This document shows, in pieces, positions 1-64,000 of a DNA stretch of 64,000 nucleotides. The number at the start of each line of letters is the position of its first letter. Positions within the stretch are counted from its first letter, which is position 1. The translations under genes and the position numbers were made by a program. The notes beneath the pieces were generated by a model, which had not been told where the DNA came from, did no database searches, and worked only from the letters and a program-made list of their open reading frames with translations. The DNA comes from an uncultured Gammaproteobacteria bacterium (GTDB lineage Bacteria; Patescibacteriota; Microgenomatia; Levybacterales; UBA12049), in the NCBI GenBank assembly GCA_964507055.1, contig CAZDOJ010000001.1, positions 785,313 through 849,312 on the forward strand, read 5' to 3'.

Positions 1-921
1 ATATTCCAAAAAGCACATGATGCAGGGACGAAAGTAAACCTCACAGTCACACTTATGGATAATGATCAAATCCTTTCATTCTTAGATAGTCAGCAAGCAC
101 AGGATACTGCTGTTAATGAAATTGTTACTGAAGTTCAAGCACGTGGCATCGACGGAGTCAGTATCGATGTGGAATATGTAGGAAGACCTGATCCATCATA
201 TAGAGCTAAATTCAGTAATTTTGTAGCTGCAGTTACTAACAAATTGCATCGTGAAATTCCAGGATCGCAAGTGACAGTTGCTGTCTATGCTCTTTCAGCA
301 AAGCAACCACAATTGTATGATATCGCCGCACTTGGACAAAGTGCGGATAGTATTTTCATGATGGCATATGATTTTTCTGTCAAAGGATCAAAAACATCAT
401 CACCGACTGCACCGCTCTTTGGACATAAGGAAGGGAAATATGCATATGATATAGCAACTGCAGTTGAAGACTTTCTCAAAGTGATGCCTGCAGAAAAACT
501 TATTTTGGGAGTACCATATTATGGGTATAACTATGTCGTATATACTCCAACTGTCAAAAGTAAGACAAGACCAGCAGGAAGTTGGAAAGGTGGTCCATCA
601 GTACAAACATATGCAATTGCCCAATCAAATGTCAACGCAAACATGTCTGGCATAAACGACTATCAAGAAGGTTGGGATGACGATGCACAAGTTGGCTGGA
701 GAGCATATAAATTAGCCAACACCAACACATGGAGAATGATATTTGTAGAGGATGAAAAGTCCCTTGGGATTAAATATGATTATGCAAAATCGCAAAACCT
801 TGGTGGCGTCGGTATATGGGCGTTAGGCTTTGATCACGGCCACACAGAACTTTGGACACTATTACATACTAAATTTGGTGCGAAGGATATCGCTGATAGT
901 CGCGGACTTTTATATAAGTAA
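1..921 (+). CDS. Glycoside hydrolase family 18 (chitinase-like) protein, 5'-partial because the ORF runs off the window start
   Basis: The frame is open from nt 1. It carries the 'DGVSIDVEY' match to the GH18 DGxDxDWE catalytic motif and the upstream 'KAHDAGTKVNLTV' block typical of GH18 barrels. Confidence 0.6.
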   Translation: MFQKAHDAGTKVNLTVTLMDNDQILSFLDSQQAQDTAVNEIVTEVQARGIDGVSIDVEYVGRPDPSYRAKFSNFVAAVTNKLHREIPGSQVTVAVYALSAKQPQLYDIAALGQSADSIFMMAYDFSVKGSKTSSPTAPLFGHKEGKYAYDIATAVEDFLKVMPAEKLILGVPYYGYNYVVYTPTVKSKTRPAGSWKGGPSVQTYAIAQSNVNANMSGINDYQEGWDDDAQVGWRAYKLANTNTWRMIFVEDEKSLGIKYDYAKSQNLGGVGIWALGFDHGHTELWTLLHTKFGAKDIADSRGLLYK

Positions 922-923
922 CT

Positions 924-2033
924 ATGAATAACGCAAATATGCCCAACAACTTTTTTGATACATTGCCAGTCTCAAAGAGACAACTCCGAATCTTCCTTTG
1001 CACATTCTTAGCAATGTTTATTATGGTATGCCTCCAACATCTTGGAGTTCATGCACCGACAAATCCGATAAAACTTGTTATGCCAATTCCTCAGGAAGAA
1101 GAGATACAAGAAACTGGTGCAATGAAGATAATTAAGCCACTTCTTGAAGCTGTGCCAAATACATTTGTATTAAAGAATCCAACAAGTCCATTCTTTTCCC
1201 CGGCACACGCATCATCCGTTATGGATAGTGCAGCTGGATATGCAGTTATCGATCTTGATACAGGTGAGATTATAGCCGCAAAAGAAGGTAATGTACGATT
1301 ACCAATCGCATCTATTACAAAAACCATGACAGCAGTCGTCGCTCTAGATTTGGCGGACAAGACAGAACTCTTTACAGTTTCGGAACATGCTGCAAGTATT
1401 GAACCCACCAAAATCGGTGTTATCCCAGGTGAAAAAATGACAGTAGATGAATTACTTCATGGGCTTATGCTTGTCTCAGGAAATGATGCAGCAGAAGTTA
1501 TCCGTGAAGGGATTGATGCAAAATATAATGAGAAAATCTTTATTAAAGCCATGAATGAGAAAGCAAAAATTCTTGGCTTAAAAAATACGCATTTCTCCAA
1601 TCCGCAAGGATTTGATAGTCCACAAAATTACAGTTCTGTTGAAGACTTAGCTATTCTTACTCATTATGCGTTGACCAACTATCCAGAACTCGCTTCGATT
1701 GTTTCAAAAGACTATTATTTCCTCCCTGCCAATGCAAACCACAAGCAATTTGATATGTATAACTGGAATGGACTTATCGGTGTCTATCCAAATGCCCAAG
1801 GCTTGAAAATTGGAAACACTGATGATGCTGGGAAGACAACTGTAGTGACATCAACCAGAAATGGCAAGAAAATGGCAGCTATAGTCTTAGGAGCTCCAAG
1901 AATACTTGAAAGAGATCTTTGGGCTGCTCAACTCTTAGATCTAGGATATGAACGAACGCTCGGATTGAAACCTGTTAAGGTTACAGAAGAACAATTAGGC
2001 AAAAAGTATAGTACGTGGAAATATTGGAATTAA
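924..2033 (+). CDS. D-alanyl-D-alanine carboxypeptidase (peptidase S11, PBP5/DacA-like) with an N-terminal signal anchor
   Basis: SxxK active-site 'SITK' and SxN 'SGND' motifs are present. Spacing is typical of low-molecular-weight PBPs, and there is an N-terminal hydrophobic segment. Confidence 0.75.
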   Translation: MNNANMPNNFFDTLPVSKRQLRIFLCTFLAMFIMVCLQHLGVHAPTNPIKLVMPIPQEEEIQETGAMKIIKPLLEAVPNTFVLKNPTSPFFSPAHASSVMDSAAGYAVIDLDTGEIIAAKEGNVRLPIASITKTMTAVVALDLADKTELFTVSEHAASIEPTKIGVIPGEKMTVDELLHGLMLVSGNDAAEVIREGIDAKYNEKIFIKAMNEKAKILGLKNTHFSNPQGFDSPQNYSSVEDLAILTHYALTNYPELASIVSKDYYFLPANANHKQFDMYNWNGLIGVYPNAQGLKIGNTDDAGKTTVVTSTRNGKKMAAIVLGAPRILERDLWAAQLLDLGYERTLGLKPVKVTEEQLGKKYSTWKYWN

Positions 2034-2044
2034 TGGCTTTATCG

Positions 2045-2100
2045 GTTTCGGTTGGTAGCAAGCACTAGGTTTTATATTATTTATAGCTGCCAACCGAAAC
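2045..2100. other. Long imperfect hairpin with a 15-bp stem (one G-U) and a 26-nt loop, immediately 3' of the dacA-like gene
   Basis: gtttcggttggtagc ... gctgccaaccgaaac are reverse complements of each other. No U-tract follows. Confidence 0.3.
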
Positions 2101-2131
2101 ATATTTCTCAATTGCAAAGAAAGGAGGTAAT

Positions 2132-2215
2132 ATGCAAGAAATAATTCGAATCATCGTTGAAGTATTTACAGGGAAGAAGCCGGCTGTCCAGCCAGTATAT
2201 GTACCTAGTAAATAA
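2132..2215 (+). CDS. Small ORF (27 aa, MQEIIRIIVEVFTGKKPAVQPVYVPSK) with a strong ribosome binding site
   Basis: AAAGGAGGTAAT sits directly before the ATG. The ORF is too short for the supplied track. Confidence 0.3.
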   Translation: MQEIIRIIVEVFTGKKPAVQPVYVPSK

Positions 2216-2321
2216 CTACAAGCTCATCCATAAACTTACATATATCTTACGTAGTTATTAATCTTTTCTTATTTGACTCTTGACAGTTAAAAAAAGAGTA
2301 ACGTATAGTAATAGATGTCCC

Positions 2322-2456
2322 ATGTTTAAAGAACTCATCAACGCCATCGGAATAACCCCAGCACAAGTAAGAATTTTCTTATTTACTTTTATTACAGTCT
2401 CAGTTGTTGTGACGCTTCAACATCTTGGAATACGATCTCCAATGCATCTCTTCTAA
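2322..2456 (+). CDS. Small membrane ORF (44 aa) paralogous to the N-terminal signal-anchor of the adjacent DacA-like protein; possibly a gene fragment
   Basis: MFKELINAIGITPAQVRIFLFTFITVSVVVTLQHLGIRSP aligns with QLRIFLCTFLAMFIMVCLQHLGVHAP of the protein encoded at 924-2033. Confidence 0.3.
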   Translation: MFKELINAIGITPAQVRIFLFTFITVSVVVTLQHLGIRSPMHLF

Positions 2457-2497
2457 GCTTGACAAAAGCCTCATAATCGAACATCATAAAGTACACC

Positions 2498-3715
2498 ATG
2501 TTTTTTTACGCTGGTATTGCCCTATCCATCTTTCTCGGTGCCCTCACTCTGTATATAATCAACAGGAGTTATTCGAACGGGATAAAAAAAGCACAGGAAA
2601 CCATTATAGAATCAATCAATAACGGAATAATTGGGGTTGATGCTAACCAAAATATCATTATGGCAAATATGGCATTTGCAAAGTTGGTAAACATGCCAAA
2701 AGAAAAAATTGTCGGCCAGAATGTTGATAAAATACTCCAACTCTATGGAGGACAAACTATTGTCCCATTTGAGATTTATAGCCAACCATCAGAAGCAACC
2801 TCCAGAAGCGGAGTCAAACTGAGGAATCCAGAAGGAGAGATCCCCCTTTCATTAACAATTGCACCCCATGTATTCGGAGATCAGAAGAAAGGATTTCTCA
2901 TCACAACACATAATCTTTCCCAAGAGAACCAACTTGAAGAAATGAAGGTAGACTTTGTCTCTATGGCAGCTCATGAATTAAGAACTCCGCTTACAGCAAT
3001 CCGAGGATATGCATCGTTACTCCAAATGCATTATTCATCTCACTTAGAAGAAGCAGCTAAAGAACTTTTGACCAGATTGATTGTCAGTACAACCAACTTA
3101 ACAAATCTTATTGATAATTTGCTCAGTGTCTCAAGAATTGAAAGAAATAACTTAACGATTGATACCAAACCAATCGAGTTAACTATCATTGTCAATGATA
3201 TTTTTGAAAGCTTTCGTCAACAAGCTCAAACTCGTAAGCAAACATTTACGCTTTCTATGCCTGAACATTTGCCATTGGTTATGGCTGATCCATTCAGAAT
3301 CGGACAAGTATTTATCAATTTGATTGGTAACGCAATTACGTATACCCAAGAAGGCGGATCAATCTCGGTCACAGTATTGGTCAGGGAGGGATTTCTTGAA
3401 ATCGCAGTACAGGATAATGGTGAAGGTATTCCAGCAGATGCTGTTCCACGACTCTTTACAAAATTCTTCCGTGTTTCAGGTTCTCTTGAGCAGGGTTCAA
3501 AAGGAACTGGCCTTGGTCTCTATATAACTAAATCTATCGTCGAAATGCATAAAGGAAAAATCTGGGCAGAAAGTACAGTCAATAAAGGCTCCATATTTAC
3601 CTTTACACTACCAATTGCTTCTCAACAAGAAATTAGTGTTCATAAACAGCATCCCATGAACGATTTCTTGACAGTCAAAAATGGACAAGGTATCATAGTT
3701 AAGAAAACACAATGA
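2498..3715 (+). CDS. Sensor histidine kinase (N-terminal TM, PAS-like domain, HisKA, HATPase_c)
   Basis: HisKA phosphoacceptor box 'HELRTPL', N-box 'IGNAITY', G-boxes 'DNGEGI' and 'GTGLGL'. It overlaps the downstream regulator by 4 nt. Confidence 0.85.
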   Translation: MFFYAGIALSIFLGALTLYIINRSYSNGIKKAQETIIESINNGIIGVDANQNIIMANMAFAKLVNMPKEKIVGQNVDKILQLYGGQTIVPFEIYSQPSEATSRSGVKLRNPEGEIPLSLTIAPHVFGDQKKGFLITTHNLSQENQLEEMKVDFVSMAAHELRTPLTAIRGYASLLQMHYSSHLEEAAKELLTRLIVSTTNLTNLIDNLLSVSRIERNNLTIDTKPIELTIIVNDIFESFRQQAQTRKQTFTLSMPEHLPLVMADPFRIGQVFINLIGNAITYTQEGGSISVTVLVREGFLEIAVQDNGEGIPADAVPRLFTKFFRVSGSLEQGSKGTGLGLYITKSIVEMHKGKIWAESTVNKGSIFTFTLPIASQQEISVHKQHPMNDFLTVKNGQGIIVKKTQ

Positions 3716-4116
3716 GAAAAGTACTTATAGCAGAAGACGATTTTTTTATCAGGGATATTTATAGTAAAGTTTTTACGCTATCCGGGTATGAAGTTGCTGT
3801 GGCCGTAGATGGTATGGATGCACTTGAAAAGATTAAGGCACAACAATACGACATGGTGCTTCTTGATATCATGATGCCACGAATGACAGGCATTGATGTG
3901 CTAAAGAATATCCGAACAATGGAAGCTCCTGCAAAGAGTACACCTGTTTTCATTATCACGAATCTTGGTCAGCAAAATGTGATTGAAGAAGCTTTCAAAC
4001 TTGGAATGGATGGATATATCCTCAAGTCACAAGTTACCCCCCAGCAAATAGTTGATGAAATAAATAATTTCTTTCTCACGAAAGAATCTCTTCCACAAGG
4101 AGAAACTAATCAGTAG
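3712..4116 (+). CDS. Single-domain response regulator (receiver only, CheY-like)
   Basis: Receiver-domain acidic pocket and the 'LLDIMMP' phospho-Asp context. At 134 aa there is no output domain. Confidence 0.85.
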   Translation: MRKVLIAEDDFFIRDIYSKVFTLSGYEVAVAVDGMDALEKIKAQQYDMVLLDIMMPRMTGIDVLKNIRTMEAPAKSTPVFIITNLGQQNVIEEAFKLGMDGYILKSQVTPQQIVDEINNFFLTKESLPQGETNQ

Positions 4117-4504
4117 ATTTCAATATTTTTACGACAATTTCTCTTTCTCTTGGACCATCTGATTCAACAATAACAACCCGTTGCCAAACACCAAGGTCTA
4201 GATGCTTCTCAATAATCGGTAAAGTTATCGATGTCCCAATCATACTTGTTAATATATGATCGACAACATGCGGAGGATTGTGTGGATGTCGATATTTTAA
4301 TTTGGGCATAATTTCTTCAAACGCATCAAGCATATCCAAATCAGTTCCAGGATCAAGATCGGCTGTGGTTAAAGCTGCGGTTGTGTGTTTAATCGCGATG
4401 ACACACACACCTTGTTCAACATTTTGATTCGCAAGAAGAGCATCAATTATATCTGTTATATCTACAATTGCTTTCTTCTTTGGCGTTTTAATATGAAGTT
4501 GCAT
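4106..4504 (-). CDS. YjbQ/UPF0047 family protein (secondary thiamine-phosphate synthase-like)
   Basis: Full-length similarity pattern to UPF0047, including 'HTTAALTTADLDPG' and 'RHPHNPPHVVDHILTS'. Confidence 0.75.
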   Translation of the reverse strand: MQLHIKTPKKKAIVDITDIIDALLANQNVEQGVCVIAIKHTTAALTTADLDPGTDLDMLDAFEEIMPKLKYRHPHNPPHVVDHILTSMIGTSITLPIIEKHLDLGVWQRVVIVESDGPREREIVVKILKSTD

Positions 4505-4716
4505 TTTATAAAAATAGCGATACTATGGTCGCTATCCCAGATAATACCATTATACCAGTAATAAGCCACCCTGGACGATCAAGAATAGAATCACCGGAGC
4601 TATACTCATATTACCTGTTCTTACAAGGATATCCAGCAGTTTGGGTTATTATATTGACAAGTAAGCTCCACTAAGCATATTATTAATATGGAACTTATTT
4701 TAAGATTCTCTTAATA

Positions 4717-5292
4717 GTGAAAGCATTTATCACATCACCTAAATTTATTATGATTACAGTTGCATTACTTGCACTTGTTGTCATACCTCTTACGATCATC
4801 CAATCTCAAACTCAACAGAACACACAACAACAAGCAGATCAAGTTTCATGGGGTACAGACCAATCTGCATCCACAACATGTCCTGATGATGGAAACGGAG
4901 TTGTCATTTCCGCAACATTCTCCAATACAGAACCGAAAAAAACATCCACGGACATGGATGTTGTAGTAAAGGACCAACAAACAGGAAAATCAGTTGATAT
5001 GGGTAAAGTACGTGGTGGAGAGACAAAGACTGTAGAAATTCTTACAGAAAAATCGACATTAAAAGCCGGATCAGTTACCTTTACATTAACATGGAGTGAT
5101 GGACATAATGGCGATGACAGTAGAACAGCAAGCTATAAAGCGGTGAGTGACTGTGTCAAGCCAACACCTACTCCTACACCAACAGTGACTCCAACCCCAG
5201 TTCCTTCAGGTGAACCAACACCTACTCCTACTGTTTGCCCGACATTAGGACCTGTCAAGAATGTAACGATCGAGTGTCCTAATTGTCCATAA
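4717..5292 (+). CDS. Secreted or membrane-anchored protein with a Pro/Thr linker and a Cys-rich C-terminus; paralog of the N-terminal domain of the next gene
   Basis: Signal-anchor, then a ~120-aa domain (WGTDQSA...TWSDG...DSRTA(S/T)YK) shared with the 5299-6726 protein, then a PTPTPTP linker. Confidence 0.6.
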   Translation: MKAFITSPKFIMITVALLALVVIPLTIIQSQTQQNTQQQADQVSWGTDQSASTTCPDDGNGVVISATFSNTEPKKTSTDMDVVVKDQQTGKSVDMGKVRGGETKTVEILTEKSTLKAGSVTFTLTWSDGHNGDDSRTASYKAVSDCVKPTPTPTPTVTPTPVPSGEPTPTPTVCPTLGPVKNVTIECPNCP

Positions 5293-5298
5293 TAATGC

Positions 5299-6726
5299 GT
5301 GAATACACTAGAGACTAAACCATCACAAAAAGTACCATTTCTCATCCTTCTCGGAGTTGTGCTGCTCGGTATCCCGCTAACAGTGTTCGCACTGCAGCAA
5401 ACGCAAATTTTGCGTCAATTTGCATGGGGTACAGAGCAATCTGCGGAGGCTATTTGTTCTACCGAAAACGGTGGAGCAGTTGTAAAAGTTAGCTTCACAA
5501 ATACAGAAAATTCTAGAGGGATGGATGTCATTGCTACAGATATCCAATCAGGAAAAACTGTTGACCTGGGTACAGTTGCAGGAAAAGAAACAAAAACTGG
5601 TGAAATCGTTACTGAATCAGAATCTCTTGAAGATGGCGGAGTTAAATTTGATTTAACATGGTCTGATGGCTCCTCAGGCAAAGATAGCCGAACTGCTACT
5701 TATAAGGGTGTTTCAGAATGTGCACCTCCCCCTCCCTTCTGTCCGGCAAACCCAGATGCTAATCGAGGTACATGTAAATGGGATACTCTTGAGGGTGCTG
5801 AAGGATATGAAGTTGTCGTAACTGACAAAGAGACAGGTGAGCCGGTCAAAGAAGAGACTGTTTCTAAAGATTCAACCGAGAGTACCTTTGTAATGACACC
5901 AGGTAAAGCATATATCTGTAAAGTGACACCAGTAAACGCATGCGGAAAAGGTGAAGGGACAGACAGTCCTGAGAAGATTTGTACGATACCAACACCAACG
6001 CCGACAGTTTCACCAACACCTCCAGCTTGTCCTGTACCTCCGTTGAAAAATGGTGTCTGTAAATGGGATGCTCTTGAAGGTGCGACAGAGTATAAGATTA
6101 CAGTCCGAGATTCAGATAAAGACGAAATTATAAAAACTGGTACAGTGAAAGCACCAGATACATCATTCCAATATCCAGCAAATCCAACGACAAAATATCA
6201 GTGCACGGTTATTGCTGTAAATCAATGTAGCGAAGCACCACCTGTAGAAAGTCCACCAATATCTTGTGTACAACCAACGCCTACACCTACATTGCCGGGG
6301 CCAACGCCGACTCCAACAACGCCTGTGCCATCACCTACGCCGACAACGCCAGCACCGACACCAACACCAACCGTGCCGCCGCCAACACCTACTATACCGG
6401 CTCCAACGCCAACACCGGTAGTGATCGTTCGTGTACCAACATATATCACACAACCACCTGTTCAACAGCCGCCGGTTCAACAACCACCTGTTGTCCAGCA
6501 ACCGCCTGTCGTAGTACAACAGCCACCAGTTGTCGTGCAACAACCTGGGCAGCAAATTGTCCAGCAACCAGGCCAAACAGTGGTGATTCAGCCAACACTT
6601 GTACCTGGACAACCATCACCTGTACCTACAATGAAGCCAACAGGCAGCTTGTCTAATTCAGTTATGCTTGTTAGTGCAAGTGTCGTACTTCTAATCGCTG
6701 GAACGCTTGTATTCTTCATTCTCTAA
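5299..6726 (+). CDS. Cell-surface protein: shared N-terminal domain, two FN3-like Cys-bracketed modules, long PT linker, QQPPV repeats and a C-terminal TM anchor
   Basis: Tandem paralogy with the 4717-5292 protein. Two ~80-aa repeats 'C(K)WD.LEGA.EY...V......' resemble fibronectin type III. It ends in a C-terminal hydrophobic helix. Confidence 0.65.
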   Translation: MNTLETKPSQKVPFLILLGVVLLGIPLTVFALQQTQILRQFAWGTEQSAEAICSTENGGAVVKVSFTNTENSRGMDVIATDIQSGKTVDLGTVAGKETKTGEIVTESESLEDGGVKFDLTWSDGSSGKDSRTATYKGVSECAPPPPFCPANPDANRGTCKWDTLEGAEGYEVVVTDKETGEPVKEETVSKDSTESTFVMTPGKAYICKVTPVNACGKGEGTDSPEKICTIPTPTPTVSPTPPACPVPPLKNGVCKWDALEGATEYKITVRDSDKDEIIKTGTVKAPDTSFQYPANPTTKYQCTVIAVNQCSEAPPVESPPISCVQPTPTPTLPGPTPTPTTPVPSPTPTTPAPTPTPTVPPPTPTIPAPTPTPVVIVRVPTYITQPPVQQPPVQQPPVVQQPPVVVQQPPVVVQQPGQQIVQQPGQTVVIQPTLVPGQPSPVPTMKPTGSLSNSVMLVSASVVLLIAGTLVFFIL

Positions 6727-6741
6727 ACGTATACTACAACC

Positions 6742-7899
6742 ATGATAAGTAGGTTGGAGCCTGTTAGTTTTCTCCTTGTTAGTATCATTCCTCACGACGT
6801 CACAGACGAAGAAACATTCAAAGACTTAAAAGAACTCAAAGCATTAGTTGAAGCCCATGGAGGTAAGGTTGTGGATTTTGTGGTACAGCGAAGGGAGATA
6901 CACGATAAAGGATTATATATTGGAAGTGGAAAGATAGCTGAAATAGCAGATATCATAAAGACACAAGATGTCGATGCTGTAATTCTCAACGCTGTTGTAA
7001 AACCAGGACACATCTTCGAGATCAAAAATATACTCAGTAAAGTAAAAAGGACAATTGAGGTTTGGGACAGAGTTGACTTGATACTCCAAATTTTCTCTCG
7101 CCATGCAAGCACAGCCGAAGCAAAACTACAAATAGAACTAGCTGCAATGAGACACATGGGGCCAAGAATCTATGGGATGGGAAAAGTTATGTCACGACAA
7201 GGTGGTGGTATTGGAACGCTTGGTATTGGAGAAACCAATACTGAACTTATGAAGCGTCATTGGAGGACGCAGATGAAGAAAGTACAAGATAAACTACAAA
7301 AACTTGCAACAGATCGAGAAAGACAGCTAGCACGACGCGAAAAGGTTGGATTGCAAACAGTATCCATTGTAGGCTATACCAATGCTGGCAAATCTTCCCT
7401 CTTTAATCTTTTAACCGGAAAAAAGAAAAATGTAGAAAACGCATTATTTGTAACACTTGATAGTAGTGTTGGTAAAATAAAACTACCAAAATCAAAAGAT
7501 ACAATTCTTCTTTCTGACACAATCGGCTTTATCCGTAATCTTCCTACAGAACTTATCGATGCTTTCCGATCAACACTGATGGAGTCAATGCATGCTGAGT
7601 TGTTACTTCATGTTATTGATATTTCTGATGATGATATGGATCGCAAAATACAAGCTGTTGAAGATGTCTTGGCAAGTTTGAATCTGCAAAATAAAAAACG
7701 TATGTATGTTTTTAATAAAATCGATCAAGCTGGTGGTGTGTCAGAGGAAACTTTACGAGAGTGGTATTCAGATTTTCATCCACAGTTTATCTCTGTTAAA
7801 AAAAGAACAAGAATTGAAACCATAACTGAAGCTATCGATGATGTATTAAATAATAATGATACACATCTCTTGCGTAAGAAGAAGCGAATTCATATTTAG
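6742..7899 (+). CDS. hflX: GTPase HflX
   Basis: HflX N-terminal domain plus G1 'GYTNAGKSS', G3 'DTIGF' and G4 'NKID'. Confidence 0.9.
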   Translation: MISRLEPVSFLLVSIIPHDVTDEETFKDLKELKALVEAHGGKVVDFVVQRREIHDKGLYIGSGKIAEIADIIKTQDVDAVILNAVVKPGHIFEIKNILSKVKRTIEVWDRVDLILQIFSRHASTAEAKLQIELAAMRHMGPRIYGMGKVMSRQGGGIGTLGIGETNTELMKRHWRTQMKKVQDKLQKLATDRERQLARREKVGLQTVSIVGYTNAGKSSLFNLLTGKKKNVENALFVTLDSSVGKIKLPKSKDTILLSDTIGFIRNLPTELIDAFRSTLMESMHAELLLHVIDISDDDMDRKIQAVEDVLASLNLQNKKRMYVFNKIDQAGGVSEETLREWYSDFHPQFISVKKRTRIETITEAIDDVLNNNDTHLLRKKKRIHI

Positions 7900-7903
7900 A
7901 ATC

Positions 7904-9442
7904 CTATTTTTTCTTTGACTTTTCGATCGTCAAGAATGAAATGATTGCACTAAGAAACGCTAGTGCAGCACCAATCCCAATAACTATTCTAAAAGAATAA
8001 AGAAATGATTCATCAATATATTGCTTAGCGAGAGCTTTCTCATTTTGACCAAAGCTTTCAGGTATTTGAATACCACCTAATTTATTCTTTTGGATAAGAA
8101 TCTGCTCTTGTTGTGATTGTGATAAATTGGATTTTTCAATTGCATTAACTAAGTGTGATGAAAATGTTATCGACATAATCGCACCAAGTAGTGCAACTGC
8201 AAGAAGGGCAGCAACTCTCGATACTGCATTGTTAACTCCAGATGCAGCTCCAGAATAGCGTTTATCTACAGCTAGTGCAGACTTTGTTAGTGGTGCGATA
8301 ACTAATGACATTCCTAATCCAAATAAAATAAGACCAGGCAAAAAAGCAATAAAATAATTTGCATGGATCCCAGGGAAAATCAGCAAAACCATCCCAATCC
8401 CCACAATCAATGGACCAATAATCATTGGTATTCGAGGGCCGATCCTATCACTCAGAGATCCACCCGGTCCGGAAAGAAAAGTAATTAGGAGTACAGATGG
8501 AAGCATACCCAGTCCTGCAATAATTGGAGAGTACTGTTGCAGTTGTTGGAAGTTGAGAATAAGAAAAAAGATAATTCCGTTCAAAGCAAAGTACAAAAAA
8601 AGCGTCACAAGATTTGCACCAGTTACGAGTTTTGATTGGAAAATCTTTAAAGGAAAAATTGGTTCTTGAATTTTTTTCTCCATAAAGACAAAAGCTACAA
8701 TTGCACCAACACCGAAGAGCAAACTTCCAATAATCCATGTAGTATACAAACCTTGCACGGGCGCCTCAATCAGAGCATATGAAATTCCTAATAACCCGGT
8801 GAGTAATAATACTGTCCCCAAAATATCCAATCGTTGTGCTTCATCATTCTTTGTCTCTGGTACGTACTTAATTGTTAGAAATATCGCCAGAAGCCCAATT
8901 GGTATATTTAAGTAGAAAATTGACTGCCATCCAAGTGTTTCAACAAGCCAGCCACCAAGGAATGGTCCAAGTGCCGCAACTCCTCCAGCAAACCCTGACC
9001 ACAAACCAATCGCTTTTCCCTGCTCTTTTTCCTCAAATACAGTACTAATAATACTTAAACTTCCAGGAATCATCATCGCTGCACCAATACCTTGGAGTGT
9101 TCGAAATGCAATCAGTTGTTCTATCGATTGAGATATCCCACAGAGAAACGAAGCGAGGATAAACAAGCCAATTCCATAAAGAAATACTTTCTTTCTTCCA
9201 AAGCGATCTCCAAATGACCCACTAATTAAAATCAACGAAGCAAGAATGAGAGCATAACTATTTACGATCCACTGCATATTATCAAGTGTCGCATTGAGTG
9301 AAGTTTGAATGACGGGTATCGCAATATTCACGACAGTTCCATCAAGAAATGCCATACCGCTTGCCAAGATAGTTCCAGCGAGAACCATTTTACCTGCAAA
9401 GTTCTTAACTGTATATTTGCTCATCCTTCCAGAGTATAGCAA
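7904..9442 (-). CDS. MFS transporter, DHA2 (EmrB/QacA-like, 14-TMS) family
   Basis: 512 aa and polytopic. The N-terminal 'GMAFLDGTVVNIAIP' and 'GDRFGRKKV' motifs are characteristic of DHA2 drug:H+ antiporters. Confidence 0.85.
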   Translation of the reverse strand: MLYSGRMSKYTVKNFAGKMVLAGTILASGMAFLDGTVVNIAIPVIQTSLNATLDNMQWIVNSYALILASLILISGSFGDRFGRKKVFLYGIGLFILASFLCGISQSIEQLIAFRTLQGIGAAMMIPGSLSIISTVFEEKEQGKAIGLWSGFAGGVAALGPFLGGWLVETLGWQSIFYLNIPIGLLAIFLTIKYVPETKNDEAQRLDILGTVLLLTGLLGISYALIEAPVQGLYTTWIIGSLLFGVGAIVAFVFMEKKIQEPIFPLKIFQSKLVTGANLVTLFLYFALNGIIFFLILNFQQLQQYSPIIAGLGMLPSVLLITFLSGPGGSLSDRIGPRIPMIIGPLIVGIGMVLLIFPGIHANYFIAFLPGLILFGLGMSLVIAPLTKSALAVDKRYSGAASGVNNAVSRVAALLAVALLGAIMSITFSSHLVNAIEKSNLSQSQQEQILIQKNKLGGIQIPESFGQNEKALAKQYIDESFLYSFRIVIGIGAALAFLSAIISFLTIEKSKKK

Positions 9443-9460
9443 AAAGCATATTGAGAAAAC

Positions 9461-9850
9461 ATGTATAATACATCTATGGAAATTTTATATAAAATTGTGG
9501 GCACAGTAAAAAAAGGTGCAGGCAATGGACGCAAGTTTGGATATCCAACTGCAAATGTGAGTTTGCAAAATCACGTTCCGGCAGGAGTCTATATTGCAGA
9601 AGTAACAATAGATGGACAGAAATATAAAGCAGCTACTTTTATTGGAAGTGCCGTAACATTTGGAGATGCTGAGTATAAATCGGAGAGTACAATACTTGAT
9701 TTCGATCAAGATATTTATGACAAAGAAATAACTATAAATCTTGTAAAGAAACTTCGAGACAATATGAATTTCACATCAGAAAAAGAACTTATTAAAAATA
9801 TAGAGAAAGATGTTGCAGATACCCGAAAATTCTTTGAAGAAAGAAATTAG
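9461..9850 (+). CDS. Monofunctional riboflavin kinase (RibF C-terminal-domain type)
   Basis: 'GNGRKFGYPTANV' flavokinase motif in a 129-aa protein with no FAD-synthetase domain. Confidence 0.7.
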   Translation: MYNTSMEILYKIVGTVKKGAGNGRKFGYPTANVSLQNHVPAGVYIAEVTIDGQKYKAATFIGSAVTFGDAEYKSESTILDFDQDIYDKEITINLVKKLRDNMNFTSEKELIKNIEKDVADTRKFFEERN

Positions 9851-10332
9851 TGTTTCAACTCTAATGCTACGTCTAAGGCTTTAAGAACTGCTTGTGCTCC
9901 TTCAATTCCTTTATTATGATCATTATCTCCAGCACGTGCAATCGCCTGTTCCTTTTCAAAGACAGCAAGTATTTCAATTGCTACAGGCATACTGTGATCT
10001 TGTGACAATTGCATCAGTGCTCGTGAACATTCATTGGCAATCATTTCAAAATGATATGTCTCACCTTTGACGATAATCCCGAAGGCTATAATCGCATCAA
10101 ACTTCTTTGTCTCAGCTGCTACTTTCGCTACGAATGGAATCTCCCAGGATCCGGGTGCATTAAAGATTTCAATATTTTCTTCTGTTAGACCGGCATCCAA
10201 AAGAGTTGCTTTGGCATGCTTTTCTAAATTGTCATTGAGTTCTTGATGATAATCAGTACGAATGATTGCAATACGGACGTTTGCAGGATTTAACGATTTA
10301 AGAGCTAATTTTTTGTCTTGCTTTTGTAACAT
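9847..10332 (-). CDS. ribH: 6,7-dimethyl-8-ribityllumazine synthase
   Basis: Full-length lumazine synthase pattern (AIIRTDYH..., GIIVKGETYHFEMIANE, ILAVF). Confidence 0.9.
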   Translation of the reverse strand: MLQKQDKKLALKSLNPANVRIAIIRTDYHQELNDNLEKHAKATLLDAGLTEENIEIFNAPGSWEIPFVAKVAAETKKFDAIIAFGIIVKGETYHFEMIANECSRALMQLSQDHSMPVAIEILAVFEKEQAIARAGDNDHNKGIEGAQAVLKALDVALELKH

Positions 10333-10333
10333 A

Positions 10334-10921
10334 CTATTTATTTATAACAAATTTCTCAAGATATTTCGCGAGCACATCAACTTCAAGGTTTACAATATCG
10401 CCATCTTTTGCAGTATGAAGCATCGTTTTTTCCCAAGTATGAGGAATTATCCCCACTGTAAATTTCGCATCATCAATTGATATTACTGTTAAAGAAATTC
10501 CATTCATTGTTATTGAACCTTTCTCAACGATATATTTACTAATGGTTTGCGGAATACTTATTGAAAAGATTCGGCTGTTCCCTTCTTCTTTGATTGAGAG
10601 AATTTTGCCAACCGCATCAACATGACCTTGAACAATATGTCCAGCAAGAAATGTCTCACTTGTTGCAGGCAATTCTAAATTCACTAGACTTCCTTCATTG
10701 AGTTGTTGGATATTGGTTTTTGCTGATGTTTCTGGCATGAACTCGATTGAGAAAGTTTCTTCATCAAATGCAATTGCTGTTAAACAAATTCCATCAACAG
10801 CGATACTCATTCCAAGACTTAATTTACTAAGTAAACTTGTGTCTGTGGCAATGAGCAGCTTGCCTGAAGTTTTTTCTTTAACAGTTCCAAGGTGAGTAAT
10901 GATGCCAGTAAACATGGACAA
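10334..10921 (-). CDS. ribE: Riboflavin synthase alpha chain
   Basis: 'MFTGII' N-terminus and the two duplicated lumazine-binding half-domains, each with 'GxSLTV'. Confidence 0.85.
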   Translation of the reverse strand: MSMFTGIITHLGTVKEKTSGKLLIATDTSLLSKLSLGMSIAVDGICLTAIAFDEETFSIEFMPETSAKTNIQQLNEGSLVNLELPATSETFLAGHIVQGHVDAVGKILSIKEEGNSRIFSISIPQTISKYIVEKGSITMNGISLTVISIDDAKFTVGIIPHTWEKTMLHTAKDGDIVNLEVDVLAKYLEKFVINK

Positions 10922-10984
10922 ATTATAGCACTATTTTTTACTTCTGTGGACAAGCAATAGATAATTCCTTATACTTGACATCTT

Positions 10985-11752
10985 ATGTACTCACCACTTT
11001 TAATAAAGCGACTCATTCTTTTCACAATCGGTTTTAGTGTCATTTTCTATGTTATTCGTGAAAGTGGATTTGTACCGCAAAACGCATTGTCTGAAGAAAC
11101 CAGCAAAATCATTCCATTATTTTCTGGAATAACTGTTGTTTTTAGTATTATTTCTGGTTTTATAATTCAAGCACAATGGCATAAATGGGATACGCTTTTG
11201 GATGCTGCGCGTGGTGAGGTAAATATGCTCCGTCATATGTACATAATGGCAGGAAATTTCCCTTCGGTTGCAAGAACAAAACTCCAAAAATCTATCGAAA
11301 TATATTTAGATATCTTATTGAAAAAATCAAATCCAAAACAACATCATAGAGGGGTCCGATCAGAGGAAGTAGATGAAGCAATGTATGATATTGATAAGCA
11401 GGTTTATTTTGCTCTCGAGAAATATAATCAAACAGGTATGGGTATGTTCATGCTATTTAATCGTGCAATGGAATTCCGAGAACAACGAATTCAGAATGGT
11501 AGTCAGCGGCTTCCTTTTATGTTAAAAGCATTAATCATTCTCTTAACAATTATTTTAGTTGCTGTCTCTTTCTTTATTTTCTTCGACAATATATGGTTTG
11601 AATTTATTTTCCGATTAATCCTTGCTTTGCTTGCGTACACTGTTTATTTAATTATTGAAGACTTAGATGATCCATTTCGTCCAGGGAATTGGCATCTGAC
11701 ATTCAAAGGGTATAAGGAATTATCACTGGAGATCAAAAAGAAAAAGAACTAA
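10985..11752 (+). CDS. Hypothetical polytopic membrane protein
   Basis: Multiple hydrophobic helices. No motif I recognise. Confidence 0.4.
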   Translation: MYSPLLIKRLILFTIGFSVIFYVIRESGFVPQNALSEETSKIIPLFSGITVVFSIISGFIIQAQWHKWDTLLDAARGEVNMLRHMYIMAGNFPSVARTKLQKSIEIYLDILLKKSNPKQHHRGVRSEEVDEAMYDIDKQVYFALEKYNQTGMGMFMLFNRAMEFREQRIQNGSQRLPFMLKALIILLTIILVAVSFFIFFDNIWFEFIFRLILALLAYTVYLIIEDLDDPFRPGNWHLTFKGYKELSLEIKKKKN

Positions 11753-12327
11753 ACTTCAAGCGGATGACGTTCGACATGATCAACCGTCCCATCCTCTAAT
11801 GTAACTTCAATTATTTCTCCTCGCTGAATTACTTTTGAAGCATTCTCGGGATCCCAGAAATATCGTGGAGGCTTTTCCTGAATCAAATAATAATAGAGAA
11901 CTGTTAACGGATCGCCGTGAGACACGAGAATGGTATCGTGACCTCCAGCAACCGTTTCATCACAAATACTTTTCATTCGTGAAAGCAATGATTTCTGCGT
12001 TTCACGAGTTCTATTATCTTCCTCTTCAATCCAATGATTCTCAGACGCATGCACTTTTCCTTGCAACTCTGGACATGAGGATTCAATAAGTCTCCGATCA
12101 ATTGTCACCATTGATTGCGTATGAGCTGCGATAAGTTCAGCTGTTTGGACAGTCCGAACAATTGGACTAGCAATGATTGGCGTCTTTTCAAGCTTTTTTT
12201 CGACAAACCACTCACCTAGTGCAGAAGCTTGCCTACGACCGTATTCAGTCAAATGAAATGGTAAATGAAAAGCATAAAGATGTGCAGGATTGTAATACTC
12301 AGTGTGGCGAACGAAATAAAGCTTCAT
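11749..12327 (-). CDS. Histidine phosphatase family protein (phosphoglycerate mutase-like)
   Basis: N-terminal 'RHTE' catalytic His motif variant and a downstream 'SHGD' motif typical of branch-1 histidine phosphatases. Confidence 0.65.
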   Translation of the reverse strand: MKLYFVRHTEYYNPAHLYAFHLPFHLTEYGRRQASALGEWFVEKKLEKTPIIASPIVRTVQTAELIAAHTQSMVTIDRRLIESSCPELQGKVHASENHWIEEEDNRTRETQKSLLSRMKSICDETVAGGHDTILVSHGDPLTVLYYYLIQEKPPRYFWDPENASKVIQRGEIIEVTLEDGTVDHVERHPLEV

Positions 12328-12354
12328 ATATAGAGTATATGTTACAATTTACAC

Positions 12355-12978
12355 ATGAATCAAGAGTTTGATCGACAAGTGCAAAATCTCATTGATAAAA
12401 ACTATCCTGAAATCCTTACTATTTCCGCTGATGAACTAAAGAATAAGCTCGAACCTTTACGTAAACACCTACCTCAAAATAAAGAGATTAATATCGAACT
12501 TGGAAAACTTCCTTTTGTTATTGTTATCAAGAGCCCTAATAGTAATGCTGAAAAACTTATGGACCTTGTGCAAAGAGAAGGTAAAAGCGGATTTTCAAAA
12601 ATGTTCCCACATGAGGCCAAAGAATTCCTTCCTTTAGATTCTACTGTTATCCCCACCCATTTTGCATATCTTATGATAGATATCGATCGAGGTAAGAAAA
12701 CCATTAATGTTCCACCAGATGACGCTTTAAAGATAATTCAATCGGAAGAGAGATCACCTCTAACAATTGATGAAGGGATAGCACTTGTGACACAATATCC
12801 GGAGTTCTTAGTAAAAAATAATTGTTATTCCCTCCTCGCCTCTCGTTGTCCAGGAAATAAACGCGTTCCTGCAATTTGGATTAATGCCGCCAAAAGACCA
12901 AATCTTGGCTGGTGTTGGGATGGCAATCCACATACATGGCTTGGATCCGCATCATGTAGCGAAAGACTTGGACTCTGA
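12355..12978 (+). CDS. Hypothetical protein
   Basis: ORF with coding-like composition only. Confidence 0.4.
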   Translation: MNQEFDRQVQNLIDKNYPEILTISADELKNKLEPLRKHLPQNKEINIELGKLPFVIVIKSPNSNAEKLMDLVQREGKSGFSKMFPHEAKEFLPLDSTVIPTHFAYLMIDIDRGKKTINVPPDDALKIIQSEERSPLTIDEGIALVTQYPEFLVKNNCYSLLASRCPGNKRVPAIWINAAKRPNLGWCWDGNPHTWLGSASCSERLGL

Positions 12979-12979
12979 T

Positions 12980-13813
12980 TTATTTCTGTAAGCTTTCCTC
13001 AAATTCCTGGAGCACAACTTCAAGCTTCTTTTCGTACACTTCCTCAAAAAGTTGTCTATGCAGTGATGGTGTGTTTAAGAACTCGTGATCAAATATATTA
13101 AATTTTTCTTGTCCATATGTTTTGATAAGATAACCAATGAACCCACCATACAACATATGTGAAACTTTGTACCGTTCTGCGGATTGTTCATCCAAACCAC
13201 TAAATGAATCTGCAGTATAAATTTCATCTCCTTCTGTTGTTTCCTGTAGTTTTACTTTTTTTAAGCATTCGAGAAATTCTTTTTGAGAATAAAAACTTGG
13301 ACCGCTCAAATAAAATGGTATTCCTTCAGATACATATGTTACTTTTGTAGCACGTGAAGCATTAATGATATTTGTATTTTGATGGAGTAACAAATGGACT
13401 AATTCATGCTTAATATATTCTTCTTCGTTTAGTTTTTGCTCAGCTATTTTTTCAGAATTAATATACAGGATATCACCAGTTTGGAGAGCCACTCCACCAA
13501 GACTGTCAGTGTTTAGCCAAGGGATATATCCTTTCATATGCGACTTATCTGTACGGATAAGTTTGATGTAGCGTGTACGAGGTAAATTAAATGTGATACT
13601 CGTTTCTGAGAGATATGATTCAAGATTTTGATAGTATGCAGGCAGTTCAGTATCTTTTTGGTAGTAAACAGAATATGTTTGTGCTTTAAGCTCTTCATAT
13701 CCAGATTTAATCGGATTCCAAGGGAACAACGGACCAAACGCCAAAAGATAATAAAATAAAATTACACAAATAGCCGTTATCCAATATCTTTTTTTAAACT
13801 TTCTGATTTTCAT
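12980..13813 (-). CDS. Membrane-anchored putative zinc metallopeptidase (HExxH)
   Basis: N-terminal TM followed by 'HELVHLLLH'. It overlaps the upstream GltS-like gene by 4 nt. Confidence 0.35.
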   Translation of the reverse strand: MKIRKFKKRYWITAICVILFYYLLAFGPLFPWNPIKSGYEELKAQTYSVYYQKDTELPAYYQNLESYLSETSITFNLPRTRYIKLIRTDKSHMKGYIPWLNTDSLGGVALQTGDILYINSEKIAEQKLNEEEYIKHELVHLLLHQNTNIINASRATKVTYVSEGIPFYLSGPSFYSQKEFLECLKKVKLQETTEGDEIYTADSFSGLDEQSAERYKVSHMLYGGFIGYLIKTYGQEKFNIFDHEFLNTPSLHRQLFEEVYEKKLEVVLQEFEESLQK

Positions 13814-15168
13814 GAGGTTTCAGATTTGTGGTTTTTACCAAGCCAGAATCCAAATACAATCCAAAATGCAGTCACAAGATATGCAATGATAAAAGCAATT
13901 CCAGAACCAAACTCATGGATTACAATTGCTGCCATTGCGGTGACGATTCCTCCACCCATAAATGGTTCAAATGCTAATTGCTTGTATGAGAATGTTTCTT
14001 TCGCTTTTACTTCATTTTTGGGATCAACCAATCGATTAAGGAGTAAACCAGTCGCTGTCATGCCCATTGATTGGCCGACATTGGTTATACCGTTAACGAA
14101 CCAGTGCCGTGGAAAAAATCGTGGTGCAAAGAAATAGAAACTGCCAAGAATCCACAGAACTCCTGCACCAGCTAAGATTAAGAATACTGCCCAATTCTCT
14201 CCAATAACTCGTAGAGAAACTGTGGCAATTGCACTTGCTATCAATAAATCCAATCCGATCGAACTGAAATTTTCGATGGTACGTCTTTTGATAAGAGCTT
14301 GCTTATCAATCTTTTTCAGTGCTAATTGGACAAAAAGCCCTCCGAGCATTGCAAGTGTAAACAACGGCAAATAGGTAAAGAATCGTATATCAGTAAACGG
14401 CTGCATCGCGACATCTTCAAGCAAAATAAGTCCTTGCAACAAAATCCATCCAATACCAATTGATGCGGCAAAAGCCCCAATTGCAGTTATCAAAATTCTC
14501 GGATGTTCATTGAATTTACTTGCTAGATCAAGAAGATCATAGCCACTTTTTATGAGTTGCTTCTCCTGCTCTTTCCATACTTCTTCATTATCAAGTTTTG
14601 CACGATGTCGATTATAGAGATTGACGAGGATCACACCACTCACAATTGCTGCAATCAGACTAAATGTTGCAAGCCCCAAAGCAATATCCGTCCCTTCCGA
14701 CCAACCAAGTTCTTCAAATGTCGGTGCAAGTCCAGCCGCTGTCCCATGACCTCCTTCAAAACTAATTTCAATCAACGATCCTACCATAGGATTTGTGCCA
14801 AATAATGGAGATAAAACGAAGAGTGACAACGCAATTCCAATAACATATTGTCCCCACGCAAGCGTATTCCCAAATGCAATCATTGGTGCAGATGTTTTCC
14901 AGATTTCCTTCATGCTCGGTATAAATTTACCAAGAAAAAGTCCTGCAAAAACAACATTGATCAGATACTTAGGAAACTGCTCCCAATAACTCGTGACCTC
15001 CGTTCCAATATAGCCTAGAATTTGTGGACCAAGAAGCAGTCCAATTATTCCAGCAATTAAAGAGCTCGGAATAAATAAATGTTGAAAAAATGGAGTACGG
15101 CGTTTTACAAAGCGTGCAACGATAATAATGATAAGAAGTAATATGAAGCTATCAACAATTGGTGGCAT
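13810..15168 (-). CDS. Sodium/glutamate symporter GltS-like (ESS family) transporter
   Basis: Polytopic, with 'SFEGGHGTAAGL' matching the GltS 'GGHGT' re-entrant loop motif. Confidence 0.55.
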   Translation of the reverse strand: MPPIVDSFILLLIIIIVARFVKRRTPFFQHLFIPSSLIAGIIGLLLGPQILGYIGTEVTSYWEQFPKYLINVVFAGLFLGKFIPSMKEIWKTSAPMIAFGNTLAWGQYVIGIALSLFVLSPLFGTNPMVGSLIEISFEGGHGTAAGLAPTFEELGWSEGTDIALGLATFSLIAAIVSGVILVNLYNRHRAKLDNEEVWKEQEKQLIKSGYDLLDLASKFNEHPRILITAIGAFAASIGIGWILLQGLILLEDVAMQPFTDIRFFTYLPLFTLAMLGGLFVQLALKKIDKQALIKRRTIENFSSIGLDLLIASAIATVSLRVIGENWAVFLILAGAGVLWILGSFYFFAPRFFPRHWFVNGITNVGQSMGMTATGLLLNRLVDPKNEVKAKETFSYKQLAFEPFMGGGIVTAMAAIVIHEFGSGIAFIIAYLVTAFWIVFGFWLGKNHKSETS

Positions 15169-15210
15169 ACAAAAAGTATAGCAAAAAAACGACCTTTCAA
15201 ACTGTACTAT

Positions 15211-15915
15211 TTACGGTGTAGGACTTGGTTCAGGAGTATTTGTTGGTGCAGATGTTGGCTCAGGAGTGTTTGTCGGTGCAGCAGTAGGATCGGGAGCTTT
15301 TGTTGCGGTTGGTTCAGGGGCACTTGTTGGTGCAGGTGTCGCAGTTGGGGCTGTTGTTGCGGATGACTTTGTCGGAATCGGTGGAACCTTTTTTGAGTTT
15401 GCATCAGATTCTTTTGCTCCATACACTTCTGGCATTGGCAATTCTTGTTGCTTTTGCTGTGATACTGGAGTTATCTTGGCTTCTTTTTTAGAGACATCCA
15501 AGCTCTTTGATGGATCATCTTTGCCCATAAACATATCGATAGCAAAAATAGCGATAAATGCTACAGCAAGAACTCCACCTACGATTCCCAACCATTTACT
15601 CATCGAGTCAGGAGTTGCATTAAGATCGGCAAAGAATCCAGTCTTTGGTTCCTTTTCCTTTTCTTCAAAATTCTCAACGATTACTTCGGGCTCAGGTTCA
15701 TCGGATTTCACTTCATCTACAGAAGTTTTTACTTCGCTAGCGGATTCTTCAGATTTTGATTCCTCGCTCTTTTGTTCTTTTGCTTCGTCCCGTGTCGTTA
15801 CATCTTTCTCTTCAGTAGATGATCCTTCGAGCTTTTGATCATTACTGGATGTCTCTGTAGTAGTTTTTGAAGTATCCATGTCTTTAAGTATAAACAAACT
15901 GGATTGATTTAACAA
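15211..15915 (-). CDS. Hypothetical single-pass membrane protein with an acidic N-terminus and a Pro/Thr/Ala-rich extracellular tail
   Basis: Composition and one TM. Low complexity. Confidence 0.45.
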   Translation of the reverse strand: MLNQSSLFILKDMDTSKTTTETSSNDQKLEGSSTEEKDVTTRDEAKEQKSEESKSEESASEVKTSVDEVKSDEPEPEVIVENFEEKEKEPKTGFFADLNATPDSMSKWLGIVGGVLAVAFIAIFAIDMFMGKDDPSKSLDVSKKEAKITPVSQQKQQELPMPEVYGAKESDANSKKVPPIPTKSSATTAPTATPAPTSAPEPTATKAPDPTAAPTNTPEPTSAPTNTPEPSPTP

Positions 15916-15917
15916 TA

Positions 15918-16535
15918 TTATTGAGCTATTTTTGCGGGTTTGTAGTAAAGACCAAGAACACCAGATGGTTCAAAGGCCTTAGAGTATATAAGTTGTAATG
16001 AGTTTCTTGTTTTGAGATCTTTAAATAACATTTTTCCTTCTCCAAGAACGACAGGTTGAACTTTCAACCGATATTCATCAACAAGCTGCAAACGTACGAG
16101 GGTTTGTGCAAGCCTTGCTCCACCGAATAAAACAATATCTCCGCCTGTGGATTCTTTTAATTTGGTGACTTCTTTTATAATATCTTCATCGTTTTGTACA
16201 GAAAGTACATATGAATTATTCCACTCTGCTTTTTCCAAAGTCTTTGAGACAACATACTTAGGAGAATCAACTACCCAATTAGCAAAATCCACTAATTCTT
16301 TTGGACTATTCGGATCTTTTGCCATCGCAGGCCAAGCTTGTGAAAAACCTTCGTAAAGAACTCGTCCAAGAATCATACTATCCACGGTTTTAAGTAAATC
16401 TGGGATAAGCTCCATGGAAATAGCTGGATCTTGGTTCTCCCAATCGAGTTCATCTTTCGGTCCACAGATATAGCCATCAAAAGAATAAACCATGTATAAA
16501 ATTATCTTTCTCATATTCTTATGCAGCGGTTTCAT
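15918..16535 (-). CDS. Dihydrofolate reductase-like protein (RibD C-terminal domain family)
   Basis: 'YMVYSFDGYI' and 'LFGGARLAQTL' resemble the DHFR-fold RibD_C / YwjB family. Confidence 0.65.
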   Translation of the reverse strand: MKPLHKNMRKIILYMVYSFDGYICGPKDELDWENQDPAISMELIPDLLKTVDSMILGRVLYEGFSQAWPAMAKDPNSPKELVDFANWVVDSPKYVVSKTLEKAEWNNSYVLSVQNDEDIIKEVTKLKESTGGDIVLFGGARLAQTLVRLQLVDEYRLKVQPVVLGEGKMLFKDLKTRNSLQLIYSKAFEPSGVLGLYYKPAKIAQ

Positions 16536-16890
16536 CTACCTCGAAGATGCCAAAGGTATTGCCCTGCGTATCAAGAAAGTATCCCTGCCAACATTTACCG
16601 GGAACTGCAAACTTTGGAAGTGCGATTTGGCCATCAAGTGAAAGTATCTTTTGAGCGTATGCATCAAAATTATCTACTTCTATTGAACAAACAAACGCGT
16701 TTGCTCCACATTTTTCAGCTGGAATTGGACGCTTGAGCAAGCCACCATTTATTCCGTTTGTTTTAATAGCATAATACTCAATAGGTAATCCTTCTTGTTT
16801 TGTAAACTCCCATCCAAAAATTTGTCCGTAGAATTCTTTTGCGGCTGTCGGATCATCTGAATGGATTTCAAAAAACATTACATTATTCAT
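16519..16890 (-). CDS. VOC (glyoxalase/bleomycin-resistance fold) family protein
   Basis: 'FFEIHSDDPTAAKEFYGQIFGWEF' N-terminal beta-alpha-beta-beta-beta module. Paralog of the 19095-19469 protein. Confidence 0.65.
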   Translation of the reverse strand: MNNVMFFEIHSDDPTAAKEFYGQIFGWEFTKQEGLPIEYYAIKTNGINGGLLKRPIPAEKCGANAFVCSIEVDNFDAYAQKILSLDGQIALPKFAVPGKCWQGYFLDTQGNTFGIFEVDETAA

Positions 16891-17256
16891 AAAAAAAGTA
16901 TACCATACAACGAATGCTACGCAAGCTCTGCAATATTACCTATACTCGTTTCATTGACAACGTGTATACTAAAATCAATTAAACTTCTTTCAAAAAAACA
17001 TTCACACAACATACTCAAGTATCTTATCTATATTTGTTCTATTTGTGGTCCAATTCTCACATTACCTCAAATCTATTATATTTGGCTTCATAAAAATGCA
17101 GAAGGGGTAGTCATACTTTCGTGGGTTGGATATCTTCTCATTGCAATTGTTTGGACAATCTATGGCATAACATATAAGCAGAAGCTTGTGGCGTTAAGTA
17201 GCGGTCTCTGGATAATCGTCGAGACTATCGTAATAATTGAAGCACTGATGTACTAA
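16861..17256 (+). CDS. Small membrane protein with a PQ-loop-like motif (LTLPQIYYIW); the start codon is uncertain
   Basis: Three to four hydrophobic helices. The PQ dipeptide at the start of a helix, as in SemiSWEET/PQ-loop proteins, is only suggestive. Confidence 0.3.
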   Translation: MDFKKHYIIHKKSIPYNECYASSAILPILVSLTTCILKSIKLLSKKHSHNILKYLIYICSICGPILTLPQIYYIWLHKNAEGVVILSWVGYLLIAIVWTIYGITYKQKLVALSSGLWIIVETIVIIEALMY

Positions 17257-17930
17257 TAAATAAATGGAACGAGACGGTATGGAGTTTTTTTACAATACTC
17301 TGTATAGTCTTTAAGATTTTTCCTGAGAAGTTTTTCTTCATCGAGAAGTCTGAGCACGAGCATCAATGTCATTAATATTCCGATACCAATTCCCCAGTAT
17401 GAATCCAGTGCCAAGGGTGTAAAGAGAAAAAGAAGCACAGCTCCAGCATACATAGGATGTCTTACAATTTTGTACGGCCCTGTTGTAATAACTTTTTGTT
17501 TGGAATCAGTTTCAACAATTGCTGAGGTAAAAGTATTTTCTTTAAACACAAGGAAAATAATAAATAATCCCAACGCCACCATCACATTTGCAAAAAGAAT
17601 AACCTGCAAAGAAAGTTCTGGACTAAAGAAACGATGCTCTAGACTAGAAATAATATAAACGGCTATAAAAAGTATGCTTGTAATTATCTGAATTATTTTT
17701 TGTGTTTTTTCTTTTTCGGCGGATGGACCAACATGCAATCTTCTTTCCATTAATTCAGGATCATGTTTAAGAAAGTAATTGGTTATGAACAAAAGCGAAC
17801 TAGCAAAGACTCCAAGATATAACCACCCTTGCCAGTATGTGAGCGTCCATGCAGGGAGAAATATGAAGAGAACCAAAGCCAAAGAAAATTTAAGCAGTCC
17901 TACATAGGAACGTCTCTCTAAATCTTTCAT
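17253..17930 (-). CDS. Isoprenylcysteine carboxyl methyltransferase (ICMT/PEMT) family membrane methyltransferase
   Basis: C-terminal 'RHPMYAGAVLLF...EE' SAM-binding signature of the ICMT family, and polytopic. Confidence 0.7.
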   Translation of the reverse strand: MKDLERRSYVGLLKFSLALVLFIFLPAWTLTYWQGWLYLGVFASSLLFITNYFLKHDPELMERRLHVGPSAEKEKTQKIIQIITSILFIAVYIISSLEHRFFSPELSLQVILFANVMVALGLFIIFLVFKENTFTSAIVETDSKQKVITTGPYKIVRHPMYAGAVLLFLFTPLALDSYWGIGIGILMTLMLVLRLLDEEKLLRKNLKDYTEYCKKTPYRLVPFIY

Positions 17931-17966
17931 AATCTTATTCTAGCACTGTTTGTAAAATGAGATGCA

Positions 17967-18290
17967 ATGCTCTTACACAATTTTGAAATAGTATTTTTTA
18001 TAATAATCGCTATGTCTAAGGATCTCTTTTTTATGATATTTTTCGTCCTCGGAATCGTATTTGCACAATATGCAGGTACAGCTCTTGGCAATCGACTCGC
18101 ACAATCAAATGTTCAAGCAAGTAATGCTTCTTCGGTTGCAACTCCAACCATTGTACCAACAGACGCCATTTCATCAACACCAATTCCCACAGTTTTGCCT
18201 GATATTTCAGAAATTGAAGATAACCCTGATCGAGCGGATGATGATAATCCAGGAGAAAGTAATAGAAACAGAAGAGGTCGAGATCACTAA
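17967..18290 (+). CDS. Small hypothetical secreted or membrane protein
   Basis: N-terminal hydrophobic segment and an acidic/basic tail. Confidence 0.35.
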   Translation: MLLHNFEIVFFIIIAMSKDLFFMIFFVLGIVFAQYAGTALGNRLAQSNVQASNASSVATPTIVPTDAISSTPIPTVLPDISEIEDNPDRADDDNPGESNRNRRGRDH

Positions 18291-18292
18291 TA

Positions 18293-18730
18293 TTAAGCCT
18301 TTTTGAGTCGGAGTTTACCACCCCACCAAACAAGTGGATAGGCAGTAACAGCAAGAGCAATTGGATACCAATGTTCTGACAGATTCCATCCAATAATAGC
18401 ACCCAGTATGCCAGCGATTGTTCCGATAATAGCTAGTACTTTCACATGCTTCATCGGATTTTGTGGAGCAAGCATCGCAGTGACATAACCTCCGAGAACA
18501 GTGTAAGCACTACGATAAAGAAGTGCCAGAATCAACATCCAAGTAGTCATATAAACACCAGGCTCAGTTGGAGATGGGAAAATGCCAATCTTTTCTAATA
18601 CTCCATCTGTGGCAGTAGAGAGAATCACGACGACGAGGAAACCAGCAAGAACCGCCCAAATACTTTTCCAAACATTTCCTTTTGCTTTTGGTGTAACCTT
18701 CTTTTTTGCTTTTTTAACTGCTTTTGCCAT
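18293..18730 (-). CDS. Hypothetical membrane protein with a basic N-terminus
   Basis: Four hydrophobic helices. Confidence 0.4.
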   Translation of the reverse strand: MAKAVKKAKKKVTPKAKGNVWKSIWAVLAGFLVVVILSTATDGVLEKIGIFPSPTEPGVYMTTWMLILALLYRSAYTVLGGYVTAMLAPQNPMKHVKVLAIIGTIAGILGAIIGWNLSEHWYPIALAVTAYPLVWWGGKLRLKKA

Positions 18731-18820
18731 ATCTTATTTAAAGTATATTCGTAAGAATTTTATTACGCAATATATCATTTCAATAGTGTATAAATGATGT
18801 GTTAACATTAGATTAAATAT

Positions 18821-19093
18821 ATGGATATTCAGACATTACAGACAGTCTATTACTCAATGAGTATCGTCTTTATGACACTTGCTCTCATCGCAATCATTGC
18901 ATTAATTGTTGTGGGTATTAAACTCCTTATGAAAGTAAACAAAATCCATGCACAGATTGATGATATCTTAACGCAATTTCAGGATAATCCCACAGGAAAA
19001 GCATCTGAAATTTTGATGAGTGTCGGTGCAGGCTTGGCAAATGCTGGAGCGAAGAAAGTACGAGAACTAATTGATGAAAAGAGGAGAGGATAG
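18821..19093 (+). CDS. Small hypothetical membrane protein
   Basis: Single TM. Confidence 0.35.
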   Translation: MDIQTLQTVYYSMSIVFMTLALIAIIALIVVGIKLLMKVNKIHAQIDDILTQFQDNPTGKASEILMSVGAGLANAGAKKVRELIDEKRRG

Positions 19094-19094
19094 T

Positions 19095-19469
19095 ATGAAT
19101 AAAGTTGTTCATTTTGAAATACCATTTGATGATAAAGAACGAGCAAAGAAATTCTACAGTGAAACTTTTGGTTGGGAATTTGATGATATGCCTGAAATCG
19201 GTTATACAGGAATTAAAACAACTCCAACGGATGAAACAAGTTTGCCGCTAGAACCAGGAGCAATCAATGGTGGATTAACTGCTCGAGGTAAAGATGTCGC
19301 AACACCAGTTGTTACGATTGATGTTGATTCGATTGATGAATACGTCAAAAAAGTTGAAGCAGCAGGTGGTCAAAGCATAAGTCCAAAAGGTGAAGTGCCG
19401 CAGATGGGATATTACGCGTATGTAAAAGATAGTGAAGGCAATGTCATCGGTTTGTGGCAAAGTATCTAA
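19095..19469 (+). CDS. VOC (glyoxalase-fold) family protein, paralog of the 16519-16890 protein
   Basis: Start re-assigned to the ATG preceded by AAAGAGGAGAGG. 'HFEIPFDDKERAKKFYSETFGWEF' parallels the other copy. Confidence 0.65.
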   Translation: MNKVVHFEIPFDDKERAKKFYSETFGWEFDDMPEIGYTGIKTTPTDETSLPLEPGAINGGLTARGKDVATPVVTIDVDSIDEYVKKVEAAGGQSISPKGEVPQMGYYAYVKDSEGNVIGLWQSI

Positions 19470-19514
19470 GACTATTTGTCCAAATACTTTAAAATAAGAT
19501 GATTAGGCCAACTA

Positions 19515-19754
19515 TTATCTTAATTGTGTATAATAATTTTTTTTAATATTTAAACCAATATAGCCGTTCAATCCAAATCCTTGTATAGCTAGTCGCTTCA
19601 TCGATTCGACATGCATTGTCCCTGGTCTTACATAATTATATAGATATAAGGACCGATCATTAAACTCTACTTTTATATAGTCACTTCCGATTTCAAACGC
19701 TGCAATGTTTGAGTTCCCGTTTAGGTTTTTGTATGGTTGCATATGATGGCGCAA
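19515..19754 (-). CDS. KTSC-domain-like small protein
   Basis: The 'IKVEFNDRSLYLYNYVRPGT' pattern resembles KTSC (PF13619). Confidence 0.4.
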   Translation of the reverse strand: MRHHMQPYKNLNGNSNIAAFEIGSDYIKVEFNDRSLYLYNYVRPGTMHVESMKRLAIQGFGLNGYIGLNIKKNYYTQLR

Positions 19755-19781
19755 CTATAGTTCACTCTAATTAAATTTTTA

Positions 19782-22034
19782 TTAAATATACTTACTCGTC
19801 AACGAATCTTTCGCATTCTTCAGATCTTTGGGAGTTCCCTTAAACATTACTTCTCCACCTTTGTTCCCACCTTCTGGCCCCATGTCGATGATCCAGTCGG
19901 CATTTCTTATTACGTCCAAATTGTGCTCGATCACAATGACAGTATTGCCACTATCTACCAACCGATTCATGATCTCTAGAAGATGAGTGATGTCACTCAT
20001 GTGTAGACCAGTTGTCGGCTCGTCCATCACATAGATACTTCCCTTTTTGTGGAGTTCACTTGCCAATTTAATTCTCTGGCATTCTCCACCAGACAATGTA
20101 TTAAGAGGTTGGCCTAAAGTAAGATAATTCAGTCCAACATCATTCATTGCTCCCAGTTTCTTCACGACTTCTGGAAGATAGAAAAATTCCAAAGCTTCTT
20201 CAACATTCATTGCCAGAACATCCGCAATTGATTTACCATCCAATTTATACGCCAACACTTCATCTTTGAAGCGTTTCCCATTACAAATATCACACGGTGT
20301 TTTGACACCTTCAAGAAATGCTAGGTCTGTGTAGACAACTCCTTGTCCCTGGCAATTCTCACAAGCTCCTTTGGAATTAAAACTAAACAATCCTGGCTGG
20401 ACTTTATTGGCAGCCGCAAATGCTTTTCGAACATCGTCCATAATGCCGGTGTATGTCGCTGGATTGCTTCTCGAATTTGCACCAACTGCAGATTGATCGA
20501 TGGTAATTGCGTGAGGGTGCTGTTTGAGAAAGACTTGATGAATCAAAGAACTCTTTCCTGAACCAGCAACACCAGTAATCGCTGTCAGAACTCCGGTAGG
20601 GATATCGACGCTAATATTCTTTAAATTATTTACTTTGGCATCTTTGATAGAAAGCGAGCCTTTTGCATTACGAAAAGTTTCTTTAATCGGCATCTGCTTA
20701 TTAAGATGCTTCCCTGTCAATGTATCTGACTTAAGCAAACTTTCAAGTGTCCCTTCGTGAACAATCTTTCCACCATGACTTCCTGCTCTTGGTCCTACAT
20801 CGACAATGTGATCGGCAACATGAATGACATCAGGATCATGTTCAACGACAATTACAGTATTTCCTTTGTCCCGGAGCTTTTTCAAAAGATCATTTAGTCT
20901 ATGCACGTCTCGTGGATGTAAACCAACACTCGGTTCGTCAAAGATATACATAACATCAATGAGACTAGAACTAAGATGCTTTACCATTTTTATACGCTGT
21001 GATTCACCGCCGGATAATGTATCTGTTTCGCGATTCAAACTCAGATATCCCAACCCGATATCGACAACATGCTGCAAGCGTTCCTTCAAGGTCTTTACCA
21101 TCGACTCGGCAGTTGGTTCATCAATCTTCTCGACGACTTTAATCAGATCTCCAACTTCCATTGCTGCGAGTTCTGCGATATTGTTTCCATCAATTTTACT
21201 TGCCAAAACCTTTTGATTAAGTCGTGTACCATGACATTCATTACATGGACCATACTGAAGATATGGAGCAACAGTTTTTTGGGTGCGTTCAGAAAGTGTT
21301 TTTAAATCCCTCTTAATGTATGAGCGATTAAGCTTTTCGACAATTCCGAAATAACTGAGATTCATAGTGTTTTGTTCTCCCATTTGAATTTTGAACTTTC
21401 GATCTTTTCCATAGAGCAATAGATCCATTTCTTCCTTTGTATAATCACGAAGCTTTTTATCATTATCAAAAAATCCTGAAGTTTTATAACTTTCTTTTTC
21501 CCATGCTACAAATAATGGAACTTGTATTGCACCTTCATTGAGAGATTTATCCATATCCCAAAATCCCTCAGTATTAAAACCAATCTTTCTGCCCAACCCA
21601 TTACATGCAAGACACATACCCTGTGGATCATTGAAAGAATATGCATTTGAAAAACCAGCAGAAGGTTTGCCAATTCGTGAGAAAAGTAAACGTAAAATCG
21701 TATAGATATCAGTTATCGTTCCCATCGTTGAATGAGAACCGCCACCCATTTTTTTCTGATCGACCATAATTGCCATACTCAAGTTTTCAATTGCATCGGC
21801 TTCTGGTTGAGAATATTTCGGGAGAAAGTTGCGGACGAACATGCTAAAAGTTTCGTATTCTTGCCTTTTTGCTTCTGTCGCTATAGTGTCAAAAACAATT
21901 GAAGATTTACCAGATCCAGAAACACCAGTAAAAATAGTTATTTTTCTTTTGGGGATTTGCAAACTAATATCTTGAAGGTTATTTTCGCGTGCACCCTTAA
22001 TGACAATATATTCTTGGTTCATAGGAGAATTCAA
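19782..22034 (-). CDS. UvrA-like ABC ATPase (short, class-II UvrA paralog lacking the UvrB-binding region)
   Basis: Two ABC cassettes (Walker A 'GVSGSGKSS' and 'GVAGSGKSS', signatures 'LSGGESQR' and 'LSGGECQR') and Zn-finger CxxC pairs. At 750 aa it is far shorter than the ~940-aa canonical UvrA. Confidence 0.8.
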   Translation of the reverse strand: MNSPMNQEYIVIKGARENNLQDISLQIPKRKITIFTGVSGSGKSSIVFDTIATEAKRQEYETFSMFVRNFLPKYSQPEADAIENLSMAIMVDQKKMGGGSHSTMGTITDIYTILRLLFSRIGKPSAGFSNAYSFNDPQGMCLACNGLGRKIGFNTEGFWDMDKSLNEGAIQVPLFVAWEKESYKTSGFFDNDKKLRDYTKEEMDLLLYGKDRKFKIQMGEQNTMNLSYFGIVEKLNRSYIKRDLKTLSERTQKTVAPYLQYGPCNECHGTRLNQKVLASKIDGNNIAELAAMEVGDLIKVVEKIDEPTAESMVKTLKERLQHVVDIGLGYLSLNRETDTLSGGESQRIKMVKHLSSSLIDVMYIFDEPSVGLHPRDVHRLNDLLKKLRDKGNTVIVVEHDPDVIHVADHIVDVGPRAGSHGGKIVHEGTLESLLKSDTLTGKHLNKQMPIKETFRNAKGSLSIKDAKVNNLKNISVDIPTGVLTAITGVAGSGKSSLIHQVFLKQHPHAITIDQSAVGANSRSNPATYTGIMDDVRKAFAAANKVQPGLFSFNSKGACENCQGQGVVYTDLAFLEGVKTPCDICNGKRFKDEVLAYKLDGKSIADVLAMNVEEALEFFYLPEVVKKLGAMNDVGLNYLTLGQPLNTLSGGECQRIKLASELHKKGSIYVMDEPTTGLHMSDITHLLEIMNRLVDSGNTVIVIEHNLDVIRNADWIIDMGPEGGNKGGEVMFKGTPKDLKNAKDSLTSKYI

Positions 22035-22085
22035 TTATAGCATGATTAGATTGCAATTTATTTATGATTAGCCTTTAATTAAATT

Positions 22086-23768
22086 ATGGTCCCAAACAAT
22101 CCTGCACAAACAACTCAGCCAACACAACCCGAACAAGTTCCTCAAACACCAACTACAAGTAGATCAAATCATAAGCTCATTATTGGGATCGTTTTAGGAG
22201 CACTCATCCTTACTGTAATTGCTATTGGTTATTTTTTTGTTGCACGTACAAATGCAGCGACTGTCTCTGGATACATTAATTTCACCGCATTAAAACCAGA
22301 CCCACAAGACCAAGGACAAATAGCGTTAAAATACAGGAAGTACGGAACGACGGAAGAGTATAAAAAGATTGATTCACTACCGCAACTACAAGATACTGCA
22401 CCTTGGACATGGACAGAAGCAGAAAATGGACAACCATATGAAGTTATCGCAGAACTTTCTGTTAATGATAAGTTGATAACGACATCTGAGCCACTAATCG
22501 TTACAGCACCTGCAATCAATCAAGAACTCGCTCTCCGTGTAACATGGCATGATTTACCGGTTGAGGTAGTACAAGAGCAAACAACAGCAATCAAGGGACA
22601 TACTATTATTAATGGCTTGATCCCTGCAAGTAGTCGGCTTTTTATCCAGGCCAAAGCTATGGATGGAACTACATTTGAAACAGTAGCGACAATTAACACA
22701 CCTACGAATGATAATCCTTGGGAATGGAAAGATGTAACTCCACTAAAAGATTATTCACTCAAAGGTATCCTCGTCAGTGGGACAACTGTTATCGGGACTT
22801 CGGACATCATGACTGCGGCGGGAGGAGATAACGAAATTGAATTGATGATAAATTCGATGGCACAACCAGATCCAACTCCAACACAAATTATCCAGCCAAC
22901 GGCAAAACCGACTGCGACACCAACGCCAATTATTGTGACAGCTACTCCTGTTATGACTATTACATCCGTACCAACTGCAACTCCTATTCCTACAGAAATA
23001 CCGACACCAACACCAGTTCCGGCAAAGGGCAAAATCTCAGGCAAGATTTTAATCAACGGACCGAAAGATGCAAATACAAGTGTTGTGCTTTTGTCGAGAA
23101 AGCCCGGACAAGGAGATTTCCAAACACTTACAAAAATTGATTATCCAAAACAAGATGGACAAAATTGGGAATGGGATGATGCTACTGTAGGAACTAATTA
23201 TGAAATTATGGCAGAGTTACAGGTGAATAATAATACAACCGCTACTGCAAGATCGCAAGTAGTCGCTGGCCCTGCTAAAAATGTAGACTTCATCTTGAAT
23301 ACAGGAGTTACTGTGCCGACAACAAACGAGACGCCTTCATTGGCAGCATGTACAAATAATCATGACAATCAATGGGATGCCACAATACAATTTCCAAATG
23401 TAAATAATGCAGGAAATTATTGGTTCAAAGTTGGCACAAATCCGAGTTCTGCTGATACATTTAATTCAAAGCAACGGCCACAAACAAATACCGATAAACA
23501 AAATGTGACAATTCGTGTTGATAGTAAAAATCCTTATTTTGCTCAATATGCATTCTCTATTTGTATCAATTGCTCAAGCGATAAGAACTTTTCTAACTTC
23601 TCACATACAGTTCAATTTACATGTGGTGAAGATGGGCCTCCTGCACCGACACAGACTCCATTTCCAACGGCTATACCAACGACAACACCAGTTCCGACAA
23701 AAAAGCCAACATCTACACCTATTCCAATCTTAACAGTGCCTGTTGAGCTGAAACCAAGTCCTCGGTAG
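22086..23768 (+). CDS. Secreted repeat protein with PT linkers and three internal '(P/N/Q)W(T/E)W' modules
   Basis: Signal anchor. Repeated ~110-aa units each contain 'WEW', 'YE(V/I)(I/M)AEL' and 'VN'. Pro/Thr linkers. Confidence 0.55.
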   Translation: MVPNNPAQTTQPTQPEQVPQTPTTSRSNHKLIIGIVLGALILTVIAIGYFFVARTNAATVSGYINFTALKPDPQDQGQIALKYRKYGTTEEYKKIDSLPQLQDTAPWTWTEAENGQPYEVIAELSVNDKLITTSEPLIVTAPAINQELALRVTWHDLPVEVVQEQTTAIKGHTIINGLIPASSRLFIQAKAMDGTTFETVATINTPTNDNPWEWKDVTPLKDYSLKGILVSGTTVIGTSDIMTAAGGDNEIELMINSMAQPDPTPTQIIQPTAKPTATPTPIIVTATPVMTITSVPTATPIPTEIPTPTPVPAKGKISGKILINGPKDANTSVVLLSRKPGQGDFQTLTKIDYPKQDGQNWEWDDATVGTNYEIMAELQVNNNTTATARSQVVAGPAKNVDFILNTGVTVPTTNETPSLAACTNNHDNQWDATIQFPNVNNAGNYWFKVGTNPSSADTFNSKQRPQTNTDKQNVTIRVDSKNPYFAQYAFSICINCSSDKNFSNFSHTVQFTCGEDGPPAPTQTPFPTAIPTTTPVPTKKPTSTPIPILTVPVELKPSPR

Positions 23769-23776
23769 TGGAAAAC

Positions 23777-24133
23777 TTATTTTGGGGTATTTTCTTTTTG
23801 CCAAGGCCAGCGACCTTCAATCTCCATATCAAAGGTAATACTCAGGAAAGATCGAATCACGACAAGTACAGCAAGCACACCAACACTAGTAAAACTTGGC
23901 TCACCTGTGACAGAACGGATAATATCACCAGCTACAAGAAATTCTAAACCAAGCAAAATACATCGCCCAAGATTCTTGCGGAAGGACTTATAGAGAAAAG
24001 CATAGGATTTACCATCAAAAAATTCGATTCCGACAAGAATGATTGATGCAACCACGCCAAAAATAATGACAAAAACGCCAAATAAGTCCAATATTTCCCC
24101 TGCTGTTTGTGCTAAAGCTAGTGGATCAAACAT
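23777..24133 (-). CDS. DUF1622 family membrane protein
   Basis: Resembles the DUF1622 family ('GDIIRS' block between two TM helices). Confidence 0.55.
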   Translation of the reverse strand: MFDPLALAQTAGEILDLFGVFVIIFGVVASIILVGIEFFDGKSYAFLYKSFRKNLGRCILLGLEFLVAGDIIRSVTGEPSFTSVGVLAVLVVIRSFLSITFDMEIEGRWPWQKENTPK

Positions 24134-24244
24134 AATTTATCCTCTCTCTTAAGAGTGACAAAGAACAGCAGTTTTGTCAACGGAAAATCTCTTTATTAAT
24201 TTTGATTTTCTAAAAATTATGCTATACTTACTATACTCCAAAGG

Positions 24245-24390
24245 GGAGTAACTGACGGTCTTTTGACCGGAGATAGGGTCAACATCACGAACACTGGTCC
24301 TATCAGCTAATCCATTTAGCTCCAGCCAGACCTTTGGCCTATTTTCGCATACGCGAAAAATATGAGGCCGAAGGTTTTTTTGTTTTTATC
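24245..24390 (+). ncRNA. Candidate structured RNA or cis-regulatory leader ending in an intrinsic-terminator-like nested hairpin; identity unknown
   Basis: Hairpins cggtc-tttt-gaccg, gctaa-tccat-ttagc and ttttcgc-atac-gcgaaaa nested inside a 10-bp stem cctttggcct/aggccgaagg (24330-24373), followed by TTTTTTTGTTTTT. A TTGATT ... TATACT promoter-like element lies upstream at about 24211-24237. Confidence 0.25.
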
Positions 24391-24432
24391 CCCACGCCTC
24401 ATTATGTAATCCAAAAAAACTTCTGAAAGGAG

Positions 24433-24693
24433 GTGATATATATGAAATGTCCAGTAGACGGAACAGAATTGAAAATGTCTGATCGCGAAGGAGTCGAAAT
24501 AGACTACTGTCCAAAATGTCGCGGTGTTTGGTTGGATCGTGGAGAACTCGATAAAATAATCGAACGATCCGAAGGAGCACAATCAGATAATCAAGATGAA
24601 AATTCTCGTGACAGAAGAAATCGTAATGACGATGACGAAGAAGGAGGATTTTTAGGTAATATCTTTGGAGGCTTCGGCCGAAATAACGATTAA
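24433..24693 (+). CDS. Zinc-ribbon (zf-TFIIB-like CPxCG) domain protein with an acidic, disordered C-terminus
   Basis: 'CPVDGTEL...CPKCRGVWLD' four-Cys ribbon. Strong ribosome binding site AAAGGAGGTGA. Confidence 0.6.
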   Translation: MIYMKCPVDGTELKMSDREGVEIDYCPKCRGVWLDRGELDKIIERSEGAQSDNQDENSRDRRNRNDDDEEGGFLGNIFGGFGRNND

Positions 24694-24708
24694 TAAAGGA
24701 TCCTTTAT

Positions 24709-24745
24709 ATCCGGTGCTGGTACAGTATTGTTATCGGCACCGGAT
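24709..24745. terminator. Hairpin between convergent genes (possible bidirectional terminator)
   Basis: atccggtgc ... gcaccggat is a 9-bp stem with a 19-nt loop. The U-tracts are weak. Confidence 0.3.
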
Positions 24746-24747
24746 CG

Positions 24748-25095
24748 TTATTTCCAACGATTCTTTACATCATCCAATGAAGATACAAATAAGTAATCTC
24801 CATGCTTATTACTTTCATAGATAAATGCTTTTAAACTTTCACTTGAAAACTTCGAGAAATCTCCGAGGATAGCCAAACGGACATGATAATTGCTAAATTT
24901 CTGTAGCACATCTCCTAATTTTTTAGTACTTAAATCAAAGAAATCTTTTTCAAAATTATGTTCTCGAAGAACGATGAAGTCCGAAGGAGCATTTGCCATG
25001 ATATCGATTGCGTCATCTGTATTTCTAATTAGGATATCATTGGAAACAATTTCACTAATTTGAATCGTATGCCAATGAATTACTTTGGTATCCAT
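24748..25095 (-). CDS. DUF4180-like small protein, last gene of the prenyl/cyclase unit
   Basis: 115 aa. The 'LQKFSNYHVRLAILGDFSKFSSESLKAFIYESN' block resembles DUF4180. Confidence 0.4.
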   Translation of the reverse strand: MDTKVIHWHTIQISEIVSNDILIRNTDDAIDIMANAPSDFIVLREHNFEKDFFDLSTKKLGDVLQKFSNYHVRLAILGDFSKFSSESLKAFIYESNKHGDYLFVSSLDDVKNRWK

Positions 25096-25144
25096 AAATA
25101 AAGTGTAACATATCTAGCTCTTTCATAAATACTGTACTCGTATA

Positions 25145-26164
25145 TCACTTTTTTCGATTCACCATTTTTTGCAAGAATTCTTGGAGTAACTCTCTCATTT
25201 GAGGATCTTGTGTAAGCGTTGGAATGATTTCCTCTGCAACTTCAATGATATTAGTAGACCATTTTTGAGAATAATTAAGGGCACCTGTTGCTATAAATAT
25301 CGCTCTCACTTTTTCAGATTCCAAATGGCGGATTGAACTACTTCCGTAATACTTATTAAGTATCTTTAATTCATCTTTGGTCGCGTTTCTTGCAGCGTAA
25401 CTTATTAAGAGAGTATTCTTTCCTTCTTTTATATCTGAATTCACAGATTTACCTGTAACTCTCTCATCACCAAAAATACCAATAATATCGTCCTGGATTT
25501 GAAATGCTATTCCAAGCTGTGTACCAAAATTTTCTATACAGGATAGTTGCTTTAAATCAGCACCACCAAGTATTGCACCCACACAAAGAGGAGCTACAAA
25601 ACTATATGTCGCTGTTTTTAGTTCATACATTTTCAAGATATGTTCTTCACTCTTTACCGATACTTTGGATAGTTCAATATCAAGCAACTGTCCGACTATC
25701 GTCTGCTGAATTTTGTTGCAATAAAAATCGATTGCTTTCTGTTTTTGATCAACATTGAAATTGGTATTATTTATGATTTGAGCCGACCAAACAAGACCAA
25801 GATCTCCAAAACAGAGAGCCAGAGATTCACCTTTTTTATCGTTACCAAGAGCAACATGCAAACTTGGTCTTCCCCTTCGTGACCTACCTTGATCAATAAT
25901 GTCGTCATGAATAAGAAGAGCCGAATGAACAACTTCGAAAGCACTTGCAATCTCAAGGATCTGATCATCAACCTTTTTTCCAGCTAGCATATAACCTAAA
26001 CACACTAACATCCCTCTGATCATTTTTCCACCAAATAAACTCTCTGAATAATGGTTATATTGTTTTTCTAAATAATTAATTCGGGGATTTTTTTGTGCAA
26101 CTTGTAGCTGAAGCTTTTGCGTTATTTCTTGACTAATTTGTTGATTAAATTCTTTATAATTCAT
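25145..26164 (-). CDS. Polyprenyl diphosphate synthase (trans-isoprenyl diphosphate synthase; FPP/GGPP synthase-like)
   Basis: First Asp-rich motif 'LIHDDIID', second 'FQIQDDIIG', plus the 'GGKMIRG' and 'RRGRPS' substrate-binding blocks. Confidence 0.85.
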   Translation of the reverse strand: MNYKEFNQQISQEITQKLQLQVAQKNPRINYLEKQYNHYSESLFGGKMIRGMLVCLGYMLAGKKVDDQILEIASAFEVVHSALLIHDDIIDQGRSRRGRPSLHVALGNDKKGESLALCFGDLGLVWSAQIINNTNFNVDQKQKAIDFYCNKIQQTIVGQLLDIELSKVSVKSEEHILKMYELKTATYSFVAPLCVGAILGGADLKQLSCIENFGTQLGIAFQIQDDIIGIFGDERVTGKSVNSDIKEGKNTLLISYAARNATKDELKILNKYYGSSSIRHLESEKVRAIFIATGALNYSQKWSTNIIEVAEEIIPTLTQDPQMRELLQEFLQKMVNRKK

Positions 26165-26167
26165 AAT

Positions 26168-28066
26168 TTACTGATTAGTTATATAAGTATTGAGAAATGA
26201 AAGGGCTCGTTGTTTCTCTTTTCTTGCCGTTATAACAGCATGTTCTTGCTCGTCTATAAATTGCTCTAATATCTCTTTATTTGTAACTATGTCTATGCTG
26301 GAAAGAGCAAGACGTGCTTGATATACATGAAGTTCTATTAAGTCACACACGTCTTCAATTGTTTCATTCCAAAATGTCTGTTGCAGATTTGTAGTCGTCC
26401 TCTGTAGAAGTAATGCTGCAACACTATTTATATGTCCTTTTTTTAGATCACTCTCCCAATCATGTGCATCATCATTTATTTGTCGAGCAATTAAGTAATG
26501 TGAGAAAAAATTAAAGAGAGATGCAACATCATTTGCATACTGATTTTTATTACTTAAAAGTATCAAGGCGACACATCCCAATGCATGTCCCATTGAGCGA
26601 TCGGCGAGAACTTGATATGAGCCATAATTAGGTAAAGAAAGCGAGGATAAGTTCGTCGCAGAATTAAAACGACAATGAGTCACTTCCCATGTGTTTACTT
26701 CTTCCAATCGATCCATAACCGACTGAAAAACTTTTTGAAAGCCAATCTCTTCCTTCAAAATGGAATTAAAAATAATTGTTAATTCTCGAAGACAAATATT
26801 TGCAAGTGGTAAAGATGGGATGTCCGGCTCATTATCAAGAAAGTCATCATAAATTGTATATGCAATCCATCCATAAAGACTTGCTGCCCCAAGTTGTACG
26901 AGAATATTCTTCGAAATTTCTTTCTTATCACTTAAAGATTGATAAAAATAATATGGAAGGAGTGTAATTTGCATCATACGATCTTTCTTCAGTGCTTTTT
27001 CAAGATAACTTAAGCCCCGCTTTTGTAGATTTGGTCCAAGTAACAATATTCTTTTTTTAACAATAGATACAACCTGGTTATGTATGGCATTCTTTTTTTT
27101 ATTTTGATGTACTACTATATTTTCTTTTATTTTTTTGTTGTAAAGAGCATATGCTTCCAAGCAGAATGCTGTTGTTAAAGCTTCCGAACCGGCGACATAT
27201 ACTTTATCTTTTTGAGGGTTAACGCCAGTATAAAATGCTGCTGCGGGCCAACTCCCATCAATCCGCTGTAGCATAACAAGCTCCGCTATCAAACGAGAGA
27301 CCGTACTTGATGATGCACCAAGATTGAGAAGAGAAATAGTTTTTAGAGCAATATCTAAAGATGTTACGGCAGACATTTGTAAAACAATTTTTTGAAGTTT
27401 TTTCCTCGATGAACCTTTTAATACTCGGGAAAGGAAATAAAATGTAGCAAAATGATTCGGATAATATGGTGTTGTAAATATTTTATTATTAATAATTTCA
27501 GTAAATAATTTTGATAACTTTGGCAATTTTATATCTTGCATTTGAAGGAAAAAAGCAATATTAGCATTCACACATACATCCACATCTTTCCATATACCTG
27601 GAGCAGTATTGCTTACTAACCATGTTTTGTACGGACCTCCCTCTTGAGTTTCTACCAATGTCAGAATTTTCACTATATGTGCCAATGCCTCACCAGTAAT
27701 TAGCTTCTGATCAAAAAGATATAAAGCTGAGAGTGTACAGAAAGTATCATCCAAATCGTCAGGATACGCCATTGTTTTAGCTTCTGGGGATTGCCTATCC
27801 CAATAATTCCAGGTCCATGAAGAGCTTTTTTGAGAAAGTAAGAATTTAACAGAACTTTTTATAATGCCATCGGTATTTTTTGAATGCGTTAGATTTGTTA
27901 AGGACTGCATAATGAGAGCCGTTGAGAAGATGGTTTTATATTGTATCCTGCTTTTAAAATTAGTATCCGGAGATGAAAAGCTCGTAAAGCATCCATTTTT
28001 GTCTTGAACTTTTTGTAAATATGTAATTCCTCGTTCTGACGATTTTTGTAAGGAAATCTCAAGCAT
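26168..28066 (-). CDS. Two-domain terpene-cyclase-like protein: N-terminal alpha/alpha-toroid (prenyltransferase/squalene-oxidase repeat) domain with a class-II-like 'DLDDTF' motif, C-terminal domain with a class-I-like 'DDFLD' motif
   Basis: 'PDDLDDTFCTLSALYL' parallels the SHC/CPS 'DxDDTA' catalytic motif. The QW-like repeats are 'GITYLQKVQDKNGCF' and 'LQRIDGSWPAAAFY'. The C-terminal 'IYDDFLDN' and 'NDDAHDWESD' are Asp-rich. Confidence 0.5.
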   Translation of the reverse strand: MLEISLQKSSERGITYLQKVQDKNGCFTSFSSPDTNFKSRIQYKTIFSTALIMQSLTNLTHSKNTDGIIKSSVKFLLSQKSSSWTWNYWDRQSPEAKTMAYPDDLDDTFCTLSALYLFDQKLITGEALAHIVKILTLVETQEGGPYKTWLVSNTAPGIWKDVDVCVNANIAFFLQMQDIKLPKLSKLFTEIINNKIFTTPYYPNHFATFYFLSRVLKGSSRKKLQKIVLQMSAVTSLDIALKTISLLNLGASSSTVSRLIAELVMLQRIDGSWPAAAFYTGVNPQKDKVYVAGSEALTTAFCLEAYALYNKKIKENIVVHQNKKKNAIHNQVVSIVKKRILLLGPNLQKRGLSYLEKALKKDRMMQITLLPYYFYQSLSDKKEISKNILVQLGAASLYGWIAYTIYDDFLDNEPDIPSLPLANICLRELTIIFNSILKEEIGFQKVFQSVMDRLEEVNTWEVTHCRFNSATNLSSLSLPNYGSYQVLADRSMGHALGCVALILLSNKNQYANDVASLFNFFSHYLIARQINDDAHDWESDLKKGHINSVAALLLQRTTTNLQQTFWNETIEDVCDLIELHVYQARLALSSIDIVTNKEILEQFIDEQEHAVITARKEKQRALSFLNTYITNQ

Positions 28067-28085
28067 TAGAGAAAGGGTAGTTTGA

Positions 28086-28107
28086 AAAGATTAAAAAAAT
28101 ATTAAAT
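28086..28107 (-). promoter_or_regulatory. 22-bp element AAAGATTAAAAAAATATTAAAT (copy 1), about 20 nt upstream of the terpene-cyclase-like gene start
   Basis: Exact repeat of 30381-30402, in the same position relative to a minus-strand start codon. Candidate shared promoter or operator. Confidence 0.45.
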
Positions 28108-29511
28108 CTTTTTGAGTAGAGGAAAGGTTATTGTAAAAGTACTTCCGACATTTAATTTTGAATCTACTAAGACTTGTCCCTTAAAATCCTTTGTTACAAT
28201 ATCATAACTAATGGAAAGACCAACTCCAGTCCCCTTCCGATAGCCTTTTGTCGAAAAGAATGGTTCAAATATTTTCTCTAGATCTTTTGCTGATATGCCT
28301 TTTCCAAAATCTTGAATAATTATTTTTACTTCTTCTACTTCTTTTGAAAGAAAGATGTCGACGGTCCTTCTTTTTCTGCGTAATCCATCATAGGCATCAA
28401 TTGCGTTTGAGAGGAAGTTACACATAAATTGGTGAAACTTTAAGGGATTGCCATAGATACGGATAGTCTTAGTGAAATGAAAGCCTACAAGTACCTTATT
28501 CTTTTTTGATTTATAATTAAGTATCTCAATTGCTTCATAGATTTCATTATTAACTGAGAAATATTCAAGTAAGTCCTGATTATTTACTTGCTTTCTTGTC
28601 GATAAAATAAAACTTTCAAGTCGATTTATACCTACAGTTGCTCGAGCAACGATAGCATGCATATCATCAATATTGTTCTTACTACTTTCCAATTGTTTTA
28701 AATTCGCAGATACTAAGTTGACGGAATTAGAAAGGTCATGAAGGAATTCCGAAGCAGACTTACCAAATTCTGCAAACTTATACAATTGAGCAACTCGTAC
28801 TGCTTGCTCTTGCCGCAACGCTTTTGTTTTTTCTTCTACTTTTTGGGCTAAAGAATCCCTCTCTCTTTGTAATGCTTTTTCAGAAAGTCTAGCTCTCTTT
28901 AAAGCAAGTTCACCTTCTCTATTAAATAACCATGATACTATCGCTATTACCAAAAATGTTACTGTAGCGACAATAGTATCGCCCATTGTAAGTTCTGTAC
29001 GCTGCCAAAGTAGTTGCGGTGCTTCGAGGTATACTAATTGTACTATTGTTATCACAGATAAAGATATCCCGATGACTACTGCTACAATAAGAGAGAGCCT
29101 ACTATTGATTAGTATCCCTGAAAAAACAATTATAAGAGCATATGTTAAAAGACCTTGCGGAAAATCAGCACCCCAACGGTAGGCACCCCATGTAGTAAGA
29201 AGATATAAAGAAGTAATAATAATGTAGGAAGCAATATTTGATTTCCCAATTCTTGATAAATAGTAATTAAATAGCAGGAAACAGAGTATGAGTATTAATT
29301 CTCTCGACGCACCTTTAACAGCTAAGTGAAACAATTCGCTGATAAGTGCATCAGCGAGAGCTATACATGTTAAAAGAATAAAGCTCAATAATAGAATATT
29401 GAGAATACGTTCACGCCTAGACTTGTCCTTATTCTTTGAACGAGAATCCACTAAAAGCCTTGCGATTGATACTGTATTTTGAAATACATTTAGTAAACTT
29501 CGTTTTAGCAT
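28102..29511 (-). CDS. Membrane sensor histidine kinase, peptide-sensor (HPK10/AgrC-ComD-like) type
   Basis: About 6 N-terminal TM helices. The phosphorylated-His box 'EFLHDLSNSVNLV' resembles AgrC 'EFRHDYKNHLLVL' rather than HisKA 'HELRTPL'. N-box 'FLSNAIDA', G1 'QDFGKGI', G2 'GTGVGL'. Confidence 0.8.
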   Translation of the reverse strand: MLKRSLLNVFQNTVSIARLLVDSRSKNKDKSRRERILNILLLSFILLTCIALADALISELFHLAVKGASRELILILCFLLFNYYLSRIGKSNIASYIIITSLYLLTTWGAYRWGADFPQGLLTYALIIVFSGILINSRLSLIVAVVIGISLSVITIVQLVYLEAPQLLWQRTELTMGDTIVATVTFLVIAIVSWLFNREGELALKRARLSEKALQRERDSLAQKVEEKTKALRQEQAVRVAQLYKFAEFGKSASEFLHDLSNSVNLVSANLKQLESSKNNIDDMHAIVARATVGINRLESFILSTRKQVNNQDLLEYFSVNNEIYEAIEILNYKSKKNKVLVGFHFTKTIRIYGNPLKFHQFMCNFLSNAIDAYDGLRRKRRTVDIFLSKEVEEVKIIIQDFGKGISAKDLEKIFEPFFSTKGYRKGTGVGLSISYDIVTKDFKGQVLVDSKLNVGSTFTITFPLLKKI

Positions 29512-29568
29512 CAGAACAATTATAAACTTTTTCTCTGTTTACCTGCTATTACCTATTTTGTTAGTAAA

Positions 29569-29676
29569 CTAACTCCATGGGTGAAAAGCTGATTCAGCAA
29601 TAATCTTTTTTTCAGATTTTGCTTTATTATTACGAATAGACTTATTCGTTAATAATTCTTTCATTAAGGATTTCAT
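29569..29676 (-). CDS. Small ORF (35 aa, MKSLMKELLTNKSIRNNKAKSEKKIIAESAFHPWS) between the regulator and kinase genes; candidate pheromone or RiPP precursor
   Basis: AAGGAGGTGA lies 4 nt before the ATG and directly after the regulator's stop codon. The peptide is basic with a single Trp two residues from the C-terminus. Not in the supplied track because it is under 60 aa. Confidence 0.45.
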   Translation of the reverse strand: MKSLMKELLTNKSIRNNKAKSEKKIIAESAFHPWS

Positions 29677-29690
29677 GACATCACCTCCTT

Positions 29691-30359
29691 TCATTCTTCT
29701 ATCTTATACCCATATCCATGTACGGTTTTGATAAGTTTTTTATTATAATTTCTATCAACTTGGTCTCTGAGATATTTAATATGGACATCCACTACATTAT
29801 TATCCGATTCGTAGCTACTTTCCCAAATATGGTCAAATATCATAGAACGGGTTAAAACTCTTCCAGCATTTCTCATCATATATTCTAAAAGGTCAAAATC
29901 TTTTCTTTTAAGTTGGAGCACTTGGTTATTTCTTTTTGCTACCCTTTGTGTGAGATCTATTGTTAGACTATCTACTGCAATGACATTTGAATGAAGTTTT
30001 GGAGAAGAACGTCGTAAAACAGCCTCAATTCTTGCATGAATCTCTTTTTCATCAACTGGTTTTACAATATAGTCATCTGCCCCACTATTGAGTGCTTGAA
30101 CTTTATTAGCAACTTCGCCAGTACCTGTGAGCATAATTATTGGAGTTGTTATACCTTCAGCTCGGAGATCCTTGCAAACTTGTATCCCATCAATATCAGG
30201 TAATTGATAATCAATGATGATCAAACTGTAATCATAGATATATGCCTTATACTCTCCTTCTTGACCGGTGTTTGCAATTTCAAAGATATAATACTTCTGA
30301 AGACCAGAGGCTAAAGTCTCAGCACTTACTTTATCATCCTCTATTAAAAGTATTTTCAT
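29691..30359 (-). CDS. OmpR/PhoB-family response regulator (receiver plus winged-helix output)
   Basis: 'LLIEDD', the 'IIDYQLPDIDG' phospho-Asp region, and the C-terminal 'VVDVHIKYLRDQV...TVHGYGYKI' winged helix. Confidence 0.9.
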   Translation of the reverse strand: MKILLIEDDKVSAETLASGLQKYYIFEIANTGQEGEYKAYIYDYSLIIIDYQLPDIDGIQVCKDLRAEGITTPIIMLTGTGEVANKVQALNSGADDYIVKPVDEKEIHARIEAVLRRSSPKLHSNVIAVDSLTIDLTQRVAKRNNQVLQLKRKDFDLLEYMMRNAGRVLTRSMIFDHIWESSYESDNNVVDVHIKYLRDQVDRNYNKKLIKTVHGYGYKIEE

Positions 30360-30380
30360 ATCTCATTCTATATTACCAAG

Positions 30381-30402
30381 AAAGATTAAAAAAATATTAA
30401 AT
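30381..30402 (-). promoter_or_regulatory. 22-bp element AAAGATTAAAAAAATATTAAAT (copy 2), about 22 nt upstream of the response-regulator start
   Basis: Exact repeat of 28086-28107. Confidence 0.45.
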
Positions 30403-30422
30403 GATTAATGTGTTAATCATTT
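30399..30422. promoter_or_regulatory. Perfect 10-4-10 palindrome AAATGATTAA-TGTG-TTAATCATTT in the divergent promoter region
   Basis: Read directly from the sequence. It overlaps the 3' end of 22-mer copy 2. Confidence 0.4.
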
Positions 30423-30459
30423 TTTAACAAAAGCTACCTTTAATTATTGATAGAGATCT

Positions 30460-30873
30460 ATGTCTAAAGGTAGAGCAATTATTATTTTCTTCACGATAGT
30501 AACGATAGTTGCAGTTACGTTTTTCGGATTTAATAAATACAGGCAGCCTCAACAATCAAAGACATTTCATGCAGTTTTTCTCTCAAATGATCAAGTTTAT
30601 TTTGGTAAGGTTGCGGAGGATACCGAGACTAATTTAACGCTTACTGATGTCTACTATCTTAAAGCAAGTACAGACACGACAGCAATAAAAAATCTTACGA
30701 AAGAAAATTCAGCAACAGCTAAATTGGCGTTGGTAAAGCTGGGGGAAGAACTCCATGCTCCAAAAGACAAGATCGCTATTAATAAAGAACATATCTTATT
30801 TACTGAAGAAATGGAATCAAATGGAACAATTATGGATGCAATTAGAAGGTATGAACAAAAAATTTCTCAATAA
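30460..30873 (+). CDS. Hypothetical membrane-anchored protein
   Basis: N-terminal TM. No recognisable motif. Confidence 0.4.
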   Translation: MSKGRAIIIFFTIVTIVAVTFFGFNKYRQPQQSKTFHAVFLSNDQVYFGKVAEDTETNLTLTDVYYLKASTDTTAIKNLTKENSATAKLALVKLGEELHAPKDKIAINKEHILFTEEMESNGTIMDAIRRYEQKISQ

Positions 30874-33244
30874 CATAGCGATTGGATGCACTTTATTTTT
30901 GGGTTCACTAATACAGCCTATGACTATTTTTGCTTCTCCAAAAATTGATGTCGCTCCCCTCAAACTACTAGATCAAGAAACAACAAAGTACATAGGGGGA
31001 GAGGAAAAACCAGTGGCTGTTTGGGAGATGCCAATTGACCAAGATCTTTTAAGAGAATTAGGTCTTATGCAAAATGGTGAAAGCTCTGCACCAATAAATA
31101 CCAACCATATACAATATCTCACAACAGTATTACAGAACGAATCCCTTATTTTACAAGGACGATCACCACTGTACTTTAGAAACTCTTCAAACATCAATCA
31201 GATTTCTATAGAAATTAACACTCCTACACAGAATCGATATATTACATTGCCAGATAGATCTGGAGAAATTACAGTACTTGGACAGACAATCTCAGGAGAA
31301 GAAATTGATGATCGCGGAATTGATTTGGTAACAAAAACTACAGGAGATTATGTGCAATCCGTAGTCTCGGGCAGTGGCATAGCAATATCTGGAGGTACGG
31401 GAAAAGGGATAACAGCAGATCTTTCTCTTGGCGATCTTACCAAAGATTGGATACAATCTGCACCATTTGATATTGTAATTAACAATCCCGATAGCGGTCT
31501 CAAATTAATCGATGCAAGTGGAAATCACTTTGCAAGAATTGCTGTAGATACACTTGCCAATGATGTAACACTGAAATTAAGCGGAGCAGGAGGAACACTC
31601 CTTACTGATGATAACTTCTCATCACTTGTTGACTTACCTGATGGATTAGATAACCTCTCTGGACTTACAGATCTTGTTGCTGCACGTTCAAACTTAGGAC
31701 TCGGAGATATTGCTACTCAAAATACAAACGACTTCCTTACTGTTTCAAATAATCTCTCGGAGTTAACGGATATAACACAAGCACGTAGCAATTTAGCACT
31801 TGGGGACATCGTGACACAAAACAGCAGTTCTTTTTTTAGTACAGCAAATAATTTATCAGAATTAACTGACACATCAATCGCTCAAACAAATTTAGGTTTA
31901 GGGACTATGGCAACAGAATCAGTAGAAAATTTTTTAAATGCGAACAATAATCTTTCGGAGATTACAGACTCTGCACTTGCCCGAAGTAACTTAGCCCTTG
32001 GAAGTATCGCTATATATGATAATGATGATTTCTTTAATGTATCAAATAATCTTGCTGAAATTACTGATATGAGTATGGCTCGGGGTAATTTAGGACTCGA
32101 AGAAATGGCGACACAACATATTAGCAGTTTCCTTCAAACAGCAAACAGCTTGTCAGAAGTTGATCCATCAACTGCAAGAACAAACCTTGGATTAGGCGAT
32201 ATTGCAACACAATCAATAGGATCATTTTTACAAGTCAGTAATAATTTAGCTGAGATCGACCCAATGGCTGCAAGAATAAACTTAGGACTTGGATCAAGTG
32301 CTATACAAAATGCTAATGCCTTTTTACAAACTACAAATAACTTATCTGAAATTGCAGATCCTTCGATTGCAAGAATGTCACTCGGTTTAGGAACAATTGC
32401 GACACAACCACTTTCAAATTTTGTGCAGACAACAAACAACCTTTCAGACATAAGCAATACAACAATTGGAAGGACTAATTTAGGACTTGGTTCGATTGCC
32501 ACGCAAAGTGCTTCAAGTATCGCACTTACGGGAGGAACACTTAACGGTGTAGCAATCGGAGCAACTACACCAGCAAATGCGGCATTTAGCACTCTCACCT
32601 CGTCAGGCAATACGGTACTCGGATCATCTGGGAGTACAACAATTGGTAATGGATCCAGTACCGTCCAAATTTCATCGAACGGACTTAATATTTCATCAAG
32701 TGGAGCAATTTCAGGAGTAACAGGATACACACAATCATCGGGCAATTTTGCATTGTCGGGTAATGGAAGTCTTACTACGGGTACAGGCAATGTATCAATA
32801 AATGGAGATACGACAGTAGCATCGGGAAAAACAGTAAATCTCACATCGAATGACAGTCTAAGAGTTGGTGGAAGCATCGTCCCACAAACAGTGACAATTG
32901 TTGTACCAATGCTTGCAACCCTCTCAGTAGGATTGAACGATCAGGTAGTTTTTGTTTCTGATAATGTCTATGCATTAGCAGGTGCACGATGTGTCTATTC
33001 TGCTGCTGCGTCGATTGGAGCAAATCTTCAAGTGACTGTTGATGCAGGGACCGCTGCACCAGGGACAGGAACAGACCAACTCACAGCAAGTATTAATCTC
33101 GGAAGCACATTAAATACTGTTTATACAGGAACTGTGATTGGATCACCTACTCCTATCAATATAAACGATAAAGTAAGTATAGACTTTTCAGGAACACTCA
33201 TAGGAATTCTTGGAAGTTGCACAATCACACTCAAAAGAACATAA
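30851..33244 (+). CDS. Large secreted repeat protein with nine tandem ~33-aa 'NNLSE(I/L)TD-x3-AR(S/T)NLGLG-x2-ATQ' repeats (tail-fibre-like) and a Gly/Ser/Thr-rich C-terminal domain
   Basis: Start moved to the internal Met that begins a signal peptide (MNKKFLNNIAIGCTLFLGSLIQPMTIFASP). The repeats span about 31620-32530. The 'AR.NLGLG' periodicity is reminiscent of phage tail-fibre repeats. Confidence 0.55.
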   Translation: MNKKFLNNIAIGCTLFLGSLIQPMTIFASPKIDVAPLKLLDQETTKYIGGEEKPVAVWEMPIDQDLLRELGLMQNGESSAPINTNHIQYLTTVLQNESLILQGRSPLYFRNSSNINQISIEINTPTQNRYITLPDRSGEITVLGQTISGEEIDDRGIDLVTKTTGDYVQSVVSGSGIAISGGTGKGITADLSLGDLTKDWIQSAPFDIVINNPDSGLKLIDASGNHFARIAVDTLANDVTLKLSGAGGTLLTDDNFSSLVDLPDGLDNLSGLTDLVAARSNLGLGDIATQNTNDFLTVSNNLSELTDITQARSNLALGDIVTQNSSSFFSTANNLSELTDTSIAQTNLGLGTMATESVENFLNANNNLSEITDSALARSNLALGSIAIYDNDDFFNVSNNLAEITDMSMARGNLGLEEMATQHISSFLQTANSLSEVDPSTARTNLGLGDIATQSIGSFLQVSNNLAEIDPMAARINLGLGSSAIQNANAFLQTTNNLSEIADPSIARMSLGLGTIATQPLSNFVQTTNNLSDISNTTIGRTNLGLGSIATQSASSIALTGGTLNGVAIGATTPANAAFSTLTSSGNTVLGSSGSTTIGNGSSTVQISSNGLNISSSGAISGVTGYTQSSGNFALSGNGSLTTGTGNVSINGDTTVASGKTVNLTSNDSLRVGGSIVPQTVTIVVPMLATLSVGLNDQVVFVSDNVYALAGARCVYSAAASIGANLQVTVDAGTAAPGTGTDQLTASINLGSTLNTVYTGTVIGSPTPININDKVSIDFSGTLIGILGSCTITLKRT

Positions 33245-33246
33245 TT

Positions 33247-34092
33247 ATGACCAAATCAATAAAAATAATTATTCTTCTTTCAGCATTTTGCCTTATAACA
33301 TTTGGTGTTCTCTTTTGGTTAAATACTTCAAAAGCAGCTACTTTAACTGATATTTTTTATTATGAACCTTGTGTAAATACAAAAAAATATTATATCGCGA
33401 CAATTGATGAGAGGTTTAAGTTTTCCAATAACGAGTTTAAAAACCAAATTAATGATGCAGCAGCTATGTGGTCAGATGCATATGGAGCAAATTTATTTAC
33501 CTACGATCCACATGGAACGCTTTCAATAAATCTTGTCTATAACAGAAGAAATACTCCTAAATGGATTGAGCAGTACGATCCTATTACTGATGAACAACTT
33601 GCACTTACGCAAGCGGAGACGAGAGCACAGGAAGAAAAAAATCATCAAGAGTTGCAACGAATTAGTGAAGAGCGAGAACTGTTAAAAAAAGTTAGTAAAG
33701 TAACATTAATGCCAGAAGAAGATGAATCTCGATATATTGATGAAATAACTATTGCCACTGAAATGATGATGAGTGGAGATATCGCAACAATTGAAGAAGC
33801 AGTTTACGATCCAACGGATGAGAAAATTGATATTTTTACTTATCGATCACCTGCAGAATTAAAACATACTTTAGCTCATGAAATGGGACATGCACTTGGA
33901 TTAGAACATACAGATGATCCTAATTCAATTATGTATTTTGAAGTGAATGATGCAATAAAACTTACAGAAGCAGATAAAAAAGAATTACAACAAGCATGCG
34001 GCTCTCAAAATATGGCAATTCATATGAAACGATCAATGGATATGCTCCCTTATTATTTGGGACTTCCGGAAACACTGCTTATCTCCTACTAA
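33247..34092 (+). CDS. Secreted metzincin (matrixin/M10-like) zinc metalloprotease
   Basis: 'HEMGHALGLEH' (HExxHxxGxxH) followed by the Met-turn 'SIMY'. N-terminal signal anchor. Start re-assigned to the ATG at 33247, directly after the upstream stop. Confidence 0.7.
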   Translation: MTKSIKIIILLSAFCLITFGVLFWLNTSKAATLTDIFYYEPCVNTKKYYIATIDERFKFSNNEFKNQINDAAAMWSDAYGANLFTYDPHGTLSINLVYNRRNTPKWIEQYDPITDEQLALTQAETRAQEEKNHQELQRISEERELLKKVSKVTLMPEEDESRYIDEITIATEMMMSGDIATIEEAVYDPTDEKIDIFTYRSPAELKHTLAHEMGHALGLEHTDDPNSIMYFEVNDAIKLTEADKKELQQACGSQNMAIHMKRSMDMLPYYLGLPETLLISY

Positions 34093-34099
34093 TCCACTA

Positions 34100-36394
34100 T
34101 TAATTCACAATAACATTGAGGAGTTTTTGTGGTAAAGATTGGTCTGATGGTTGTGTAAGTGTTTGTTGTTGGGGCACAACTTGATCCGTGACAGTATTAA
34201 CAATTTGAGGTACCTGTTGGATAGTCTCTTGGACAGATGGCTGTGAAGGAATTATCACAGGATTTGTTGGTATAGAGGGATTGCTTTGAACTTGTGAGAC
34301 CTGATTAATAATCTGTGGCAAAGCATTCTGTATACCTGGTTGTACAATTTGTTTTTCTACTTTTGCTGTGACAGGAGCAGCTAAAGCACTGACAGGAGAA
34401 GAAACAGTTTGCAATTGATCTTGATATCGAGACAATATTTCCTTGTTTGTTATTTCACCAATGAGGTAGTCACCCATATCTTTTTGATAAACATTTAATG
34501 CTTTAGAAACTATCTGATTTGCCTGAGGTGTCAAATCATTATCAATATCAGCGATGATTGCTCCACTATAAGGAATTATTGGAAGCTCGGTTCTTCCTGC
34601 ACCTAAATCAGATACTAACTTCGTAAGTGCCAAAGATCTGGTCGTGGTAAGTGCATCAAGAACTTCACTGTTTTTTATTTTTTCAGAACCGAGATTTTCA
34701 ACTGCATTGAGTAGTGCAACATCGTAGATATCTGGCTTTCTCATTAATCGTTGCATGAACTCGCTGTCACTAATGTCATTAACACCATCAAAATTTGTTA
34801 CAAATTTTTCAAGTGCTTCTTTTTTAGCAGACGCTATCTCTTTAACAAGTGCACCGGATTCATTGGTATCGTTAAGATCTGCCAATGTTTTCTTAAGATG
34901 AGCCTCCATCACAATTAACCTTTTGAGATCTTCAAGATCACCAGATGCATAGTGATTGATAAATTGAAGTCTTTCTTTTTCAGGCAGCTGTATTAATGTT
35001 TTCTCAAGTTTATTAACAGCAGTATCAGAGGCAGCACGAGTAATATTGCGTGCGTCTTCATTCTCAGTAATTGGTAAGAGATCAAGTGTTTCTATAGATT
35101 GAATTAATCGAACGGGAGAGTTTCCTGCAAATCCTAGTACAGCATTTAATTGTTCTTCTTCCGGTAAAGAAACAAGTTCTTGTACAAATACACCTGCGAC
35201 TGTTTGTTCGAGAAGTGAAATAGTAGGCCTTGCCCCAATACCAACTCTATTTTCTAAATCATTAAGAATATTAATTGTATGGAGTGCTTCTACAGGTGAA
35301 TTAATTGAACCAGTAACTAAATTTGTCACAACATCTGCATCATTGTCCGAAACATCAAGCAAATGTGTCACAATAACTCCAACCTCTGCAAGATGATCAA
35401 GTCGGACTTTCTCTATTTCAAGCGAAACAAGATTTGTATCTATATTCTCAGCTGCTTGTAGTAATATTTGCTGGACTATCAATTGATTACTCATACCGTT
35501 GAAAAGAACGATTGTTGCATCAGTATCTCGAACAGGAGAATCAGTAATTATTTCGCCAGCTTTTTTAACTAAATCTGAAGATCCTTTAAAAGTATCAACC
35601 GCTAGTTGGTCAGTATCTTCACCAGTATTCTTTTCGAGAAGCATCAAACCTTCAAGTGTTTTCATATTTGACTGCTCCAAATAGTTGTACGTTTTTCCAA
35701 GAGGATCTGGTGTCACCCAATTATCTAACGAACGATTTAATTCAACCATTGGATAAAGAATATTGTCCGGAAGTGTTGGTGAGACATCTCCTGCAAGTAC
35801 TTCATTTGGAAGAGTAAGATCATTTAATAAACCCGGTTGGATTGCTGGATCAAAATTCCCAGTATTTACAAGTTCACCTAAAGCCAAAGATCGATTGGAA
35901 TCATTTGTTGTCGAACTATTTCCATTGCCAGGCGTTGTTGTAATATTTGTTGTATTTCCAGGATTCTGTGGTTGATTAAAAATAACTGGAGATGATTGTC
36001 CAGTTTGTTGTGGAATAAAATACATCATGGGGACATAATATGGCATTGAACCACTTCCTGAATTAGTTATTTGATTTGATGAAGGTAACCCTCTTGTAGA
36101 ACTACTATTACTACTCGTTGTAGGATCTGTACTTCCAGAAGTTAACGGGATAAGAATTTGCTCACCAGTTCCTGAAACACCAGCGAGGGCATAGCGTTGT
36201 GTACCTGTATTTGCATCCTCTCTTTGTAAAAGGGCCTGCGACCTATCGAAGAAATAGAGAACTACGTTACCCAAAAGAAATAGAAGCAATAGTGCAAGTC
36301 CACAAATAATACCTCCAGAGACAATTTTGGATCCAACGGATTGTTTCGCTGAATGAGTAGGTTCAACTACATTTGTATGTTTGTTCTCTTTCAT
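34100..36394 (-). CDS. Large hypothetical surface protein (N-terminal TM, Ser/Thr/Asn-rich and Gln/Pro-rich low-complexity ends, helical central region)
   Basis: 764-aa ORF with composition only. Confidence 0.45.
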   Translation of the reverse strand: MKENKHTNVVEPTHSAKQSVGSKIVSGGIICGLALLLLFLLGNVVLYFFDRSQALLQREDANTGTQRYALAGVSGTGEQILIPLTSGSTDPTTSSNSSSTRGLPSSNQITNSGSGSMPYYVPMMYFIPQQTGQSSPVIFNQPQNPGNTTNITTTPGNGNSSTTNDSNRSLALGELVNTGNFDPAIQPGLLNDLTLPNEVLAGDVSPTLPDNILYPMVELNRSLDNWVTPDPLGKTYNYLEQSNMKTLEGLMLLEKNTGEDTDQLAVDTFKGSSDLVKKAGEIITDSPVRDTDATIVLFNGMSNQLIVQQILLQAAENIDTNLVSLEIEKVRLDHLAEVGVIVTHLLDVSDNDADVVTNLVTGSINSPVEALHTINILNDLENRVGIGARPTISLLEQTVAGVFVQELVSLPEEEQLNAVLGFAGNSPVRLIQSIETLDLLPITENEDARNITRAASDTAVNKLEKTLIQLPEKERLQFINHYASGDLEDLKRLIVMEAHLKKTLADLNDTNESGALVKEIASAKKEALEKFVTNFDGVNDISDSEFMQRLMRKPDIYDVALLNAVENLGSEKIKNSEVLDALTTTRSLALTKLVSDLGAGRTELPIIPYSGAIIADIDNDLTPQANQIVSKALNVYQKDMGDYLIGEITNKEILSRYQDQLQTVSSPVSALAAPVTAKVEKQIVQPGIQNALPQIINQVSQVQSNPSIPTNPVIIPSQPSVQETIQQVPQIVNTVTDQVVPQQQTLTQPSDQSLPQKLLNVIVN

Positions 36395-36477
36395 ATCGCC
36401 TATATGAATATATTGAGATATAAAAATTAAAATTCTATTAATTAGTTTTTTTTAGTTAAAAATGCTATCGTAAATAT

Positions 36478-36864
36478 ATGGTAAATATTGTTGTACAACC
36501 GGATTGCGGGAACGCTCCAAAGAAAGAATTACTAAGAGATTTCACAATCGCATTCCCCAAACAACAAGCATCATTTCTTTTGGACAATATTGCGGATGAA
36601 ATCCAATGGGAGATGGTTGGAGATAAACTAATTAATGGAAAAATCGAAGCGGAGAAATCCATCAATGCAATGATGGATGATTCTATAAAAGAATTAGTAA
36701 TAAAAGAAATTATAACTCATGGAGATACAGGATCAGTAAATGGAACAATGGAATTTAAAGATGGTTCGAAATTTGCTTTTTGTGATATCTATAAATTTAC
36801 AAGTCATGCAAAGGACGCAAAAATTAAAGAAATAACATCATTTATAATTGCATTGAAATCATAA
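36478..36864 (+). CDS. Hypothetical protein (possible NTF2-like / SnoaL-like fold)
   Basis: Size and pattern only. Weak. Confidence 0.35.
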   Translation: MVNIVVQPDCGNAPKKELLRDFTIAFPKQQASFLLDNIADEIQWEMVGDKLINGKIEAEKSINAMMDDSIKELVIKEIITHGDTGSVNGTMEFKDGSKFAFCDIYKFTSHAKDAKIKEITSFIIALKS

Positions 36865-37290
36865 TTATTTCTTTCTTTCCGCAAGATATTCTTTCAGTCG
36901 TATTGCAACAATTTTCCGAATTAATGGAAATGGCAATGGTTCATTAATTGGAAATTGAATTGTTCCTTTCCCTGAGGTATTGTACCTCGCAGTTTCTGGA
37001 AACTTTTTAACCATTTCATCAGTAAAAGGATAAAGAGAAATATGTTTTTTCCATGCCGCAAAATAAATAATATAATCACCATTGAGAAAAAATGTTGGCA
37101 TATTATAACGAATCCCTTCCTCAACATTGGGGATTTCTTCTTCAATAGTTTTTTTCAACGCATATAAAATGAGTTGCACTTCTTTAGGAAAAGTTTTTAT
37201 ATAACTATCAATAGTACCAATTTCATTTGCCATAGAATATTTCTTTATTTGTGTTTTTAGTATATCACTAACTCTTGCTATCTCTTGCAT
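36865..37290 (-). CDS. DUF1801 (YdhG-like) domain protein
   Basis: 'GIRYNMPTFFLNGDYIIYFAAWKKHISLYP' matches the DUF1801 core. Confidence 0.5.
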   Translation of the reverse strand: MQEIARVSDILKTQIKKYSMANEIGTIDSYIKTFPKEVQLILYALKKTIEEEIPNVEEGIRYNMPTFFLNGDYIIYFAAWKKHISLYPFTDEMVKKFPETARYNTSGKGTIQFPINEPLPFPLIRKIVAIRLKEYLAERKK

Positions 37291-37306
37291 ATACAGTTAT
37301 GCTCAT

Positions 37307-37798
37307 GTGAGAATTATGAATTTACAAAGATTTCGTGCACAAAAGGTAGCTGTATTCCAGGGACTACTTCTCGGATTCCTCATTTTTCTATTGAATTGCG
37401 TTTTAGTCTTCGTATACATGGATGAAACCACACATAACCTTCTTAGTTATATCCCGATTCTTTTAATATTGGGCTTTGCTGGAAGAACTGGATATTTACG
37501 AATGAAACAAACGAAGAATAGTAGCTATGCTATCCAAAGCAGCATTCTTACAGCAAGTATAGGTTTATTGCTGGGTTTTGGAAGTCTCTTTATACTCACA
37601 TTCTCATTCATAGATGTTGTCAGAAATAATCCACTCACCTTGCAAAACTTTCAACTGAGTGGACAAAAAAACTTGGATACATTTATAAGAGATACTGTTA
37701 TTCAAGCGACAATAGCCTCGGTACCCGTAAGTATAATCTTGGGAATTATTTCCGGAGCCTTTGGAGCATTACATTATAGAACTCAAATTAAAAGATAG
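37307..37798 (+). CDS. Hypothetical polytopic membrane protein
   Basis: Four hydrophobic helices. Confidence 0.4.
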   Translation: MRIMNLQRFRAQKVAVFQGLLLGFLIFLLNCVLVFVYMDETTHNLLSYIPILLILGFAGRTGYLRMKQTKNSSYAIQSSILTASIGLLLGFGSLFILTFSFIDVVRNNPLTLQNFQLSGQKNLDTFIRDTVIQATIASVPVSIILGIISGAFGALHYRTQIKR

Positions 37799-37856
37799 TA
37801 CTAAGCTGGAACTTCTAGTAGTTCGAATCCAGGATGTTTCATGTAAGAGGTGGAGC

Positions 37857-38468
37857 CTAATGATTTGCTATTACCAAGTCGAATGATTTTCGTGGCCGGA
37901 CTTTAGAAAAATAGTAATCTTCAGCTATATCCCATCGTCCATGCCAATCGTTCATATATTCTTCGCTTTCTCTTTTTCTAAGCCTTGCTCTTCTATTTGC
38001 ATCATCAGGAACTTCAACTAAAATACTAAAATCAATGAGATCTTGTAGTTCAGGACGTGTAGAATATGCTCCATCAAGCACTATCAAAGGCTTGGGATCA
38101 CTATGAAGCATATTTTGAGATAATCCATGCCCCGCTTTCCAGTCAAATGGTTGCCAAGAAGCTGATTTACCCGCTAGCAACGGCTCCAATACTTCTGATC
38201 TAATACGCTTCCAATCAATAGCCAATGCAGCTTTTTCTTTTGGACTTTTTTTATCCCATTCATCATTGGAACCACCTGTCCAAAAATCATCTGCAATGAT
38301 TTCTACTCCTCCCAGACGTTCAGCGATTTTCTTTGCAATAGTGGATTTACCAGTACCACTTCTTCCATCAAGTGCCACAAGCATTGGTTTGTTACCTTTT
38401 TTTATAATCTCATCAATAGCAGAGATTGCTTTTTCAATACCTGGATTTGTAGCTAACCTTTCACTCAT
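37857..38468 (-). CDS. P-loop nucleoside/nucleotide kinase-like ATPase (uridine-kinase-like fold)
   Basis: Walker A 'LDGRSGTGKST' and a 'VLDGAYS' Walker-B-like strand. Pattern as in the uridine/cytidine kinase superfamily. Confidence 0.55.
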   Translation of the reverse strand: MSERLATNPGIEKAISAIDEIIKKGNKPMLVALDGRSGTGKSTIAKKIAERLGGVEIIADDFWTGGSNDEWDKKSPKEKAALAIDWKRIRSEVLEPLLAGKSASWQPFDWKAGHGLSQNMLHSDPKPLIVLDGAYSTRPELQDLIDFSILVEVPDDANRRARLRKRESEEYMNDWHGRWDIAEDYYFSKVRPRKSFDLVIANH

Positions 38469-38555
38469 ATTTGAAGTATATCAAATGTCTGAATCTGAGG
38501 TAGGTTATTTGCTGAGCGTGCGGGTCAAGACCTGTTTTATCGTTATAGCGAATAT

Positions 38556-39380
38556 TTATGCCTCAAGATCAAGATCGACAATACACATATGGTGATCTGA
38601 GTTTGCTTTTCTTATTTCAACGTTTTTTAGTTCCCAATGTTTTGTAAAAAGAATATGATCTTGCTGTCCCTTTCCTGGTGTTGTTTCTGTGTCTTCGAAA
38701 GCTTCTTTGTATTTATTATTTTCAAAAACATCAGGTAGAATTTTTCGCAGACTAGAATAATTGAAATCTCCTAAAACAACTGTTGGGTTCGTTGAAAAAG
38801 GAACAAGTAATTCAGTTATATCATCTCTTATCTTCTGAAACTCTGGCTCATCATAGTCTCTTTCAAAATAATGAAATGGTGCTAAGTGACAATTCATGAC
38901 AACGATCTTTTCTTCATTATAAGAAATTGTGGTAACTAAAAATCCTACATCGAATGTTATCCATGTATCTCCGTTAGGTCTTATTATCGTAAGGTTGGGA
39001 TTTGGTAATTGATGAAAGAAAGAATTTATAATTTTAAACTTACTAAGCGTTGCTAAGGACAATTTATTGCCTTCTTTAATGTGTGATCTTCCATAAGGAT
39101 GGTTCTCAAAAAATTTATATCCTAATTCTTTTGCCAATATTCCTGAATGAGTTTTTGAGTCATCTTCATTGTGTGTATGTGCTTCTTGTAATGCAACTAC
39201 ATCGGGATTCAGTTGCTTTATTTGATGTTTGAAATACTGAAGATCCTCTTTCTCATAATTAAGTGCGTCTTCTATTGCTCCAGAAAAAGTATGTCCACCA
39301 GCGATGTTCCAAGATAAAACCTTCATTACGGGGTTATTATAACAAAAATTAAGCAGGAAAGAGAGTTTAGAACCAAACAA
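38556..39380 (-). CDS. Endonuclease/exonuclease/phosphatase (EEP) family protein
   Basis: 'LSWNI' N-terminal motif, 'VALQE' catalytic Glu motif, and C-terminal 'SDH'. Confidence 0.7.
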   Translation of the reverse strand: MFGSKLSFLLNFCYNNPVMKVLSWNIAGGHTFSGAIEDALNYEKEDLQYFKHQIKQLNPDVVALQEAHTHNEDDSKTHSGILAKELGYKFFENHPYGRSHIKEGNKLSLATLSKFKIINSFFHQLPNPNLTIIRPNGDTWITFDVGFLVTTISYNEEKIVVMNCHLAPFHYFERDYDEPEFQKIRDDITELLVPFSTNPTVVLGDFNYSSLRKILPDVFENNKYKEAFEDTETTPGKGQQDHILFTKHWELKNVEIRKANSDHHMCIVDLDLEA

Positions 39381-39503
39381 TCATTATAAGAGTGTACTTT
39401 GTTACTGTATAGTAATAATTTAAGTCTCAACAAGGATATTTTGCCACTTCAATTTTACCTTGAGGGTACTGAATCGTAGCTTTAGGGTTATAGTCCGATT
39501 TTG

Positions 39504-39574
39504 CTGCTGGACCAGGATTCGAACCTAGATAAACGGATTCAGAGTCCGTTGTCCTACCATTAGACGATCCAGCA
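39504..39574 (-). tRNA. tRNA-Gln (anticodon CUG)
   Basis: Hand-folded cloverleaf on the minus strand: acceptor UGCUGGA/UCCAGCA with the U1-A72 typical of bacterial tRNA-Gln, D-stem GUCU/GGAC, anticodon stem ACGGA/UCCGU with loop CUCUGAA, T-arm CUAGG-UUCGAAU-CCUGG, discriminator G. CCA is not encoded. Confidence 0.8.
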
Positions 39575-39622
39575 ATATTGAACAATGAAGCTATTTTACT
39601 AAATATAGGTGCAAAAAGCTAT

Positions 39623-40222
39623 TTATAATCCCTTCAAGACACGCCTATGTAACCGTGTATTTTTATTTCTCACTCTGTTAAATTCTTCACGAACCATGCC
39701 TGCACGATCAGCCAAGACATCCTGAGTAACGATAGTTTTTCCATTTTGTGTAAATTCATCTTGTGCACTGTCTACTTTTACAGACGCAGTACCATCTATA
39801 AGAAGTGTTCGTCGTTTTGCAGTTGCTTTCAGCTGCGAGACTAAAATATCTGAAATAGTAACAAATACTCCTGGATCATCTGCAATCATGTTCCAGAGAG
39901 TAGGTTTATCTACTTCAATTAACTCTGCTTCTGTAGCAGTATGAGCAGTATTTGTATAATGTGTTGAGTCAAATATTTCCCCTCCAACAATATTTCCCTC
40001 ATTATATATACCAAGGACAAGTCCTCTTCCATTTTTACTTCGGCTATCTGCTTCAGGATTATTCTGAAATCTTGTATAAACAGTTCCAGATTTTACAATA
40101 TAAATTGATTCTCCATGATCACCTTGCTGATAAATTTTCTTTTTTGCAGGAAGATAAAACTCTTCTCCATAAGAACCTGCTTTTTCAATAATATTTAATA
40201 TCCCTCGCTCTGAAGTTGCCAT
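39623..40222 (-). CDS. Crp/Fnr-family transcriptional regulator (cNMP-binding domain plus C-terminal HTH)
   Basis: N-terminal cNMP-binding beta-roll ('GDHGESIYIVKSGTV') and a C-terminal 'TQDVLADRAGMVREEFNRV' HTH-like segment. Confidence 0.55.
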   Translation of the reverse strand: MATSERGILNIIEKAGSYGEEFYLPAKKKIYQQGDHGESIYIVKSGTVYTRFQNNPEADSRSKNGRGLVLGIYNEGNIVGGEIFDSTHYTNTAHTATEAELIEVDKPTLWNMIADDPGVFVTISDILVSQLKATAKRRTLLIDGTASVKVDSAQDEFTQNGKTIVTQDVLADRAGMVREEFNRVRNKNTRLHRRVLKGL

Positions 40223-40272
40223 AATAGCGGATTATAACAAAACACCACATAAAATGAAAGCTTATAGTATGA

Positions 40273-40641
40273 TTAGCGGAAAAGTTTGAGGACGTAGGGG
40301 AGGAAGATTAATCCACCGATAACGGCAGCGGCAAGAGCTGTTAGAAGTACCATGCCTGCTGATACATCCTTGGCAATCTTTGCCTCTTGGCGGTGTTCTT
40401 TCGTAATCAGATCGACCATTTTTTCAATGGCAGAATTAACCATCTCAGCGGAAATAACCATCATAATGGTTAAACCTAAAATACCCATTTCAAACGGCGT
40501 CACTTTGAGTGCGACACTGGCATTGATAACGAGCAAACCGACGATAAAATGAGCCAAAAGGTTCTGATCGTTTCGGAACACATAGTGAATTCCCTCAAAC
40601 GCGTATTTAAATGACCTGATAAATCTTCGAGGACTAAGCAT
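40273..40641 (-). CDS. dgkA: Diacylglycerol / undecaprenol kinase
   Basis: 122-aa, 3-TM protein with the DgkA 'AFEGIHY...N' N-terminal amphipathic helix and the 'ISAEMVNSAIE' motif. Confidence 0.8.
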   Translation of the reverse strand: MLSPRRFIRSFKYAFEGIHYVFRNDQNLLAHFIVGLLVINASVALKVTPFEMGILGLTIMMVISAEMVNSAIEKMVDLITKEHRQEAKIAKDVSAGMVLLTALAAAVIGGLIFLPYVLKLFR

Positions 40642-40644
40642 AAT

Positions 40645-41229
40645 TTATGAAAAAGTTTTTGCTAGAGCGTATATACACAATGATAGCAGAATGCCCAGCA
40701 ATCCTCCAACCACTGTTTCTGGTAAGGTATGTCTTTTAATCCGTAAACGAGCCCACGCAACCAGAGGGATCAAAAAGAGCGTAGCAAGATACCAACCGTT
40801 ATAGATAATTGCCAATGCAAAAATTAACGCAGAAATCGTTGCAACATGCATACTTGCCTTCAATCGTGTATTGATAATACTTGCCAAACCAATACCAATG
40901 AGAATCCCAATAGTTATGACAACAAGAGCATTGGGTCCATTAAAGATAAATAATCCGCCCAGATAAAATACTGCCAAAACACCACTGACAAGAAAGAGTA
41001 ATGGACGTTGTGTCCTTTTTGAGACATCCATATTTGTAAAGATTTTTTTCTTTACACAATACGCGATAAATAGTGTCATTGCTGAAAGAAAAATTGCTGT
41101 ATATGCTGTCCATAATGAAGCGTAAACGATATCGTCTCCATTTTTAAGAAGGATGAAAAAAGGCACAAGAAGCAAAAGGAAAACAGGATTAAGCACAAAA
41201 GAAATAAAATGTGCGAGTGAGTTACTCAT
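40645..41229 (-). CDS. PAP2-family membrane phosphatase (undecaprenyl-diphosphatase / PgpB-like)
   Basis: Start re-assigned to the ATG in the ATGAGTAA overlap with the gltX stop. The C3-like motif is 'ARLRIKRHTLPE' (SRx5Hx3D variant), with 'KASMH' and 'KRTQRP' as weaker C2 and C1 matches. Confidence 0.45.
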   Translation of the reverse strand: MSNSLAHFISFVLNPVFLLLLVPFFILLKNGDDIVYASLWTAYTAIFLSAMTLFIAYCVKKKIFTNMDVSKRTQRPLLFLVSGVLAVFYLGGLFIFNGPNALVVITIGILIGIGLASIINTRLKASMHVATISALIFALAIIYNGWYLATLFLIPLVAWARLRIKRHTLPETVVGGLLGILLSLCIYALAKTFS

Positions 41230-42610
41230 GGTGTATCGCTGAATCAAGTTTTGCGAGAACTGCATCCTTTCCGAGAATTGCAAGTGACTCCGGTAAAGGC
41301 AATCCCCTTTCTTGACCTGTTACTATTTTATATAAAATTGGCATCTTGATGCTATGCTCTTTTAGAATAACCCGTAAAGCATCCATAATAGTGTCTTTAT
41401 TCCAATCTTCAACTGACTCAAATCTCTTCATCATAGCCTGAGCAATCGATGCTTCTTTTTCATCAGAGATATGAAATTTTGCATCAGGCAGAAAATGTCT
41501 AATCTGTGGATAGAATTCTTTTAATGTAGCGATACGCGATTGTGCTATGAGGACAATTTCTCGCAATGTATTTTCATCAAGCGATGCAAAATATTCCAAC
41601 GGATAAAACTTCTTTAATGCATGTTCTAAATCTTCAATCTTCATTTCTCGGATGTATTCACCATTCATCCATGTCAATTTCGTTAAATCAAAAATAGGAC
41701 CAACCTGCTTAATATCTTTTAAATCAAAAACTGCAATAAATTCATCAAGTGAGAAAATTTCTTTTTCTTCAGGATGGCTCCATCCCATCAGTGCTAAAAA
41801 GTTAAGAATTGCTTGTGGGAGAAATCCTTCTTCTATGAACCACGTAACATTTGTGTGACCATGTCTTTTGGATAATTTTGATTTATCTGGATTACGCAAT
41901 GTCGGAGTATGATACAGTTTTGGTATATCCCATCCGAAATATTGATACAATAAAACATGCTTTGGAGCGGAAGAAATCCATTCTTCTCCTCGAACAACAT
42001 GCGTTACACCCATTTCATGATCATCGACAACTGCAGCTAAATGATAGGTAGGATATCCGTCAGATTTAAGGATAACTTGCTCGGTAACTTGATCTGGTGC
42101 AAAAGTGATTTCGCCTCGAATTTCGTCTTGAACGACAACTTCTTTTGATTTATCGACACGCATTCGTAAAATCCAATCTCCTCTCTCAATCATTTCCTCC
42201 ACAGTCTTAGGAGGTTCTTCTGTTGTTTCGGTTACAGCCTTTACTTCTTTTTGTGTGTAGTCTTTCTTCTGACCAGCTTCAGCTTTTGCATAATACGCAA
42301 AGTACGCAAGATCTTTATCAATAAGTTGTTGAGCATATTTATGGTATATTGCCAAACGCTCTGATTGTCGATATGGTCCGTTCTCTCCACCTTTTCGTAC
42401 ACTTTCATCTTCACTTAGGCCAAACCAGTCAAGTGCAGAAAAAATGACATCCTCGGAACCTTCAACAAAACGTGCTCTATCGGTATCTTCTATACGAACG
42501 AGAAACTTGCCATTGAGCTTTTTTGCATAGGCATAATTAAATAGAGCTTGATAAATAGTCCCAATATGTGGATATCCAGTCGGACTTGGTGCAATTCTTG
42601 TTCTAACCAT
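41222..42610 (-). CDS. gltX: Glutamate--tRNA ligase
   Basis: HIGH motif 'PTGYPHIGT', KMSKS 'KLSKRHG'. 462 aa of class-I GluRS architecture. Confidence 0.9.
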   Translation of the reverse strand: MVRTRIAPSPTGYPHIGTIYQALFNYAYAKKLNGKFLVRIEDTDRARFVEGSEDVIFSALDWFGLSEDESVRKGGENGPYRQSERLAIYHKYAQQLIDKDLAYFAYYAKAEAGQKKDYTQKEVKAVTETTEEPPKTVEEMIERGDWILRMRVDKSKEVVVQDEIRGEITFAPDQVTEQVILKSDGYPTYHLAAVVDDHEMGVTHVVRGEEWISSAPKHVLLYQYFGWDIPKLYHTPTLRNPDKSKLSKRHGHTNVTWFIEEGFLPQAILNFLALMGWSHPEEKEIFSLDEFIAVFDLKDIKQVGPIFDLTKLTWMNGEYIREMKIEDLEHALKKFYPLEYFASLDENTLREIVLIAQSRIATLKEFYPQIRHFLPDAKFHISDEKEASIAQAMMKRFESVEDWNKDTIMDALRVILKEHSIKMPILYKIVTGQERGLPLPESLAILGKDAVLAKLDSAIHHE

Positions 42611-42648
42611 TCTTGCATTATAGGTAAAATTTACCCTATACTCAAGTT

Positions 42649-43815
42649 ATGACCCTACATAATACTGCCGAGTTCATGAAGAAAGCTGGAATAGCATCTT
42701 CAATAGGCTTGGGCGGAATCATCCTTATCGTTATTTTCTTCAGAATTGGTATAGTTGTTAAGAACATTTTGTTCCCACCAAAAATAGAACCAGCAAACCA
42801 AGCCTATGGAAAGATACCCTTTCTTGAATTTCCTCAAAGTACTGTCGATGGAGATTTTACATATACTATAGATACTCTTTCAGGTACTCTCCCAGAATTC
42901 CCGGATAGAGTAAATGTTTACCCAGTTATCAATAATCCACCGAACCTTTTGAATTTAGATTCAGTTAAAAAGAAAATTGTTGCTATGAAAATGATTGATA
43001 CGACAGGTAATCCATTGCCTGAAATTCCACGAGGAGGACCTATGTATGAATGGGATGAAACAACCGGACTTGAGCGAAAAGTTATTTTTGATATCGTATC
43101 GTTAAACTTTACACTGACATCAGAATATCTCAGTTCCAATACAGTTCTTCGAGCAAATAGATTTAGAGATCTTCAAGACGAAACAGCTGCTGTGCCGACA
43201 GTACAATCATTCTTGGAAGATATTACTTCATACCCTGATGATGTTGATTTAGAAAAAACCCGTAATCCTGATCCAAAAGTGAATTATGTCACCAAACCGC
43301 AAATGTTCACAATCCAAGGAAGTGAACTCATACCAGCAACGAGTCTTTCCAACGCACAAGTAATTAGAGTTGACCTGTATCAAAAAGATGTTGCATACGA
43401 TCTTGAAGCCGGTCGTGAAGGAGATCTTACCAAATTCAGAAAATTTGAAATGAATATGCCAATCCTCTATCCAAAGCCTCCATACTCAACAATGAACTTT
43501 CTTGTAGCATCTGGAAATAATTCTGTTGAAATAGTATCAGCGATTTATAATCATAAAGCATTGAATTTAAAACCTGATGAAATAGGTACCTACCCTATTA
43601 AAACCGCAGAAGAAGCATTTAAGGACCTTCAAGATGGAAGCGGATACGTCGCTGCATATAGCGGTGGAGATAACCAGATACTTATCAATAATATCTATCT
43701 AGCATATTTCCTTGGAGAAGCGGAGCAAGAATATCTTATGCCTATTGTTGTCTTCGAGGGACCAAATGGATTCTTTGCATATGTAAATGCTGTGAAAGAC
43801 GAAGCACTTGAATAA
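42649..43815 (+). CDS. Hypothetical membrane-anchored or secreted protein
   Basis: N-terminal TM. No motif recognised. Confidence 0.4.
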   Translation: MTLHNTAEFMKKAGIASSIGLGGIILIVIFFRIGIVVKNILFPPKIEPANQAYGKIPFLEFPQSTVDGDFTYTIDTLSGTLPEFPDRVNVYPVINNPPNLLNLDSVKKKIVAMKMIDTTGNPLPEIPRGGPMYEWDETTGLERKVIFDIVSLNFTLTSEYLSSNTVLRANRFRDLQDETAAVPTVQSFLEDITSYPDDVDLEKTRNPDPKVNYVTKPQMFTIQGSELIPATSLSNAQVIRVDLYQKDVAYDLEAGREGDLTKFRKFEMNMPILYPKPPYSTMNFLVASGNNSVEIVSAIYNHKALNLKPDEIGTYPIKTAEEAFKDLQDGSGYVAAYSGGDNQILINNIYLAYFLGEAEQEYLMPIVVFEGPNGFFAYVNAVKDEALE

Positions 43816-43816
43816 A

Positions 43817-45100
43817 CTATTTATTATCAAGTGACTCAAGCGAAGGTGAAACATACTGTACATTCTCTTCAATAAAATCCATCAAAATACCTGTATCTGT
43901 AAACCGATCCTGACTCTGCATAACGACAATAATGTAGGTATGTCCATTTTTAACAGTTGATGTTACGAGCACTTCACCAGCACCTTCAGTCGTTCCTGTT
44001 TTGATACCAGTAACACCTTCAGATCCCAGTAATCTATTTAAATTTGCTAAAGGATATGTCCGCATATATGAGAGATCGCTAATTGTTTTATAACGAGTTG
44101 AGGTAATCTCTGTAAAAACAGGATGCGTAATTGCATGGGAAGCAAGTCGAGAAAGATCGACAACTGTTGTGTAATCTCCATCATCATCCAATCCTGAGGG
44201 ATCTGCGTAATGTGTTTTAGTCAAATGAAGCGATGCAGCTTTATCATTCATTTTTTTGATGAAAGCATCAGAACCACCTGGGTAATTATCAGCAATCGCC
44301 TGTGCTGCATCATTTGCGGAAGGCAACATCATTGCATAGAGAAGATCTTTAAAACGAAACTTATCACCTGGAACTAATCCCAAACCTGAACCCTCAACTC
44401 CAGAGGATTTAATAGTTAAAATAGCATCCAAGGCATAATAGTCTAAGCCTGTCAAAGCAGTCATGATTTTTGTTGTTGATGCCATTGAAAAACGCAATTG
44501 CGGATTCTTTGAGTAAAGTATTACTTGTGAATCAGCATCAACGATGATTGCTGCATTTGCGGATATTACAGGCTGTTCAACCTTTTGGACAAAAGGGTAT
44601 GGATTTACTTTTGTTGTAACACCTGAAGCATGAAATTCTTCATCGGCGACTGTAGTAAACATTTGGCTATTAATGACATTTAGCGTAACCAGAATCATAA
44701 GCAAAATAAGTGGGAACAAAATCAACTGGAGATCGGACTCATTCTTCTGCAGGAACTTCCGCATATTTTTGTGTCGACGAACAAAGCGTAACTTAGAAAG
44801 TGGGATGGGTTTGAACGAAAATTTGAGCGATGAAATTTTTGTTAAAAGCGGTGTAAACAGTTTCTTTATTTCGCCCCCATTGAAAGTTATATTTTCATTT
44901 ATGGATGAAGTTGTGTGTTTTTCAGCTAATTCTTTCAGTGCGGATTCAACAATAACATCTTTCGGCTTTGAAGAAGCCTTAGAAGATACGTCTTTTTGCT
45001 TATTTGGTTTTGCTTTTACGAACTTTTTCGTTTTTTTCTTCGATAGCTGAAAATCTTTCATCGACACGCTCCATATCTCGTGGGAACATAGCTGCCTCAC
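43817..45100 (-). CDS. D-alanyl-D-alanine carboxypeptidase (peptidase S11), second copy. The true start is probably internal (Met near 44764) with a TM anchor; the upstream in-frame Lys-rich region overlaps the AsxRS gene
   Basis: SxxK 'STTK', SxN 'SAND', KTG 'KTGTT'. The signal anchor 'LILFPLILLMILV' follows the internal Met. Confidence 0.7.
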   Translation of the reverse strand: MRQLCSHEIWSVSMKDFQLSKKKTKKFVKAKPNKQKDVSSKASSKPKDVIVESALKELAEKHTTSSINENITFNGGEIKKLFTPLLTKISSLKFSFKPIPLSKLRFVRRHKNMRKFLQKNESDLQLILFPLILLMILVTLNVINSQMFTTVADEEFHASGVTTKVNPYPFVQKVEQPVISANAAIIVDADSQVILYSKNPQLRFSMASTTKIMTALTGLDYYALDAILTIKSSGVEGSGLGLVPGDKFRFKDLLYAMMLPSANDAAQAIADNYPGGSDAFIKKMNDKAASLHLTKTHYADPSGLDDDGDYTTVVDLSRLASHAITHPVFTEITSTRYKTISDLSYMRTYPLANLNRLLGSEGVTGIKTGTTEGAGEVLVTSTVKNGHTYIIVVMQSQDRFTDTGILMDFIEENVQYVSPSLESLDNK

Positions 45101-46430
45101 GAATGTTTTTCAGACCAAGCACCTGCATTGTGATACGTTCAGCACCAAATGCAAATCCTCCTTCAGGTGGGACTCCATATCGGAAAGCTTCCATAAACAT
45201 ACTTATTTTATTCGGATCCATTTTCCAAGCTTTCACATGATCCTGAAGCTGCTTATAGTCATTGATTCTTCTTCCACCTGACAACCACTCTACACCACGG
45301 CAGAGCAGGTCCATTCCTTCATTATACTCGGGTTCCTCAGGGTTTGGATAGACATAAAATGGCTTCTTCTTCGTTGGATATCCGTAAATGAATACCAAAT
45401 CTGATCCAGTTTCTTCTTTTACAATTGCACAAATTTCTCGTTCATCTTCAGGATTAAGATCTTTTTCTCCGCGTACATCTCTTTTCGAATGTGCATAAAT
45501 CTTTTCCTGTGCTTCACGCAAACTCATTGTCGGAGTTTTATCAATCATTACAGGAAGCTCGACACCAAATAGTTCTAACTCTTTTTTACACTTTTTATCT
45601 AACTCATTAAAAATAAATCGTACCGTTGCTTCGGCCATATCACGAACATCAGTCCATGAATCGATAAACGACATTTCGGCATCCAACGAAACAACTTCTG
45701 TGAGATGTCTTGCGGTAACACTTGGCTCTGCACGAAAAACTTTATTTACGGAGAAAACTCGCTCAAAGGCACTCATAACAATTTGCTTATAGAGCTGCGG
45801 GCTTTGCGAGAGATATGCTTTATGTTCAAAATATTCGACTTGAAAAACTTCTGCTCCACCTTCTGCAACAGCTGGTGCGATTGATGGTGCTTGGAATTCA
45901 AAGAATTCTTCTGACTTCATAAATTCTCGGAATGAATCAATGATGACTGCTTGGACTTTAAATATTGCCTGGACTTGCGGATGACGTAATGACAATGCTC
46001 GATGATCAAGAAGGGTTGGTAATTCCAAATTAAGCGTTTCCCCGCCCATATCAAACGGCAATGTCTCTGCTTCTGCGAGGACTTCTACTTCGATCGCTTC
46101 TACTTCAACTGTACCACTTGCGAGTTTTTCGTTTACCAAATGATCAGGTCGTTTTTTAACTAAACCTTTTATAGCGACAACATATTCTGGACGAAATTCA
46201 CTAGCTTTTTTATGTGCTTCCTCAGAAACTTTTGGATGAAAAACAACTTGCACTAATCCTGATCGATCACGAATATCTATAAAAATTAATTTCCCATGAT
46301 CTCGTCGAGAATGAACCCAACCTTGAAGAAGTATTTCTTTATCTATATGTTCTGGAGTTTTTGCCGCTAAGACGCGTTGAGAAACTTTCATCATGATGCA
46401 TATCATACCGGAAAACTCATCTCTTGACAA
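45000..46430 (-). CDS. Class-II aminoacyl-tRNA synthetase of the Asp/Asn subfamily (archaeal-type AspRS favoured, possibly non-discriminating; AsnRS not excluded)
   Basis: N-terminal OB-fold 'GWVHSRRDHGKLIFIDIRDRSGLVQV', flipping loop 'QSPQLYKQ', motif 2 'FRAE', motif 3 'GGFAFGAERI'. There is no GAD insertion. Confidence 0.8.
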   Translation of the reverse strand: MSRDEFSGMICIMMKVSQRVLAAKTPEHIDKEILLQGWVHSRRDHGKLIFIDIRDRSGLVQVVFHPKVSEEAHKKASEFRPEYVVAIKGLVKKRPDHLVNEKLASGTVEVEAIEVEVLAEAETLPFDMGGETLNLELPTLLDHRALSLRHPQVQAIFKVQAVIIDSFREFMKSEEFFEFQAPSIAPAVAEGGAEVFQVEYFEHKAYLSQSPQLYKQIVMSAFERVFSVNKVFRAEPSVTARHLTEVVSLDAEMSFIDSWTDVRDMAEATVRFIFNELDKKCKKELELFGVELPVMIDKTPTMSLREAQEKIYAHSKRDVRGEKDLNPEDEREICAIVKEETGSDLVFIYGYPTKKKPFYVYPNPEEPEYNEGMDLLCRGVEWLSGGRRINDYKQLQDHVKAWKMDPNKISMFMEAFRYGVPPEGGFAFGAERITMQVLGLKNIREAAMFPRDMERVDERFSAIEEKNEKVRKSKTK

Positions 46431-46531
46431 GGTGGAGCCGCTTACAATATACTTACAACAACTATATGCAAATGTATCAATCTTGCCGCCACAATTTTAT
46501 GATTAAGAATCTCTACGTCCTTTGGACAAAC

Positions 46532-46609
46532 GGGAGATTGGTGACGTGATACATACAAGAAAAGTATAAAAACAAAAAACCAATCTCCTCAAAGTAGGAG
46601 ATTTTTTTT
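46532..46609 (+). promoter_or_regulatory. Candidate transcription-attenuation leader: intrinsic terminator (ATCTCCT-caaagt-AGGAGAT plus U8) with an upstream alternative pairing GGGAGATTGG:CCAATCTCC (antiterminator)
   Basis: Read directly: 46532-46541 is complementary to 46580-46588, which forms the 5' arm of the terminator hairpin at 46583-46609. It lies 18 nt upstream of the start of the 46627-48084 gene. Confidence 0.35.
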
Positions 46610-46626
46610 GGAAAGAAGACAAAATT

Positions 46627-48084
46627 ATGACAAGTACAGAAATATTAAGACCACAAATTCGACGACCTGCAACATTGCAGGCATTTGATTCTGCTTGCAG
46701 TACCACTGAAGTTGGAAAAGTTGTTGTGGGAAATAGACTAGCTCAATCTGGAGACATCAGAAGATTGGGAAGTGAAGTTGCAAGAGGATCAGAAGCAAGT
46801 AACACTCGAGTCACAGAACTTTCTGAGCGAGTTAATACTGCAGTTTATACGGCAATCGAAAGAATGTATGACCTAGCACCAACAACAGAGAATGGTGATG
46901 GAGAGACACCACAGACCTTTTTTCAAAGACACATGGGTATTGCAGATAACACAGTTCGAAAATTGGCTGAGAGTGTAAATTCAAATGATCCGTTATTGCA
47001 GGAAGCACCACAAGAATTTGCATCACCAGCAGATGTTATCAAACATCTGTCGTCACCGGATACAACTCCGGAATCGCGAAGAGCGGTTACAACACGATTG
47101 GCATTTGGTCTAACTTCAGCCGAACAAGCACCATACTTCGAAGGGGCTGCAGAAGTTTTATCTCAGGTAGATGCAATGATCAGTACTGACATTGTTACAG
47201 CACCCCGTGAGTCAGGAATGGTTTACACAGTGCACAATAATGATACTAATGAGGTTTACCGCATGGAGACTGATTTAGAAGCATTACTTGCACAAGATAT
47301 TACAGAAGATACGCATGTTAAAGCTCATGACTTACATGGAGATTTCCAACATATTGGTTTTACGGATAACCCCGATATAGGCCTAGTTGCTATCAGATCT
47401 AGAATAAAATCTGAAAATACTGCACTTTTGAAAACGGTACGTGCAGCAATTACAAGAACAACCAAAGAGGTAAAAAAACCGGAAGATATAGAAAAAGGAA
47501 ATAATATAGTTGCTACTGATACAAAAGATTTTGTCGGATCAACTTTTGTAGCAATGGATGCAGAAACAAGTTATGACGAAAAAGTTGTTAAGCTTAGAGA
47601 AAAAGTTAAACAGCAGTTTATGGATTTGTATCCTAACTTAACCGATGAAGATTTTGAAGAGGACTCAAAAACAGGTAAAAAACCTGATCAAGTTGATTTC
47701 AAATTTCAAAGATTCTTGGTAAATAATATTCCTGGTATAGAAGGCTATTACGAAGTTATGTTCTTTGGTCAAGATTATTTTGACTATAAGTATGCGGTTG
47801 GTACAACCGATGAAGAGACAGGCATACCGAATGGTTGTGCACACTCACTCTATGAAGGGAAAAGATTTTTTGATACGTATAGTGAAATTTTCAAACCCGA
47901 AGATGCTGACGGAATCAAACGAAAAATGTACGAAGACAGAGTGACACAATTATTTGCAGACAACCGAGTCGATATATCAGACTTACAAAAGGAATATGAA
48001 GAACAGCAATTAGTAAAAGGTGGAGATATCTTTGTAGGAGATTCGAGATTTACTTCAGCAGGGGTTGTGTATGCAAGTATCTAA
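46627..48084 (+). CDS. Hypothetical soluble protein (485 aa) without recognisable domains
   Basis: Long ORF with no TM or signal peptide. Acidic. Confidence 0.5.
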   Translation: MTSTEILRPQIRRPATLQAFDSACSTTEVGKVVVGNRLAQSGDIRRLGSEVARGSEASNTRVTELSERVNTAVYTAIERMYDLAPTTENGDGETPQTFFQRHMGIADNTVRKLAESVNSNDPLLQEAPQEFASPADVIKHLSSPDTTPESRRAVTTRLAFGLTSAEQAPYFEGAAEVLSQVDAMISTDIVTAPRESGMVYTVHNNDTNEVYRMETDLEALLAQDITEDTHVKAHDLHGDFQHIGFTDNPDIGLVAIRSRIKSENTALLKTVRAAITRTTKEVKKPEDIEKGNNIVATDTKDFVGSTFVAMDAETSYDEKVVKLREKVKQQFMDLYPNLTDEDFEEDSKTGKKPDQVDFKFQRFLVNNIPGIEGYYEVMFFGQDYFDYKYAVGTTDEETGIPNGCAHSLYEGKRFFDTYSEIFKPEDADGIKRKMYEDRVTQLFADNRVDISDLQKEYEEQQLVKGGDIFVGDSRFTSAGVVYASI

Positions 48085-49751
48085 TTGTTAAAAATTAAGT
48101 CTCGTACTTTTAGTTGCAGTTTGGTAGTACCATTCCACGTATTCTCATCGAGTACGTATGCTATATCTACTTTGTCGCCTACTTTAAGTTCTGCTGCAAA
48201 TTCGCCCATGCCAAATGCAATTGCTTCAAATGATTTTCCATTTTGTGAAACAATAAGCTTGAGGTGATTTGCTTCTTTTCCTAGAACTCGAATGTTCTCG
48301 ACACTAACACCTTTACTTGCAAATACTGGTTCGGGATTTGCCATGCCAAACGGTGCTAAGGTTTGCAGCTTTTGATAAAGCTCTTCGCTGAGAAAATCTA
48401 AAGACAGTTCCATATCTATTTTCAAAACCCTTGTGAGGATTTCCTCACCCAATAATGCGAGTGAATTATTTTCCAGAAGTTCTTGTAGTTGTGCAAACTT
48501 TGCTGTTTCAATTGTAAACCCTGCAGCCATTGGATGTCCTCCGACATTTACAAAATGTTCTTCGTGACTCCTTAGAAAATCTATGATATTAAAACCACTC
48601 ACTGATCGTGCAGATCCTTTACTATATGTTTCCCCTATCGAGAGCACAATTGATGGACGATAAAACGCTTCGACTAATCTCCCCGCAACCAAACCAATCA
48701 CACCTTCTTTATACGTCTCATGACCAATGATCAGTATATGCTTTGCTTGATCCAAAGAATTAATTTGCATAACTGCATGATCAGCTGCCTCTTTTAAAAG
48801 GAATTGTCTTTCTTTATTCGTCAATTCTAATTGCGATGAAAGTAATGTTGCACGCTGCTTGTCTTTTGTACAAAGTAAACGCAAACTATCCATTGCGGAT
48901 TCGATTCTCCCAGCAGCATTTAAACGAGGTCCGATGATATATCCAATTTCATAAACACCAATCGTATCTTGTTTAATTCCTGATTGTGTAAATAACGCCA
49001 CTAAACCAATTCTGTCAGTAGTGCGAAGTTTTTCTAACCCATGCATTACAAGTGTTCGATTCGCACCAGTGAGCGGTACAAGATCTGCTACCGTACCTAA
49101 TGCAGCGAGTTCAAGATGAATATCCTTTGAAGAATCAAAGCCACCGTGGATCTTTCTTAATTCTTTTGACAAAAGATATGCAACTCCTGCACCGCATAAA
49201 TTGGTTGTGTGTACAATTGCATGTGCATCAGGTTTTGTTTCACCTACAGTGTGATGGTCTGTGACGATAACATCAATTCCTAATTTATTGGCAAATGAGA
49301 CTGCTTCATGTGCAACGATTCCATTGTCGACAGTGATGATCAATTTGATTTCGTTAATTTTCTCCTGTGCATTCTCGATACCTTTTAACGAAAGCCCATA
49401 TCCTTCCTCAGTTCTACTTGGGATGTATGGTAAACATTTCGCACCAAGATCATGTAATGTTTCCCATAGAATTGCACTCCCTGTAATTCCATCGACATCG
49501 TAATCTCCAAAAACTACAATTTGTTCTTTTTTCTCAATTGCTTGGTTAATCCTTTTCAGTGCTTTTTTTAAATTTGTTGCATCGATACCTACAGACTTCG
49601 GGGTGACATCTTCTAAACTTGGATGCAGAAAATTTTCAACATCATCCTTTTTTTCTAACCCTCTATTTGCGAGGAGTACTTTTATAATAGTATCTACAGT
49701 TACCTCTTGTTGATCATTCGAAACAAAAGTCCATTTTTTCTTTGTTGGCAT
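48081..49751 (-). CDS. recJ: Single-stranded-DNA-specific exonuclease RecJ
   Basis: DHH motifs ('FGDYDVDGITGSA', 'DHHTVGE'), DHHA1 'GGHPMAAGF', and a C-terminal OB domain. Confidence 0.85.
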   Translation of the reverse strand: MPTKKKWTFVSNDQQEVTVDTIIKVLLANRGLEKKDDVENFLHPSLEDVTPKSVGIDATNLKKALKRINQAIEKKEQIVVFGDYDVDGITGSAILWETLHDLGAKCLPYIPSRTEEGYGLSLKGIENAQEKINEIKLIITVDNGIVAHEAVSFANKLGIDVIVTDHHTVGETKPDAHAIVHTTNLCGAGVAYLLSKELRKIHGGFDSSKDIHLELAALGTVADLVPLTGANRTLVMHGLEKLRTTDRIGLVALFTQSGIKQDTIGVYEIGYIIGPRLNAAGRIESAMDSLRLLCTKDKQRATLLSSQLELTNKERQFLLKEAADHAVMQINSLDQAKHILIIGHETYKEGVIGLVAGRLVEAFYRPSIVLSIGETYSKGSARSVSGFNIIDFLRSHEEHFVNVGGHPMAAGFTIETAKFAQLQELLENNSLALLGEEILTRVLKIDMELSLDFLSEELYQKLQTLAPFGMANPEPVFASKGVSVENIRVLGKEANHLKLIVSQNGKSFEAIAFGMGEFAAELKVGDKVDIAYVLDENTWNGTTKLQLKVRDLIFNN

Positions 49752-51172
49752 GGTATAATTTTAACAGCATGAAGCAAGTTGTGCCAGACGAAATCAAGAA
49801 AATATACGAGGTTTTTCGTGGTGCAGGTTTTCGACTCTACCTTGTTGGCGGATCAGTCCGTAATATCTTAATTTATAAACAGGATGCTATACAAAATATA
49901 AAAGATTGGGATATGACCACAGATGCAACTCCAGAACAAATGTTGCAATTATTCCCTGATGCATTTTACGATAACGCTTTTGGGACAGTTGGTATACCGG
50001 TTAAAAGCCTCATTGAGACAGAACATCCTGGTGTTGTTGAGATTACGACCTTCCGCACAGAACGTGGATATACAGACAGAAGACATCCAAGTGAAGTGAA
50101 ATGGGGCAAAACCATTAAAGAAGATCTGGCTCGACGGGATTTTACGATGAATGCAATTGCAATGGAATTTACAGGAGACTTTGCTGAAATTAATACAGAG
50201 CAACTCATTGATTTATACAATGGAGCAGATGATATTAAGAATAAGATCATTAGAACTGTTGGTAATCCCATGGAACGATTTAAAGAAGACGCACTTCGTC
50301 TCATGAGAGCTATCCGCTTTGCATCACAACTGGGTTTCCAAATTGAAGAAACGACGATGCGAGCAATCACAGAAGATGCACCTCTGTTGGCAAATATTGC
50401 TCGAGAACGAGTACGAGACGAACTAATGAAAATACTTGCAAGTGAGTATCCATATGAAGGTGTTATGCTTTTGAAAAACACAGGACTGTTAGAGCAAATT
50501 GTCCCGGAACTTCTGGAAGGAGTTGGCGTATCACAGGTCCGTCCGGGTAGACATCACAAAGATGATGTCTTTACACATAATGTCCTTTCGTTAAAACATT
50601 GTACCTCAGCAGATCCTGTTGTTCGTTTTGCAACTTTGATCCATGATATTGGCAAGCCACGTGTAGCTGCTGCTGATAGTGATGGTTATATCATTTTCCA
50701 TAATCATGAAATCATTGGTGCAAAAATGGCATACGAGATCTGTGATCGTTTACGATTTTCAAAAAAGAATAAAGAGAAAGTTGTAAAACTCATACGCTGG
50801 CATATGTTTACGGTTGATGAACATATTACAGATAGTGCTGTCCGTAGATTTATCCGTCGGATTGGAAATGGAAATGTAAAAGATATGATGGATCTTCGGG
50901 TCGGTGACAGACTTGGTGGAGGGACGCAAACAGCCGAGAGTTGGAGATTGAAATTATTTAAGAAACGTGTCGAAGATCAATTAGCTCCTGCACCATTCTC
51001 AATTAATGATCTTGCGATAGATGGAAATGATATCATGAAAGAGTTAGATATCAAACCTGGTAAACATATTGGAGAAATTTTACAAAAGCTTTTTGAGGAA
51101 GTTGATGAAGATCTAAATAATAATACAAGAGAATATCTACTGAATCGAGTACAAAAGCTTCATAAGAAATAA
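49742..51172 (+). CDS. cca: CCA-adding enzyme / tRNA nucleotidyltransferase with HD domain
   Basis: Pol-beta head 'LVGGSVRN' and 'DWDMTTD', 'RRDFTMNAIA', HD motif 'HHKDDVFTH'. Confidence 0.85.
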   Translation: MLAWYNFNSMKQVVPDEIKKIYEVFRGAGFRLYLVGGSVRNILIYKQDAIQNIKDWDMTTDATPEQMLQLFPDAFYDNAFGTVGIPVKSLIETEHPGVVEITTFRTERGYTDRRHPSEVKWGKTIKEDLARRDFTMNAIAMEFTGDFAEINTEQLIDLYNGADDIKNKIIRTVGNPMERFKEDALRLMRAIRFASQLGFQIEETTMRAITEDAPLLANIARERVRDELMKILASEYPYEGVMLLKNTGLLEQIVPELLEGVGVSQVRPGRHHKDDVFTHNVLSLKHCTSADPVVRFATLIHDIGKPRVAAADSDGYIIFHNHEIIGAKMAYEICDRLRFSKKNKEKVVKLIRWHMFTVDEHITDSAVRRFIRRIGNGNVKDMMDLRVGDRLGGGTQTAESWRLKLFKKRVEDQLAPAPFSINDLAIDGNDIMKELDIKPGKHIGEILQKLFEEVDEDLNNNTREYLLNRVQKLHKK

Positions 51173-51613
51173 CTATTTCTTCTTAGTAACTGCTACTTTT
51201 TGTACTGATGTACAAAAGGCACATCGCTTTGCTTCCATTGGAATCTCACTTAAACATTCAGTGCATTTCTTTGATGTTGGATCGAGTGGTTTCTTATTCT
51301 TTTGCATATTTGCCATAAGTTTATTCATAGGAGTAACAACAAAGAAATAAATGACCGCTGCATTAATAAAGAATGCGATTAAAACATTAATGAAATCCCC
51401 TACTAAAAACTTAGAATTATTAATTGTAAATGAGATTTGTGAGAAGTCTGGTTGCCCACCAATTGCAGCAATAAAAGGTGTAATCAAATCTTTCACCAAT
51501 GCTGTAACAACCGCACTAAATGACGCACCAATAATGATACCAACTGCTAAATCAACAGCATTACCTTTAACGATAAATTGCTTGAAGCCCTGAAGCGTTT
51601 CTTTAACCATCAA
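51173..51613 (-). CDS. mscL: Large-conductance mechanosensitive channel MscL with a C-terminal Cys4 zinc-ribbon-like tail
   Basis: 'GNAVDLAVGIIIGASFSAVV' TM1 signature. C-terminal 'CTECLSEIPMEAKRCAFCTS'. Confidence 0.8.
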   Translation of the reverse strand: MMVKETLQGFKQFIVKGNAVDLAVGIIIGASFSAVVTALVKDLITPFIAAIGGQPDFSQISFTINNSKFLVGDFINVLIAFFINAAVIYFFVVTPMNKLMANMQKNKKPLDPTSKKCTECLSEIPMEAKRCAFCTSVQKVAVTKKK

Positions 51614-51809
51614 GTGTATTATATGAGATATAGCTGAACTGTCAAGAGATATGTTGCAATTTCAAACTATACTATTATAATAGTACTGCAGAGTAAGAAT
51701 TGCCCACTTTGCAATCAGTTCAGAAATACAGTTTATGACAACACCGCACATACACTAACCGCTCGTATTTTTAAAACTCGCAAATAGGCACTTCTCAGCA
51801 GATTTTCAT

Positions 51810-53570
51810 ATGTTTAAACATATACCGAAAGAACCAATTGCATACGGTATGTATCTTACCAAAATGCACAAACGCTGGGCCTTCATGGCTTTATTTTGCG
51901 TGTTTGTAGCGACCGGTTTTGATAGATCCTCAGTTATTATTCTCAAAAATTTAACAGATTCAATCACACTTGGAGCTCATGCCCTGGATTCAATTTGGGT
52001 TTGGGCCATTGGATATCCTCTTGTATTATTAGCAGCGCATATCTTTTGGCGATGTAGCGGTTTTACGGGAATGCGATGGTTCATGAACTATCGTGCGTCA
52101 TCATATGAATCGCTTTATAACTACTTATCACTTCATAGTAAAGATTTTTTTAGTAGTCGATTTGCTGGAGCATTAACAAATAAAATTAATAATGCGACAG
52201 ATGGGTCTGAGAGTATTTTTGAAAAAGCATTATGGCAATTTATACCATTGGTAATAGGACTTGTTTGGTATGTGGCTTTTGCATGGACACAGAATTATAT
52301 ATTAGGAGTAATTATCGCAGCATGGTCAACAATCTTTATCGCTATAAACATATGGTTTGCGAGAAAACTCCAACCCCGCTCCTATAAATCGGCAGAAACA
52401 TTATCTAATCTAAAAGGAAGAATTGTTGATTCACTTTCAAATATTTCACTCGTTCATGAATATGCCAATATCTCAGGCGAACGATCATACATCAAAAAAT
52501 ATATTCATTCCCATAAGACAGCTGGACTAAGCCATTGGACAATGAGTGAATGGATACTCACGTTTAATGGAATCTTTATTTTCCTCTTTGTGCTGTTAAT
52601 GATAGGAACCTCAGTTTATTTATTTCAAAACGGAACGATAAGTATCGGGACAGTTGTGATGATTATTGCAATCGTAAGCAATCTGTACGGACAATTACTT
52701 TTTATTGGACAAGAATTGAGAGATGCAGCGACATATTATGGTGAAGCAAAAGAAGGACTTCATGAAATTTTGAAAGAACACACAATCGTCGATGCACCAA
52801 ATGCAAAAGATGTCGCAATCTCTAAAGGAGAGATCATCATTGATGGCATGGACTTTCAGTACGAAGAAAAGAAAATTTTTCATAACTTCTCTTTAGCAAT
52901 CCCTGCGGGGCAAAAAGTTGGACTTGTTGGAAGAAGTGGAGCAGGAAAGACTACTTTTGTTTCTTTACTCCTCAGACATTTTGATTTAAATGATGGAAAG
53001 ATTTCTATTGATGGCAATGATATTTCTCAAATTACGTTAAATAGTTTACGAAGTGCTATCGCATTTGTACCACAGGATACAAGTCTTTTCCATCGAACTA
53101 TTAAAGATAACATACGTTACAGTAATGAAAAGGCTTCTGATGAACAGGTGAGAAAAGCAGCTGAACAGAGCCAATCGAGTGAGTTCATTGAAAGTTTACC
53201 TCGAGGATACGATACACTTGTTGGTGAAAGAGGTATAAAACTCTCTGGAGGGCAAAGACAAAGAATTGCTATAGCTCGTGCTTTCTTAAAAGATGCTCCA
53301 ATTGTGGTCTTTGATGAAGCAACAAGTAGTCTTGATAGTCAAAGTGAACATGCAATTCAGGAGTCTATTGAAAAGCTTATGAAGAATCGAACAGTTATTG
53401 CCATTGCTCATAGACTTTCAACATTAAAGAAAATGGATAGAATTGTTGTTATTGAGAATGGAAAGATTGTTGAAGATGGTGTGCCAGATGAGTTATTACA
53501 GAAGAAAAATGGTGTGTTCAAGAATCTTTGGGATCATCAAATTAATGGATTCATCATGGACGAGCAGTAA
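51810..53570 (+). CDS. ABC transporter, fused permease/ATP-binding protein (type I exporter, ABCB-like)
   Basis: Six N-terminal TMs. Walker A 'GRSGAGKTT', signature 'LSGGQRQRIAIARA', Walker B 'VVFDEATS'. Confidence 0.85.
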   Translation: MFKHIPKEPIAYGMYLTKMHKRWAFMALFCVFVATGFDRSSVIILKNLTDSITLGAHALDSIWVWAIGYPLVLLAAHIFWRCSGFTGMRWFMNYRASSYESLYNYLSLHSKDFFSSRFAGALTNKINNATDGSESIFEKALWQFIPLVIGLVWYVAFAWTQNYILGVIIAAWSTIFIAINIWFARKLQPRSYKSAETLSNLKGRIVDSLSNISLVHEYANISGERSYIKKYIHSHKTAGLSHWTMSEWILTFNGIFIFLFVLLMIGTSVYLFQNGTISIGTVVMIIAIVSNLYGQLLFIGQELRDAATYYGEAKEGLHEILKEHTIVDAPNAKDVAISKGEIIIDGMDFQYEEKKIFHNFSLAIPAGQKVGLVGRSGAGKTTFVSLLLRHFDLNDGKISIDGNDISQITLNSLRSAIAFVPQDTSLFHRTIKDNIRYSNEKASDEQVRKAAEQSQSSEFIESLPRGYDTLVGERGIKLSGGQRQRIAIARAFLKDAPIVVFDEATSSLDSQSEHAIQESIEKLMKNRTVIAIAHRLSTLKKMDRIVVIENGKIVEDGVPDELLQKKNGVFKNLWDHQINGFIMDEQ

Positions 53571-53587
53571 TCTGCTATAATGTATTT

Positions 53588-54037
53588 ATGACCAAACAAG
53601 AACTTAAAGACGAATTAAAGAAATCAATGCTCGCAAAGGATTCTGAGAAAACTGGTGTACTCCGTATGGTGATCTCAGCCCTCGGATATTATGAAATTGA
53701 AAAAGGTGGTGCAGGATATGAAGCAACGGACGAAGACGTCATGACTGTATTGCAAAAACAAGTAAAGCAGCGACGTGATTCTGTGGAACAATTCAAAGCT
53801 GGCGGACGAGAAGATCTTGTCGAAAATGAAATGAAAGAGATCGCTTTGCTCGATCCCTATTTACCAGCACAAATGGGCGAAGATGAAATAGCTAAGCTTG
53901 TCGATGAAGCAATTGCGTCAACAGGAGCGTCTGGAGCACAAGATATGGGTAAGGTTATGGGAGCTCTTATGCCAAAAACAAAAGGCAAAGCAGATGGTGG
54001 ACTTGTTAGTAAAATTGTTCGAGAGAAACTTCAATAA
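53588..54037 (+). CDS. GatB/YqeY domain protein
   Basis: Full-length YqeY pattern ('LKKSMLAKD...VLRMV', 'EIALLDPYLP', 'DMGKVMGALM'). Confidence 0.8.
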   Translation: MTKQELKDELKKSMLAKDSEKTGVLRMVISALGYYEIEKGGAGYEATDEDVMTVLQKQVKQRRDSVEQFKAGGREDLVENEMKEIALLDPYLPAQMGEDEIAKLVDEAIASTGASGAQDMGKVMGALMPKTKGKADGGLVSKIVREKLQ

Positions 54038-54454
54038 TTACTCTTCTAGAGAAAATGCTTTGAGAATAGAAGCTTTATAAAAATCAGGAATATTTAGAGT
54101 ATCCAATTCATGTGGAGAAAATTGTTTAAACTCAGCATTTCCACCTTCTCCAACTAATTCAAACTCGCCAACTTTTTTAATGATTTTACAAAGATATGTC
54201 ACAATCAAAACTCCATGTGATTCATCAATAGAATTATTCACTTTGTACATATGGGTCTGCAAAATATCTTTGACATGGACCTCAAAGCCTAACTCTTCTT
54301 CCATTTCCCGCAATACCGTTTGCTCAGGTTGTTCTCCTTCTTCTAATTTCCCTCCAGGAATTTCCCATTCCTCTCGTTCATTTTTACGCAACCATACTTT
54401 GCCATTTTCTATGACTAACCCTTTCACTGATATTGGAACCATGTATGTATTCAT
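54038..54454 (-). CDS. NUDIX hydrolase
   Basis: Nudix box 'GGKLEEGEQPEQTVLREMEEELGF'. Confidence 0.8.
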   Translation of the reverse strand: MNTYMVPISVKGLVIENGKVWLRKNEREEWEIPGGKLEEGEQPEQTVLREMEEELGFEVHVKDILQTHMYKVNNSIDESHGVLIVTYLCKIIKKVGEFELVGEGGNAEFKQFSPHELDTLNIPDFYKASILKAFSLEE

Positions 54455-54918
54455 AATGTTATACCTATATTTTTAAGTTCTTTTTCAAGTTCACTTGCTG
54501 ATGTAAAGAGTATCCCATGCATTCCTAACAGATTTGCAGTATCGACATTTATTTGGAGATCATCGACATAGAATGTTTCATGTGCTGCTGCATCAATCTT
54601 TTGAAGTGCGACTTTATAAATTTGCGGATCTGGTTTTCTCATATTTATTTGATAAGAAAAAATGAGTTCATCGAATTCATCATACATTCCTTTTTGTGTT
54701 AGATACATAGCATGCTCTGCAACGGTATTTGAAAGTATAGCCAAAGGCATTTGTTGTTCTTTAAGACGTTTAACAATTTGTAAAACCTCTTTGTGCACGT
54801 AGTGTTTGTGGAACTCTTCTTCTGAAAGTTTGATATGATCAATAAGAAAATCTTCTGGAGAGAATAAAGTACTTTTATGGAGCACTCCTCCAACATCAAA
54901 AATGCCTGCCTTTATCAT
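54451..54918 (-). CDS. HAD-superfamily hydrolase (subfamily IA-like)
   Basis: Motif I 'FDVGGVL', motif II 'LSNT', a Lys in 'MRKPDP', and motif IV 'VDD'. 4-nt overlaps on both sides. Confidence 0.65.
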   Translation of the reverse strand: MIKAGIFDVGGVLHKSTLFSPEDFLIDHIKLSEEEFHKHYVHKEVLQIVKRLKEQQMPLAILSNTVAEHAMYLTQKGMYDEFDELIFSYQINMRKPDPQIYKVALQKIDAAAHETFYVDDLQINVDTANLLGMHGILFTSASELEKELKNIGITL

Positions 54919-55355
54919 AAGCCAAATATATTTTTTATCTTTTGTACAAACGATGGCGATTGAGAAACTGCTTGAGAAGGTTGAGCAACTTGCACAGTAA
55001 TATTCTCTCCTCCTTGGGATTGTAATTGTGCTGCTTGCTCAGGAGTCAATTGCAATTGATTGGGGTCAATTTGTACAACTTGGGCATTCTGTCCTTGCTG
55101 TGAAAGTGCTTGTTGGACTGCTCCATTTGAGAACAAATCTCGAATCTTTGTATTCATGAGGGCATTATTCCCGGTCATTCCTAAAAGTTGTTGAAATTTT
55201 TCAGGACTTATATGCATACCCTGCATGACCATTCCTTGAGCCTGGGGGTTATTTTTAAGAACTTCACCAAGCGTTTGATCCAAGACGCCTTGGTGTTGTT
55301 GTCCAACTTCAGGTGGAAGAGTGTGGTTAGCGTCTGTGGTTGGGGTATCAGCCAT
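54915..55355 (-). CDS. Hypothetical Gln-rich protein
   Basis: Sits in the secDF operon context. Low complexity. Confidence 0.35.
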   Translation of the reverse strand: MADTPTTDANHTLPPEVGQQHQGVLDQTLGEVLKNNPQAQGMVMQGMHISPEKFQQLLGMTGNNALMNTKIRDLFSNGAVQQALSQQGQNAQVVQIDPNQLQLTPEQAAQLQSQGGENITVQVAQPSQAVSQSPSFVQKIKNIFGL

Positions 55356-55372
55356 CTTTAGAGTATAACAGA

Positions 55373-56287
55373 TTAAGCCCTTTTACGAGTTTTTCTTTTT
55401 TCTGCCCATTCTTGCCAAACGACAAGCAAAGGAGCAGCATTAAAGATTGAAGAATATGTTCCAGCTGCCATACCGAGAAGCATAGCAACGATAAACCAAC
55501 GGATAGTTTCTCCACCAAAAATAAGGAGCGTTGTAAGAACAAGCATTGTCGTTAATGATGTATTTAAAGATCGGACAAGAGTTTGTAGTACGGAGTCATT
55601 TGCAACCTGTGCAAATGGTGCCTCAATATTTCTCTTAAGATTTTCTCTAATACGATCAAATACAACAATTGTGTCATGAACAGAGAAACCAAGAACAGTA
55701 AGTAAGGCCGTCACAAAGAGACTATCAATTTCGACATTAAAGAAGTGGCCTAATAAAGAGAATATACCAATAACCACGAGGGCATCATGCAGCATCGCAA
55801 TAATCGCACACACACCAAACCTCCACGAGCTTACTGGTTTTCGAACTCCACGGAATGACCATGCAATATAGAAGACAATGAGGATTGATGCAATGGTAAT
55901 CGAGCTCAGTGCGTTAATCGCTGTTTCCTGACCAATGACCGGACCAATTGTTTCGAATTGTTCTTGGGTAACTTTTCCGGTTTTGGCTTGAAGCTCTTTA
56001 ATAAGCTCAGCATCTTGCTTATCAGTTAAAGGCTTTGTACGAAGAATGACCTGATCTTCCGAAGGTTGTAGTGTTACAAGTTCTATATTCTTTGATTCGA
56101 ATACGTCTCGGATTTGTTCAACTTTTTGTTCGTTAACGACTTGTGGATATTGTAAAACTATTCGTGAACCACCTGTAAAATCAATCGAAAGTTTCAAGCC
56201 CCAAAGGAACAACGAAATAACACCAGGAATAATGATGAGTAATGAAAATGCAAAATACCAATTTCTTTTTCCTATAATATCTAACAT
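55373..56287 (-). CDS. secF: Protein translocase subunit SecF
   Basis: Six TM helices plus conserved SecF blocks ('FTGGSR', 'GPVIGQE'). Confidence 0.9.
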   Translation of the reverse strand: MLDIIGKRNWYFAFSLLIIIPGVISLFLWGLKLSIDFTGGSRIVLQYPQVVNEQKVEQIRDVFESKNIELVTLQPSEDQVILRTKPLTDKQDAELIKELQAKTGKVTQEQFETIGPVIGQETAINALSSITIASILIVFYIAWSFRGVRKPVSSWRFGVCAIIAMLHDALVVIGIFSLLGHFFNVEIDSLFVTALLTVLGFSVHDTIVVFDRIRENLKRNIEAPFAQVANDSVLQTLVRSLNTSLTTMLVLTTLLIFGGETIRWFIVAMLLGMAAGTYSSIFNAAPLLVVWQEWAEKRKTRKRA

Positions 56288-56290
56288 AAT

Positions 56291-57682
56291 TTAGTCCTTC
56301 TTATAAAAAATCTGTAACAATGTTCGTGTCACAAAAATAGCTGAGAAGAGTGAAACAATAATACCAAGTGCAAGGGTAAAAGCAAAGCCACGAACAACAC
56401 CAGTTCCAAAATAGAACAATACTGAACTTGTAATCAAACTTGCCATGTTTGAATCTCGAATCGAAAGCCAAGCTCGCTCAAATCCAAGATCAATTGCTGC
56501 TCTATTTGATCGACCACGTCGCTGTTCTTCCTTCATTCTTTCAAAGATAAGAATATTTGCATCCACTGCGATACCTACAGAGAGGATAAATCCTGCGATA
56601 CCTGCGAGTGTCAATGTAACAGGAATTAATCGGAACAAAGCAAGAAGAATTAATGAATACACGGCTAATGCGATTGAAGCAATAAAACCAAGTCTTCCAT
56701 AAAGAACAGTCATAAAGATTACGACAACGACAAAACCAATGAGTCCTGCAAGAAGACTTTTTTGCACTGATTCTTGACCAAGTGTCGCACCAATCGCCTG
56801 CTGTTGAAGTACATCAAGTGAAACTGGTAAAGCACCCGCATTGAGTTGGATTTGCAAACTGTTAGCCTGTTGTGTATTAAAGTCGCCGGTGATAACAGCA
56901 CTTCCTCCAAAGATTGGTTCATTCACTCGAGGTGCTTCAATAAGTTGATCATCAAGTGCAATAGCTATAATCTTTCCCACATTTCGTTCTGTAATGTCCC
57001 CAAATTTCTTCGCTCCGTCTGTTGTAAATTGAAGCTCTACTTGCGGCTTCCCTGAATTTGGATCGAAGACAACTGATGCTTTTTTGAGATCATTACCATT
57101 GAGTTCTGTTTGCTTTGCAGTCGGACCAAGTAACTGAGGAATTCCGAGAGGTTTTCCCTGTGCTGCCAAGGCAGCGGCTTCACTTGCTGATTCAGCTGAG
57201 CCACTTGCAAGAGGTGCTCCTTCTTCCCAAAAAGTTAGCTTTGCCGTTTGACCAACAAGCTGAACAGCCTGATTGACGTCGGTTACACCTGGAATTTCAA
57301 CAAGGATACGATATTCATTACCAGATTTTGAGGTCTGTACTAAGGGCTCAGAAACACCCAAGAAATTAATACGCTTTTCAATAACTTCCTTTGCAGAATT
57401 CAATGCATTCTCACGCTCAGCAGTTGCGACATCTTTCATATCTGCACGCAAAGTAATACTAGTACCACCTTGAAGATCAAGTCCACGCTTAAATGAAAGA
57501 TCTCGCCCTAGGTTTTGGAGTAATGCAATACCTTGGTAATCATATTTCACTGCATAAGATTGTCCTGTGAATGGATTTGGAATAGCGAAGTCAACTTTAA
57601 GAGGAGTAGCGAGATTGATAACAATACTCACAATTGTTACGAAGAGGATTAAAAAAAATGCCATACGGGGGTTATTCATCAT
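56291..57682 (-). CDS. secD: Protein translocase subunit SecD
   Basis: Large periplasmic domain plus C-terminal 6-TM SecD/SecF core ('LGIDLQGG', 'LAGIAGFILSVGIAVDANI'). Confidence 0.9.
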   Translation of the reverse strand: MMNNPRMAFFLILFVTIVSIVINLATPLKVDFAIPNPFTGQSYAVKYDYQGIALLQNLGRDLSFKRGLDLQGGTSITLRADMKDVATAERENALNSAKEVIEKRINFLGVSEPLVQTSKSGNEYRILVEIPGVTDVNQAVQLVGQTAKLTFWEEGAPLASGSAESASEAAALAAQGKPLGIPQLLGPTAKQTELNGNDLKKASVVFDPNSGKPQVELQFTTDGAKKFGDITERNVGKIIAIALDDQLIEAPRVNEPIFGGSAVITGDFNTQQANSLQIQLNAGALPVSLDVLQQQAIGATLGQESVQKSLLAGLIGFVVVVIFMTVLYGRLGFIASIALAVYSLILLALFRLIPVTLTLAGIAGFILSVGIAVDANILIFERMKEEQRRGRSNRAAIDLGFERAWLSIRDSNMASLITSSVLFYFGTGVVRGFAFTLALGIIVSLFSAIFVTRTLLQIFYKKD

Positions 57683-58254
57683 GTCAGTAATCCTTCCTCA
57701 TCTCCGATTATCATTACTCGTGAATTTGAAAGTATAGAGACAATAAATGGATCAGTTCGTTGCTTTCGGAATTTAAATTCCTCTTCAGTCATTGCTGTAT
57801 AGTTAATCTCACTTCCCAAACGCATTTCTTCATTTCGGACAAGAATCGCAAGTTCTGGTAAAACGACTGTTCCTACGACAATCAAGTCGACATCCTCAGG
57901 ATTTTCTTTAATCCTTCGAACAAACTTTCCCGAGAACATCGCGAACTTTATCTTTCCTAACTTTGGCCTATTCTCCAAAATCTGTTGTCCAAGACCGATT
58001 GTCTTTGCACCAATTTTAAGAAGATCAAAATAAAACGGATAATCTTTATTAAGAGAGTAATAAACTCTATTTGCTCGCTGTTCCTTTTGTAGGACACCTT
58101 TTTTCTCAAGTGATAGAAGTTCTCTCCGTACAGCGTTTATTTCTTCTTCCGTTCGACGTACACATTCGCGAACATGATACATTTCGTTAGGTTGTGTTAA
58201 AAAGAGGTTGAGCAGTTTTATACGTGTTTTTGATGTAATTAAATCTGAAAACAT
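57679..58254 (-). CDS. Hypothetical protein with an N-terminal winged-helix-like DNA-binding domain; first gene of the secDF operon
   Basis: The 'KTRIKLLNLFLTQPNEMYHVRECVRRTEEEINAVRRELLSLEKKGVL' pattern is wHTH-like. Confidence 0.35.
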   Translation of the reverse strand: MFSDLITSKTRIKLLNLFLTQPNEMYHVRECVRRTEEEINAVRRELLSLEKKGVLQKEQRANRVYYSLNKDYPFYFDLLKIGAKTIGLGQQILENRPKLGKIKFAMFSGKFVRRIKENPEDVDLIVVGTVVLPELAILVRNEEMRLGSEINYTAMTEEEFKFRKQRTDPFIVSILSNSRVMIIGDEEGLLT

Positions 58255-58335
58255 ACTTTTAAGAGTCTTTGGAGATTATAGCAAAGATGTGTTCATTTTG
58301 ACTAGATTGAGTTTTACTATAGATCTTTCTGAGGA

Positions 58336-59490
58336 TTACTTAACATTTACGTCTGCACCAATTGCCTGCACTTCGAACCAAATTTTACCAGGATTGAATT
58401 TAATATCCTGGCCACTACTATCTGTTAAACTTAAATGAGCCTGTCTATCTGCCTTTTCCCAAGTTGCTTCGATTTCTTTACCTCCTACAAAGACAAGTGC
58501 ATCTCCGGAACCCTTCGTACCATAAAGCATGTGTGCATTATTCTCATAGCCATCATTCGCATGACTTTCTTTCATAAAGAGTACTACTACATTTGTTGTA
58601 CTTAATTGTTTTTTGGTATTACGATCCATATGTGGATCTCCGCCATTCTTTCTGAGATAGACATTTGCCGTAGGGTCATAGGTCCAAGTTACAGAGTAAT
58701 CTGGGTAATCCCATGGGATATCAATTATTTGTGCTTTTGTTCCGACAACTGGCTTGGAATTAAATGTATACGGTGTAAATGATTCATCCCATGCCTTACC
58801 GTCTTTATCAACATTTGTCAGACCTCGCTCTTTTCCGACATCCCACAACTTAGTTGTAACAGAATACATTGTATGTTCTGTAGCAACTTCTCGACCCAAT
58901 CTACTTTCGTCACGCTTAAATGTAGGGAAACCAATTGAGAATTGACTAAGATCATTATATGAACCCCAACCATAATCATTAATTTGTCCAAGTGCGTTTG
59001 CAGGTCCAGGAGTATTTGCACCGCCTACGTGTGCATAAAGAGGATATTCACCATATTCAGATACAAAATCTAAGAAATAAGTACGTGCAGAACGGACAGG
59101 GCCAACGATACCAGCATCCTGACAATAGTAAATATTAAGTGTTCTTGTAATACCGCCTTCTGCAATTACTTCGTACGTTATATCTGCAGCTTCAATACCG
59201 GATTGTGGACGAGCATCAAGATGGTTTTCAATCATAACACCAAGAGGTCCATGAGTTTCCCACCATGCTTTCTGGTCTTTTGGATAGAGAACTCCTGTAA
59301 GGGGACACGCTTCTGTCTTTTCACCTTCAAATGTTAACGCTTCATAATCATTAGTAACTTTTCCACCATCAGCTTTTGGCTTATCACCACCAGCTAAGTT
59401 TGTGAGTGCGGGTTGTTGGGAAAAAATTGCGTAGGAGGCACCGGCAGTAATAAGATAAACGATAAATCCTAATAAAAATATTTTTTTCAT
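58336..59490 (-). CDS. DUF3048 domain-containing secreted protein (YerB-like)
   Basis: 'CPLTG', 'ARPQSGIEAADI(T)YE' and 'EGGITR' blocks characteristic of DUF3048. N-terminal signal. Confidence 0.6.
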   Translation of the reverse strand: MKKIFLLGFIVYLITAGASYAIFSQQPALTNLAGGDKPKADGGKVTNDYEALTFEGEKTEACPLTGVLYPKDQKAWWETHGPLGVMIENHLDARPQSGIEAADITYEVIAEGGITRTLNIYYCQDAGIVGPVRSARTYFLDFVSEYGEYPLYAHVGGANTPGPANALGQINDYGWGSYNDLSQFSIGFPTFKRDESRLGREVATEHTMYSVTTKLWDVGKERGLTNVDKDGKAWDESFTPYTFNSKPVVGTKAQIIDIPWDYPDYSVTWTYDPTANVYLRKNGGDPHMDRNTKKQLSTTNVVVLFMKESHANDGYENNAHMLYGTKGSGDALVFVGGKEIEATWEKADRQAHLSLTDSSGQDIKFNPGKIWFEVQAIGADVNVK

Positions 59491-59505
59491 ATTGGCAGTC
59501 TATTC

Positions 59506-59973
59506 TCAGTTATTTGAAGCTACAGCCATTTTAATAGCTTTCTTTTCTTCTTCTGAGAGTTCAAGTTCTACACCTTTTCCTCGAAAGACCTTTTTGGTAT
59601 ACCATCTTGTCCCAGTTCGAGAATAAAGTGCTGTTATAACGATACCCGTATCATGTGCATCTACCATTGCTAAGATAAAACTTTGATCTCCTCCCGTATC
59701 TTTAAACGGATTAAAACGAAGAAGACCGATTTTCTGCAAATGATACCGTTCGTCTTTTTCTATTCTATCACAACGAGCAACTAGTTTGGCAATATCTTTT
59801 TTACTTTCATGAATATCTGTCGTAACACTACTGAGAATATCATCAAGATTTTTTTTACTTCCTCCTTGAGATAAAACTACGTAATTCGAGCGTAATTTTC
59901 GCAAAGAAAGGGTTGTAAAGATAAGCCAAATAATAACAATTATAAGTCCGATTAATGCAAGCTGAACTGCCAT
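59506..59973 (-). CDS. DUF4446 family protein
   Basis: N-terminal TM and the 'QKIGLLRFNPFKDTGGDQSFILAMVDAHDTGIVITALYSR' core typical of DUF4446. Confidence 0.5.
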   Translation of the reverse strand: MAVQLALIGLIIVIIWLIFTTLSLRKLRSNYVVLSQGGSKKNLDDILSSVTTDIHESKKDIAKLVARCDRIEKDERYHLQKIGLLRFNPFKDTGGDQSFILAMVDAHDTGIVITALYSRTGTRWYTKKVFRGKGVELELSEEEKKAIKMAVASNN

Positions 59974-60030
59974 AGAGACATATTAGCCTCTTGACATGCT
60001 ACAAGTCAATAGTGTAACCTAGGCTCATTC

Positions 60031-60354
60031 ATGCCTAAAAAGAAACGTACACGTCAACAGAAGTTACAGACAGATGCAAAGCGTCAGTCAACACCGAGGA
60101 CTCACGTTAATGCCTCCGCTGCAGTTACTCGTGAAGTTAAAGAGCCAAGAAGCAAAGAAACCCCATCTGGTACATTTTCACTCCCAGAAAAATATATAGA
60201 GCAAGTAGCTACCGCAACTCATATCCCACCAAAAACAGTTACTATCGCAACAGCAGAATATGGTTATCTTCGCGGAGATCTATTAAAAACCACCTTGTTA
60301 ACTTTTGGTATCGTTGCTATCGAGCTAATTGTGCACTTTTTTGTTATGAATTAG
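60031..60354 (+). CDS. Hypothetical small protein with a basic N-terminus and a C-terminal TM
   Basis: ORF plus composition. Confidence 0.4.
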   Translation: MPKKKRTRQQKLQTDAKRQSTPRTHVNASAAVTREVKEPRSKETPSGTFSLPEKYIEQVATATHIPPKTVTIATAEYGYLRGDLLKTTLLTFGIVAIELIVHFFVMN

Positions 60355-60484
60355 TGACTGATTATTACCACCATTGTGCAAAGCAATGGAAGTTATTTAT
60401 GAAACATCTGATATTATTCGCAGTTGCACCCCATACTCTGTTATGCAGTTCTATGAGGTATATGAAGGGAGGTGAATGATAACT

Positions 60485-60628
60485 ATGGCATCAATGTATT
60501 GTGTTAAATGTCGCGCAAAGAAAGAAGTCGACAATCCAGAAAAGGTTACTATGAAAAATGGTAAACCAGCTTTGAAGGCAAAGTGCCCAACTTGTGGTAC
60601 AGGTATGTACAAAATTGGCGCAAACTAG
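60485..60628 (+). CDS. Small zinc-ribbon protein (DUF5679-like, 47 aa: MASMYCVKCRAKKEVDNPEKVTMKNGKPALKAKCPTCGTGMYKIGAN)
   Basis: Two CxxC pairs. GGGAGGTGA ribosome binding site. Absent from the track because it is under 60 aa. Followed by a strong intrinsic terminator. Confidence 0.5.
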   Translation: MASMYCVKCRAKKEVDNPEKVTMKNGKPALKAKCPTCGTGMYKIGAN

Positions 60629-60700
60629 TCTGAAGCAATTATGTTATCACTTTGTGATAACCGCTTTCTCCTTGAAGCCAAAACTTCAAGGAACATAATA

Positions 60701-60726
60701 AAACCCCGCTTTTGCGGGGTTTTTAT
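60701..60726 (+). terminator. Rho-independent terminator AAACCCCGC-tttt-GCGGGGTTTTTATTTT
   Basis: GC-rich 6-bp stem plus a U-tract. Two further hairpins precede it (60643-60661 and 60671-60690). Confidence 0.65.
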
Positions 60727-60782
60727 TTTATAAACCTACTACGCCTTGACATCAAATTTGCAGAGATGAAACAATAGACGTA

Positions 60783-62375
60783 GTGAAATCAATCATCAAC
60801 TTCTTCAAAGCAATTGGCAACTTCTTGAACAACTCAGAAGATTATATGGATGACCGTGTAAGGACTGGCTTATTTGTCGATGATATAAAACGTCTTGAGA
60901 AAGAAAATAAAGAGCATCTTTCTAAAGAAACCAAAAAGATATCAGCAAAAATAGAAAAATCTTCTTCATATCAAAAAGCGATGAGTCTCCTAAAATCTTT
61001 CTGGAAAATTCTTCTGCGAATCCCCTTTTTTGAAGATGGCTTCTTTTTACTGAAAGATGCGATAACAATTGCTATTAAGTACTATGCAATCCTCTTTATA
61101 ACCTTTGCATTTACTTTCCCAACTTTGGTTCTGCTTATGAATTTCTTTGATTCAAATGTAACAGTATTTTTCTTTGGACTATTACCAATCATTTTGTGGA
61201 ATATCTACTGCTTATCTGCATTATATCTATGTATCCAAAAGCGAGAAAAAGGAGAAAAAATCCAGCTTTGGCCTTGTTATTCTTTGGTTTTTAAACAATT
61301 GCCATCTATATTATTTATAAGTATATCGCAATTAGCAGTATTTATAGAGGTTACAGTATTGTACTCAATTGTATTATTATTCTTTGGATACTTCTTTGAT
61401 GCTATAGGTTTACCATGGGGTGATTCATTTATCTATTGGTTTGGGACAATATTTTTTGGACTTTTACTACTTATTGGTATTTTTATCTTTACGATCATAT
61501 TGCATCAATCATATTTTTATTCCCTATTTGAAGGTAAAAAAATAAATGATGCATTTCATGCAGGAATTTTTGTAGTCAAAATATACGCTACGCCAATAAT
61601 TATCTTTTACTTATTAGTCTATATCTTCGCTTGTGCAATAATTTATGGGGCGTCACTATACTATTTATATATAGGTTTTGCTTTAAGTATCTATCTGCTC
61701 CTTCATGCTAGTATCTTTCTCGGCTTTTTATTACGAAGAAGGTTTTTTAATACTCTGTCTGTTCAATCTACAAATGTTAGTACCAAATCTACATTTACAT
61801 TCACTATCCTTATCATTTTTGGTTTTGTAAATTATGTACTTAGTGCATTTGTTATCACTAGTCAGTTCCAATACATAACAAGTAGTGTAGAAAAATATAG
61901 AGATAATTATTTCTTGTCGAAAGCCCTTATAACATACACAAACGACATTTATGGGTTCATGATCCAGTATCCTCAAAACTGGGCGGACTATGAATGGAGA
62001 GGTAGTTCTGTGACCTTCTATAATAACTACACAGGGACAGTTACCGGAGGTATATGGCTTAATATCTCAGTTACTCCTTATTCAGATGAAGCATTTGTCA
62101 AATATTATGAGGCAAGACCCGGGCTTGTGACCTTAAATAAAGATACCAATGATGTGATAACCAAAGTTTCAAATATTTCTGTCCAAGGTTATCCTGGGGT
62201 AAACTATACCTACTATATTCCACAGGATCCTTATCCACAATATCAGACACATTATATAATCCGTAAAGATCAATATCTCTATAGAATTACATTTACAACA
62301 CTCGATAAAGATGTTGAAGGAAATAATACCGATTTATATGAAAGGGTTGTCGGATCGTTTAGATTTCTCCAATAA
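60783..62375 (+). CDS. Hypothetical polytopic membrane protein with a C-terminal extracytoplasmic domain (GTG start as given in the track)
   Basis: About eight TM helices, then a ~170-aa soluble domain. Confidence 0.45.
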   Translation: MKSIINFFKAIGNFLNNSEDYMDDRVRTGLFVDDIKRLEKENKEHLSKETKKISAKIEKSSSYQKAMSLLKSFWKILLRIPFFEDGFFLLKDAITIAIKYYAILFITFAFTFPTLVLLMNFFDSNVTVFFFGLLPIILWNIYCLSALYLCIQKREKGEKIQLWPCYSLVFKQLPSILFISISQLAVFIEVTVLYSIVLLFFGYFFDAIGLPWGDSFIYWFGTIFFGLLLLIGIFIFTIILHQSYFYSLFEGKKINDAFHAGIFVVKIYATPIIIFYLLVYIFACAIIYGASLYYLYIGFALSIYLLLHASIFLGFLLRRRFFNTLSVQSTNVSTKSTFTFTILIIFGFVNYVLSAFVITSQFQYITSSVEKYRDNYFLSKALITYTNDIYGFMIQYPQNWADYEWRGSSVTFYNNYTGTVTGGIWLNISVTPYSDEAFVKYYEARPGLVTLNKDTNDVITKVSNISVQGYPGVNYTYYIPQDPYPQYQTHYIIRKDQYLYRITFTTLDKDVEGNNTDLYERVVGSFRFLQ

Positions 62376-62389
62376 TTCTCTTCTTTTTA

Positions 62390-63082
62390 ATGAGTACGCC
62401 AATACAAATAACTAATCATAATCATGAAGTAATACATGGTGTACTGAAAGATCAAAGGACGTTACAACCAATGATCTTAATATGTAATGGTTACAAAAGC
62501 ACACGTACTCACCCTGCAATTACAGCAATTGCAAATAAATTGTATAAAAAAGGTCATACAGTTTTTACGTTTAATTACTCAAAAAGTGCTCAAGCTAGTA
62601 ATGTCGAGGGGCAGGTCAATGACATTCAGGCAATCATTACTCACTTTGTTGAGTATAAGGAGTTTATTGTAATTGGGGGAAGCTTTGGAGCACTAAGTGC
62701 AACAATCGGAGCTCGTAAGTTGGATCAAATTAAAAAACTTATAACTATTAATGGCTTCTTCGGCACAAATGAATTACTCGGAAAAACAAAAAGAATGTTT
62801 ACATTATTTAGCATTGCTTCATACTTTATACCTAAATATAAAAAAACCTTTACCTATATTCAGAAAGAATTATTCTTAGGCAAAGTTACTGTCCCTACTC
62901 TAGTAATCTATGCTGAAGATGATGAAATAGTAAAAAGTATCCAATCAAAAAAGTTTTTTGATCAACTACAAAAAGATAAACATATCCATATTTTAAAAAA
63001 TGCCGATCATCATCTTACGAAACATGAATCAATCGAAGAAGTAGTTACCATTATCGACTCCTGGATAACATCAAAAAGTTAG
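62390..63082 (+). CDS. Alpha/beta hydrolase fold protein
   Basis: Nucleophile elbow 'IGGSFGA' (GxSxG) and a C-terminal 'DH' catalytic His region. Confidence 0.65.
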   Translation: MSTPIQITNHNHEVIHGVLKDQRTLQPMILICNGYKSTRTHPAITAIANKLYKKGHTVFTFNYSKSAQASNVEGQVNDIQAIITHFVEYKEFIVIGGSFGALSATIGARKLDQIKKLITINGFFGTNELLGKTKRMFTLFSIASYFIPKYKKTFTYIQKELFLGKVTVPTLVIYAEDDEIVKSIQSKKFFDQLQKDKHIHILKNADHHLTKHESIEEVVTIIDSWITSKS

Positions 63083-63086
63083 AAGA

Positions 63087-63947
63087 TTATTGTTCGTGCC
63101 CTAATTTAAATACTTTCACATGTTTGAGATCCCATTGTCCTTTTATAACTGCAGTGCCAAAGCCCGCAACCTCATATAAAGGATCACCGAGAGGTTTGCA
63201 TTCAGGATCTTCGCAAACAACCATTAGCTGTGTCGTTACAGTACGTCTATCAGGGTCCACAGCGGGAGTTTCGATAGTAACTGGCTTACGACCATATATT
63301 TCCATATAATATCTATATCCATGATCAGAATTCCCAGGAGTAATAAGTGCAAAATTAAATGGCTTGTCATCTAATTTTGAAATAACAAATTCCGATATGT
63401 TTTTAATTTGATCTTTTTGCTTATTTGGTTCAAATCGAAAAGGATTGTGCATCAGATTTAAGACAAGTAACCCAACCAAAAGTAATCCAGATAAATAGGC
63501 TCCATAGAAGATTTTTCCTTTCTTTAGATCAGCAATCCTTGATAATAAGTAGCCGATCATCAAGAACGGTAAAGGAAAAAGGAAGACTAAATAGTAATCA
63601 TAGATAGGTTTTTTATAAAAGCCGAAAAGAAAAACGCCAATCACTAACCAGACAAGTAAGAGCATTACTGCAAGTTTGTTCTTGTAGCGAACTAACACAA
63701 TGATGGTAGCCAGAGCCACAATCATCACCAATAAACCGAATAACTGTAAAAATATGAGAGAAAAGTCAGAATAATCGACAGGCTGTGGAAAAACAAAAAG
63801 TAACCTAGCAAATGTCCTGAAGAATACATCTGCAATGGGTTCATAAAAGGCATTGTATGTAGCATATCCACTTTGTGCACTATCCGTCGTAATAAATGCA
63901 AAAATTGTTTTAAGGTTAGGGAATCCGTGTCGTACTTCAAATGCCAA
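63087..63947 (-). CDS. Hypothetical membrane protein (possibly the C-terminal part of a larger glycosyltransferase-like membrane protein; upstream extent unclear near the window edge)
   Basis: Several TM helices, then a soluble C-terminal domain. Confidence 0.4.
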   Translation of the reverse strand: MAFEVRHGFPNLKTIFAFITTDSAQSGYATYNAFYEPIADVFFRTFARLLFVFPQPVDYSDFSLIFLQLFGLLVMIVALATIIVLVRYKNKLAVMLLLVWLVIGVFLFGFYKKPIYDYYLVFLFPLPFLMIGYLLSRIADLKKGKIFYGAYLSGLLLVGLLVLNLMHNPFRFEPNKQKDQIKNISEFVISKLDDKPFNFALITPGNSDHGYRYYMEIYGRKPVTIETPAVDPDRRTVTTQLMVVCEDPECKPLGDPLYEVAGFGTAVIKGQWDLKHVKVFKLGHEQ

Positions 63948-64000
63948 AAATGGTGAAAACCCAATAATAAAGCCAATAAAGATCTGTAAGTAATATTTAA

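Follow-up and report, generated by a model that had tools for sequence, protein, structure and literature searches.

The locus lies on the minus strand of the window, by which we mean the whole stretch of 64,000 nucleotides analysed here. All six minus-strand ORFs that an earlier, sequence-only reading of this DNA had claimed were found, and the two intergenic gaps it had pointed out were borne out as well (kinase to enzyme, 35 nt; enzyme to polyprenyl synthase, 3 nt). The features are as follows.

30385..30401, minus strand: putative operator 1, a TTTAAT-N5-TTTAAT direct repeat forming the core of a 22-bp repeat, with 25 nt between its end and the regulator ATG downstream
29691..30359, minus strand: OmpR/PhoB-type response regulator, 222 aa (Response_reg, E 3e-24; Trans_reg_C, E 1e-24)
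29569..29676, minus strand: small ORF, predicted precursor peptide, 35 aa, MKSLMKELLTNKSIRNNKAKSEKKIIAESAFHPWS (Shine-Dalgarno sequence; profile HMM)
28102..29511, minus strand: sensor histidine kinase, 469 aa (HATPase_c, E 1.9e-19; hydropathy; conservation over 66 sequences)
28090..28106, minus strand: putative operator 2, TTTAAT-N5-TTTAAT, overlapping the kinase stop codon, 23 nt upstream of the enzyme ATG
26168..28066, minus strand: enzyme gene, 632 aa (Pfam gave only a weak SQHop_cyclase_C match)
27122..28066, minus strand: N-terminal domain of the enzyme (about residues 1-315), monodomain terpene cyclase of class II (YPDDLDDT, invariant)
26168..27079, minus strand: C-terminal domain of the enzyme (about residues 330-632), trans-isoprenyl-diphosphate-synthase-like, predicted Trp prenyltransferase (YDDFLD; ARQ-x-N-DDAHD)
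25145..26164, minus strand: canonical polyprenyl diphosphate synthase, 339 aa (PF00348, E 1.6e-54)
24748..25095, minus strand: DUF4180 protein, 115 aa (PF13788, E 1e-29)
19770..19786, minus strand: third exact TTTAAT-N5-TTTAAT, about 28 nt upstream of the ATG of a 79-aa ORF

The locus was compared with 80 Patescibacteria loci out of 233 species genomes, giving 81 regions with the window. The conserved unit consisted of four genes, namely the OmpR-type regulator, the 35-aa ORF, the multi-pass histidine kinase and the 632-aa enzyme, and in about 70 of the 80 loci the regulator came first, followed by the small ORF, the kinase and the enzyme. This order was kept in Microgenomates, Parcubacteria, Saccharibacteria, Doudnabacteria and CPR2; the flanking genes all varied. 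In 78/81 regions the kinase gene directly preceded the enzyme gene, and the regulator was found upstream of the cassette in 67/81.

The full frame of the small ORF spans 29569-29694 (41 codons). The 35-codon form begins at 29676 and is preceded by AAAGGAGGTGA, with the Shine-Dalgarno sequence GGAGGTGA 4 nt upstream of the start. Every related locus for which the sequence just upstream of the kinase was available carried one ORF of 34-45 aa there, and the profile HMM found exactly one homologue, always at this position, in 69 of the 80 loci and in the window; the matched loci included 15 that were left out of model building. Loci lacking a match end at contig ends, except L027, in which the peptide is still encoded but without a canonical start codon. 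Conservation of the small ORF in syntenic loci of relatives, on which the sequence-only reading had staked its proposal, was thus seen in essentially every locus.

The peptides follow the pattern M-K-x-L-h-K-K-h-L-T-D-K-x-A-R … P-W-x1-6. All 70 peptides contained tryptophan, located 1-6 residues from the C-terminus; it was the only tryptophan in 67 of them and was preceded by proline in 55. The residues after the tryptophan vary and differ between lineages. The peptide of the window shares the N-terminal helix motif conserved in the family, and its P-W, the predicted acceptor site, lies one residue from the C-terminus. Co-occurrence, together with analogy to known systems, suggests that the peptide is the substrate of the 632-aa enzyme.

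The enzyme had been described as a terpene-cyclase-like protein of two domains, with absence of cyclase or prenyltransferase similarity named as grounds for rejection. Both folds were found, and the description holds for the N-terminal half: it has the class II cyclase fold, and its YPDDLDDT motif corresponds to the DxDD-type catalytic acid, with the catalytic aspartate conserved. The second domain is not a cyclase but a transferase with the synthase fold. It contains a first Asp-rich motif (YDDFLD, DDxxD) and a Gln plus second Asp-rich motif (ARQ-x-N-DDAHD, Gln-x-x-DD), the latter being a Trp-recognition feature common to ComQ, PalQ, ChrPC and Ord1 (PMC13290415). Neither of the canonical GGKxxR and RRG motifs was seen in the C-terminal domain sequences that were read, while the adjacent synthases have both, which argues against chain elongation by this domain. 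Every cassette has this domain, and in a cyclase-less, Falkowbacteria-type variant, composed of a regulator, a PW-peptide ending in …NPG[T/I]PWR[D/Y], a kinase and a standalone transferase domain, it is the sole enzyme. From its distribution, this C-terminal domain, and not the canonical polyprenyl synthase, is therefore the predicted ComQ analogue.

The canonical synthase was considered for that role and rejected, because only about 16-20 of the 80 loci (~20%) have its gene next to the cassette, in three different arrangements. It carries the motifs GGKMIR, DDIID…RRG and FQIQDDIIG, and its nearest NCBIfam models are of GGPP-synthase types; by these sequence features it is likely a supplier of the prenyl donor, an accessory gene outside the conserved core. 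The DUF4180 assignment itself was correct, and its counting as a member of the system was not: no homologue was found in the 80 related loci, only in near-identical contigs, and the gene is a neighbour only.

The kinase is laid out as about six membrane segments, a coiled coil, a His box (H258) and an ATPase domain, with no sizeable extracytoplasmic domain. Hydropathy resolved five clear hydrophobic segments and one weaker one, in agreement with the six or so passes counted previously. Its His box, LHDLSNSV (family consensus FHDLxNPL), had been likened to that of AgrC/ComD receptors; this likeness is not specific, as the best NCBIfam matches were AtoS/ZraS/NtrB-type kinases and the AgrC-type GHKL model HATPase_c_5 gave E 3e-4, just below the model cut-off. 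By analogy with peptide-sensing kinases, the modified peptide may be its ligand.

The 22-bp repeat ATTTAATATTTTTTTAATCTTT occurs exactly at 28086-28107 and 30381-30402, so an identical element does precede both transcription units. The window holds 3 sites of TTTAAT-N5-TTTAAT against 0.06 expected. An exact site at -24 to -65 of the regulator gene was present in 22/49 related loci, compared with 3/226 control intergenic regions, and 1.17 Mb of loci held 48 exact sites, 36 of them at the two cassette positions. Where the gap between kinase and enzyme was at least 25 nt, the motif, with up to one mismatch, lay 21-34 nt before the enzyme start codon in 7/12 loci. Judging from its sequence and placement, the repeat is a conserved predicted operator, which the regulator would be expected to bind. 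The 79-aa ORF behind the third site (19515-19754, minus strand) had no Pfam match and is possibly a further member of the regulon. Many ordinary two-component systems have autoregulated promoters, which are not by themselves a sign of quorum sensing.

Gene content, order and conservation, the folds with their catalytic motifs, and the conserved placement of the operator together point most likely to a four-gene cassette by which an ultrasmall CPR/Patescibacteria bacterium tags the tryptophan of a 35-residue peptide with a cyclised terpene and senses that peptide. In the proposed mechanism, the 35-aa ORF would be translated into the precursor, and the C-terminal domain of the enzyme would ionise a prenyl diphosphate and alkylate the indole of the single tryptophan in P-W, as ComQ, PalQ and ChrPC do. 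The donor would probably be C15-C20, made here by the adjacent polyprenyl synthase. The class II cyclase domain would then cyclise the attached chain, using the DxDD aspartate to protonate it, and so yield a peptide with a polycyclic terpenoid. This lipopeptide, possibly trimmed, would reach the membrane-embedded sensor of the kinase on the producing or neighbouring cells, and the kinase would phosphorylate the regulator, which would bind the TTTAAT-N5-TTTAAT copy in its own promoter and, in the present genome, the one in the second promoter before the enzyme and synthase genes as well. Binding at both would close a positive feedback loop. The chemistry, tryptophan prenylation followed by cyclisation, and the release of the product from the cell are proposed by analogy with characterised systems. 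No exporter or leader peptidase was conserved beside the cassette in the 81 gene neighbourhoods, and that the peptide is released is therefore assumed; to our knowledge, the ComX system has the same gap.

We put the probability that the locus is a ComX-like circuit, with the prenylated and cyclised Trp-peptide as autoinducer, at roughly 55%. The ComQXPA-like circuit with autoinduction proposed earlier is thus upheld in part: the conserved small ORF, the cyclase and prenyltransferase folds and the conserved repeat speak for it, while the roles given to the synthase and DUF4180 did not stand and the AgrC/ComD-like type of the kinase was not supported. If this reading is true, the peptide would be a candidate cell-to-cell signal for the poorly understood Patescibacteria.

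The same peptide could be prenylated and cyclised without becoming a diffusible signal, and stay in the membrane of the producer as a lipid-anchored co-factor or cis modulator of the kinase, or serve as a surface lipopeptide for attachment of episymbionts to host cells or interaction with them. The lack of a conserved exporter or protease next to the cassette, the wholly membrane-embedded sensor and the typically host-attached life of Patescibacteria (PMC11665869) agree with this, and a short peptide bearing a C15-C20 polycyclic terpenoid would be expected to have a strong preference for membranes. We consider it unlikely, since the positive-feedback wiring and the ComX and PalX precedents favour an autoinducer, and the lineage-specific residues after the tryptophan resemble the specificity diversification of pheromone systems; nothing speaks directly against cis-acting signalling. 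It is rather improbable that the 632-aa protein acts as a bifunctional terpene synthase whose product is a free cyclic terpenoid, such as a substitute for membrane lipids, with the class II domain cyclising FPP or GGPP and the C-terminal domain removing or ionising the diphosphate. The two-component system would then regulate the pathway, and the small protein would be an MgrB/SafA-like accessory regulator of the kinase rather than a substrate. The closest solved relatives of the N-terminal domain, drimenol and drimenyl-diphosphate synthases, do use free FPP; some family members, though few, weakly match class I terpene-synthase models (Terpene_syn_C_2 or Terpene_synth_C); a prenyl synthase is adjacent in some loci; and monitoring the envelope is a frequent task of intramembrane-sensing kinases. 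However, the cyclase-less cassettes keep the PW-peptide with a synthase-like domain alone, for which there is no obvious terpene-forming role, and the invariant near-C-terminal P-W with variable flanks looks like an acceptor site and is unneeded in a kinase-binding helix. The C-terminal domain moreover has the Gln and second-motif signature of Trp prenyltransferases, and MstE-type monodomain cyclases act on prenylated aromatics (PMC13290415).

The cassette could also be an ordinary biosynthetic cluster that makes an antimicrobial lipopeptide and has its own pathway-specific two-component regulator, in line with the treatment of terpenylated ribosomal peptides as natural products in the literature (PMC13290415) and with the membrane activity that lipidation often gives. 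This is very unlikely: each locus examined has one cassette, which is kept phylum-wide in reduced genomes; the enzyme family has at least 1,423 clusters at 50% identity; and immunity, transporter and protease genes are not conserved alongside, so that a housekeeping regulatory module fits better than a weapon.

The sequence-only reading had held that no such system was described outside Bacillus-type comQXPA. Precedents do exist: PalP-PalX-PalQ of Paenibacillus alvei, comprising a kinase, a Trp precursor and a transferase (PMC10853753), StheQ/StheX of Sphaerobacter (bioRxiv 10.64898/2026.08.29.745113), and the fused prenyltransferase-cyclase maturases ChrPC/NctPC, which, as related in PMC13290415, put a prenyl group on a peptide tryptophan and afterwards cyclise that group (Hubrich et al., Chem 2024). 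The predicted logic of the cassette is that of Bacillus ComQXPA, with a synthase-fold enzyme alkylating a near-C-terminal tryptophan of a short precursor, a polytopic kinase sensing the product and a cognate regulator responding, all encoded together. The cassette differs in its order (regulator, peptide, kinase, enzyme), in a regulator of OmpR rather than NarL type, in a kinase that is not of HisKA_3 type, in a transferase domain not recognisable by sequence as PF00348/ComQ-family, in the extra class II cyclase domain and in a precursor unrelated in sequence.

The pal genes likewise bring together a histidine kinase, a precursor whose terminal region has a conserved tryptophan, and a distant Trp prenyltransferase of the isoprenoid-synthase superfamily, PalQ, earlier annotated merely as a terpene synthase (PMC10853753). 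In PalX the leader is of the NHLP type and the tryptophan is strictly C-terminal, whereas the cassette peptide is 35 aa long and peptides of its family have 1-6 residues after the tryptophan. PalQ lacks a cyclase domain, and the three genes described list no regulator, whereas the cassette includes a regulator and a putative operator. As for the cyclase, MstE acts on a prenylated benzoate and the cassette enzyme presumably on a prenylated peptide; the drimenol synthase AsDMS acts on FPP and is fused to a phosphatase, whereas the cassette cyclase is fused to a synthase-like domain.

By its published description, the ChrPC type resembles the cassette enzyme in that a single chain combines a trans-isoprenyl-diphosphate-synthase-like transferase with a monodomain class II cyclase of the MstE kind. 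In the same description, the acceptor is an internal tryptophan of a ribosomal peptide encoded nearby, the donors are C10-C20, and prenylation precedes cyclisation of the prenyl chain, all of which is predicted for the cassette too. In the cassette enzyme, however, an N-terminal cyclase is followed by a C-terminal transferase; the precursor has only about 35 residues, and the enzyme is invariably tied to a dedicated kinase, regulator and putative operator. The cassette family is also phylum-wide in Patescibacteria rather than sporadic, and among the sequences examined it was seen only there.

All six open reading frames that the sequence-only reading had proposed were present, exactly where it had placed them:

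24748-25095, minus strand, DUF4180 protein
25145-26164, minus strand, polyprenyl diphosphate synthase
26168-28066, minus strand, 632-aa enzyme
28102-29511, minus strand, histidine kinase
29569-29676, minus strand, small ORF
29691-30359, minus strand, OmpR-type response regulator

The domain scan found Response_reg and Trans_reg_C in the regulator, which is the OmpR type, HATPase_c as the only recognised domain of the kinase (E 1.9e-19), and the DUF4180 domain in the protein of that name (E 1e-29). The synthase matched PF00348 (E 1.6e-54) and was canonical, as it had been called from the sequence. The 632-aa protein gave just one match, to SQHop_cyclase_C, below threshold, and PF00348 matched neither this protein nor its relatives.

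About 1,000 homologues of the 632-aa protein were found, and those with names came from metagenome-assembled genomes of Patescibacteria. By a full HMMER scan at E ≤ 1e-30, the family numbers at least 1,423 clusters (50% identity); with each species represented by one genome, relatives turned up in 233 species. The best 80 loci of the 233 species were taken as the comparison set, giving 81 regions with the window. These loci covered Microgenomates, Parcubacteria, Saccharibacteria, Doudnabacteria and CPR2, with other taxonomic labels on some records. Neighbourhoods were compared by tblastn with the six window proteins and by clustering of all ORFs in the loci, and the two comparisons were concordant. 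The kinase gene was directly upstream of the enzyme gene in 78 of the 81 regions and the regulator gene was upstream of the kinase gene in 67, but the polyprenyl synthase adjoined the cassette in only about 16-20. By both methods, a DUF4180 homologue was absent from all 80 related loci. DUF4180, which had been counted as part of the system, was therefore rejected as a component. No further conserved neighbour, transporters and proteases included, was found by ORF clustering across the 81 regions.

Two other proteins of the window were observed on the plus strand. An 829-aa protein (30755-33244) carries many tandem copies, each of about 30 residues, of an NNLSE(I/L)TDxxxARxNLGLGxxATQ-like motif; its C-terminal part is Gly/Ser/Thr-rich, it has no meaningful Pfam match, and it overlaps the end of a 137-aa ORF (30460-30873) with an N-terminal hydrophobic segment. 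A 560-aa protein (22086-23768) is anchored in the membrane by its N-terminus, contains long linkers rich in Pro and Thr, and matches nothing in Pfam; judged from its sequence, it is probably located at the surface.

Of two ATGs in frame in the small ORF, the second (29676) has AAAGGAGGTGA just before it and starts the 35-residue peptide MKSLMKELLTNKSIRNNKAKSEKKIIAESAFHPWS. This 35-codon form is the real one, because homologues start at the same position. Pfam and NCBIfam scans of the 35- and 41-aa peptides gave no match. In almost every locus, the gap between regulator and kinase was 150-300 nt long and contained an ORF of 34-45 codons with a common pattern: M-K-x-h-h-K-K-h-L-T-D-K-x-A-R-N, about 15 variable residues, P-W, then 1-6 residues.

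All loci and the complete window were translated in six frames, and the stop-to-stop segments were searched with a profile HMM trained on 55 of these peptides. The model gave a single match per source in 69 of the 80 loci and in the window, always on the strand of the kinase and just upstream of it, and 15 of the positive loci were outside the training set. The small ORF next to the kinase was thus clearly kept in syntenic loci, as the sequence-only reading had required. Loci without a match were cut at a contig end except for one, L027, in which the peptide is still encoded (…KKLLKKVFINKVIRDTMAISAFVVIIMETTLVWS) without a canonical start codon. Trp was present in all 70 peptides, as the sole Trp in 67, and was located 1-6 residues from the peptide end in every cassette (70/70); Pro preceded it in 55. 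Of the 70 ORFs, 39 have a Shine-Dalgarno core of 5 nt or more. That the small ORF is a genuine gene, and a conserved one, is in our view practically certain. A chance ORF was rejected as an explanation, as was a transmembrane protein, the middle segment being too short, and polar in Saccharibacteria.

The AlphaFold2 model of the 632-aa enzyme was confident (mean pLDDT 90.9). Residues ~1-315 match monodomain class II terpene cyclases, and YPDDLDDT is invariant in the N-terminal half of the family alignment. A sequence relationship of this domain to drimenol synthase was detectable (profile E 6e-16), and in a pairwise alignment D106 of the window enzyme falls on the residue altered in the D333N crystal form of AsDMS, which we take to be the catalytic acid. 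Residues ~330-632 have the trans-isoprenyl-diphosphate-synthase fold, with YDDFLD and ARQ-x-N-DDAHDWExD invariant in the C-terminal half of the alignment. Q529-x-x-D532-D533, also invariant, is in register with the FQIxDD motif of synthases. Neither GGKxxR nor RRG was seen in the C-domain sequences of the family alignment, whereas the adjacent genuine synthases have both. When the transferase-domain family was compared with canonical synthases by hhalign, the probability was 6.7% and agreement was confined to the fold and the motif register; no significant match to any solved structure was found among PDB sequences. We consider the fold assignment of the enzyme highly probable.

Pfam PF28380.1 is a precomputed match in the homologues P0007, P0010, P0018, P0021 and others, and was absent from our Pfam scan of P0007. 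Other homologues match PF07678, the TED domain of alpha-macroglobulins, because of the common alpha/alpha-toroid fold.

A kinase-centred scan of metagenome contigs was dominated by the generic kinase-core pattern and recovered one true orthologue, in the contig L084. Downstream of this kinase, L084 encodes a 278-aa protein whose match to the enzyme is confined to the C-terminal domain. The family of this protein has 46 sequences, several of them labelled Falkowbacteria, and hhalign places it on columns 374-639 of the fusion family (probability 100%, E 4e-43). The contexts examined were as follows:

L084 2846-6011, L164 and L165, cyclase-less cassettes of Falkowbacteria-type genomes with a standalone transferase domain of 275-290 aa

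In all three, the order was regulator, small ORF, kinase and transferase domain, and the small ORFs terminate in …NPGTPWRD, …NPGIPWRD and …NPGTPWRY. The fixed partners are thus the PW-peptide, its kinase and a synthase-like domain, to which the cyclase is an add-on. That cyclase-less cassettes retain both the C-terminal domain and the peptide is the strongest argument for the former as the ComQ analogue and the latter as its substrate, and we lean towards the peptide being the substrate of the 632-aa enzyme. The cyclase-less cassettes adjoin a divergently transcribed PBP2-type transpeptidase gene. Their peptides are without LLTDKxxR, which is found in all cyclase-bearing cassettes.

The role of ComQ had been given instead to the canonical synthase. 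This candidate was rejected: its IPP-binding and RRG motifs are intact, and its gene is not conserved in the cassette. Synthases adjacent to cassettes carry GGKxxR, DDxxD…RRG and FQIxDD, and are juxtaposed in three arrangements:

downstream, same strand: the window
between regulator and small ORF: L013 (5292-6329), L015, L057, L063
downstream, opposite strand: L039, L054

The synthase of the L013 group matches PF00348 (E 2e-54), with FQIxDDVMN as its second motif, and the best NCBIfam matches of the window synthase are GGPP-synthase types. Because a synthase is placed beside the cassette repeatedly, a role in donor supply would fit. The downstream synthase of L039 and L054 is of another type. 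In the window synthase and in those of nine related loci (L005, L016, L020, L024, L025, L058, L064, L071 and L073), the second Asp-rich motif consistently has Gly where its third Asp would stand (FQIxDDxLG[V/I]FGD); this substitution is a trait of the family and not a lesion of this genome.

The 22-bp repeat reported before both transcription units was confirmed as exact at 28086-28107 and 30381-30402. At its core, TTTAAT is directly repeated with a period of 11 bp (TTTAAT-N5-TTTAAT):

28090-28106, operator core before the 632-aa enzyme gene
30385-30401, operator core before the regulator gene
19770-19786, minus strand, third exact operator, right after the stop of a UvrA-like gene and ~28 nt before an ATG
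19515-19754, minus strand, 79-aa ORF downstream of the third operator, without Pfam match

OmpR/PhoB-family regulators typically bind direct repeats one helical turn apart. Within 120 nt upstream of the regulator gene, the core was exact in 22 of 49 loci and had at most one mismatch in 28, at -24 to -65 in Microgenomates and Saccharibacteria alike; control intergenic segments contained the exact operator in 3 of 226 cases. The window has three exact sites against 0.06 expected. Of 12 loci whose kinase and enzyme genes are 25 nt or more apart, seven had an operator with at most one mismatch 21-34 nt before the enzyme ATG. The loci, 1.17 Mb in all, contain 48 exact sites, of which 36 were at regulator and enzyme promoter positions. 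Downstream of the second half-site, both window promoters have a TAnnnT hexamer at a distance of 9-10 nt, and the ATG comes 7-10 nt after the hexamer; this spacing suggests that activation occurs from a site that overlaps the -35 position, with very short leaders. Matches to consensus promoters and terminators were no more numerous in the locus than in shuffled sequence.

A receiver with winged helix, together with a ~11-bp direct repeat at its own promoter, gives the regulator the features of OmpR/PhoB-type autoregulated two-component systems. As a conserved cis-element, the architecture of autoregulation is well supported by these comparisons, and it is quite likely that the regulator binds the TTTAAT-N5-TTTAAT repeat. 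The 79-aa ORF may be a further target. Extra exact operators were also observed before a Crp/Fnr-like gene (224-226 aa) just upstream of the regulator gene in two Saccharibacteria loci (L059 4872-4888 and L073 4822-4838), and single ones before genes for a probable small heat-shock protein (L042) and a probable haem-copper oxidase subunit I (L066), all identified by eye.

In 66 kinase orthologues, the polar motifs RRExILNILL, WGxDxP and SWLxNRE are conserved inside the membrane segments, followed by a coiled coil, FHDLxNPL and standard N, G1, F and G2 boxes. The Pfam scan gave no HisKA_3 match. HATPase_c_5, the AgrC-type GHKL model, was registered by some orthologues, and the window kinase scored 20.9 bits against its 22-bit cut-off; the best NCBIfam matches were AtoS/ZraS-like. 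The likeness to AgrC/ComD receptors that had been proposed found no specific support. A homologue search with the sensor domain alone returned one match, which was irrelevant.

The most economical reading of these results would be a ComX-like circuit, in which a cyclase-transferase fusion places a cyclised terpenoid on the Trp of a pheromone and an OmpR-type regulator provides positive feedback. Whether the peptide product is the ligand of the kinase stands close to even odds, if anything slightly below. There are two main rivals. The enzyme might make a free terpene, for which its cyclase half has the right relatives, while the small protein regulates the kinase; the cyclase-less cassettes, with peptide and transferase domain retained, speak for a modified peptide. 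Alternatively, the product could be a non-diffusible lipopeptide that acts in cis or on the host surface, which shares the modified Trp with the pheromone reading and differs from it in reach.

Patescibacteria make up a large part of bacterial diversity, with tiny genomes, and are mostly uncultured. Extended to them, the pheromone reading becomes one ancient autoinducer circuit common to most major lineages, consisting of a ~35-residue peptide, a polycyclic terpenoid on its Trp, the cyclase-transferase fusion and a dedicated membrane kinase. It would be a shared cell-to-cell (or symbiont-to-host-surface) language controlling part of the episymbiotic life cycle, with the lineage-specific residues around Trp as dialects; we give this a probability of roughly 0.35. 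If true, this phylum-wide four-gene module would be a testable entry to cell-cell and host sensing in Patescibacteria, and genetically tractable Saccharibacteria exist that could be used for tests. To peptide natural-product chemistry, it would contribute terpene-cyclising maturases, a very large family whose precursors are unusually small and whose chemistry could be dissected with the natural pair with and without cyclase. A regulon could be read from the phylum-wide operator.

In the full-text literature, we found no paper tying such an enzyme class or cassette to Patescibacteria, Hubrich et al. (Chem 2024) lying outside that scope, and a 2024 overview of Patescibacteria biology leaves two-component, quorum and isoprenoid signalling unmentioned. 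Like Bacillus ComQXPA, the cassette has a short precursor with Trp near the C-terminus beside a transferase and a kinase. However, the enzyme is not recognisable as a member of the ComQ/polyprenyl_synt family, the peptide is not homologous to ComX, and an OmpR-type regulator and a kinase without HisKA_3 stand in place of the NarL/LuxR-type ComA and the HisKA_3 kinase. The regulator also differs from the LytTR regulators of Agr/Com (HPK10) receptors. In PalP-PalX-PalQ, a kinase, a Trp-terminated precursor and a distant transferase of the isoprenoid-synthase superfamily are clustered (PMC10853753), but the NHLP-type leader and strictly C-terminal Trp of that precursor are both missing from the peptides found here, all 70 of which have 1-6 residues after Trp. 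The cassette would work like ComQXPA and PalPXQ, yet it belongs to neither. A ComQ-type pair of Sphaerobacter, StheQ/StheX, prenylates the Trp second from the C-terminus (bioRxiv 10.64898/2026.08.29.745113).

Trp is the common target of ComQ, PalQ and the P domain of ChrPC, which are trans-IDS-like prenyltransferases and share a conserved Gln directly upstream of the second Asp-rich motif that is repurposed for indole recognition (PMC13290415). As summarised in the same source, ChrPC and NctPC of Hubrich et al. are prenyltransferases fused to an MstE-like cyclase, in which Trp of a ribosomal peptide is prenylated first, with C10-C20 donors, and the prenyl chain is cyclised next. The window enzyme has a composition identical in kind: an MstE-like monodomain class II cyclase with the catalytic acid, a trans-IDS-like domain with the first Asp-rich motif and Gln before the second, and a Trp-containing precursor encoded beside it. 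By structural definition, as far as PMC13290415 conveys it, the window enzyme belongs with these transferase-cyclase maturases of 2024.

Follow-up and report, generated by a model that had tools for sequence, protein, structure and literature searches.

A tandem-repeat box at two promoters of a regulator, kinase and terpene-cyclase-like gene module in a Patescibacterium, a probable operator of the adjacent OmpR-type regulator

The window, a 64-kb stretch of DNA from a Patescibacterium, carries on its minus strand a set of genes for a two-component system and two isoprenoid-related proteins. The first of these genes (29691..30359) encodes an OmpR/PhoB-family response regulator of 222 aa with Pfam matches PF00072 and PF00486, the proposed binder of the box described below. 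Its stop codon is overlapped by a 41-aa ORF (29569..29694), located between the regulator and the kinase. This small ORF is conserved: it was called in loci L001, L023 and L024, and tblastn showed homologues at the same position in five further loci (L025, L032, L050, L056 and L059). The histidine kinase (28102..29511) has 469 aa and a HATPase_c match, and a TATAAT of its own precedes the ATG of its gene by 7 nt. The N-terminal half of the kinase contains about six hydrophobic segments with short loops, as judged by eye. A gap of only 35 nt separates the kinase gene from that of a terpene-cyclase-like two-domain protein of 632 aa (26168..28066), whose gene is the proposed output of the second promoter. 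The latter protein has no Pfam match and was assigned by a profile match to drimenol synthase (9mhs, E 5e-16) and by its predicted structure (pLDDT 90), for which the Foldseek matches are class II cyclases and prenyl synthases. Its N-terminal domain resembles a class II cyclase and has an invariant DDLDD, and the C-terminal domain has an isoprenoid-synthase alpha fold with an invariant DDxxD. A polyprenyl synthase gene (25145..26164; PF00348, E 1.6e-54) begins 3 nt past the cyclase stop codon, and the two genes are presumably co-transcribed. These results agree with the first-pass annotation, which had labelled the genes as an OmpR-type regulator, a kinase, a cyclase and a prenyl synthase; the cyclase label is supported by profile and fold.

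The same annotation had described an exact 22-bp element shared by the promoters of the regulator and the cyclase genes. The element, AAAGATTAAAAAAATATTAAAT on the plus strand, occurs exactly twice in the window, at 28086..28107 and 30381..30402, confirming both positions. Its spacing from the minus-strand start codons, which had been given as about 20 nt, is 19 nt to the cyclase ATG (28066) and 21 nt to the regulator ATG (30359). The two copies are 2,295 bp apart and exactly bracket the regulator, the small ORF and the kinase genes. Both are present with zero mismatch in the assemblies of five sequencing runs, and the likeness between them ends at the edges of the 22-mer. A search of the window for further copies with three or fewer mismatches found none (shuffle expectation 0.03). 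The 22-mer is the longest exact direct repeat of the window. Order-3 Markov simulations (n=200) showed longest repeats of 15-20 nt and reached 22 nt in none of the 200 runs, bearing out the earlier judgement that an exact 22-mer is very unlikely to arise by chance. The second-longest exact repeat of the window, with a length of 19 nt, is located in coding sequence at 44991 and 63412 and falls in the chance range. A check for a dispersed repeat (REP/MITE-like) showed no more than the two copies in the 64 kb, each of them at the start of a gene. Among 185,579 species genomes, which do not include the source genome, the exact 22-mer is found in 17, once each. These genomes are AT-rich and unrelated, no regulator, kinase or cyclase lies near the 17 matches, and the matches are chance hits.

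On the coding (minus) strand, the 22-mer consists of two tandem 11-nt units, ATTTAATATTT followed by TTTTAATCTTT. Each unit bears a TTTAAT half-site, giving the layout TTTAAT-N5-TTTAAT in both copies, with the direct half-sites one helical turn (10-11 bp) apart as in OmpR/PhoB operators. Copy 1, at the cyclase promoter (28086..28107), reads ATTTAATATTTTTTTAATCTTT on the minus strand and has its half-sites at 28106..28101 and 28095..28090. It overlaps the stop codon of the histidine kinase, the TAA of which (28104..28102) is contained in the first half-site. Copy 2, at the response-regulator promoter (30381..30402, minus strand), has its half-sites at 30401..30396 and 30390..30385. A scoring matrix (PWM) built from other genomes, with the window excluded, ranked copy 1 first in the 64 kb (26.6 bits) and copy 2 second (25.6 bits), with 14.1 bits for the next. 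An RNA-level reading of the 22-mer was rejected because there is no Rfam match for the 22-mer, no terminator-like site at either copy and no fold common to both copies; an AU-rich hairpin is seen only at copy 1 and involves flanking bases.

Two weaker sites of 14.1 bits are found in the window. Past the box-like site GTTAATCATTTTTTAAC (30412..30428, plus strand) come 10 nt, a TTTAAT, a further 15 nt and then the ATG of a divergent 137-aa gene (30460-30873). Homologues of this gene are divergent from the regulator in two related loci (L086 and L087), where the box-like sites score 9.4 and 14.8 bits, respectively, and the site is a possible third target. The other, TTTAATAAAAATTTAAT (19770..19786, minus strand), is a third exact TTTAAT-N5-TTTAAT. 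A TATAGT lies 10 nt beyond it, and another 11 nt on is the ATG of a 75-aa ORF (19515-19742) for which no homologue was found in the other loci. This site may belong to the regulon or may match by chance.

Candidate -10 hexamers are located past both copies of the box on the minus strand. In the cyclase promoter, TACCCT (28074..28079) follows the box at 10 nt and precedes the ATG by 7 nt. This -10 is weak, and it is accompanied by neither a TGn nor a -35-like hexamer, suggesting dependence on an activator. Its distance of 7 nt from the ATG implies a leaderless mRNA; the genome has a largely leaderless habit, its -10 hexamers standing 6-9 nt ahead of the ATG. The same geometry of box, 10 nt, TAnnnT, 7 nt and ATG is also found in four related loci (L023, L034, L039 and L092). 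In the regulator promoter, the candidate -10 TAATAT (30370..30375) after a TGG lies 9 nt past the box and 10 nt before the ATG, and the alternatives TATAGA and TAGAAT are 3-5 nt beyond it. The regulator promoters of relatives have TATACT 11 nt past the box and 11-12 nt before the ATG. Overall, a -10-like xAxxxT hexamer is found 10 or 11 nt past the box in 23 of 30 sites, compared with 0-2 at other offsets; the regulator promoter of the window is an exception, its best -10 (TAATAT) being 9 nt from the box. With a -10-like hexamer 9-11 nt on and a start codon soon after in a largely leaderless genome, the box occupies the -35 position, which by this geometry is suited to contact with RNA polymerase, as in OmpR/PhoB operators. 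The transcription starts of both promoters are predicted from the same geometry. The other proposal of the first-pass annotation, that the 22-mer is a shared -10 or extended promoter, is not supported, as the -10-like hexamers fall 9-11 nt past the 22-mer and differ between the two promoters (TACCCT vs. TAATAT). A scan with the sigma-70 consensus found no canonical -35/-10 pair at either copy, which is compatible with dependence on an activator without being evidence by itself.

Comparisons with about 80 related Patescibacteria loci showed that the order regulator-kinase-cyclase is nearly universal; among those with enough upstream sequence, only one locus lacks this synteny. Of 46 distinct loci, 18 have an exact TTTAAT-N5-TTTAAT upstream of the regulator gene, against 0.044 in shuffles, although the related sequences are not independent and such conservation counts overstate the number of independent events. 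Other half-site spacings are seen in 0-1 regions, except for N10 with five, where the third TTTAAT falls at the -10 position. Within 823 kb, searched on both strands, there are 50 exact matches, 22 of them upstream of the regulator gene and 11 in kinase-cyclase junctions, and the matches at these two places are all in the sense orientation. The kinase-cyclase junctions that overlap or have a gap of at most 12 nt contain no box, and those with a 35-66-nt gap almost always contain one. Among the orthologous loci, several show just a degenerate first half-site (TTTAGA) or lack any box within 100 nt (e.g. L099).

The AT-rich and low-complexity character of the sequence, together with the chance occurrence of the exact 22-mer once each in the 17 unrelated AT-rich genomes, would suit a generic AT-rich promoter, an UP-element, a translation enhancer or a chance low-complexity match. 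Such an explanation is nevertheless very improbable. Just two high-scoring sites are found in 64 kb with about 60 genes, the other promoters of the window use TGnTAnnnT without a box, and the simulations never reach 22 nt. Furthermore, the strict N5 spacing and the sense orientation are unexpected of an AT tract, and neither a common RNA structure nor an Rfam match is seen.

Compared with the window 22-mer, boxes from other genomes match at 20-21 of the 22 positions. Thus, the exact identity of the window copies reflects a shared consensus, and their exactness results from closeness to this strong consensus. The box identity within the same genome averages 18.7/22, compared with 16.8 ± 2.3 across genomes; at the 14 non-core positions, the corresponding values are 8.7 and 7.5. 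As own-pair identity is close to cross-genome identity, concerted evolution or gene conversion of the two boxes has no clear support. The same comparison bears on whether the repeat could be without function, either as the scar left when the 2.3-kb regulator-kinase cassette was recently duplicated or inserted or as a by-product of that event, as might be suspected from two 22/22 identical copies exactly flanking the regulator, the small ORF and the kinase. This scenario is largely refuted and hardly credible, because the regulator-kinase-cyclase synteny is ancient and nearly universal, boxes occur at both positions in several distant lineages with different flanks, and own-pair identity is barely above that with the boxes of other genomes.

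The best solved-structure matches of the window regulator are DrrD, RegX3 and PmrA/BasR, of which PmrA/BasR provides the third- and fourth-best solved relatives (E 1e-35), with DrrD and RegX3 higher. Three of the five base-contact residues of PmrA are identical in the window regulator (K153, N188 and H193) and four in the family consensus, where T187 also matches. Among relatives, the presence of the box covaries with the recognition helix of the regulator: box-bearing loci have the helix TN(T/V)VDVHIKYLRD in common, and the regulators of box-less loci carry TLKSHxRNLRAKID or NTIETHI..LRRKI. As in OmpR/PhoB systems, a Trans_reg_C regulator is encoded nearby and the box is found at both its own promoter and the predicted target promoter. 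The binding site for the OmpR-type regulator, one of the two possibilities raised by the first-pass annotation, is therefore well supported by comparative evidence, comprising the tandem 11-bp repeats, the conservation, the N5 spacing, the helix covariation and the -35 position. On these grounds the 22-mer is most likely the docking site of the adjacent response regulator. Recognition by some other factor, either a different transcription factor or an alternative sigma factor with the box as its -35 element, is improbable. AT-rich boxes could suit many proteins, and the third exact match lies 8 kb off before the unrelated 75-aa ORF. However, the box accompanies the regulator gene across relatives with only 40-67% regulator identity and is lost in those with a different recognition helix. 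The tandem 11-bp repeat is also a signature of the OmpR/PhoB family, and the half-site matches that of PmrA, which has most base-contact residues in common with the regulator.

Taken together, the 22-mer is probably the operator of the adjacent regulator, through which the regulator would control its own gene and activate the cyclase promoter from the -35 position. In the proposed mechanism, the two winged-helix domains of the phosphorylated regulator dimer would bind the TTTAAT half-sites head-to-tail. Copy 2, at the -35 of the regulator's own promoter, would mediate autoregulation. Copy 1 would be at the -35 of an internal promoter within the 35-nt kinase-cyclase gap, from which a leaderless cyclase/polyprenyl-synthase transcript would be produced. 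The bound regulator would recruit RNA polymerase, like PhoB at PHO boxes, and signalling by the kinase would raise expression of the output genes above the read-through from the regulator promoter. Recruitment of RNA polymerase by the regulator is the most likely mode of action at the cyclase promoter, as the latter has a weak -10, no -35 and no TGn.

The -35 placement makes positive feedback plausible, but a site overlapping the -35 can serve repression as well as activation. If the regulator bound the box and repressed one or both promoters by blocking the -35, its own gene would be under negative autoregulation, and the cyclase would be de-repressed or repressed in response to the signal. 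Some promoters are repressed by OmpR-family members, and the box here overlaps the -35 position. In addition, the regulator promoter has a reasonable TGG-TAATAT -10 that might fire without an activator. However, the cyclase promoter, with a poor TACCCT, no TGn and no -35-like hexamer, would hardly fire unaided, so that repression would be pointless there. The distance of 10-11 nt from the box to the -10 also corresponds to the class II activator geometry of PHO boxes. Repression is therefore an unlikely role, and we infer that the regulator activates.

Literature searches on Patescibacteria together with terpene cyclases, two-component systems or leaderless translation found no description of the module or the box. 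A broader and rather doubtful reading, taken as a whole, is that of a Patescibacteria-wide undescribed regulon, marked by the box, in which a membrane-state-sensing kinase would, through a PmrA-like regulator, switch on leaderless transcription of a two-domain (class II cyclase and alpha-fold) terpene synthase and a polyprenyl synthase. If true, this would constitute a homeostatic loop for cyclic-terpenoid membrane lipids in organisms that are generally thought to be host-dependent for lipids. In this reading, the sensor of the kinase would be purely membrane-embedded, with about six transmembrane segments and no obvious extracellular domain. To our knowledge, transcriptional regulation in Patescibacteria (Candidate Phyla Radiation) is almost unexplored, since most members of the group have not been cultivated. 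The 22-mer is a concrete cis-element with a consensus and a promoter geometry that are directly testable, with a named candidate binder and a conserved three-gene module of regulator, kinase and terpene-cyclase-like protein. It offers a handle on what the reduced Patescibacteria sense, and on the function of a widespread uncharacterised family of two-domain terpene synthases. The proposed mechanism, in which an OmpR-type system regulates itself through a direct-repeat box at -35, is a conventional one, here in a little-studied group.

The PmrA box consists of CTTAAG/xTTAAT half-sites 5 bp apart, to which an OmpR/PhoB-family regulator binds head-to-tail (PMC3973317). TTTAAT-N5-TTTAAT agrees with this definition in both half-site and spacing. 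The window box closely resembles the PmrA (BasR) box of Salmonella and Klebsiella in the xTTAAT half-site, the 5-bp spacer (11-bp period), the direct orientation and the OmpR-family regulator. However, the window regulator is not a PmrA orthologue, with DrrD and RegX3 scoring higher. The organism is a Patescibacterium, and the predicted target genes encode a terpene-cyclase-like protein and a polyprenyl synthase, whereas those of PmrA serve LPS/lipid A modification. The window box further differs in its conserved T-run spacer and conserved 3' flank CTTT. The window box would work like a PmrA box but lies outside the PmrA regulon.

The PHO box contains two 11-nt direct-repeat units, is bound head-to-tail and replaces the -35 (PMC4415409). 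Similarly to the PHO box of E. coli PhoB, the window box has two 11-nt tandem units, in each of which a core is conserved and the remainder less so, and it stands where a -35 hexamer would be, about 10 nt before the -10. The predicted autoregulation of the two-component operon and the separate output promoter are also shared with PhoB. In contrast, the core is CTGTCAT in the PHO box and TTTAAT in the window box. Here the output consists of one adjacent pair of genes with an internal promoter overlapping the kinase stop codon, and the transcripts are predicted to be leaderless. A more distant parallel is the DesK-DesR system, in which a membrane-embedded kinase controls the gene of an adjacent lipid-modifying enzyme. 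By analogy, the kinase sensor of the window seemingly consists of transmembrane segments only, its topology being read by eye, and the predicted main target of the regulator is a neighbouring membrane-lipid-related enzyme gene. The two systems differ in the regulator, which is of the NarL/LuxR type in DesR, whereas that of the window is OmpR-type.

A whole-window search located two exact copies of the 22-mer AAAGATTAAAAAAATATTAAAT, at 28086-28107 (copy 1) and 30381-30402 (copy 2), and no further copy in the 64 kb with up to three mismatches allowed. The 22-mer is the longest exact direct repeat within the 64 kb, the resemblance of the two copies stops at its edges, and the same sequence is present with zero mismatches in the assemblies of five sequencing runs. 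Both the repeat and its improbability had been reported in the first-pass annotation. The longest repeats in 200 simulated windows (order-3 Markov) were 15-20 nt and 0/200 reached 22 nt, ruling out chance as the origin of the repeat. A repeat dispersed across genomes was disfavoured, as a scan of 185,579 species genomes gave 17 exact matches of the 22-mer, each a single match in an unrelated AT-rich genome.

All relevant genes of the locus are on the minus strand and encode an OmpR-type response regulator (29691-30359, PF00072 and PF00486), a 41-aa ORF (29569-29694) between the regulator and the kinase, a histidine kinase (28102-29511, HATPase_c), a 632-aa 'cyclase' (26168-28066, no Pfam match) and a polyprenyl synthase (25145-26164, PF00348). 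The spacer to the start codon is 21 nt for copy 2 (regulator) and 19 nt for copy 1 (cyclase), in agreement with the spacing of about 20 nt noted earlier. Kinase and cyclase are 35 nt apart, and copy 1 lies in this gap and extends over the kinase stop codon. In a profile search the cyclase family hits drimenol synthase at its class II cyclase domain (E 5e-16), and the N-terminal half of the predicted cyclase model (pLDDT 90) resembles class II terpene cyclases in Foldseek searches, with isoprenoid-synthase alpha-fold proteins also among the matches. The DDLDD and DDxxD motifs are invariant across the family. The earlier gene labels are therefore acceptable, on Pfam for the regulator, kinase and prenyl synthase and on profile and predicted fold for the cyclase. 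Cyclase homologues, bearing names such as Levybacteria, Microgenomates and Patescibacteria, number at least 990 and form a large Patescibacteria family of two-domain proteins, most without a Pfam assignment; the names place the organism itself in the Patescibacteria. The N-terminal domain of these proteins resembles class II terpene cyclases and contains an invariant YPDDLDDT, and their C-terminal domain adopts the isoprenoid-synthase alpha fold, in which DDxxD and NDDxHDW are invariant. The 41-aa ORF overlaps the regulator stop codon. Gene calling recovers it in L023 and L024, and several distant relatives (loci L025, L032, L050, L056 and L059) keep it at the same position; the module probably includes it as a genuine small protein. 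The N-terminal half of the kinase appears to have about six transmembrane segments with short loops, as judged by eye from the translation, and this suggests, speculatively, an intramembrane signal.

Read on the coding strand, the element is ATTTAATATTT TTTTAATCTTT, two tandem 11-nt units with a TTTAAT core in each. OmpR/PhoB-family regulators bind sites laid out in this way. The module was compared across three loci reached through the closest cyclase homologues (46-51% identity) and 80 loci from a metagenome scan with the family alignment. The kinase is directly upstream of the cyclase in all but one locus having enough upstream sequence, and in nearly all loci the kinase is in turn preceded by the regulator. 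The same box precedes the regulator gene in relatives, for example TTTAATGTTTTTTTAATCTTT (L024) and TTTAATATTTTTTTAATCTTT (L075). Exact TTTAAT-N5-TTTAAT occurs on the sense strand in 18 of 46 distinct 100-nt regulator-upstream regions versus 0.044 in shuffles, these being related loci and not independent samples. Other spacings from N0 to N13 occur in 0-1 regions each except N10, in whose five regions a third TTTAAT falls at the -10 position. Exact matches number 50 in 823 kb (both strands); 22 precede the regulator gene and 11 fall within kinase-cyclase junctions, always in sense orientation.

With a weight matrix derived from 20 further genomes, the window excluded, the two copies are the best-scoring sites of the 64 kb, at 26.6 and 25.6 bits against 14.1 for the next sites. 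A generic promoter or AT tract was rejected on this ranking, the N5-only spacing and the other promoters of the window. Boxes from distant genomes are identical to the window copy at 20-21 of 22 positions, and the T-rich spacer and the CTTT flank are also conserved. Box pairs share on average 18.7/22 positions within a genome and 16.8 ± 2.3 across genomes, only a slight excess within. Thus, the exactness of the repeat reflects strong constraint on a proposed operator of which both copies are close to the consensus, and gives no indication of a recent duplication. Conserved synteny, recurrent junction boxes and cross-genome box identity led to rejection of an insertion scar. An RNA element or terminator was also rejected, there being no terminator-like site, Rfam match or shared fold at the copies.

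The regulators of box-bearing loci have a common recognition helix, TN(T/V)VDVHIKYLRD, whereas those of box-less loci have TLKSHxRNLRAKID or NTIETHI..LRRKI and upstream regions with other conserved motifs. The window regulator aligns with Klebsiella PmrA/BasR (E 1e-35). At the positions of the base-specific PmrA contacts determined by NMR (K153, T187, N188, H193 and H195; PMC3973317), it has K, N, N, H and K, and the family consensus is K, T, N, H and K. The helix-box covariation and the shared contact residues support, short of proof, recognition of xTTAAT half-sites by the adjacent regulator, and the 22-mer is a probable site of the OmpR-type regulator, as first proposed. Seven distant module relatives (L041, L043, L061, L072, L077, L081 and L084; regulator ≤38% identity) lack the TTTAAT box upstream of the regulator and have another conserved motif, tttgctatgggcaaa ... 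TGnTAAAATATAG, and a different recognition helix.

Comparison of the kinase-cyclase junctions showed two classes. Most loci have overlapping genes or a gap of ≤12 nt, without a box, and the cyclase is then presumably expressed from the regulator promoter. The second class, a patchy set of lineages (the window, L023, L027/L029, L028, L034/L036, L037, L039, L045, L056, L086 and L092), has a gap of 35-66 nt (275 nt in L037) with the box inside, its first half-site often holding the kinase stop codon. The geometry is near-constant (box, 10 nt, TAnnnT, 7 nt, ATG), with the hexamers TACCCT in the window, TAATCT in L023 and L092, and TAATAT in L034 and L039. Of 30 distinct boxes, 23 are followed by an xAxxxT hexamer at a distance of 10 or 11 nt, other offsets occurring 0-2 times. 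By a crude test, 35 of 40 long ORFs of the window lack a Shine-Dalgarno sequence, and in many a TATACT/TATAAT, frequently preceded by TGn, lies 6-9 nt ahead of the ATG (for example, starts 6742+, 42649+, 42610-, 15168-, 38468- and 29511-). Leaderless transcripts thus appear to be the rule in this Patescibacterium, and together with the hexamer geometry this places the box at the predicted -35 position of both promoters. The predicted -10 elements are outside the 22-mer and unlike each other, so the alternative reading as a shared -10/extended promoter is not supported.

At the cyclase promoter the -10 is weak, and TGn and a -35 are both absent; we infer activation as the sign of regulation, and the main rival is that the same regulator represses through the box. 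For activation, the kinase would phosphorylate the regulator, a dimer of which would bind head-to-tail to the two half-sites at -35 and recruit RNA polymerase. The box at the regulator's own promoter would confer autoregulation, and that at the internal promoter would yield a leaderless cyclase/prenyl-synthase mRNA.

Several other sites resemble the box. A weaker one, GTTAATCATTTTTTAAC (30412-30428, +, 14.1 bits), is back-to-back with copy 2 and faces a divergent gene (30460-30873, +) for a 137-aa membrane protein, whose homologues in L086 and L087 are likewise transcribed away from the regulator and have box-like sites too. A third exact TTTAAT-N5-TTTAAT (19770-19786, -) overlaps the end of an ABC-ATPase gene; 10 nt past it is a TATAGT, with a further 11 nt to the start codon (ATG) of a 75-aa ORF (19515-19742, -). 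This match is possibly an extra regulon member or a chance occurrence. Exact boxes also occur just downstream of the cyclase before secreted-protein-like genes (L055 8316, L063 7821 and L071 3312) and before an Hsp20-like gene ~2.8 kb upstream of the regulator (L067 951 and L068 955), hinting at a wider, variable regulon. Elsewhere in the window, 96-nt (32-aa) tandem repeats at 31679-32322 (+) encode NNLSE(I/L)TD...AR.NLGLG..ATQ units inside an 829-aa ORF (30755-33244), a large protein without a Pfam match whose gene adjoins an M10-type metallopeptidase gene. Two separate coding regions (5161-6344 and 22977-23731) contain Pro/Thr-rich repeats, CCAACACCTACTCCTAC and its variants, that resemble PT linkers.

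No earlier description of this module or box was found in the searched literature. A testable regulatory element is gained for a poorly understood bacterial group. The PHO box consists of two direct-repeat units of 11 nt bound head-to-tail (PMC4415409), and the PmrA box has CTTAAG/xTTAAT half-sites with 5 bp between them (PMC3973317); the element would work in a similar way. However, the regulator is not a PmrA orthologue and the targets differ, placing the element outside the PmrA regulon although it has the half-site in common with the PmrA box.

Follow-up and report, generated by a model that had tools for sequence, protein, structure and literature searches.

The 64,000-nt stretch of DNA analysed here (the window) carries a chromosomal gene for a fibre protein that belongs to a conserved and previously unnamed cellular family, so far met in Patescibacteria MAGs and in unassigned metagenome contigs. 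The genome in question is small and probably that of a Patescibacteria/CPR bacterium, as judged by the orthologues, the genome size and the gene content. The product is best read, with a probability of about 0.6, as a trimeric surface fibre, Sec-exported and made by the cell itself, that varies in length and bears a binding head at its distal end, and not as part of a prophage. It is composed of three modules: (i) an N-terminal module of a type repeated in giant proteins; (ii) a slender shaft of nine repeats; (iii) a Gly/Ser/Thr-rich extension that bears the head.

The fibre ORF extends from 30755 to 33244 on the forward strand and encodes 797 aa from the ATG at 30851, with its stop at 33244. 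In a public gene call the identical protein starts at ATG 30821 and has 807 aa (P0001); the identical protein is encoded on a 1.32-Mb contig. From the ATG at 30851 the N-terminus reads MNKKFLNNIAIGCTLFLGSLIQPMTIFA|SP. A signal peptide, read directly from the sequence, is predicted at aa 1-28 (30851..30934, forward strand) with cleavage after IFA; in the orthologues inspected, too, the N-terminus is hydrophobic and an AxA-like site closes the stretch. A lipoprotein signal (AIGC, aa 10-13) was considered and rejected, since its Cys is not a conserved residue in the orthologues. The protein has no recognisable cell-wall or membrane anchor, i.e., it ends in TITLKRT and not in an LPXTG-type C-terminus. 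Pfam and NCBIfam searches of the whole protein returned nothing relevant, and neither collection holds a curated model for the shaft repeat, the N-module or the head.

The N-terminal module (30998..31636, forward strand; aa ~50-262) contains the motifs ITLPDxSGEITxLGQ, SLGDLTxDWxQ and GxxGTLLT, and is conserved in the orthologues. A profile search for this module over 1.84 billion representatives retrieved 1026 proteins with E<=1e-3; the match of the window protein to this profile is full-length and has 317 bits. It must be mentioned that a core of ~110 aa of the module is present in as many as 16 copies in giant proteins of 1000-5800 aa. The N-module has no match in Pfam, PHROG, PDB or GenBank phages: with the N-terminal 236 aa as query, PHROGs give nothing at E<0.4 and tblastn nothing in 50,697 phage records. 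The N-terminal domain also gave no matches in a word-index search of proteins, which is weak evidence of absence. For the first 285 aa, the AF2 model has a pLDDT of 42 and is unusable for reading a fold. No domain akin to the virion (baseplate) attachment domains of phage fibres was found at the N-terminus, where the predicted signal peptide lies instead.

The shaft (31646..32530, forward strand; aa 266-560) consists of nine repeats of 32 or 33 aa of the form NNLSE(I/L)TD...AR.NLGLG...ATQ....FLQ. Pattern matching locates nine AR.NLGLG-type cores between aa 278 and 547, spaced by 33, 33, 33, 33, 32, 32, 33 and 33 residues, while the strict NNLSE-type core is present in 8 of the 9 units, the first unit having a degenerate DNLSGL. 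Together with the predicted signal peptide, this agrees with the preliminary description, made from the sequence of the window, of a secreted protein with nine tandem repeats. In the six-frame translation of the whole 64-kb window the repeat core is confined to the fibre gene, thus it is not a product of chance. The mean identity between units is 46% for amino acids and 52% for nucleotides, and Tandem Repeats Finder detects no array in the DNA, the units being too diverged; the shaft repeats are therefore old.

The same description had compared these repeats to those of tail fibres, and this comparison is confirmed. The shaft matches phrog_2282 («tail fiber protein») with E=1.6e-56, phrog_158 with E=8.5e-33, and PDB entry 9zd7, i.e., the short tail fibre gp92 of Pakpunavirus P7-1, with E=7.1e-24 over 160 aligned residues. 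With the fibre as query, tblastn retrieves 232 phage records, nearly all from Pseudomonas phages and most of them annotated as tail fibre, with alignments restricted to aa ~266-565, i.e., to the shaft. Judged by these alignments, the shaft repeats are truly homologous to those of phage tail-fibre shafts, and the shaft is the sole part common to the fibre protein and known phages. The Pfam family Phage_fiber_2, which had been suggested as a check, gave no match, and a literature search for the NLGLG motif gave nothing relevant.

The shaft is followed by a Gly/Ser/Thr-rich extended segment (32531..32890, forward strand; aa 561-680) with motifs of the TGGTLNGVAIG and TGTGNVSLNG types, in which Gly, Ser and Thr account for 53% of the residues. 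This segment is modelled as extended and devoid of regular secondary structure (pLDDT ~80, model residues 21-70), and it aligns to collagen-like stalks in BFVD. In phage relatives (e.g., L010 and L017), similar TGTGA.(S/T)LNG units occur in many copies. The C-terminal head (32891..33244, forward strand; aa 681-797 plus the stop) begins after SLRVGGSIVPQ and closes the protein; its two Cys, at aa 714 and 790, are invariant in five aligned cellular heads. The AF2 model of the head (~117 aa) is a beta-sandwich of 8 strands, predicted with low confidence (mean pLDDT 66). The Gly/Ser/Thr-rich and beta-like C-terminal region announced beforehand is thus recovered, as the segment described above and then a predicted beta-sandwich.

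With Foldseek, the head gives weak matches in PDB (E~1e-3) to TNF, FasL, BxpB/ExsFA, a TNF-like lectin (PLTL) and IBDV VP2; in BFVD the best match of this pLDDT-66 model has E=6e-6 and a TM of 0.70 relative to the target, the matches being viral proteins with a collagen stalk and a C1q head. The head has no sequence relative in PDB, and neither Gp53-like_C nor Peptidase_S74 is found in the fibre protein with Pfam at E<=1. These models weakly suggest that the head is a small beta-sandwich of the jelly-roll or C1q/TNF-like type. A profile search of genome contigs with the head, made from a 5-sequence alignment and not recovering the window's own genome, found relatives in Patescibacteria MAGs. 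A word-index search with the C-terminal domain listed only four phage-like proteins and did not list the known orthologues again, and is thus weak evidence of absence.

A protein of this design could also be a structural part of the envelope that binds no specific ligand, e.g., a hair-like nap, a spacer or a fibre associated with the S-layer, with the BclA filaments on the exosporium of Bacillus as an analogue. The overall plan, in which a variable repeat stalk joins an N-terminal attachment region to a TNF/C1q-like head, fits such a role; moreover, the fold matches include BxpB and ExsFA, two proteins of the exosporium, and the head is rather well conserved (41-58% identity to the orthologues) and not hypervariable. 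However, the fold evidence is weak and collagen repeats are absent: the Collagen model of Pfam gives no match, and the repeat period is 33 aa and not the 3 of GXY repeats. A role limited to structure is considered rather unlikely.

The family is defined by a signal peptide, the N-module, a variable stalk and a head with ADxLTVGGxIPQ...LKRV, encoded after a small transmembrane protein. The window protein has the signal peptide, the N-module and the head, and the partner gene directly upstream. About 10 members share the N-terminal module and the C-terminal head, with Patescibacteria MAGs among their sources; besides P0001 the set includes P0002-5, P0142, P0155, P0167, P0186 and the L043 protein, the latter having the head but no match to the N-module profile. 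For two members the source MAGs bear the titles Candidatus Kerfeldbacteria and Candidatus Woykebacteria, names that belong to the Patescibacteria group. The number of shaft repeats across the family is 9, 11, 6, 2, 1, 1, 1, 1, 1 and 0, i.e., the shaft comprises 0-11 repeats or is swapped for other stalk modules. Among the observations that would count against its reading, the preliminary description had named an invariant repeat number together with a location in core synteny. The results are divided: the repeat number varies from 0 to 11, in its favour, and the gene lies in conserved synteny, against it.

The partner is a small protein of 137 aa (30460..30873, forward strand) with one N-terminal transmembrane segment, whose gene overlaps the start of the fibre gene. 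A homologue is located directly upstream and on the same strand in the five orthologous loci first examined (5/5), with 30-45% identity and 25 invariant columns, and also upstream of the fibre in L026, L027, L029, L043 and L044; the partner is thus immediately 5' of the fibre in all 10 loci that have upstream sequence. It belongs to no Pfam, NCBIfam or PHROG family. The partner family is wider than the fibre family: among 47 metagenome loci, 42 have other genes after the partner, and 31 of 39 downstream ORFs, from several unrelated families, have a hydrophobic and signal-like N-terminus. The idea of a dedicated, fibre-specific anchor was rejected, since the partner also precedes many unrelated secreted-looking proteins.

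The constant presence of this membrane protein bears on another reading, in which the product is released as a soluble lectin-like or toxin-like protein and is not attached to the cell. A signal peptide with no recognisable anchor and the TNF-like lectin (PLTL) among the fold matches are consistent with it. On the contrary, it is hard to see what a soluble effector would do with a rigid shaft of 300 residues, and the conserved pairing suggests cell association; release is thus quite improbable.

A two-component system is encoded divergently (28102..30359, reverse strand; Pfam Response_reg+Trans_reg_C and HATPase_c). It comprises an OmpR-type response regulator (29691-30359; Response_reg+Trans_reg_C), a conserved micro-ORF of 41 aa with homologues (29569-29694), which sits between the two main genes, and a histidine kinase (28102-29511; HATPase_c), all on the reverse strand. 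The same arrangement is found beside the partner and fibre pair in L009/L027, L044 and L024. On the other side, the downstream neighbour kept in synteny is a membrane protein of 764 aa (34100..36394, reverse strand) with a weak DUF5667 match (E=0.008). In L043 a homologue of it (E=6e-103) is encoded on the downstream side of the fibre orthologue, and a DUF5667 protein has the same position in L009. The order 632-aa protein, histidine kinase, response regulator, partner, fibre and 764-aa membrane protein is kept in at least 3 lineages.

In the window, the gene that follows the fibre encodes an M10-type metzincin of 281 aa (33247..34092, forward strand) with an N-terminal hydrophobic segment, its ATG being 3 nt after the fibre stop. 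The zinc site HEMGHALGLEH (HExxHxxGxxH) is at 33877-33909 and a Met-turn-like SIMY at 33925-33936; the match to Pfam Peptidase_M10 (PF00413) has E=7.1e-11 and 42.7 bits, above the gathering cut-off of 24, and no NCBIfam equivalog exceeds its own cut-off. The identification of this neighbour as a metzincin was thus correct. The enzyme shares the zinc site, the SIMY turn and PF00413 with matrixin-type M10 metzincins, and differs from them by a charged and probably helical insertion of ~60 residues before the active site.

It was also proposed that the fibre and the metzincin could form an adhesion or host-contact module. In such a module the protease might, e.g., process the fibre or degrade the surface bound by it. 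The 3-nt gap makes co-transcription likely and both products have predicted export signals. However, the other fibre-family loci examined yielded no M10 gene, and, in those with downstream sequence, other genes occupy that position: a DUF5667 protein in L009, DUF389 in L023, a 203-aa ORF on the opposite strand in L025 (whose downstream flank is only ~0.8 kb) and the 764-aa homologue in L043. Among the loci examined, the metzincin adjoins the fibre gene in the window's lineage only and is not a conserved partner. Since in L043 the 764-aa neighbour comes directly after the fibre with no M10 gene between, an insertion of the protease gene in the window's lineage is suggested. The proposed module was therefore not borne out, and a functional association of the two products is improbable.

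The homology of the shaft raises the question of whether the gene is a remnant or domesticated tail fibre of a prophage or tailocin, still binding receptors in a phage-like particle. The strong similarity to bona fide tail fibres and the head relatives in uncultured phage contigs point in that direction. The context does not: the genes within +/-10 kb and 20 further genes of the window, scanned with Pfam, are all housekeeping or unannotated with no phage-type match, as had been noted at the outset for the flanking genes, and the neighbours include an HflX-type GTPase, tRNA synthetases, RecJ, the CCA enzyme, SecD and DD-carboxypeptidases. In addition, (i) a Sec-type signal peptide is unusual for virion proteins; (ii) nothing in GenBank phages or PHROGs is related to the N-terminal region; (iii) the synteny with cellular genes is found in several lineages; (iv) the head relatives of phages belong to a capsid module and not to a tail module. 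The prophage or tailocin reading is thus largely refuted by context and very improbable. The earlier notion of a domesticated phage receptor-binding protein is retained as regards the modules shared with phages, and abandoned as regards a prophage or a recent capture: with no prophage, N- and C-terminal domains unmatched among GenBank phages and PHROGs, and conserved synteny, the gene is better taken as a member of an established cellular family sharing phage modules than as a recent tail-fibre capture.

As a cell-made surface fibre, the protein would assemble from three chains into a fibre of roughly 30 nm or more, by analogy with gp92. Its N-terminus would be next to the cell and its head distal, available for ligand binding, with the length of the shaft set by the number of repeats (0 to 11 in the orthologues). 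The fibre is probably co-transcribed with the small single-pass membrane protein upstream, which may be an anchor or an export or assembly helper, an anchoring of the fibre being speculative; the divergent two-component system may regulate the pair. The fibre may serve in adhesion or host contact. A more specific proposal is that this is a CPR fibre made of modules shared with phages (a tail-fibre shaft and a capsid-fibre-type head) and used for host recognition in episymbiosis, to recognise and grip the surface of another cell in the manner of phages, with its reach given by the repeat number, its anchoring or assembly by the partner and its control by the two-component system; taken as a whole, this proposal is tentative and rather doubtful.

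Host-cell identification and binding by ultrasmall episymbiotic bacteria are largely unknown ground, in which Type IV pili are the only well-studied players (PMC12206443). With this locus a small and unannotated family of exported fibres comes into view, in which a phage tail-fibre shaft is combined with a distal head that is met elsewhere in uncultured phages only. Should this head bind a ligand of the host surface, the family would be a concrete candidate, open to testing, for host recognition, and would also illustrate clearly how fibre modules are shared between cells and phages; if there is no host ligand, it is still a tidy example of modular fibre evolution. Two by-products are the widespread small membrane protein preceding many secreted-looking proteins and the ~110-aa module of giant proteins, in up to 16 copies.

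The window fibre can be compared with several known systems. BclA with BxpB/ExsFA and the collagen-like proteins of giant viruses and phages have in common with it a repeat stalk whose copy number gives the length and a small head, which in these systems is a trimeric jelly-roll; GXY repeats are however absent here, there is no sequence similarity, and the fold match comes from a pLDDT-66 model. The gp92 fibre (PDB 9zd7), the one relative with a solved structure, forms a slender trimer that measures 410 A in length and ~25 A in thickness and carries a knob at either end (bioRxiv 10.1101/2025.11.26.690771). The gp92 of Pseudomonas phage P7-1 and phrog_2282 share with the window protein the ~33-residue tandem repeat NLSDL...AR.NLGL, whereas the baseplate-binding N-terminal knob and the C-terminal knob of gp92 are both missing from the window fibre, which has instead a predicted signal peptide and cellular gene neighbours. 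The phage relatives of the shaft carry Gp53-like_C or Peptidase_S74, unlike the window protein. Proteins named «Tail fiber domain-containing protein», from Patescibacteria MAGs and from Salmonella prophages (934 aa), share the shaft repeat, with 41-44% identity over the repeats in P0007 (MES2930470.1, from a Patescibacteria MAG) and 33-34% in the Salmonella proteins; they have a Peptidase_S74 intramolecular-chaperone end and neither the N-module nor the head of the fibre. The uncultured-phage proteins of the capsid module (P0121-P0124, and IMG/VR L010-L020), none of which is found in GenBank phages or PHROGs, contain neither the NLGLG shaft nor the N-module. In at least 7-8 loci the major-capsid gene is immediately followed by theirs, and their head, homologous to that of the fibre with 28-41% identity, shares with it the motif ADxLTVGGxI(V/I)PQ...KR(V/I), together with extended units of the TGTGA.(S/T)LNG type.

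The ORF 30755..33244 (+) was confirmed. Started at ATG 30851 it encodes 797 aa, and the identical protein is found in the public gene call P0001 with an earlier start (30821, 807 aa). A putative Sec signal peptide forms the N-terminus (MNKKFLNNIAIGCTLFLGSLIQPMTIFA|SP). Nine AR.NLGLG-type cores were located by pattern matching at aa 266-560, with spacings of 33, 33, 33, 33, 32, 32, 33 and 33 residues, each preceded by a NNLSE(I/L)-type core of which the first is degenerate (DNLSGL). The repeat core is absent elsewhere in the window (six-frame translation). The repeat units are old: their mean identity is 46% at the aa level and 52% at the nt level, and at the DNA level they were not detected as a tandem array. 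The segment that follows (aa 561-680) contains 53% Gly+Ser+Thr. Every element of the preliminary description, i.e., a repeat protein followed by a metzincin, was thus found again in the sequence.

No Pfam or NCBIfam model matches the fibre protein. In PHROGs it matches phrog_2282 («tail fiber protein», E=1.6e-56), phrog_158 (E=8.5e-33) and phrog_29482 (E=1.8e-22). By tblastn, 232 of 50,697 phage records were matched, the coverage being limited to aa ~266-565; nearly all are Pseudomonas phage and most are annotated as tail fibre (P7-1/PAK_P1-like, KIL-like, REC, PaMx12). The single real PDB relative obtained by sequence search is the «short tail fiber gp92» (chain 9zd7_AE, E=7.1e-24); the repeats of the two proteins align with each other along 160 residues. 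The proposed likeness to tail fibres is thus a real homology, confined to the shaft. The gp92 fibre is a trimer, ~410 Å long and ~25 Å thick, that has a knob at either end, the N-terminal one docking on the baseplate (bioRxiv 10.1101/2025.11.26.690771). An estimate from these dimensions is roughly 1 Å of shaft per residue, by which a nine-repeat shaft would have a length of the order of 30 nm. Other proteins join the same repeat to different ends (Gp53-like_C, Peptidase_S74, Mtd_N, Gly_rich_2); as a shaft module, the NLGLG repeat is promiscuous. For the two terminal regions of the fibre (N-terminal 236 aa, C-terminal 237 aa) there is no PHROG family, no GenBank-phage tblastn match and no PDB sequence relative.

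Among the best 120 matches, four proteins alone (P0002-P0005) share both the N-terminal and the C-terminal regions of the fibre. A profile search with the N-module (1.84 billion representatives) brings in P0142, P0155, P0167 and P0186, and a further variant of the family comes from the metagenome loci L043/L044. Every member starts with a predicted signal peptide and ends with the head ...ADxLTVGGxI(V/I)PQ...LKR(V/I/A/T). Repeat-number variation, a check suggested beforehand, was found: from 0 to 11 NLGLG repeats across the family, i.e., 9 in the window, 11 in P0002, 6 in P0003, 2 in P0004, 1 in each of P0005, P0142, P0155, P0167 and P0186, and 0 in L043. In the low-repeat members the stalk is filled by other fibrous modules, e.g., TLTLPxxSDTLVG...TLTNKT units. 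Repeats within one protein are not more alike than repeats of different orthologues, and the sequences thus give no sign of a recent repeat expansion. Two members come from MAGs titled Candidatus Kerfeldbacteria and Candidatus Woykebacteria, i.e., from the Parcubacteria and Microgenomates groups of Patescibacteria. Together with the genome size of 1.3 Mb and the gene content, the orthologues suggest that the window is from Patescibacteria as well. The partial Kerfeldbacteria protein of locus L021 is contained in P0155. The Woykebacteria MAG copy (L022, 9388-10522) looks fragmented: a head-bearing 285-aa ORF overlaps a 121-aa ORF that precedes it in a different frame. This points to a pseudogene, a frameshift or faulty assembly. 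The fibre family is unannotated and modestly novel.

The core of the N-module (window 30998-31636 for the module) comprises ~110 aa, with LPDxSGE..LLGQ, SLGDLTxDWxQ and GTLLT in succession. The N-module profile search gave 1026 representatives that contain it (E<=1e-3). As many as 16 copies of it are present in giant proteins (1000-5800 aa) within P0130-P0275, e.g., P0130 (2862 aa) and P0131 (5838 aa), in which Pfam recognises almost nothing. The AF2 model of the N-module region failed (pLDDT 42).

The last ~117 aa of the fibre are predicted as an eight-strand beta-sandwich (AF2, mean pLDDT 66); the model covers the last 200 aa, i.e., an extended segment plus the sandwich, and was obtained from an alignment of only seven sequences. 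Against the PDB, Foldseek gives weak matches (E~1e-3) to jelly-roll/TNF-type folds, namely IBDV VP2, TNF-alpha, FasL, exosporium BxpB/ExsFA, a TNF-like lectin and lambda gpJ. Against BFVD, the best match is an unnamed 133-aa protein (E=6e-6, TM 0.70 on the target, 26% identity), followed by many collagen-stalk + C1q-like-head proteins of giant viruses and phages. The predicted sandwich and these matches point tentatively to a stalk topped by a small jelly-roll trimer as head. Cys714 (32990-32992) and Cys790 (33218-33220) are invariant in five aligned cellular orthologues and absent from phage heads; this pattern would fit a disulfide bond of an exported protein.

Outside the orthologues, relatives of the head were found only in uncultured phage sequences (P0121-P0124 and eleven IMG/VR loci), and none of them is represented in GenBank phages or PHROGs. 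Their genes lie directly 3' of the major-capsid gene (contigs L006 and L010-L020), with different capsid families: SU10_MCP in L006 and L016, Phage_capsid in L012 and L015, phrog_1328 in L010, phrog_4523 and phrog_371 in L020, phrog_9953 in L011 (one gene between) and a weak Phage_cap_E in L019. From this position they belong to the capsid module, across phages with differing capsid families, and may be head fibres or decoration proteins. Several of them contain many TGTGA.(S/T)LNG units, which resemble the Gly/Ser/Thr segment of the window fibre. In several, the N-terminus is hydrophobic and resembles a signal peptide, an odd feature in a virion protein.

The fibre locus is cellular. The exact fibre protein is carried on a 1.32-Mb contig and the GC content of the window is flat (0.33-0.41). 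Within +/-10 kb of the fibre are found an ABC/UvrA-like ATPase, a polyprenyl synthase, a 632-aa protein, a histidine kinase, an OmpR-type response regulator, the 137-aa partner, the M10 peptidase, a 764-aa membrane protein, DUF1801, an exo/endonuclease-phosphatase family protein, a cNMP-binding protein, a DAG kinase, PAP2 and a class-I tRNA synthetase. Twenty more window genes were scanned and all are ordinary chromosomal genes (among them GH18, DD-carboxypeptidases, an HflX-type GTPase, MFS, a class-II tRNA synthetase, RecJ, the CCA enzyme, an ABC exporter, SecD and DUF3048). No phage-type match was found among the genes scanned in either set, and the idea of a prophage is thus unsupported.

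A block of neighbours is conserved with the fibre: 632-aa protein / histidine kinase / micro-ORF of 37-41 aa / response regulator, then divergent partner / fibre, then the opposite-strand 764-aa DUF5667-like membrane protein. Besides the window, L009 (=L027) and L043+L044 have this block, and L024 has part of it. The 764-aa protein (34100-36394, -) has a weak DUF5667 match and long low-complexity stretches rich in Ser/Thr/Asn/Gln/Pro; it is conserved 3' of the fibre, with a homologue in L043 (E=6e-103) and a DUF5667 protein at the equivalent place in L009. The 632-aa protein (26168-28066, -) adjoins the polyprenyl synthase (25145-26164, -) and is strongly conserved (E~1e-135) in L027 and L044, where it lies within the equivalent block. 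Its N-terminus has only faint squalene-cyclase-like matches, and the protein may be an enzyme related to prenyl or terpenoid compounds. Inside the divergent two-component system (28102-30359, -), the 41-aa micro-ORF (29569-29694, -; MKGGDVMKSLMKELLTNKSIRNNK...HPWS) lies between response regulator and histidine kinase. Its counterparts, between kinase and regulator in L009 and beside a kinase fragment in L024, have in common K.(L/V/I)LT(N/D)(K/R)..R and, towards the C-terminus, a PW. The micro-ORF could code for a small regulator or a peptide tied to the two-component system. An AT-rich palindrome, TTAAAAAAATATTAAATGATTAAT / ATTAATGTGTTAATCATTTTTTAA, is found at 30386-30427, between the response regulator and partner genes, and is partly conserved at the corresponding place in L044. 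The palindrome may be an operator, or be due to chance in a region so AT-rich.

In all 10 loci having upstream sequence, a 128-141-aa protein with one N-terminal TM segment is encoded on the same strand directly 5' of the fibre (30460-30873, +, in the window). The alignment of these partners (A3) has 25 invariant columns, and the partner has no Pfam, NCBIfam or PHROG annotation. A metagenome scan with this alignment gave 47 loci (L026-L072), with a fibre-family gene downstream in only 5. In the remaining loci the downstream same-strand ORFs belong to several unrelated families, and 31 of 39 have a hydrophobic, signal-like N-terminus. The partner is thus not fibre-specific; it accompanies secreted-looking proteins in general and is encoded 5' of them. 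As a guess, its role may be anchoring, export or assembly, and it may serve secreted proteins generally as a helper or anchor.

The metzincin gene (33247-34092, +) begins 3 nt past the fibre stop. Its product has a hydrophobic N-terminus, HEMGHALGLEH and SIMY, and matches Pfam Peptidase_M10 (E=7.1e-11, above the gathering score). An M10 peptidase was found in none of the other fibre-family loci examined, where different genes lie 3' of the fibre; in L043 the next conserved gene after the fibre is that of the 764-aa homologue, without an M10 gene between. The protease gene thus looks like a lineage-specific insertion, and these loci give no support to the suggestion that fibre and metzincin form one module.

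The best-supported reading is that the fibre is cell-made and exported; it is probably trimeric. The N-module would lie at the proximal end and the head at the distal end, with a shaft of variable length between them, and the fibre would be co-expressed with the small membrane partner, beside the two-component system. The fibre may plausibly serve in adhesion or host contact, in view of the episymbiotic biology described for cultivated Patescibacteria (PMC12206443). The preliminary description also considered a domesticated phage receptor-binding protein. The homology of the shaft repeats to phage shafts agrees with this; the scanned window genes, without phage-type match, and the terminal regions, without GenBank-phage relatives, do not. 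A further reading, a host-recognition fibre that CPR bacteria have made out of phage modules, is rather unlikely.

Compared with the tail-fibre family, the exported fibre lacks three of the five testable defining features, i.e., a related N-terminal attachment domain, a phage gene context and a known knob, and is thus not a member in the strict sense. Its working mode would be similar to that of a phage fibre or of a BclA-type filament.
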